NCBI RefSeq assembly: GCF_001194135.2
Contig: NC_068994.1
Location: 41,953,774 to 41,985,810, forward strand
Length of the DNA: 32,037 nt
Origin: Octopus bimaculoides
Taxonomy: Eukaryota
Direction of reading: 5' to 3'
A program made the translations under genes and the position numbers. Below, piece after piece: positions 1 through 32,037 of the stretch (its first letter is position 1; every line of letters starts with the position of its first letter). The notes beneath the pieces were generated by a model. The model made no database searches. It saw only the letters and a list, made by a program, of their open reading frames with translations, and was not told where the DNA came from.

Positions 1-376
1 CAGTGATAGTTGTAGTGATCGTAGTAGTAGTAGTGGCGGTAGTTCTAGTGGTGGCGGTAGCGTCAGCATCAGTAGCAGCAGCAGCAGCAGCAGCAGTAGC
101 AGCAGTAGTAGTAGTAGTAGTAGTAGTAGTAGCAGTAGTAGTAGTAGTAGTAGTAGTGATAGTGCTGGTGGTGGTAGTAGTAGTAGTAGTAATAGTGATA
201 GTGCTGGTGGTGGTAGTAGTAGTAGTAGTAGTGGTTTTAGTTCTAGTGGTGGTGGTGGGGGTGGTAGTAGTAGTAGTTGTAGTCGTAGTAGTAGTTGTAG
301 TAGTAGTAACAGTAGTAGTGATAGTTGTAGTGATCATAGTAGTAATAGTAGCTGTAGTTCTAGTGGTGGTGGTGGT

Positions 377-428
<52 letters not shown>
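1..428. repeat. Compound trinucleotide microsatellite (GTA)n/(GCA)n/(GTG)n
   Basis: Directly visible. The 148-aa poly-Val/Ala ORF 3..449 is only its translation. Confidence 0.97.
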
Positions 429-429
<1 letters not shown>

Positions 430-707
430 ATTTCCTCTCCCTTCCTTGACCCATACAGGCTTAGACAGCACATTCAAAAGTGCCACTGCATAAAAGTCCT
501 GTCTCAAAGTGGACTGTCCAGCTCAACCCTTCTCCCCAGCTATGCTACATCTTATCATTAAGTGTTTAGTAGTGATCAGACTGATTCATCTAATCTTAAA
601 ATCTACAAATAAACGTTCAAAAGTGTCCTTTTTTCATGAAAGCAAAGCTCAATTAATTTGAGAGTGATTTGAATACTATTTCTAACAAGGTGATTGACCA
701 TCTAGAG

Positions 708-957
708 CAGTGGGTTTCAATCGATTTTGCCTATGGACCCTTTTGATTCCTATTTTACTGAACTGGACCCTTGTAGCCATTCAATGCTTTAAGAAGTCCC
801 ATTATATTTTTATAATTAAATATTATTCGGAATTGTATAAAAAAAAATTGTTAGAATATTTTGTGAATTGTAGAAATATAACAAATTTATTGCAGATAAA
901 TTTCATCAGTAAAATCTTATACAGACCCCAATAGAGACCCCGTTTGAGCACCAACTG
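708..957. mobile_element. hAT-type (Charlie-like) MITE, copy 1
   Basis: Degenerate TIRs CAGTGGGTTTCAA (708) and TTTGAGCACCAACTG (943-957). Perfect 8-bp TSD ATCTAGAG at 700-707 and 958-965, matching the nTCTAGAn target preference of Charlie-type hATs. Shares CTATGGACCCTTTTGATT.CTATTTTA with the reverse complement of copy 2. Confidence 0.85.
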
Positions 958-1009
958 ATCTAGAGGCCACCTCATTCTTGATGATGTTAATGTTGACCCT
1001 GCTGTTACT

Positions 1010-1862
1010 TAGCTTGACAATTCCTACACAGTTGTGAGTGTTGAGGGAGAAATGGCTGCTGTTTCTAGGTAGTAAGTGATCACACAGAGTAGCTTCAGAC
1101 TGGATTTCTTTTGCTTGTTATTCTAATTGATGTGGTTATAGTTCTTGCTGTAGTTACTGTTGTTATTGTTGTTGTATATCTAAGATGGTGGAGGCGCAAT
1201 GGTCCAGTGGTTAGGGCAGCGGACTCGTGGTCATAGGATTGCGGTTTCGATTCCCAGACCGGGCGTTGTGAGTGTTTATTGAGCGAAAACACCTAAAGCT
1301 CCACGAGGCTCCGGTAGGGGATGGTGGTGAACCCTGCTGTACTCTTTCACTACAACTTTCTCTCACTCTTTCTTTCTGTTTCTGTTGTACCTGTAATTCA
1401 AAGGGTCAGCCTTGTCACAGTGTGTCACGCTGAATATCCCCGAGAACTACATTAAGGGTACACGTGTCTGTGGAGTGCTCAGCCACTTGCACGTTAATTT
1501 CACGAGCAGGCTGTTCCGTTGATCGGATCAACTGGAACCCTCGACGTCGTAAGCGATGGAGTGCCAACATACAACATCTAAGATCCTACAGTCTTTGAGG
1601 GAGAATTAGCTGCTAGTTCCTGGATACTCAGTCATCACATAGAGGTGCTTTTCATCGGGTTTGATTTACTTCTCATTCTAATAGATGTCATTGTGGTTGT
1701 TAAATAGCTTGACAATTCCAAAATTAACTCATTGCATAATGAGGGAAAATTAGCTGCTCTTTCTGTAAAGCTCTCCCTCGTACAGTTTGGTTTTCTTGGC
1801 AATCTTGTTGATATTGTAACTTTTACTCTAGCAGCTACTGCTGTTGTTGTTGTTGTTACCGT
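1010..1862. repeat. Three decayed tandem copies of a 130-180 bp unit, interrupted by a SINE
   Basis: Core TGAGGGARAAWTRGCTGCT at about 1042, 1596 and 1740. AGCTTGACAATTCC at about 1011 and 1707. Each unit ends in a GTT-rich tract. Confidence 0.65.
1187..1575 (+). mobile_element. Full-length tRNA-derived SINE (family A here)
   Basis: A-box-like TGGTCCAGTGG, B-box-like GGTTTCGATTCC, a body of about 300 bp, a CAA-type tail, and a 9-bp TSD ATCTAAGAT at 1178-1186 and 1576-1584. Confidence 0.9.
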
Positions 1863-3264
1863 TATAAAATATATACATATATATATATATATCTTGAAGA
1901 TTCCTTCATAGGTCTTTGAATATCCATTGTTTGTGCTTCTTTCGAAAGAGCATGATATTGTTGTTGAAGATGTCTGAAAGAAATAAGAGTGGGGAAACAT
2001 TTGTAAAGAGCACATCATCTGAAGCTTTCTAAGTAGTGAGAAATCTCTCCCTTTCGTTCTCTCTCTCTCTCTCTTCCTCACTTACTCTCTGTCTTACTCT
2101 TTCTTTCTTTCTTCCTTTCTTTCTAGTTTGGAAGATGAATGAAGAAAAAAGCTGTCCATCAACAATCATGTCAGTCTCATTCAGCTATGTTATATCCTCT
2201 TTATTTACACAGATTTTCATTTGGTTATTTTATCTACCATTTCCATTTCTCTCTCTCTCTCTCTCTCTCTCCCCTATTTCTCTCTCTTTCTCTCCCTTCC
2301 TCTCCTTTTCTCTTTCTCCCACAAGCATGCAAGCATATATATATAGTGAATGATACAGAGTTGCTCTCAAATATATTTATAACAAAATGCCTATACATAT
2401 GCAATACTCCCACACAAACAAACACATAAAAATGAAAAAGAAAATAAAAATGCAAATATCAAATTATATTTTTAAAAAATGGCAAAAAGTAAGACAAAAA
2501 AAAGACCTCAACATAGAAGAGACACAGAGACAGACAGATAGCCTGAATATGGTTTCTTGGTATCTTACAATATACAAACAAAAATGTGCCTTCCATTCAA
2601 ATATTTAAAAAGAAACTGGCAGAGTCTTGCAGACTCACTCACACACACTCACAGGCACACTAGCATACACACATACACACTACAAACACTCAACACTGTA
2701 GACTATGAACATACAATATATATATATTTATATATGTATATGAATATATAGCTATATATTTATTTATATATATGTGTGTATATGTATATATGTGTGTGTG
2801 GGTATATATATATATATATATATNNNNNNNNNNNNNNNNNNNNNNNNNNNNNNNNNNNNNNNNNNNNNNNNNNNNNNNNNNNNNNNNNNNNNNNNNNNNN
2901 NNNNNNNNNNNNNNNNNNNNNNNNNNNNNNNNNNNNNNNNNNNNNNNNNNNNNNNNNNNNNNNNNNNNNNNNNNNNNNNNNNNNNNNNNNNNNNNNNNNN
3001 NNNNNNNNNNNNNNNNNNNNNNNNNNNNNNNNNNNNNNNNNNNNNNNNNNNNNNNNNNNNNNNNNNNNNNNNNNNNNNNNNNNNNNNNNNNNNNNNNNNN
3101 NNNNNNNNNNNNNNNNNNNNNNNNNNNNNNNNNNNNNNNNNNNNNNNNNNNNNNNNNNNNNNNNNNNNNNNNNNNNNNNNNNNNNNNNNNNNNNNNNNNN
3201 NNNNNNNNNNNNNNNNNNNNNNNNNNNNNNNNNNNNNNNNNNNNNNNNNNNNNNNNNNNNNNNN

Positions 3265-3301
<37 letters not shown>

Positions 3302-4615
3302 TATACAAATATATAAACATACAAAGAAATATAAGGCAAAACAAATACAAAGAATAGAGAACAGAAACAGAAACAGAAAATATGAAGAAATAACACACAA
3401 AAAAACATAAATAAATGAATAAAAATATAAAAAAAAAGTATATTTCCTGCTTATATTGATTTTTTTTTTCTGTTCACATCTAGCTTATTAAAGCTAAAGA
3501 AAAATGTCATTTACTTACAAAATAACATGCCAGCTGTGAATATAAGTATATGCAAATGTTTCCTGATTATAGAATAGATGCTTATTGATTTTGTAGGTCC
3601 ATGGAACACCATAGCTTGGAAATTTCTCTTCTTCTCTCTTGCTACTGGTGCTGCTGGTGCTGCTGGTGCTGCTGCTGCTGCCACTGCTGCCGCTGCTGCT
3701 CTTCTCTTTCAGTTTCTTGTTGTAGTGACTCTTCCTTACACAAGCACACATACACTCACACTTATACGCATACGTTCATAATAGCACACATATACAAGCA
3801 TATACACATATGCACATAAACACACACTTAGGCAAACACATATATGGCGCCACTGGCACCACCGCCACTACCACGACCACCACCACAATCACACATTTCT
3901 GTTTATTTCTATTTATATATCTTCTCTTTTCCTGCCCTCTCTATTACTCTGTTACTGTGTTTCATACTTTCTTTTGCCCTCCCTCTCGCTTTTTCTGCCT
4001 GTCTGTCTGTCTGTCTCTCTTATTCTCTCTTTCTCTCTCCCTCATTCTCTTTTTCTCTGCTATCTATCTATCTAACTTCTCCCTCACCCCCTCTCTCTCT
4101 CTCTCTCTGGTAGCTGTAATTGTTAGTGTTTGTTCTTAGAAGTTGGAGCTTCAACTTCTTGTAATGACTTTTTCATGCTCTTTGAGATATATATNNNNNN
4201 NNNNNNNNNNNNNNNNNNNNNNNNNNNNNNNNNNNNNNNNNNNNNNNNNNNNNNNNNNNNNNNNNNNNNNNNNNNNNNNNNNNNNNNNNNNNNNNNNNNN
4301 NNNNNNNNNNNNNNNNNNNNNNNNNNNNNNNNNNNNNNNNNNNNNNNNNNNNNNNNNNNNNNNNNNNNNNNNNNNNNNNNNNNNNNNNNNNNNNNNNNNN
4401 NNNNNNNNNNNNNNNNNNNNNNNNNNNNNNNNNNNNNNNNNNNNNNNNNNNNNNNNNNNNNNNNNNNNNNNNNNNNNNNNNNNNNNNNNNNNNNNNNNNN
4501 NNNNNNNNNNNNNNNNNNNNNNNNNNNNNNNNNNNNNNNNNNNNNNNNNNNNNNNNNNNNNNNNNNNNNNNNNNNNNNNNNNNNNNNNNNNNNNNNNNNN
4601 NNNNNNNNNNNNNNT

Positions 4616-4649
<34 letters not shown>

Positions 4650-4959
4650 TATGTGTCTGAGTGTGTGTGTCTCTCTTTTCTCTCTCTCTCTCTCTCTCTT
4701 CCATAGTTCTCTCTTGCTCACTTCTTCCCTAATGGCTGTTATTATTCTTGTTGCTATTGAACCCCCATCTAAGTGTAGATTCAACACACATACCTTTGAT
4801 CAAAAACATTCTAGCTAAGACCATCCCATCTTTATTTAAAATATTATGGGTGTTCATAATTTTGTAATAATTGGTTGTTGATTTAAGGGAGATTTGGCAA
4901 GTATTTCTAGCTTTTCACTGACCACATTGAGACACCCTGGTGTTGCTATTTGCAGTTAT

Positions 4960-5321
4960 TACTGATGTTGTGGTTGTTGTTGCTGTTCTACTCTTCTCTT
5001 CCATCAGTGATCAACACTACCCAAAAAATAATGTCACTGCCATTACCACCACCACCACCACCACCACCACTGCTGCCCTCGCCAGGGTGGAACCTCCAAC
5101 ATCATCATCATCACCACAACCACCAACTTAATCATCACATTCACTACTACCATTACTGTCACCGCCTGCCGCCACTAGCTCCACTGTTAGTGCCACTGCT
5201 GCCAGTGCCATAACCACCACCACCACCACCACAACAACAACAACAACAACAACAACACCAAGAACATAGGCACCCATCATCAAAACCAACGTCTTCTACA
5301 ACCGTCACCTGTACCACAATT

Positions 5322-5368
<47 letters not shown>

Positions 5369-5840
5369 GTTGACCAACATGCCAAATCAGGTGCCAACCT
5401 CAACTACCCTCGACACCTCCATCATCATCACCACCACAACCACCGCCACCATCATCTCCGTCACCACTACCATAATCTCTACCATCCCAAATACTCACCA
5501 GCGTTGTCATCACCATTACCACCACTACTGACATCATCACTATCATCATCATCATCATCATCATCGTCATCACTATTACCACTATTATTTGTATCACCAT
5601 TATCACTGTAATCACCACATTCACCACTACCACCGCCACCACCATCATCGTCACAACAACCACCACCGCAACAATCATCATAACCACCATCTCTACCACT
5701 AACAAAACCATCACCACTGCCATCCACCCTTCCCCCTCACTACACCAATTGTTTTAACCACCCACATCACCTTCACCACTAGCACTACCACTGCTGTTAT
5801 TGGCACCCACCACCACCACCACTATCATCACCCTGCTACT
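4960..5840. repeat. Mosaic trinucleotide low-complexity array (CAC/CAT/CAA/TAC)
   Basis: Pure runs such as (CAT)n 5322-5367 and (CAA)n 5232-5254 within degenerate C/A-rich triplets. The ORFs here are homopolymeric artefacts. Confidence 0.93.
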
Positions 5841-5908
5841 ATAATCAACTCTTTCAAACATTGTCACTACACAACCATCTCGCTGTACCATGTAATTTTA
5901 AGGCAAAG

Positions 5909-5940
<32 letters not shown>

Positions 5941-6276
5941 NNNNNNNNNNNNNNNNNNNNNNNNNNNNNNNNNNNNNNNNNNNNNNNNNNNNNNNNNNNN
6001 NNNNNNNNNNNNNATATGTATGGGGGGGGAGAAGGAAGAGGATGAGAGGAACTGTGGGAGATCTTTCAACAATGATATTGCAACACCATAAATAAATAAG
6101 AAACAGAATAGAAAAAGACAAAAATGAAATAGACTTTAAACACACAGACAGACAGACATACATACACACACACCCATAATATATATGTACATTCACACAT
6201 ATACATAGCTGTATATGTACGCGCATACATGTTTGTATACATACACTCACGCACATGCATATATATTTATATTATT

Positions 6277-6420
6277 CCGTTAGATAAACGATAAACGGTT
6301 ATATGACGGCTGAGAACGAGGTGAGTAAAATGGCGGCTGCTTGGCGCAAATGGATAGACTGTCGACGTCTATTGAAACCATCCACCATTTCTAAAAGTCG
6401 TGTGCGAGTATGTGTGTGCG
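6277..6420 (+). promoter_or_regulatory. Candidate promoter / first exon: CpG cluster, YY1-like motif, splice donor
   Basis: About 12 CpGs in 145 bp against a CpG-poor background. AAAATGGCGGC at 6327-6337. GAG|GTGAGT donor with GT at 6321. ATG at 6303 gives MTAENE before the donor. Confidence 0.45.
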
Positions 6421-6742
6421 CTTATGTGTTTGTAATGTATGTATGCTTGCATGTATATATATATGTGTGTGCGTGTGTGTGGTGTATGTATCGTGGAGAG
6501 AGCGATACCTGAACTTTTTTCTATTCGTATTTCATTTTATTATAATGTTCTTTTCTTTTTCACAACAATGTGAATATCAAGCAAGCAAAAAAAAATAAAT
6601 AAATAAAAAAATAAAAAGAGGGAAAAAGAATGCTGCTATTACAATCACCGTCTCCGCCGCTACGTCGCTGCCATCACTGGCACTATTGCAATCACGCTCA
6701 CCACCATATCACCACTACCAACACAACTACCTTCTTCACCGC

Positions 6743-6751
6743 CATAACAAT

Positions 6752-6787
<36 letters not shown>

Positions 6788-6789
6788 CA

Positions 6790-6850
<61 letters not shown>

Positions 6851-6866
6851 AACTACTACTACTACT
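6743..6866. repeat. (TAC)n microsatellite running into a gap
   Basis: Directly visible. Confidence 0.97.
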
Positions 6867-7425
6867 NNNNNNNNNNNNNNNNNNNNNNNNNNNNNNNNNN
6901 NNNNNNNNNNNNNNNNNNNNNNNNNNNNNNNNNNNNNNNNNNNNNNNNNNNNNNNNNNNNNNNNNNTTGTATACATGTATAAATATGTTTATATATATGC
7001 ATATATATATATATATATGTTTATATGTATATACATACATATATAATATGTGTATATTTATACATATGTATCTGTATGTAAATATATATATGTATATATA
7101 TATATATATATACACACGCACATATATATATATATACATATATACATGCAAACATACATACCATTGCAAATAGAAGGAAAAATAGAAAGACAAAAACAAC
7201 GGCAACAACAATAACAACAACAAAAACAACACCTACATCAACACCAACAATACACAAATAAACACAAAAAAAAAATAAAAAGCCAAAAAAAGAAAGAAAA
7301 AACTACAAAAACAAACCCAAGAAGCAAACACACTAATCTATAAGCTTTGTGAAAACATATTGGCTGGGAGATATTAATTTTGTAGCATGAAGTCTTATGT
7401 TTGTTTTTAACTAAAGTATAAACAG

Positions 7426-7524
7426 CATCTCTCATACACTGCTTCCACCCATCGCTCTCATCAAATAGCGTATATTTTTATAACATTGGGAAATTATTGC
7501 CCATCGAGATGCGATGTGGGGGAG
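7426..7524 (+). CDS. Candidate internal exon (99 nt) of an unidentified gene
   Basis: Acceptor TTTGTTTTTAACTAAAGTATAAACAG and donor GAG|GTAAAT. Two frames are open: xSLIHCFHPSLSSNSVYFYNIGKLLPIEMRCGG or HLSYTASTHRSHQIAYIFITLGNYCPSRCDVGE. No homolog recognised. Confidence 0.3.
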
Positions 7525-8067
7525 GTAAATACAGAAGGAATGGAACTAGAATACCAATTTTCAATGATCAGAACTATAATAATATCTTGATAACTCCAAG
7601 AATGTAAGTGTATGTGTTTATGTGTGTGTATGTATACACGCAAACATGTATACACACACACACACATATATATATGTATATATAATATATATTTATATAT
7701 ATATTTATATATATATATATATATATANNNNNNNNNNNNNNNNNNNNNNNNNNNNNNNNNNNNNNNNNNNNNNNNNNNNNNNNNNNNNNNNNNNNNNNNN
7801 NNNNNNNNNNNNNNNNNNNNNNNNNNNNNNNNNNNNNNNNNNNNNNNNNNNNNNNNNNNNNNNNNNNNNNNNNNNNNNNNNNNNNNNNNNNNNNNNNNNN
7901 NNNNNNNNNNNNNNNNNNNNNNNNNNNNNNNNNNNNNNNNNNNNNNNNNNNNNNNNNNNNNNNNNNNNNNNNNNNNNNNNNNNNNNNNNNNNNNNNNNNN
8001 NNNNNNNNNNNNNNNNNNNNNNNNNNNNNNNNNNNNNNNNNNNNNNNNNNNNNNNNNNNNNNNNNNN

Positions 8068-8102
<35 letters not shown>

Positions 8103-8638
8103 TATAATATAAAGTTACTCTTTTCTCTCTATTTCTTCCTATGTTACTGTCTCTTATGTTTTTCCGGATATGTATGTGTATATATATATATTTAAAGATA
8201 TACATATACTAATAGATCTCTGTGTGTGTAGAACGTATATTACATAGATAGATATACAGGCAGGCAGACAGACAGATAGAGAGAGAGAGATAAAGAAAGG
8301 AAGAAAGAGACAAACAGATTATATAGATATTGTCCTCTAGTTTGTAAATCTGCTATTGGTTGAGAGCATCAGAGATATACTGGTCCTAACAAACATTTCA
8401 AAAACCATATATTTATTGTTGGAAAGACAAAAGAAAAATTTAATTTGCAAAAAGCCACATATATATTTGTATATGCATTGAACTTATTATCGCAATCAAA
8501 TAATAATATTTTTGCACAAAATGCTGCATTGGGAGACCCTTTTGTGTATTGGGTCTACTTTGATATTTGTGTGAGTTTATTTCTATTATTATAGATATTT
8601 TTTCTTATTTATTTTGTTTTATTTTTTTTTATTTACAG

Positions 8639-8694
8639 CTTTCACAAAATTGTTTTATGAAGAGAGGGTTATTATTTCCTATCAACACCTTTAT
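8639..8694 (+). CDS. Candidate internal exon (56 nt)
   Basis: Very strong acceptor (long T tract then TTTACAG) and consensus donor GTAAGT at 8695. Reads (A)FTKLFYEERVIISYQHLY or LSQNCFMKRGLLFPINTF; may be non-coding. Confidence 0.45.
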
Positions 8695-9473
8695 GTAAGT
8701 TTCTCTCTCTCTCTCTCTCTCTATCCCTCTCTCTCTCTCTCACTCTCTCATTCTCACTCTCTCTCTCTCTCTCTCTCTCACTCTGTCTCTACCTCACATA
8801 CCCTTTCCCTCACCTTTGCAAACACGCACTCTAGCACATACACACACACACACACACACATATTTACAATTCACACAATGCTTCACTCTAACTATTCTAT
8901 TTTAATATATATATATNNNNNNNNNNNNNNNNNNNNNNNNNNNNNNNNNNNNNNNNNNNNNNNNNNNNNNNNNNNNNNNNNNNNNNNNNNNNNNNNNNNN
9001 NNNNNNNNNNNNNNNNNNNNNNNNNNNNNNNNNNNNNNNNNNNNNNNNNNNNNNNNNNNNNNNNNNNNNNNNNNNNNNNNNNNNNNNNNNNNNNNNNNNN
9101 NNNNNNNNNNNNNNNNNNNNNNNNNNNNNNNNNNNNNNNNNNNNNNNNNNNNNNNNNNNNNNNNNNNNNNNNNNNNNNNNNNNNNNNNNNNNNNNNNNNN
9201 NNNNNNNNNNNNNNNNNNNNNNNNNNNNNNNNNNNNNNNNNNNNNNNNNNNNNNNNNNNNNNNNNNNNNNNNNNNNNNNNNNNNNNNNNNNNNNNNNNNN
9301 NNNNNNNNNNNNNNNNNNNNNNNNNNNNNNNNNNNNNNNNNNNNNNNNNNNNNNNNNNNNNNNNNNNNNNNNNNNNNNNNNNNNNNNNNNNNNNNNNNNN
9401 NNNNNNNNNNNNNNNNNNNNNNNNNNNNNNNNNNNNNNNNNNNNNNNNNNNNNNNNNNNNNNNNNNNNNNNNN

Positions 9474-9508
<35 letters not shown>

Positions 9509-9644
9509 GTACTAATATATAATATATATATACATTATATACATATATGTACATATCATACATATATGTGTGCGTGTGTGTGTGTGTGTGTGTATATACA
9601 TGTACGTTTGTGCATGTGTGTGTGGTGTTCCTTGGTTGCAAATC

Positions 9645-10050
9645 ATGGATATTTTGCGAAAGCTGGAAAGAAATAAGGTGAGCATGCTCCAATGGATGTG
9701 TAATATTTATGTGCATGAATGACGGGGCACAAATGAGCTGAAAGAAAAACTGGGTATAAGAGGAATTAGATTTAGTGTGCAATGGCAGAAAACTGAGTTG
9801 CTACGGACACACGATGCATATGGAGGTTGACAGATGGGTAAAAATCTGCCAAGTGACCGAAGTGGAAGGAACCTGTGGAAGAGGAAGTCTAAAGAAGGGG
9901 AAGACATGTGAAGAAGTGTTCGAAAGCTGATCTGAAAATACTGAATCTGACAAAGAATATGACCAAAGACTTCAGTAATTGGTGAGACGATTTGCGGAAG
10001 AAAAACACGTTAAACCCATGCATGCATGACAAAATGGATGCAAGAGCGTT
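9645..10050 (+). mobile_element. RTE-clade LINE 3' fragment (decayed ORF2 C-terminus and 3' end)
   Basis: Translates with stops and frameshifts as MDILRKLERNKVSMLQWMCNIYVHE*RGTNELKEKLGIRGI..CYGHTMHMEVDRWVKICQVTEVEGTCGRGS, matching the RTE C-terminal LRW.GH..RM and GR..RGRP region. Ends in AACCCATGCATGCATGAC. Confidence 0.8.
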
Positions 10051-10059
10051 TCTTGTGAT

Positions 10060-10092
10060 ATATAGATATGTATATAAGTACATAGCTATCTC

Positions 10093-10180
<88 letters not shown>

Positions 10181-10543
10181 TATATACATATGCATATGTA
10201 TACATATATGTGTGTATATATATATACATATATATACAACCAGACATTCATATATATAAATATATACATATATATATTTGTATATATTTATATGTATGTA
10301 TATATATATATATACATATATATACATATGCATAGATATGTGTATATATGTATATATATACATATATATATACACATATGTACATAGTATATTCGTATAT
10401 GTATATGTACATATATATATATGTATATATATACAAATATATATGTATATGTGTATATATATATACACACACCTACCTACACATGTATAATTACATAAAT
10501 ATATATATACATATACATACACACACATTCATATATATACATA
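10060..10543. repeat. (TA)n with degenerate TACA/TATG derivatives
   Basis: Directly visible. Source of the many YI-repeat ORFs. Confidence 0.97.
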
Positions 10544-11145
10544 NNNNNNNNNNNNNNNNNNNNNNNNNNNNNNNNNNNNNNNNNNNNNNNNNNNNNNNNN
10601 NNNNNNNNNNNNNNNNNNNNNNNNNNNNNNNNNNNNNNNNNNNNNNNNNNNNNNNNNNNNNNNNNNNNNNNNNNNNNNNNNNNNNNNNNNNNNNNNNNNN
10701 NNNNNNNNNNNNNNNNNNNNNNNNNNNNNNNNNNNNNNNNNNNNNNNNNNNNNNNNNNNNNNNNNNNNNNNNNNNNNNNNNNNNNNNNNNNNNNNNNNNN
10801 NNNNNNNNNNNNNNNNNNNNNNNNNNNNNNNNNNNNNNNNNNNNNNNNNNNNNNNNNNNNNNNNNNNNNNNNNNNNNNNNNNNNNNNNNNNNNNNNNNNN
10901 NNNNNNNNNNNNNNNNNNNNNNNNNNNNNNNNNNNNNNNNNNNNNNNNNTTTTTTTTTTTTTTTGGTTTACGAAACAAATCGCCAAATACAAAAGCAAGA
11001 ACATGCTATCTTAAAGATAGAATATTTGACTATACCATCAGTTTATGTCATTAATGCATGTTTATGGTTAAAATGTATACATACACACACATATATGTAT
11101 GCATTATGTGTGTATGTGTGCGTTATAATTTTGTTTTACTTCTAG

Positions 11146-11223
11146 ATTCCTTATAAATGGACACAGCAGGTTTCCACCCTAGACCCAAGGCTTCTTCATT
11201 GGAATTTCAGCAACATTAATAGG
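11146..11223 (+). CDS. Candidate internal exon (78 nt)
   Basis: Acceptor TTTTGTTTTACTTCTAG and weak donor AGG|GTAGTT. Phase-0 frame IPYKWTQQVSTLDPRLLHWNFSNINR is open and in phase with the 8639-8694 candidate. Confidence 0.3.
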
Positions 11224-11558
11224 GTAGTTGTACATGTATGTGTGTATACGTGTGTATATGTGCAAGTATTTGGACTCCATGCATGTGCAGTTCTGTATGT
11301 TTTGTTTCATGTATGTATACTCATACACATAGGTTAATGTACAGACATGTGCATATGTGCATATGTGGTAGTATCAAAAAATCCCCAGACTAGTTCTGCA
11401 GCATGCCAACAGACGGTAGCACATTGTTGTATGCACAGTGAAAGTTAGAAATGACCTTCATGAGGTAGTGTGCTGAGTGACATTGCTGTGTTTACTACAC
11501 AAGTTTTGAAATTTGTGTTTTTGTGATCACGTGTATGCTGTAGTCTGTGATTTTTGTC

Positions 11559-12959
11559 ATGGACAGGAAGTTGGAACAAAGACCCAATGTCAAATTTTGC
11601 ATTCAGCTTGGTAAGTCTGCTAAAGAGACGTTGAGCATGCTTTGGCAGGCTTACAGTGATGAGGCAATGGATCATACACAACGTTTTGGGTGGTAGAGGC
11701 ACTTCAAAAGCAGGATAACACTCCTGGAAGACATTGAGAGATCTGGAAGATATTGAGAGATCTGGAAGACATTGAGAGATCTGGAAGACATTGCAAGATC
11801 TGGAAGACATTGCGAGTTCTGGAGGACATTGCGAGATCTGGAAGACATTGAGAGATCAGGAAGACATTGAGAGATCTGGAAGACATTGCGAAATCTGGAA
11901 GACATTGAGAGATCTGGAAGACATTGAGAGATCTGGAAGACATTGCGAAATCTGGAAGACATTGCGAGATCTGGAAGACATTGAGAGATCTGGAAGACAT
12001 TGCGAGATCTGGAAGACATTGAGAGATTTGGAAGACATTGAAAGATCTGGAAGANNNNNNNNNNNNNNNNNNNNNNNNNNNNNNNNNNNNNNNNNNNNNN
12101 NNNNNNNNNNGATCTGGAAGACATTGAGAGATCTGGAAGACATTGCAAGATCTGGAAGACATTGCGAGTTCTGGAGGACATTGCGAGATCTGGAAGACAT
12201 TGAGAGATCTGGAAGACATTGAGAGATCTGGAAGACATTGAGAGATCTGGAAGACATTGAGAGATCTGGAAGACATTGTGAAATCTGGAAGACATTGAGA
12301 GATCTGGAAGACATTGCAAGATCTGGAAGACATTGAGAGATCTGGAAGACATTGAGAGATCTGGAAGACATTGCAAAATCTGGAAGACATTGCGAGATCT
12401 GGAAGACATTGCGAGATCTGGAAGACATTGTAAGATCTGGAAGACATTGCGAGATCTGGAAGACATTGCGAGATCTGAAAGACATTGCGAGATCTGGAAG
12501 ACCGGCCATGAGCGTCAACCCTAGAAATGTAGTATTGGGCATTGAGAATTCATCCCCCAGGATCAGACTATCAATCAAGAGTTCTACTGCAACGTTTTGA
12601 AGTGTCTGGGTGGGGACATTCAGTGAAAACGACTGAATCTGTAGAGCTCAAAGAACTGGAATCTGTACCAAGCTCATCTCACTTGAGAGTTTCTCACCAA
12701 AAACATAGTATCACTTCCACACCTGCCCTATTCACTAGATTTAACACCTGTGGACTTCCATTTATTCCCTAAGATGAAAATGCAGCTCAAAGGTCACTAT
12801 TTTAACACTGTTGTCAAGACCCAGAGAAAATCACAGAAAGACCCCGACTCGATTACAGAAAACAAGTTCTAGGCTGGATTCCAAAAGTAACAGGAACACT
12901 GGGATGGGTGTATTGCTCCATGAGGTAACTATTTCGAAGGAGATGATGTGAAAACTTAG
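11559..12959 (+). pseudogene. Mariner transposase pseudogene
   Basis: MDRKLEQRPNVKFCIQLGKSAKETLSMLWQAYSDEAMDHTQRFGW*RHFKSRITLLEDIERSGR-[array]-SGRPAMSVNPRNV, then a deletion, then EFIPQDQTINQEFYCNVLK and PHLPYSLDLTPVDFHLFPKMKMQLKG (YSPDL motif) ... YFEGDDVKT*. Confidence 0.92.
11724..12502 (+). repeat. 19-bp minisatellite ATTG(A/C)GAGATCTGGAAGAC, about 40 units
   Basis: 17 units left of the 56-N gap, and 20 full units plus one partial unit to its right. Confidence 0.98.
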
Positions 12960-14320
12960 GCAAATAAGTTAATTTTTATTAAACATAATTAGTCCTGGAA
13001 CCTTTTGATACCACCTCGTAAATGTTAAACTTTTGGAAAGTTTTAGATATTTTGACAGGTATATATGTATGTATGTATATATGTATGTATCTACGTATGT
13101 ATATATTTACATATATTATGTAGTTATTTGGATGCTACTTCTCACAGATCAAGTTTTCAACATAGGAGATTAAAATTCCACAAAAATAAAAGAAAGAACA
13201 AAAAGATTTCTTTTTAAATTTACACTTTTATATGTTTTGTTTCTTTTCTACAATTGATAATTCAAATTTTAGTTTGAATTTTTCAAAAAATTTTCTCTGA
13301 TTCATAAGCTTTAAACATGAGAGATTACTATTCTACAAAAAGCATTTTTCTTTTTTCATAAATTCAATTTTTGAATTTACCTCCTCTTCACAAATCTCTG
13401 CCAAATGTTTCATCTTTTCTGATGATGTCTATGAAAGCAATTATGCTTAGTGATTATATTAAATATATGTATGTATGTGTGTGTACATATGTGTGTGTGT
13501 ATGTCTGTGTATGTATGTGTGTGTGTGTGTGTGCGTGTGCATACGAAAATATGCATTTATGTATGTTTATATATATATATATNNNNNNNNNNNNNNNNNN
13601 NNNNNNNNNNNNNNNNNNNNNNNNNNNNNNNNNNNNNNNNNNNNNNNNNNNNNNNNNNNNNNNNNNNNNNNNNNNNNNNNNNNNNNNNNNNNNNNNNNNN
13701 NNNNNNNNNNNNNNNNNNNNNNNNNNNNNNNNNNNNNNNNNNNNNNNNNNNNNNNNNNNNNNNNNNNNNNNNNNNNNNNNNNNNNNNNNNNNNNNNNNNN
13801 NNNNNNNNNNNNNNNNNNNNNNNNNNNNNNNNNNNNNNNNNNNNNNNNNNNNNNNNNNNNNNNNNNNNNNNNNNNNNNNNNNNNNNNNNNNNNNNNNNNN
13901 NNNNNNNNNNNNNNNNNNNNNNNNNNNNNNNNNNNNNNNNNNNNNNNNNNNNNNNNNNNNNNNNNNNNNNNNNNNNNNNNNNNNNNNNNNNNNNNNNNNN
14001 NNNNNNNNNNNNNNNNNNNNNNNNNNNNNNNNNNNNNNNNNNNNNNNNNNNNNNNNNNNNNNNNNNNNNNNNNNNNNNNNNNNNNNNNNNNNNNNNNNNN
14101 NNNNNNNNNNNNNNNNNNNNNNNNNNNNNNNNNNNNNNNNNNNNNNNNNNNNNNNNNNNNNNNNNNNNNNNNNNNNNNNNNNNNNNNNNNNNNNNNNNNN
14201 NNNNNNNNNNNNNNNNNNNNNNNNNNNNNNNNNNNNNNNNNNNNNNNNNNNNNNNNNNNNNNNNNNNNNNNNNNNNNNNNNNNNNNNNNNNNNNNNNNNN
14301 NNNNNNNNNNNNNNNNNNNN

Positions 14321-14351
<31 letters not shown>

Positions 14352-15148
14352 GGAGAGAGAGATGAATATGAATATGATACAAGAGAGGATGTTGAAGAGA
14401 GATAGTCTCCATCGAAAATACGAAACCAACTCACATGCATAAGTTCTTAAGGTTTGAATATATTTATTTGAATTATACCCTCCCTCCACATTTTTCAATT
14501 AATTTTCTTTTGCTGCATTAAAATTTAATGATTTCTAATTTTATACACAACCTTCAGTCAGAAATATATTTTAACAGAATAATTATCACTTTTATTTTCT
14601 TTGTTAGATGTATGAAATAACATTACATACTTAAATGCTTTTCTTTTTCTTTCCTTTGTTTTATTTTTGTTTGTGCTTTTGTTTTATAATTTCTTACTCA
14701 TAACCAAAGTGTCTGAAATTTAAAACTTTTACTTCAGTGGGTGAACACCAGAATCTGAACCGATGACTTTTTCAGCAATTGACAAGTACATAGTTTATAT
14801 ATTCAAATTTTTGGAAGTGATTAATGGATTTGTTAAACTCTTCGGATAATATTGATTTTTAACATCAATATAATCCATTCATTCTGGTGCTGTACTCCAG
14901 TGAAGAAATAAACATTCCAGTCTTTTTGTTAACAGTTAAATGCCACTAATTTGGTTTTTCACTGAAACAAGGATGAAAGAAATATCTAATTATGAATCAA
15001 AACCATATATGAAAATCCATTTCTTGAATGGTATTAAATAATTTGCTTATTACTTTTTAATTGCAAGTTAAATTTTCTTTATAAAATATAATACCATTAA
15101 GGATTAAGAAAAATCATTGTCTAGATTAAGAAAAATCATTGTCTAGAT

Positions 15149-15465
15149 CAGTGGTTTTCAACCAGGGTTCATGTAAGATTTTTGGGGGTCTACACAACGA
15201 ATTAGTAAATTGGGGATCTACAAAAGTATTTTATGAGTCCCTGAAAAAATTTGACTTTAGATGTATCTATTGGTAATACCACAAGAAACAGCCAGGTTTC
15301 TTTCTGTAACATTTTACATAATTCAAAGCCACAAATAAATGTATGAAAACATTAATAAATGATATTCTATAAAACAAGTTTTTAAACATCGAATGGCTAT
15401 GGGATCCACTGGGATAAAATAGTAATCAAAAGGGTCCATAGATAAAAAATGGTTGAGAACTCCTG
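15149..15465. mobile_element. hAT-type MITE, copy 2 (opposite orientation to copy 1)
   Basis: TIRs CAGTGGTTTTCAACC and GGTTGAGAACTCCTG. 8-bp TSD GTCTAGAT at 15141-15148 and 15466-15473. Confidence 0.9.
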
Positions 15466-16136
15466 GTCTAGATTAAGAGTTTAGTGCTTAAATAGTTTCA
15501 GCCACTTAATAAAATGATAATATAATTATGATGTATAGTTGTGATCCTCACCAATAGACAAAAGTACATAGAAATAATCATACTATGTCTAAGAAATATC
15601 AGTACCAAGCTGCAGTTTCAAATCCAAGGTGCTGGGAGGAGAAAAAGTGGTTATTCTCAAAATTAATGGTCTTGAATCCTGAAATAAACTGGATCTTGTT
15701 CAGGAGGTATTTTGTGATTTTGGCCAGTTATATACCATGGAAACTAGGCAAATGATCATATGAGTTCCAGGGGTTAAGAAAAAAAATGGTAAGAGAGAAA
15801 AGAATCAAAGCCTTGTGAGTGAAATTTAGTTGATAGAAATTATTTGAAAAACAGATGGAAATTATGTTGAAGAATTATGTGCAATACCGTTCTTGTTTTT
15901 TGGTTTGAGTTATAGATCAAATCTGTTCCATTTAAATACCTTTAGTGGAGTACACTCTGCTTCACAGTTAGGTCTCTACTTTTGGAATAATTTCATCTTT
16001 TCATCTCATCAGTTTTGAAGGCCCTGTTAAAGGGCCCAGTTGATGCTCTAACTCTTCCGACAAGGTCATGTGGGCAGGGGAAAAATTTGTGTCATTATTA
16101 CTTTCATTTCTAGGTTCAGATAATAATGTAAAAAAT

Positions 16137-16303
16137 AGGTGCAGGCATGGCTGTGTAGTAAGGAGATTGCTTTCTAGTCACCTGGTTCCTGGTTCAGTCC
16201 TACTGCATGGCACCTTGGGCAAGTGTCTTCTACTGTAGCCTCAGGCGAACCAAAATCTTAAGAGTGGATTTAGTAGACGGAAACTGAAAGAGAACCCATC
16301 GTG
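16137..16303 (+). mobile_element. tRNA-derived SINE (family B here)
   Basis: Head GCAGGCATGGCTGTGTAG, B-box-like GGTTCAGTCC, body CACCTTGGGCAAGTGTCTTCTACTGTAGCC...GTAGACGGAAACTGAAAG. Homologous copies at 19425, 22843, 25745 and 30304. Confidence 0.8.
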
Positions 16304-16698
16304 CATATATATATGTGTGTATGTATATATATATATATATATATAATGCGAGAGAGTTAGGGGTTGAGGGTTCAACCCATTAAGGGATAGTATCTGTCCA
16401 ATATACTGCTGGGAGGGTACCCAATTATTGCTACACTAGTGTTATACCAAGTGCAATAAATGGGAGCGGNNNNNNNNNNNNNNNNNNNNNNNNNNNNNNN
16501 NNNNNNNNNNNNNNNNNNNNNNNNNNNNNNNNNNNNNNNNNNNNNNNNNNNNNNNNNNNNNNNNNNNNNNNNNNNNNNNNNNNNNNNNNNNNNNNNNNNN
16601 NNNNNNNNNNNNNNNNNNNNNNNNNNNNNNNNNNNNNNNNNNNNNNNNNNNNNNNNNNNNNNNNNNNNNNNNNNNNNNNNNNNNNNNNNNNNNNNNNN

Positions 16699-16845
16699 GG
16701 TAAAAGAGACCAATAGAATAATTCCTCGGCTTACTAAGAATAAATCCTGGGGTCGATTTCTTTGACTAAAAAAAAAATCCTTTAAGGTGGTGCTCCAGCA
16801 TGGTCGCAGTCAAATGACTGAAACAAGTAAAAGAATAAAAAAAAT
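16699..16845 (+). mobile_element. SINE 3' part (family C here); 5' end hidden in the gap
   Basis: GCTCCAGCATGGTCGCAGTCAAATGACTGAAACAAGTAAAAGA tail, shared with reverse copies at 19015, 25275 and 28790. Confidence 0.7.
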
Positions 16846-16860
16846 TAAATAATAAAAAGA

Positions 16861-17170
16861 ATTATTATTCAGGTCACTGCCTGGAATCCAACTTGGAATC
16901 TTGGGGTTAGTAGCCCACACTCTTAACCACTATGCTATATGCCTGCATTCTTAACCACTACACCATATGGCTTAGTGGTTAAGAGTTCGATTCCAGGCAG
17001 TGACCTAAATAATAATAATAATAATAATAACATCAAAAAATACCTTAGGAATGAGAACCCAGTTTCGAAATTTCCCCAAGAAGGCTGGAGGGTATATCAG
17101 CTGAAATGTGTTAACAACAAACAAGATGAGGACAAATATCCGTCAAATGTAAATAATGTAAATAATATAA
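16861..17170 (+). mobile_element. Fold-back tRNA-headed retroelement with (TAA)n and a hammerhead-like remnant
   Basis: Inverted arms 16861-16893 and 16984-17016. tRNA-like head on the minus strand (16864-16943). Downstream AGGCTG..CAGCT-GAAA..CGTC and a TAAATAATG-type tail. Confidence 0.6.
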
Positions 17171-17724
17171 ATAAAAGTATTGTTTTCAATAGGTTAGTCT
17201 GTAAATCCTTGAATCAACAAAGACTCATAAGAATCTTTAGTACATTAAAGAAAGAAGCAGAAGCTAGGTTTATCAAATACATTATTTTTAGCCTGCAAGT
17301 AGTAGTAGATTAATCACGAATCTAAAGACTATGAACTTGTTGAAGGTACTAAATGTGTTTTGCTTTTTAGATGAAGTAATTAGTACCGAAGGTGGCAGGA
17401 TGGCTGTAACAAAAAAACAGTAGCTCGGTTGAGAATAGGGAATGAGGAAAGAAATTCAGAGAACTATTATTTCTTCTGAATACCAAGTGTTTTTTCTGTC
17501 TTCCCATTCAATAAGAATAAGCTGAATGTAATAAAATATTCAGAATAATTTAGTATTGATTTCTGACATAAGCACAAGACTTCAATATTTTTGTATGATA
17601 GGGAGAGTATACGCAATTAAATCAACCCCAGTACTTGACTGGTAATATTAATTAAGCAGTGCTAGTATGTTCTTTTGATAATTACTTTTGATCTTCAAGC
17701 ATACACTAATTTTCTAGGAAATTA

Positions 17725-17840
17725 TTACTACTACTACCACTACCACCTCTACCACCACCAAAACCACCACCAACGCCACTATCACCACTACCACTATCCC
17801 CACCACAACCACCATCACCACCACTACCATCATCATCATT
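17725..17840. repeat. Degenerate TAC/CAC/CAT trinucleotide array
   Basis: Directly visible. Confidence 0.92.
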
Positions 17841-17865
17841 GTTCTTGTTCTTGTTATTATTTCTG

Positions 17866-17913
<48 letters not shown>

Positions 17914-18848
17914 CACACATACATACATACATACATATATATATATATANNNNNNNNNNNNNNNNNNNNNNNNNNNNNNNNNNNNNNNNNNNNNNNNNNN
18001 NNNNNNNNNNNNNNNNNNNNNNNNNNNNNNNNNNNNNNNNNNNNNNNNNNNNNNNNNNNNNNNNNNNNNNNNNNNNNNNNNNNNNNNNNNNNNNNNNNNN
18101 NNNNNNNNNNNNNNNNNNNNNNNNNNNNNNNNNNNNNNNNNNNNNNNNNNNNNNNNNNNNNNNNNNNNNNNNNNNNNNNNNNNNNNNNNNNNNNNNNNNN
18201 NNNNNNNNNNNNNNNNNNNNNNNNNNNNNNNNNNNNNNNNNNNNNNNNNNNNNNNNNNNNNNNNNNNNNNNNNNNNNNNNNNNNNNNNNNNNNNNNNNNN
18301 NATATATATATATATATATATATATACGTATATACACATATATACATATAATTTTTTTCTTTTAATAATAAATGTTATTTTACCTCTAAGCATATACAAA
18401 CACATTAGCTTCAATTGTGTAAAATATAAAAAACTCACTGATGTCTTTATATATAATGAATATAGCATAGATAATTAGGTAGTTCTATAATTCAATAATT
18501 CTTTTCATATGACATGAAATGCAATGGATTGGAATGCTGCAAAACATTTACTGCTACCACTTGAAAAGAGTAACACATATTGCTCTTTGGAATTGGAAAG
18601 AAAAAGGGTATTATTGTTGATAGTTCAAAAATAAAACTACAGTAGCTACTATTACATTTTTTTCTTGTCCTTTTATTAATATTATTATTAACCCTTTGGG
18701 CTAGAAAAGAAGGATTGACAGGATTAGTATAAAGAGGAGGACAAAATAGTTTATACCATTTATTTATGTCACTTATGTATTCTGAGCTCAAAATATTTCT
18801 GAGGTCAACTTTGCTTTTATCCTTTAAAAGAAAATACCAATCATGTAA

Positions 18849-19010
18849 TCATCATCATCATCATCATCATCATCGTTTAACGTCCGCTTTCCATGCTAGC
18901 ATGGGTTGGACGATTTGACTGAGGACTGGTGAAACCGGATGGCAGCACCAGGCTCCAATCTAAATTTGGCAGAGTTTCTACAGCTGGATGCCCTTCCTAA
19001 CGCCAACCAC
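18849..19010 (-). mobile_element. 5'-truncated SINE with RTE-like 3' end and (GAT)n tail
   Basis: (CAT)n followed by GTTTAACGTCCGCTTTCCATGCTAGCATGGGTTGGACG, the reverse complement of the RTE 3' end seen at 10013 and 27513. Central GGATGCCCTTCCTAACGCCAACC segment. Confidence 0.8.
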
Positions 19011-19014
19011 TTAA

Positions 19015-19255
19015 ATTTTTGTTTTTCACTTGTTTCAGTGATAAGACTGTGGCCATGCCGGAGCATTGCATTTGATGTGTTTAACCACTCAAATTGAATC
19101 GATCCCAGTAATTATTTCTAGATCTGGTACTTATTATATTGGTCTTCTTTTTTTTTAAATTTTTACCAAAGTGCTAGGTTACAGAGATGTGGACAAACTG
19201 ACAGAGGTTTGCAAGTGCTGGGGAGCAGAAGGACAAATATAAACACAAAGGCAGG
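19015..19255 (-). mobile_element. SINE family C copy
   Basis: CTTGTTTCAGTGATAAGACTGTGGCCATGCCGGAGCA is the reverse complement of the 16790-16830 tail; the body matches the 25275 and 28790 copies. Confidence 0.7.
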
Positions 19256-19424
19256 CAGGCAGGCACACACACACACACACACACTTATATATTGTTGTTG
19301 ATATCATAAGATTTTATAAACTTTGAGAAAATGTGGAATAAAGCCTTTCAGACTGGTGTAGCTTGAAACAAATATAACTATATGTAATAGGGGTTAAATA
19401 TTTTTATAGCTTTATTTACTTTTA

Positions 19425-19533
19425 TTGGTTGGCCCAGGGCTATAGTAAAAGACTCTTACCCAAGGTACCCTGCAGTAGAACTGAACCCATGACCATGAGG
19501 TTGCAAAGCAAGCTGCTTATCCACACAACCATA
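19425..19533 (-). mobile_element. SINE family B copy
   Basis: GGCTATAGTAAAAGACTCTTACCCAAGGTACC...GAACTGAACCC...CCACACAACCAT is the reverse complement of the 16137 head. Confidence 0.72.
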
Positions 19534-19696
19534 GGTACATCACATTGACTATGCTTATCCTCAACTCCAATAAAACCTGAGGCCTTGTGATTATGTCATG
19601 AATGAATATTATTATCATTATTATTATCACTTTAATACATTGATTTATTTGTTACATTTACTATCTCACAAAAAGTGCAGTTAATTTATCAAAAAT

Positions 19697-20578
19697 AGTG
19701 TTGGGTAACTTTTATATTCTTACTGCAAACAATTTATCATATGTAACCATATATAAATTCAAAGACAAGTCAAAGGTTTTGCAATATTTTGGTGACTTAT
19801 TTGCTATATTCGTCAAGTGACAACAAAAGCAGTCTAGCATTCAAAGTAGAAGCAATCGTGTTGCACTGTCTGAAACCACTTTTCTGTCAGTTCTTTGATC
19901 CAACGCTGGTACCAGTTCTTGTTCTTCAAGGTGAAGAATTCCTTCACTGAAGTTTTAATCTCTTTTTTGCTGATGCTGTGTCACAAGGGCAGGAAATGCG
20001 TCATGAACCAGAACAAGTATCAATGTGAGGAAACTAGGTTTGGACTACGTGCTGGGTGTGGCATCAGTATAATTTCTGCTAATTCCAGGAGTTTATTCTA
20101 GTTTGTACGGACAGTATGAGGTCTTGCATTCTCTTACTGCAGAAGGGCTTGCTTTCAGTTAACCAATGCCAGGTATTTTTGCTGCACAATCACATATATC
20201 TGCTCCAGCTGTTTGGAGTACAAGTTGGCATCGATGGTTCAATCATCTGTAATGGACACATAATGAATTACTCGCTCATTATTCCATCAGATGCAGTGCA
20301 TCACGTTGTGTTCAAAATACCCGTGTTTGGGCAACAGGTTCCAGAATCTGGCCCTTGCTCAACCACTGGATATGAACTTTAGGATTGCAGAAAAATATTC
20401 ACTTTTCATTGCACATTATTATCCTCTTGAGAAAATGCAGATCATATAGGCTTTGCAAGATTTCCTTGGAAACATCCAGTCACCTCTGTGCTTTAGCTGG
20501 CTGGAGTCAATTCATGAGGCACAATTCAGCAGCTCTAGGTGCTTTTGCCAAGGCTGTGAAGGTGATGAACCACCACTG
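19697..20578 (-). pseudogene. 5'-truncated mariner transposase relic (a second, different family)
   Basis: Minus-strand translation: HFLKRIIMCNEK*IFFCNPK..VMHCI*WN.ERVIHY..YSKQLEQ..LLQ*ENARPHT..MPHPARSPNLVSSH*YLF..WYQRWIKELTEKWFQTVQHDCFYFEC*. These are decayed DEKW, DNARPH and HPxYSPDL motifs. The 3' boundary is approximate. Confidence 0.88.
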
Positions 20579-20583
20579 CTAGT

Positions 20584-20985
20584 GAGAAAACCTGTAATTG
20601 TCAAGTCTCCCAACTATGTCCATTAGATGGACTTTGTGTACATTATAATGTCATACATAAATACCAAGTAATAATCCCACATTCTCACCAGGCTAGGGTT
20701 TACATTGGTGACACCATTGATTTTTAAGCATTGCTACCAGGCTCACTTGAATTCCTTCTCAAACAGAGCCTCTAAAATCTCTAACTCCCTTGCTACATAT
20801 AAACACCAGCTCAAGTCCCAGGATATTATTCCCTATGCTGCATCCTGGTCCATAGTTTGTAGGACTTCCCCATACAGCACTAGCCATCATGTTTGTAAGT
20901 TATGTTGGAGGGAATCACATTCTTCACCATCATAATACCTCATTATTCAATAGGTTCTCTGATATAATCTTCTGAGCACAAATTT
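20584..20985 (+). mobile_element. Penelope-like element fragment: GIY-YIG endonuclease C-terminus
   Basis: EKTCNCQVSQLCPLDGLCVHYNVIHKYQV..ARVYIGDT / FKHCYQAHLNSF..SLATYKHQLK..SWSIVCRTSPY..CKLCWRE / LFNRFSDII fits the PLE pattern CNC..CPL.G.C..VIY..YIG..FK.RY..H..SF..W.I..PY..C.LC..E..LLN.R.E, with frameshifts. Confidence 0.82.
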
Positions 20986-21360
20986 TATTTTACATTTGTT
21001 CGTTATGTAAAGACTTTATGATTTTTTCTCTAATTGTGGATAAAGCTCTTTAATTTAGTTATGTTAGAACTATTACCTTCTCTGTTTGCTCTTTGTACCA
21101 TTTTCTCCCTATTTCAACATACTTTATTCCTCTGCTACTCTTATCCCCCTACTCTCCTTCATTCCTTGTCCCTTCCTATCTCCCTGTCTGGTCAGCTGCC
21201 ATCCCTAACTAATTTATTGTCTGCTTAGATAGCATACTTTGACCACTAGTGACCTTTGCTTTCACCAGACTAGTAGTTTCTTCTGTTTGAAATGAGTCAA
21301 AATCTTTGGTACCACACAAGGCTTCTAAGCATAAAATGATGTGTGTGTGTGTGTGTGTGA

Positions 21361-21394
<34 letters not shown>

Positions 21395-21584
21395 ATGTGG
21401 TGGTGGATGCATGTATGTATGTATGTATGTATGTATGTGTGTGTATATAAATATATATGCACACACACTAACACACATGCACATGCACACACATACATAT
21501 ATACATACATATAATACATGCATGTACATATACATGTATATATTTATACATATATACATGAATATATATGCATATACATATGTG

Positions 21585-21619
<35 letters not shown>

Positions 21620-22289
21620 NNNNNNNNNNNNNNNNNNNNNNNNNNNNNNNNNNNNNNNNNNNNNNNNNNNNNNNNNNNNNNNNNNNNNNNNNNNNNNNNN
21701 NNNNNNNNNNNNNNNNNNNNNNNNNNNNNNNNNNNNNNNNNNNNNNNNNNNNNNNNNNNNNNNNNNNNNNNNNNNNNNNNNNNNNNNNNNNNNNNNNNNN
21801 NNNNNNNNNNNNNNNNNNNNNNNNNNNNNNNNNNNNNNNATATATATATATATATATGAGAATGTAATTTTGTGAGAGGGAAGGAATTATCATTTATCAA
21901 GGGTTATGGTGTATAACTAATAATCAATGATATCAGCTCTATTTTTGTATTACCGTGCAATTTTACTGCGGCTATCCATATCTCCTCTTGACATTAGATT
22001 ATTTCCGATGTGTTTTGTTGCAATTTTATGGACATCGTAATTAGCGTTAGGCTTTGGAAGTCTTAGAGTTGCTTGGCACCAAGAATTTTATTGTTCTTTC
22101 CTTCTACTTTAGAATTAGTCCATTTAAGAGGAAAAAAAAAAGAAAAGAGAAAACAAAAAGAAACAAAGAATAGAAAAACCAAAAAAAAAAAAAACAAAGG
22201 CGGTTGTTAACCCAAAGTTCTAATTAGTTAAGATTTTTTTTCTTTTCTATTCAGTAATTACGCATCTGTCATGGTTTAATTCTGTTATA

Positions 22290-22560
22290 GGATTGTTTTA
22301 TTATCTGCTTCAATATTGTCAACATTCAGCCAGTACCCAAGATATTTGAATAGTTTGAAGATTTTCAGACAAACAGCATTTTTTCTTCTTCTTTCTGTCT
22401 GCATAAAAATCTATAGAATTCTTAATTCTGATTTCAAATGCTATGTTTCAGATTTTTTGCTGTGTTTGTTTTCAGATCGACTTCATTAAATACTTCAAAC
22501 AATGCATTTACAATGATGTCTCACTGATGTTCTGTGTGGGTAGTTTCGTGTAATTTCATC
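22290..22560 (-). mobile_element. Old LINE reverse-transcriptase remnant
   Basis: Minus-strand pieces DIIVNALFEVFNEVDLKTNTAK (GL.IN..KT-like) and FKYLGYWL (FKYLG motif) in the expected order and spacing. Confidence 0.5.
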
Positions 22561-22842
22561 TCTAATATTCTTTGTTATGATTCCATATATTAATAGAAAG
22601 CAATCTTCCTTATAATAAAAAAGGTGTGTCCCATAAGCTATTGAGAACATAATTTTCACATAGTATAGCTGGAGTTGTTGTGGCTATTGTTATTGTTGTT
22701 GGGTATCTTCAGTCACCCCTGATTGTGCGATAATAAAAAAAGACGTTCCCACATTCATTCATTCGGTCATTTTACATAAATTTTCTATGCCTGCATGAGT
22801 TAGACAAATATATATTATTGAGGAATTGATTTTTACAGATAG

Positions 22843-22961
22843 ATGTAGATATGGTTGTGTGATTAAGAAACTTGCTTCCCAACCTTGACGTTTTGGATTC
22901 GATCACACTGTGCAGCATCTTTGGTGAGTGTTTTTTGACTGTAGTCCCAGGCCAATCAAAG
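22843..22961 (+). mobile_element. SINE family B copy (diverged)
   Basis: ATGGTTGTGTGATTAAGAAACTTGCTTCCCAACC..GGATTCGATC..TTGGTGAGTG..CTGTAGTCCCAGGCCAATCAAAG aligns by eye to 16137. Confidence 0.65.
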
Positions 22962-23109
22962 AATTAATGTTGTTGTATATTAGCAAAAGATTGGAAATCC
23001 AATATTTTTGTTCTGTATTATGTTGCAAACATTCCTTTGTATTTCTTACTATCAGAAATGCAGTAGATCAATGATTTACCCATTGCTAGCCTGCAACCAA
23101 TGAAAAGTT

Positions 23110-23530
23110 TCCCTCATAATCCTCGTTGTTGTCATCATCATCGTTTTCGCTTTCATCGTCATCATTATCATCATTGTTGTCATCATCGTCGTCATCGTCG
23201 TCATCATCATCATCATCATCATCATCATCACTTAACCCCTGTTTTTCATGCTGGTATGGGCTGGAAGTTTTGACTGCAGAGCTGCTCAGGTCCCACTGTT
23301 AGCTTTAACATGGTTTCTGTGGTTGGAAGCCTTCCTTAACACCAGCCAGTTTACAGTGTTTCCTTGGTGTTTTTTTTTCATGACACTGACACCAGGCAGG
23401 TCACTAAGTAACTTGCAAAACAAAGCAAAAAAAAAAAACCCAAAGGATTGTCCTTCAGAAAATGGGAAATGGCTTTATGCCACGTGTTGATGATGGCTGA
23501 AGTATGATAGCAGGACAAGCAAAGCGGTTT
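23110..23530 (-). mobile_element. Diverged SINE with RTE-like 3' end and a long (GAT/GAC)n tail
   Basis: CAT/CGT array 23110-23230, then CTTAACCCCTGTTTTTCATGCTGGTATGGGCTGGA and GGAAGCCTTCCTTAACACCAGCC, homologous to 18849-19010. The far boundary is approximate. Confidence 0.62.
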
Positions 23531-24646
23531 TGCTATTGAGAAGATCCATACTTGCCCTGCATTATGGGAAGTTGAGGGGAGAAAAGCTGGAAGGACAGGG
23601 TGCCAGAGCATACTTTCAAGGTACAAGAAGGTGAATATTAGGAAGAATATAGACAGTAGATCAGTGGCATCATCTAGTGGTTGTTGTCGTCATTGGGTCA
23701 TTGGGTATGCTGACACACTGACCGTACAATGACTAACATTAGTTTTACACAAATTAGGCATTCTGACCATGTATTTCTATTCAAAATGCAGTATCCAAAA
23801 TGCAAATAATGTAAACTTAATTCATTTGGGATGAAGATATATGGCACTAAAGCAATCTGAATAAATAATACCCTATAAATTGTAAGCATTCTAAAATAAG
23901 CCATAATTTTCTTATGTACACACATTGAAAAATAAGAAACCATATAATTTTACTTACTTAGATTACTTATATGCAAGTTCCATTCTTCTTCTTTGAGATG
24001 TCAAATGTTCGATAACCTCATTGTACAATGAACCACTTTATTATTAGCTTTGAAAACAAATTAAGATTAAAATTACATGATGATATTGTAAGAAAAAAAT
24101 TATTGTAAAAATAATTAGTTTTAGCTTTGGAATTTTAATTTAATTTCAGCATACAACTTCTCACCATGAAAACAAACATGTGACCGTGCTGTCAAAGCTG
24201 TTACACACCCTTACCATTAATTTCTTGTCGTTCTCCCATTATCCTACGATATGCCTGGTACTGTATTGTGATACAATGCACTGTGAGATGTGCAGTGTTA
24301 TTTCAGGTCACCTGCCACCAAATTTCGAGCAAAAGTTTTCTATCATGATTCGTGATTAAATTAATGATTAAGGTTAATATTTATAATGAATTTACCATTT
24401 TCAATGGGTGTGCAGCGCACACCTAGCACACCCAGAGTATACGCCCCTGCAGAAGATCCAGAAGGAAAGAAAGGGTGCATAGTTTCGTAAACATGTGAGA
24501 GGAGATTGACACATGGTTAGAGATGGGGAGAGAGGTTGATGTAGAGTGTAACAGACAAAGGTGGAGGAGTGGTTGATGGTATATATCAGTACAGAATTGG
24601 GTGGTGAGGTGGGAGGATACTTATAGAGTAGTGAACTGAACTACAA

Positions 24647-24710
24647 TGGAGGGGCAATGGCCCAGTGGTTAGGGCAGTGGACTCGTGGTTGGAGGATCGC
24701 AGTTTCAATT
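24647..24710 (+). mobile_element. SINE family A head; remainder in the gap
   Basis: TGGAGGGGCAATGGCCCAGTGGTTAGGGCAGTGGACTCGTGG is nearly identical to 1189-1230. Confidence 0.88.
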
Positions 24711-25059
24711 NNNNNNNNNNNNNNNNNNNNNNNNNNNNNNNNNNNNNNNNNNNNNNNNNNNNNNNNNNNNNNNNNNNNNNNNNNNNNNNNNNNNNNNNNN
24801 NNNNNNNNNNNNNNNNNNNNNNNNNNNNNNNNNNNNNNNNNNNNNNNNNNNNNNNNNNNNNNNNNNNNNNNNNNNNNNNNNNNNNNNNNNNNNNNNNNNN
24901 NNNNNNNNNNNNNNNNNNNNNNNNNNNNNNNNNNNNNNNNNNNNNNNNNNNNTGTGACCATGTATGCAGATCATTTTAAAAACTGGGATATGAATCATTA
25001 CCCCTGAAGCTGGAAAACCAATGCTGAGCTCACTGCAACCCTACATGTTAACAGAAATA

Positions 25060-25265
25060 ATTCTTTCTTATCATGGCAAATAGCCAATAATTTCAAGGGG
25101 AGGGGTGAGTTGATTTCATTGGTCCCAGTGTTCAAAGGGTACATATTTTATCGATCTCAAATGGATAAAAAGCTGCCACTGGTGGAATTTGAACTCAGAA
25201 TGTAAAACCAGAAGAAATGCTGCTGGGCATTTTGTCTAGCATACGAACAATTCTGCCAAGCTCAC
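25060..25265 (-). mobile_element. tRNA-derived SINE (family D here)
   Basis: GGAATTTGAACTCAG is the reverse complement of the B-box CTGAGTTCAAATTCC. Related fragments at about 17600-17650 and 28600-28720. Confidence 0.62.
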
Positions 25266-25274
25266 CATTTTGTA

Positions 25275-25481
25275 TCTTTTATCTTTGAATTGTCTAAATC
25301 ATTTGACTAAGGCCATGCTGGGGCATTGCCTTGAATATTTAGTCAAATGAATCAACCTCAGTACTTATTGTTTTTTGAGCTTGGTACTTACTCTATCTTC
25401 CTCTTTGCCGAACTGTAAAGTTACGGCGACTTAGACACACCAACACCGGTTGTCTAGTGGTGGTGGTGGTGGGGGACAAGT

Positions 25482-25495
<14 letters not shown>
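25275..25495 (-). mobile_element. SINE family C copy
   Basis: TCATTTGACTAAGGCCATGCTGGGGCA..GCCGAACTGTAAAGTTAC..ACACCGGTTGTC..GGGGGACAA, homologous to 19015 and 28790. Confidence 0.7.
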
Positions 25496-25512
<17 letters not shown>

Positions 25513-25729
25513 TGAGTGGGTGCTGAAAAGTTTCTGGCTTGGGTAAAAAAAATACAGGAGGAACAGTTAATTATGATTTTATTCAGCATATTCCCCTCTC
25601 AGATTTACACTTATTGTAGTGGTCCTTCGGTTTTTCTAAGCTCTGTAAAAGAAATCAGAAGGTTAGGCCTCCAACCAGGCCTTTCGCAATACCCTAAAAA
25701 CCAAGAACTTTGTTTTCAGCACTTTCTCA
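25513..25729. mobile_element. Mariner-derived MITE
   Basis: Ends TGAGTGGGTGCTGAAAAGTTTCTGGCTT and AACCAAGAACTTTGTTTTCAGCACTTTCTCA|TA are imperfect inverted repeats of the mariner TIR type. No coding capacity. Confidence 0.72.
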
Positions 25730-25744
25730 TATGTATAAAACAGG

Positions 25745-25897
25745 CTTCTTTTAGCTTCCATCTACCAAATTGACTCACAAGGCTTTGGTCAGCCCGAGGC
25801 TATAGTAGAAGACACTTGCACAAGATGCCATATTGCAGAACTGAACCCAGGACTATATGCTTTTAAAGTAAGCATCTTACCACACAGCCACATCTGT
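25745..25897 (-). mobile_element. SINE family B copy
   Basis: CTCACAAGGCTTTGGTCAGCCCGAGGCTATAGTAGAAGACACTTG..GAACTGAACCC..TTACCACACAGCCAC. Confidence 0.8.
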
Positions 25898-26457
25898 GTC
25901 TGTATATGTTTCAGAAGCAATAATCCACAAACATTCACTGCATGTCAAAACACAAACATCCTTGCCACTACTACAATCAGAAATTTTCTGTAAAATACAC
26001 TAACTCTATATTTATCAGTCTTTCAAAACTTCTTTTAATCTCATAAATAACAATCCCAGATTATCAGCTTCATGTTGATTGGATAATTTCTAAAATAATA
26101 GAAAGGTTTGGTGTAGACTGAAAATGAAATAAATAACAATCTTTTGTTTTGTGTAGTGCCATCCAAAGTAAATATATGAGATGATGGATGTAAATAATTT
26201 GTAATACACAGGCGATAACAATAGGAAGTATGTTCATACATGTATGTGTGAAAATTTGTGTTTTCTATCCAGTTTTTGAGCACCTACAATATATAGGACT
26301 TCACTCATATCTAGTGACACAAAACATATTTTGCATTGTCATATATACATCCATACACATACATACACATATGCATACACATACAAGGGTTCGTCTGTAT
26401 ATATATATATATATATATATATAAGCATAAATGTACGCATGTATATATTTATAGATG

Positions 26458-26508
<51 letters not shown>

Positions 26509-27329
26509 NNNNNNNNNNNNNNNNNNNNNNNNNNNNNNNNNNNNNNNNNNNNNNNNNNNNNNNNNNNNNNNNNNNNNNNNNNNNNNNNNNNNNNNNNNNN
26601 NNNNNNNNNNNNNNNNNNNNNNNNNNNNNNNNNNNNNNNNNNNNNNNNNNNNNNNNNNNNNNNNNNNNNNNNNNNNNNNNNNNNNNNNNNNNNNNNNNNN
26701 NNNNNNNNNNNNNNNNNNNNNNNNNNNNNNNNNNNNNNNNNNNNNNNNNNNNNNNNNNNNNNNNNNNNNNNNNNNNNNNNNNNNNNNNNNNNNNNNNNNN
26801 NNNNNNNNNNNNNNNNNNNNNNNNNNNNNNNNNNNNNNNNNNNNNNNNNNNNNNNNNNNNNNNNNNNNNNNNNNNNNNNNNNNNNNNNNNNNNNNNNNNN
26901 NNNNNNNNNNNNNNNNNNNNNNNNNNNNNNNNNNNNNNNNNNNNNNNNNNNNNNNNNNNNNNNNNNNNNNNNNNNNNNNNNNNNNNNNNNNNNNNNNNNN
27001 NNNNNNNNNNNNNNNNNNNNNNNNNNNNNNNNNNNNNNNNNNNNNNNNNNNNNNNNNNNNNNNNNNNNNNNNNNNNNNNNNNNNNNNNNNNNNNNNNNNN
27101 NNNNNNNNNNNNNNNNNAATTTTTTATCCAAACATATATGTGTATATATATGTGTGTGTATATATATACTCATGCACACATTTATATTTTCATATATATT
27201 TTCATTATATATATATGTGTGCGTGTGTGTGTGTGTGCGTGTGTGTGTGTGTGTGTACAAATATGTGTGTGTGTATGCGTGTGTGTGTGTGTGTGTGTAC
27301 GTGTGTGCTGGTTTTGGGTATGAGATGCA

Positions 27330-27565
27330 TATGAAAGATGACAGTTGCGTAAAGATATGCCAAGTGATCCACATGGAAGAAACCTACTGAAGAGGAAGAC
27401 CAGGCAAGACACAGAAAGAAGAGGTGATAGATGACCTCAGGAGACTGAATCTCACAATGACAATGACAAAGGGTGCAGTGACTGTTGAGACAGTGTTGGA
27501 GAAGACCGGTCTAACCCATGCAAGCATGGAAAATGGAGTGTAATATGATGCTGATAATGATGATT
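27330..27565 (+). mobile_element. RTE-clade LINE 3' fragment
   Basis: DDSCVKICQVIHMEETY*RGRPGKTQKEEVIDDLRRLNLT..LEKTGLTHASMENG, then a GAT-like tail. Homologous to 9830-10040. Confidence 0.78.
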
Positions 27566-27579
27566 GTGGTGTTTTAGGC

Positions 27580-27643
27580 GTGTATGTGTGTGAAAGTGTA
27601 TCTATCTTTCTGTCTATCTATCTCTCTGTCTGTCTGTCTGTCG

Positions 27644-27675
<32 letters not shown>

Positions 27676-27760
27676 GCCTGTCTGTCTGTCTATCTATTTG
27701 TCTTATCTCTATTTCTCTACCTTTCTTTCTATCAATCAATCTATCTGTCTGTCTGTTTAT

Positions 27761-27828
<68 letters not shown>

Positions 27829-27870
27829 CTATTTGTCTATCTATCTGTTTGTCTGTCTATTTATCTACAC
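27580..27870. repeat. Compound (TCTA)n/(TCTG)n/(TC)n microsatellite
   Basis: Directly visible. Confidence 0.96.
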
Positions 27871-28599
27871 ATGCACACACATTACACACTTTTACACTCA
27901 TACAAAGGTATATAAAAGTGTATACATAAATATATATGCATGTCTATCTCTCTCCTTTCTTTCTTTGTGTGTGTATGTGTGTATGTGTGTGTATATATAT
28001 ATATATATATATACACACACATACACACACATACATACGCACATATATATATATACACAGACACACACATATATGTACATATGTACATACATACATATAT
28101 ACATGTGTTAGCTATATGACACATAGTAGCTAGATATATCATAGTTTATTAGATGACAGTTCTACATCAAGAAATTTAACAGCAGCCACGATCTAGTATT
28201 GCAGTTCATCTATACAAGATGCCATTACAAAACTGAAAGTACATTAATATTATGAAACAAAAACATACAAATAAATAGATAGATATATAAATAAAGAAAT
28301 GAATGAATGAATAAATAAATAAATGAATATATAAAATCTCCACATATTTACTGAGTGAAAGCATTGATATATCACGCTGTGGATTTATATTTTTGTAATA
28401 TTGATTGAATAGAATCCCTTTTGGAACTTTGGGAATTGACAGCCGATGTTATTGAGAGAAAAGTTTTGAAATTAAAGCAAGGCACAAGCTCACATTGAAG
28501 AAAATATATTTCATTGTTTTTTAGGCATGAAGAAAGGAAATTAATGACAATATTGATTTCCAAGTTTGGAACAATGCTAGAAATTTTGTTGGGTGGGTA

Positions 28600-28720
28600 A
28601 AAGGTATAGTTGATTTTTAATCAAGTCCAGTACATGACTGGTATTTTATTTTAAGGGAGCTGGAAGGATAAAATGCAGAGTTGTTGATGTTTGTAAAATT
28701 TGAACTTGTAGCCCAGAAGG
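28600..28720 (-). mobile_element. SINE family D fragment
   Basis: CCAGTACATGACTGGTATTTTATTTT..GAAGGATAAAA..AATTTGAACT, similar to 25100-25205. Confidence 0.5.
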
Positions 28721-28789
28721 GTGAAATTCAAATTGGCTTTGGAGGGATTACAGATCAGAAGGTAGGAAAAATAACTACCTTTTGTGTTT

Positions 28790-28980
28790 TGTATGTTTCA
28801 GTCTTTAGACTGTGGCCAAGCTGAAACTTGAAGGATTTTAGTCTAACCAATTAACTCAGTACTTCTAAAACTTTGATTCTTATTTTATTAGTTTCTTTTG
28901 CTGAACTGCTAGGTTACAGATGCCATAAACAAACCACCATTGGTTGTCAAGTAGTGGTTGGGGACAAATACGAACATGAC
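28790..28980 (-). mobile_element. SINE family C copy
   Basis: TGTTTCAGTCTTTAGACTGTGGCCAAGCTG..GCTGAACTGCTAGGTTAC..GGTTGTCAAG..GGGGACAAA. Confidence 0.68.
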
Positions 28981-29074
28981 TCACATTTGTGTAATGGGTA
29001 AATTGTCACAATTTTATATTTTTAATTTCATGTATGTGCATTTTTTTTTTTTTGAATTTGTCAACTACATAACA

Positions 29075-29785
29075 TAGTAGGGTCAGTTGGGCAACATCTG
29101 TGAGAAAAACAGCACCATGATGCAATTCACTCTGTCACAAATTCGAAAATTACATACTGTACTGCTTGGCATTAATGCTAACATTTCAAAGTGTTGGGTG
29201 TCAATCTGAGGATAGTGCAATTTGAAGACATGTACCAAGAGTGATAAGAATCAAACATCTAATCAACATCATGGTGTTTGGAGTGATCACTATTGAGGGT
29301 GATGTTATGCATCCATTCATCTTCTAACACAACCTCAGACTCAACATGGAGGCCTACATCAAATGCCTGGAGGAGGTAGTGTTGCCCTGTGTCAAGAGGG
29401 TGGCTGCTGGAAAACCGTATGTCTGGCAACTAGTCTCTATACCATGCCACACAAGCAGAAGAACCCAGTAATGACTGTCAAATAATTTCTGCAACCACAT
29501 CACCCTAACATCTGGACACTTAACTTTCCAGATGGCAAACCTCTTGATTTTTATGTTTGTGGTGTAGCTGAGCAAGAAATCAACAAAACTTCTTGTAACA
29601 CCAAAGATGAACTATAAGCAAGGATTATGGCAGCATTCAGATATTTTTACCAAAATTACATCAAAATACCTTAAAATACCAAAGAGTAAATTTATTCAAT
29701 AAAATCGCTATTAGCTTCAACTATGGCCTCGAAATGACTTCAGAATTGCATGCAACTCTTCTGGATGGTCTCCTTGTTTGAATTA
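29075..29785 (+). pseudogene. DD37D (maT-type) Tc1/mariner relic, internally deleted, with the 3' end inverted
   Basis: MMQFTLSQIRKLHTVLLGI, a deletion, then IKHLINIMVFGVITIEGDV..AYIKCLEEVVLP..YVWQLVSIPCHTSRRTQ..NIWTLNFPDGKPLDFY..ARIMAAF. There are 37 residues between the decayed QDSAP position and the NPLD Asp after correcting one frameshift. The C-terminus lies on the minus strand at 29692-29784. Confidence 0.85.
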
Positions 29786-30303
29786 ATATATATGTGTGTG
29801 TGTGTATGTATGTATGTGCATATATACACACACTCACACACAAACACACACATACACATACACACAGATACATATACATATATGTGGTGTGGAGCATGAC
29901 AAGTAACTAAGGGTCAATGGTTCCACATTCCACTCTCTTATATTCAGTGCAGGGTATCAAACCACATGATTGGATAGTGTATGGAATATGAACCATGTAA
30001 CAGAATTAACAAAATACAGAAGACAAATATAGCATTCTACACTGTATAAAACTTACTCATGTTTTTCAAGCTACTGCCAGGATTACATAGTTAATTTCTC
30101 TCTTCAGTTGATAAATACTGAAAAGTTGGATTAACAATATTATAAAGTTTTCCAACAAGCAATTATGAAGTCTTGGCCCAAATTCGAAGAAACATACGTA
30201 TGGTTTGTAGTGTATAAATTGTCATGTTTTCTTTATTTTTTCAATACTGCAAATATTCTCAGAATCCGGACATATACTTATATGTAACTGACAAGCTTCA
30301 GTA

Positions 30304-30360
30304 CAGTTTCCATTGACCAAATTCCACCTATAAAGCATTGGGCAACCCAAGGCTACTGTA
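30304..30360 (-). mobile_element. SINE family B 3' fragment
   Basis: CAGTTTCCATTGACCAAATTCCAC..AAAGCATTGGGCAACCCAAGGCTA resembles the reverse complement of 16235-16285. Confidence 0.55.
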
Positions 30361-31052
30361 CAAAAACAGCATAAGGCATCTTGATGTAGAAATGAACTCA
30401 AATTCACAAAGTCACTGAACAAATTTCATACTTACATGACCATATTCATGGCTATATATTTATTTTATACTTGTACATCAATTCTGAATCAATTTGGAAT
30501 CCTGCTTACATATATTTTTACTTGACTTCCAGTGTTGCAAACAACATTCTATTGTAAATGCTTTCTTCCATTCTTTAATATTAAAAGTAACAACTTACAA
30601 TTAATTCGCTTATGATTATTGTTAATATACCAAAATCTTCTTTTCATTTTATGAACTAAAAGTGATATGAAATTTAGTCCAGTTTCGATTTATGATTGCA
30701 GATATTTCACTTCAGTCACATTGCTTGAAAAATTCAATTCTTCATAATTCTCTATTTTCCTTCTGTAAATCTAAGGTTTGGAACTTTCTGAAGAGTCAAT
30801 AAATAATTCGTTAGGACTTAACTACTCTTCCATCAAAGCTCATATATTTTACAAAAACAAAATTGACAAACCTACATCACTTAAATAGCTATTATGTACA
30901 ACATGTATATATTCCTCATATATCAATGTTATATAGGCAGTTTTCTTTGTCATCCAAAGGAAAATATTACTACCACTATTGCCATCAAATCCTAATAGTA
31001 TCTTTAGTTTAAATAACCCTCAAGCTTGTTTATTTATTTAATATAGTTTTTC

Positions 31053-31118
<66 letters not shown>

Positions 31119-31989
31119 GTATATATAATTATGTTCCAGAATATAAACTGACATGGCTCAAGTCAGTCAATTATCTCCCATTCATGAGCTCTTCAGGAAT
31201 CAGTGAAACGAATCGAAATTTTCCAGTATATTAAGATGTTCCTTGATGTACAGCCAAATAATTCTTATTCAATAGCATGCTATCATGGCTGAGTAGGTAA
31301 ATTCACTTCTCAGTTAAAGCTCGTCTAATTCAATAACTCAGAAGTAATTCATAAACATAAGATAAATAGAAAACTAGCAGCCATAAGTATATTGATTATT
31401 TTGAAAAGCAAAAAAAAAAAAAGCAAAAACAAAAACAAAAAAAGCAAAAGCAAACAAAAGAAGAGAAATAAAAAAAAATGCAAGCGAACGAATTACTATA
31501 CACTTCAATTGTTTTATTCTTTCTTCAGTGGTATCACCATTTTTGGCACAACTGAGATTTAGAGCTGAGATTAACTCTTTTATTGCACTCACAGAGACTA
31601 TTGGTGACATTTCCTTGCTTTCAAATACAATGCACCCAAATTGTATTCATTAATAGTCTCATAAAAAACGAAAATAAATAGAAAAAAAATTTTCTAAAAC
31701 TTTAGAGAATTTCCTTCAGACCAAAACAATTTTCTCTGCAGAGAACTAAAAGAGGGATTTTAAGAAGATTAGAAGACATTTTCTTTATTTTATTATGCAT
31801 ACTCACAAATAAGTAGACACACATACATAGTGTATCTGCATATACATATATATATATATATATATATACATATATACACACACATTAATTTATATATGTA
31901 TATACATATACAGTCATATACATACATATACATACATACCTATATATAAGTGTATGTATATATACAGTTGTATATACACACACATATCA

Positions 31990-32023
<34 letters not shown>

Positions 32024-32037
32024 CATATATATATATA

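What the first reader, a model, noticed from the sequence alone, without database searches (positions are those of the whole stretch)
11724..12502. Minisatellite born inside a mariner transposase at the LED-x-ERSGRP motif
Seen: the transposase reads ...ITLLEDIERSGR, then about 40 copies of a 19-mer, then resumes exactly at SGRPAMSVNPRNV. The codons for LED (CTGGAAGAC) and SGRP (tCTGGAAGAC) form a 9-bp direct repeat 19 bp apart, so the unit is the native coding sequence between them. Known: E.D.ERSGRP is a conserved linker after the first HTH of mariner transposases. Inference: microhomology slippage seeded the array, making this a dated record of VNTR birth with a known ancestral one-copy state. 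If other copies carry it, the family is a dispersed satellite factory.
Basis: partly seen in the sequence, partly recalled or inferred. Interest (0 to 1): 0.72.

Follow-up and report, generated by a model that had tools for sequence, protein, structure and literature searches.

The report
Minisatellite grown inside a dead mariner
A 19-base stretch of a decayed mariner transposon's own coding sequence, bracketed by a 9-base repeat that related single-copy elements also carry, has been copied head-to-tail at least 20 and perhaps 40 times; this is a clean example of a known way that tandem repeats arise, not a new kind of element.

Summary
The array is real. It has period 19, 37 complete readable units (17 left of the gap, 20 right) and consensus CTGGAAGACATTGAGAGAT, at 11724-12502 inside a TA-flanked mariner relic (11364-13018). 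Both flanks align base for base with single-copy relatives. Collapsed to one unit, the frame reads ...ITLLEDIERSGRPAMSVNPRNV.

An Octopus bimaculoides copy (L002) carries CTGGAAGAC twice, 19 bp apart, in single-copy state, and matches the unit at 18 of 19 bases. Two further relatives carry 8 bp of the repeat; more distant ones do not. So the repeat predates the array and comes from lineage-specific codon choice for L-E-D and S-G-R-P.

Caveats:
- The 56-N gap is out of register (46 or 65 would fit).
- The right contig starts with a 99-bp exact copy of 11759-11857, so the true count lies between about 22 and 40 or more.
- The host copy is a pseudogene: an in-frame stop, a deletion of about 387 bp, and frameshifts.
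- Nothing dates the event.
- No second array turned up in a protein-index search, an exhaustive HMMER scan or two metagenome DNA scans.

The pattern fits the published noncontiguous-repeat models (Taylor and Breden; Haber and Louis). It is a new member of a known kind, of modest interest.

The parts
11362..11363 (+). TA target-site dinucleotide, 5' side
   Evidence: TA directly before the terminal inverted repeat. Relatives show TA followed by CGAGGTGGTATCAAAA....
11364..11398 (+). 5' terminal inverted repeat of the mariner relic (TGTGGTAGTATCAAAAAATCCCCAGACTAGTTCTG)
   Evidence: Inverted-repeat pair I1, 37 nt, 73% complementary. It aligns to the ends of L002, L003, L005, L006 and L007.
11559..11723 (+). 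N-terminal transposase remnant (HTH1) up to the array, with an in-frame TAG at 11694-11696
   Evidence: Translation. Pfam HTH_48 matches residues 13-51 at E 3.5e-4, 21.1 bits, below the 24.1 cut-off. It is 65% identical to P0001.
11724..12054 (+). 19-bp minisatellite, left contig: 17 full units plus 8 bases. The first unit is the native LEDIER(S) codons.
12055..12110 (.). Assembly gap (56 N) inside the array, out of register with the 19-bp period
   Evidence: An in-register gap needs 8+19k bases.
12111..12502 (+). 19-bp minisatellite, right contig: 3 bases, 20 full units and the terminal 9-bp partial unit CTGGAAGAC (12494-12502). The first 99 bp are identical to 11759-11857.
12493..12530 (+). 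Native coding sequence resuming at SGRPAMSVNPRNV, up to the internal-deletion junction (12530/12531)
   Evidence: Translation. Alignment A3 to L001-L007. The BLAST break maps to L001 484 and 872.
12531..12959 (+). C-terminal transposase remnant (EFIPQ...YFEGDDVKT*), with frameshifts and stops. HTH2 and the first two catalytic Asp regions are missing.
   Evidence: Three-frame translation. Alignment A1 to the L001 conceptual protein.
12984..13018 (-). 3' terminal inverted repeat (reverse complement CGAGGTGGTATCAAAAGGTTCCAGGACTAATT...)
13019..13020 (+). TA target-site dinucleotide, 3' side

Best explanation
A non-autonomous, decayed mariner copy (11364-13018) acquired a minisatellite in place.

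**Starting state (shown).** In this mariner lineage the codons for Leu-Glu-Asp (CTG GAA GAC) and for Ser-Gly-Arg-Pro (tCT GGA AGA Ccg) spell the same 9 bases, CTGGAAGAC, in two reading frames, 19 bp apart.

**First duplication (inferred).** A nascent strand ending in the second copy re-annealed on the first copy, either during replication or during repair synthesis. This duplicated the 19-bp unit CTGGAAGAC+ATTGAGAGAT.

**Expansion (inferred).** Once two or more units existed, in-register misalignment or unequal sister-chromatid exchange expanded the array to at least 20 units, possibly 40 or more, sometimes in multi-unit steps.

**Later change (shown).** An A-to-C change at unit position 14 (GAG to GCG) spread through about half the units and created a CpG. 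That CpG has since decayed to CA or TG in several units.

The array has no predicted function. It is a neutral tandem repeat in a dead transposon in repeat-rich non-coding DNA. It would break the reading frame, which is already broken elsewhere.
For: - Array anatomy and the terminal 9-bp partial unit.
- The collapsed frame reads through LLEDIERSGRPAMS.
- Single-copy relatives carry the noncontiguous repeat at exactly this site and offset: L002 has 9 bp and matches the unit at 18 of 19 bases; L001 and L003/L004 have 8 bp.
- More distant relatives have 6, 5 or about 2 matching bases. The repeat is therefore a lineage-specific codon choice and not a by-product of the array.
- Both flanks are colinear with relatives, with no bases lost or gained.
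- The motif is single-copy in 92 of 121 related transposases and never tandem.
- The ancestral unit type (GAG) matches the relatives' GAG/AAG codon and sits at the 5' edge.
- Variation is concentrated at the new CpG (positions 14 and 15), in a window with CpG observed/expected of 0.33.
- The pattern is the one predicted by the Taylor and Breden (2000) and Haber and Louis (1998) models, as summarised in PMC3389668: short flanking direct repeats and an incomplete terminal unit.
Against: - Copy number and continuity are not established. The gap is out of register and a 99-bp block is repeated exactly at a contig start.
- The two halves of the element are joined only by scaffolding, and a TA duplication cannot prove that they belong to one insertion.
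- The relatives are only 71-78% identical at the DNA level. They are paralogues or copies from other species, not the progenitor of this copy.
- Sequence alone cannot separate slippage from microhomology-mediated repair or unequal exchange.
- The unit has no hairpin potential that might favour slippage (z about +0.8).
Confidence: 0.8

Rival explanations
1. Assembly inflation. The array is real, but the scaffold strings two alternative assemblies of it (haplotypes or graph paths) in series across the gap. The true array would then be about 18-22 units, not about 40. This rival concerns size only and is compatible with the best explanation.
For: - The right contig starts at its first base with a 99-bp exact copy of 11759-11857, including two rare unit variants, and then diverges.
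- The 56-N gap is out of register.
- The window is a draft scaffold with 14 N gaps in 32 kb.
Against: - After the shared block the two unit orders differ substantially. A genuine 5-unit higher-order duplication fits equally well.
- The scaffolder placed the contigs in series with a positive gap estimate.
Confidence: 0.4
2. Pure artefact. The genome has only one or two units, and the assembler generated the array.
For: Short-read assemblies handle tandem repeats poorly, and a gap lies inside the array.
Against: - Two separate contigs each carry 17-20 units.
- There are 13 distinct unit variants in non-periodic order.
- Assemblers collapse tandem repeats more readily than they invent variant-rich ones.
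Confidence: 0.04
3. The array arose before the last transposition, in a mobilisable non-autonomous subfamily. Several copies in the host genome would then carry it: the reader's 'dispersed satellite factory'.
For: - The host copy is an internally deleted element with recognisable terminal repeats, the kind that can be mobilised in trans.
- Tc1/mariner MITEs carrying internal arrays are known in Xenopus (miDNA4; PMC12628747).
Against: - There is no other copy of the element or the 19-mer in the 32-kb window.
- The array peptide found nothing in the 5.8-billion-protein index.
- The exhaustive HMMER scan found only unrelated 19-residue-periodic ORFs, at most 63% identical.
- Two metagenome DNA scans found nothing related.
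- All 9 related loci are single-copy at the site.
- These are weak negatives, because the host genome itself was not searchable.
Confidence: 0.1
4. The mariner inserted into, or captured, a pre-existing 19-bp satellite.
For: Mariners are known to sit inside satellite DNA, for example Mboumar in Messor ants (PMC2581405 and PMC9659126).
Against: - The array lies inside the element, not around it.
- Its unit is the element's own coding sequence (18 of 19 bases to L002).
- Both junctions are seamless with single-copy relatives.
Confidence: 0.02

Closest known systems
Minisatellite birth at noncontiguous short direct repeats (Taylor and Breden 2000, Genetics 155:1313; Haber and Louis 1998, Genomics 48:132), as summarised in PMC3389668
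   Same: - The unit equals one short direct repeat plus the intervening sequence.
- The array ends in an incomplete unit equal to the repeat (9 of 19 bp).
- The flanking repeat length falls in the 5-10 bp range.
- A one-copy proto-state is observable in relatives.
   Different: - Here the proto-state is seen in paralogous or heterospecific transposon copies, not in alleles or orthologues.
- The microhomology comes from two protein motifs (LED and SGRP) encoded by the same bases in different frames.
Transposon-derived minisatellites and satellites in general (Ahmed and Liang 2012, PMC3389668; reviews PMC9659126 and PMC12628747)
   Same: A tandem repeat whose monomer is an internal segment of a transposable element and which expanded locally after initiation.
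   Different: - Most documented cases come from TIRs, LTRs or UTRs. ORF-derived cases (L1 ORF2, CR1 ORF2) are fewer.
- Neither review, searched for 'mariner', turned up a mariner-transposase-ORF-derived array.
- This one is known at a single locus only.
Xenopus Tc1/mariner MITE miDNA4 with internal satellite (Scalvenzi and Pollet 2014, as described in PMC12628747)
   Same: A non-autonomous Tc1/mariner element with an internal tandem array bounded by short direct repeats that are proposed to drive gain and loss of units.
   Different: - miDNA4 is a high-copy MITE family in which many copies carry one to many monomers, and the repeat is proposed to have been captured.
- Here the unit is native transposase coding sequence, and no second array-bearing copy was found.
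Mboumar mariner in Messor ant satellite DNA (PMC2581405)
   Same: A physical association of a mariner with tandem repeats.
   Different: The relationship is the opposite way round. That mariner sits inside a pre-existing satellite, whereas here the repeat grew from inside the mariner.

Membership tests
mariner (Tc1/mariner superfamily) transposon | Terminal inverted repeats of about 30 bp flanked by a TA target-site duplication | tested here: met
   - TA at 11362-63 and 13019-20.
- 37-nt arms, 73% complementary.
- The ends align to the ends of relatives, TA followed by CGAGGTGGTATCAAAA....
- TA is too short to prove a single insertion.
mariner (Tc1/mariner superfamily) transposon | Transposase with an N-terminal paired HTH DNA-binding domain (Pfam HTH_48) | tested here: inconclusive
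   - The window remnant matches HTH_48 at residues 13-51 with 21.1 bits, below the 24.1 gathering score.
- HTH2 is deleted.
- The remnant is 50-65% identical to relatives that pass HTH_48, Transposase_1 and DDE_3.
mariner (Tc1/mariner superfamily) transposon | Intact DD34D catalytic domain (autonomous element) | tested here: not met
   - About 387 bp, covering HTH2 and the first catalytic Asp region, are deleted at 12530/12531.
- The HDNA motif is lost.
- There are several stops and frameshifts.
- It is a dead, non-autonomous relic of the family, not a functional member.
Minisatellite / VNTR | Head-to-tail array of a unit of about 10-100 bp | tested here: met
   Period 19, 37 complete units, score 887.
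Minisatellite / VNTR | Copy number varies among individuals | not testable with these tools
   No population or long-read data were available. The 99-bp block repeated across the gap could reflect two alleles, but this is not shown.
Noncontiguous-repeat (microhomology) origin of a minisatellite | The ancestral single-copy sequence carries the short direct repeat on both sides of the future unit | tested here: met
   L002 has 9 bp, and L001 and L003/L004 have 8 bp, at offset 19. More distant relatives have 6, 5 or about 2.
Noncontiguous-repeat (microhomology) origin of a minisatellite | The array ends in an incomplete unit equal to the direct repeat, and the flanks are otherwise colinear with the single-copy state | tested here: met
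   The terminal CTGGAAGAC at 12494-12502 is followed by CGGCC... Alignments A2 and A3 show colinear flanks.
Dispersed satellite DNA family seeded by a transposon | The same monomer array is present at multiple genomic loci or in multiple element copies | tested here: inconclusive
   No other array was found in the window, the protein index, the exhaustive HMMER library or the metagenome contigs. The host genome itself could not be searched.

The most novel reading that the evidence does not exclude
The overlap of two conserved protein motifs, LED and SGRP, encoded by the same 8-9 bases in different frames 19 bp apart, could make this site a built-in, recurrent hotspot. Many copies of this cephalopod-type mariner lineage would then have given rise to 19-bp arrays independently. 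Alternatively, one array-bearing deleted copy was mobilised and seeded the 19-mer around the genome. Either way, a satellite family's birth could be traced to a specific protein-coding constraint.
Probability: 0.07. Interest if true: 0.55.

Novelty: new member of a known kind. Interest (0 to 1): 0.3.

Why it matters
[quoted passage not shown] Clear cases in which both the one-copy proto-state and the expanded array can be seen are useful teaching and calibration examples.

In this case the proto-state is fixed by a conserved protein motif, so the direction of change from single copy to array is unambiguous. The locus could also serve as a length-polymorphic marker.

It does not change the understanding of mariners or of minisatellites. 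No function is implied.

Tried and rejected
1. **Hairpin-driven slippage.** Three units on either strand, and the one-copy site, fold no better than shuffles (z about +0.8). Rejected.
2. **Other copies in the window.** The terminal-repeat and 19-mer searches hit only this locus.
3. **Protein-index search with the array's open minus-strand peptide.** There were 2381 word-sharing candidates and none was significant.
4. **Exhaustive HMMER with window:12114-12578(-).** This gave 124 hits, all of them other 19-residue-periodic ORFs from unrelated arrays. The best identity was 63% (P0128/P0133). Their inferred unit, ATCAATCAATGTCTTCTCA, shares 14 of 19 bases with the window unit, and their flanks show no evident similarity to the window's mariner antisense ORF. 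I judged this to be coincidence.
5. **Metagenome DNA scans.**
   - An exact two-unit pattern gave 0 hits.
   - A general pattern of three CTGGAAGA at 19-bp spacing gave 2 unrelated hits: L010 (GC-rich) and L011 (GATCTGGAAGATGAAAAAA x3).
6. **Species of the Logan/ENA samples holding relatives.** A search of papers for the accession numbers found nothing.
7. **Rfam and tRNA scans of the window.** Nothing found.
8. **Window ORFs of 90 aa or more.** All are translated microsatellites or run through gaps, with no host gene to name the species.
9. **Shared repeats between the window and relatives' flanks.** None beyond the mariner itself.
10. **Taylor and Breden 2000 (PMC1461170).** Not held in the library. 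It is cited through PMC3389668.

Full report

Yes. Tandem Repeats Finder reports one array at 11724-12502: period 19, nominally 40.5 copies, 85% matches, score 887, consensus CTGGAAGACATTGAGAGAT. A search for that 19-mer with up to 3 mismatches finds 37 complete units. All lie in this interval, and dinucleotide-preserving shuffles give none. Printed in register, there are 17 full units plus 8 bases left of the gap. Right of the gap there are 3 bases, 20 full units and a terminal 9-base partial unit, CTGGAAGAC.

**2. The gap (tested first, as the scan's program asked)**

- The left contig stops at unit position 8 and the right contig starts at unit position 17. An in-register gap must therefore be 8+19k bases (46 or 65). 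The scaffold has 56 N, so the N count is only an estimate. Neither continuity nor frame across it is known.
- The right contig begins at its very first base (12111) with a 99-bp stretch identical to 11759-11857. The stretch includes two rare unit variants (GCGAGTT and CTGGAGGAC). After it the two sides diverge.
- A contig that starts exactly at a long internal repeat is what an assembly graph produces at a branch. Two readings fit. Either a 5-unit block truly occurs twice in one long array, or two haplotypes or paths of a roughly 20-unit array were scaffolded in series.
- The window is a draft with 14 N gaps in 32 kb. The honest copy number is 'at least 20.6 contiguous units, possibly 40 or more'.
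- A pure artefact is unlikely. Two contigs each carry 17-20 units, with 13 distinct variants in non-periodic order.

**3. What the array sits in**

- An inverted-repeat pair (11362-11398 and 12984-13020; 37 nt, 73% complementary) bounds the region. Aligned with relatives, the ends read TA followed by CGAGGTGGTATCAAAA(A/G)GTTCC....
- The element is therefore 11364-13018, with TA on each side.
- With the array collapsed to one unit, one frame reads MDRKLEQRPNVKFCIQLGKSAKETLSMLWQAYSDEAMDHTQRFGW*RHFKSRITLLEDIERSGRPAMSVNPRNV. Pieces of a mariner C-terminus follow in shifting frames (EFIPQ.QTINQEFYCNVL ... PYSLDLTPVDFHLFPKMKMQLKG ... YFEGDDVKT*).
- Pfam gives a sub-threshold HTH_48 match ('HTH domain in Mos1 transposase') at residues 13-51 (21.1 bits, cut-off 24.1). 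A 50%-identical relative, P0002, passes HTH_48, Transposase_1 and DDE_3.
- Against a full-length relative (L001), about 387 bp are missing at window 12530/12531. HTH2, the first catalytic Asp region and the HDNA motif are gone.
- So the host is a dead, internally deleted mariner relic, not a working transposase.
- The last full unit reads IARSGRP (GCG), not IERSGRP.

**4. Is the unit native sequence, and did the microhomology exist beforehand?**

A search with the N-terminal peptide found one relative, P0001 (65% identical). A profile of the window and L001 conceptual proteins found 172 mariner transposases. One of them is annotated in Octopus bimaculoides: P0106, 'GVQW3-like', from GCA_001194135.2. 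I fetched DNA for nine related loci and read the site in each:

| Locus | Sequence at the site | Bases repeated at offset 19 |
|---|---|---|
| L002 (O. bimaculoides) | CTGGAAGACAATGAGAGATCTGGAAGACCT | 9 (single copy; 18 of 19 to the window unit) |
| L001 | CTGGAAGATGACAAGCGACCTGGAAGACCT | 8 |
| L003 / L004 | CTGGAAGATGACAAGCTATCTGGAAGACCT | 8 |
| L005 | CTTGAAGAC...TCTGGAAGAC | 6 |
| L007 | CTGGATGAT...CTGGAAGAC | 5 |
| L006, L008, L009 | - | about 2 |

- The repeat is thus a codon-choice feature of the sub-lineage closest to the window element. The codons involved are Leu=CTG, Glu=GAA, Asp=GAC/T, Ser/Pro=xCT, Gly=GGA, Arg=AGA and Pro=CCN. The repeat is present in the one-copy state and therefore older than the array.
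- Both array flanks align colinearly with these relatives, with no bases lost or added (alignments A2 and A3).
- At the protein level the motif x-[ED]-[DS]-x-x-[RK]-[SP]-G-R-P occurs once, and never in tandem, in 92 of the 121 relatives held. The single copy is therefore unambiguously ancestral.
- The relatives are only 71-78% identical to the window element in DNA. They are cousins, not the progenitor.

**5. Internal history of the array**

- Fifteen of 37 units equal the consensus, which is also the native reading (ATT GAG AGA = I-E-R). The relatives have GAG or AAG at this codon, so the A-type unit is ancestral. It occupies the first three units.
- Position 14 is dimorphic (A 18, C 17, T 2). 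The A-to-C change makes GCG, a new CpG.
- Position 15 shows G-to-A in 6 units and position 14 shows C-to-T in 2. This is the pattern expected from methyl-CpG decay in a window whose CpG observed/expected ratio is 0.33.
- The C-type units dominate the 3' end, including the unit that abuts the flank. Homogenisation therefore reached the array's edge.
- Overall divergence from consensus is 5.3%, or about 2.6% if the A/C dimorphism is counted as one event.
- The two terminal repeats are only 73% complementary, which suggests that the element as a whole is more decayed than the array is heterogeneous. This would fit expansion after insertion or continuing homogenisation. It is a rough inference, not a date.

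**6. Mechanism**

- Shown: the proto-state with a 9-bp noncontiguous direct repeat, a unit equal to one repeat plus the 10-bp spacer, a terminal incomplete unit equal to the repeat, and seamless flanks.
- Inferred: the first duplication came from misalignment of the second repeat on the first, by slipped-strand mispairing or by microhomology-mediated template switching in repair.
- Inferred: growth then followed by in-register slippage or unequal sister-chromatid exchange, with at least one multi-unit step if the 99-bp block is genuine.
- The unit has no hairpin potential (z about +0.8 on both strands), so secondary structure is not needed or supported.
- This is the pattern of the Taylor and Breden (2000) and Haber and Louis (1998) models, as summarised by Ahmed and Liang (PMC3389668).

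**7. Is the array dispersed?**

No evidence was found.

- The window has no second copy of the element or the 19-mer.
- The array's minus strand is open in all three frames, so gene callers would report such arrays as ORFs.
- The consensus peptide found nothing in the 5.8-billion-protein index.
- An exhaustive HMMER scan of 1.84 billion representatives returned only other 19-residue-periodic ORFs, at most 63% identical.
- Two DNA scans of JGI metagenome contigs, which do hold host-derived relatives such as L005 and L006, gave 0 hits and 2 unrelated hits.
- These are weak negatives, because the host genome itself could not be searched.

**8. Comparison with what is known**

- Transposon-derived tandem repeats are common. 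They account for 23% of human minisatellites and satellites (PMC3389668).
- Reviews list mostly TIR-, LTR- or UTR-derived monomers, with a few ORF-derived cases (L1 ORF2, CR1 ORF2). For Tc1/mariner they list the Xenopus MITE miDNA4, whose internal satellite is bounded by microhomologies, and the Messor mariner that lies inside a satellite (PMC9659126 and PMC12628747).
- The present case is a further instance of the same process. It has two tidy features: the monomer is transposase coding sequence, and the microhomology comes from two conserved motifs read in different frames.

**9. Verdict**

- The core interpretation is supported.
- 'Dated', 'about 40 copies' and 'satellite factory' are not established.
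- It is a new member of a known kind, of modest interest (0.3).
- The host is probably a cephalopod. The closest annotated relative is from Octopus bimaculoides, and the window is AT-rich, microsatellite-dense and CpG-depleted. The species was not determined.

Noticed in passing
window 1-32037: The window is an extremely microsatellite-dense draft scaffold. It has 14 N gaps (4783 N, 15%), 34% GC and CpG observed/expected of 0.33. Examples are (AGT)n of about 112 copies at 95-429, (AT)n of about 204 copies at 10058-10465 and (TATC)n of about 67 copies at 27599-27867. No host gene, tRNA or Rfam family was detected.
   Followed up: partly
window 12530/12531: This is the internal-deletion junction of the mariner relic. 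About 387 bp are missing relative to L001 (485-871), which removes HTH2 and the start of the catalytic domain. I saw no obvious microhomology at the junction by eye.
   Followed up: partly
L003 about 1510-1530 (Logan SRR9969974); the same in L004: A related mariner copy carries a short telomere-like insert (GGGGTTAGGGTTAGGG, about 2.5 x TTAGGG). It replaces about 10 bases some 20 bp upstream of the LED codons and is seen as a 9-column insertion in alignment A2.
   Followed up: no
window 15102-15148: A perfect two-copy tandem duplication of a 22-bp unit (GATTAAGAAAAATCATTGTCTA, 2.1 copies, 100% match). It may be another very young proto-minisatellite.
   Followed up: no
P0128 / P0133 (library proteins): These ORFs have a 19-residue period (MSSQSINVFSINQCLLNQS). 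Their inferred 19-bp unit, ATCAATCAATGTCTTCTCA, shares 14 of 19 bases with the reverse complement of the window unit. The flanks show no evident similarity to the window's mariner antisense ORF. I judged it coincidental. Their DNA could not be fetched with the tools allowed.
   Followed up: partly
L011 200-245 (JGI Ga0272442_10272811): An unrelated three-copy 19-bp repeat (GATCTGGAAGATGAAAAAA) contains the same GATCTGGAAGA core. It has no mariner context.
   Followed up: no
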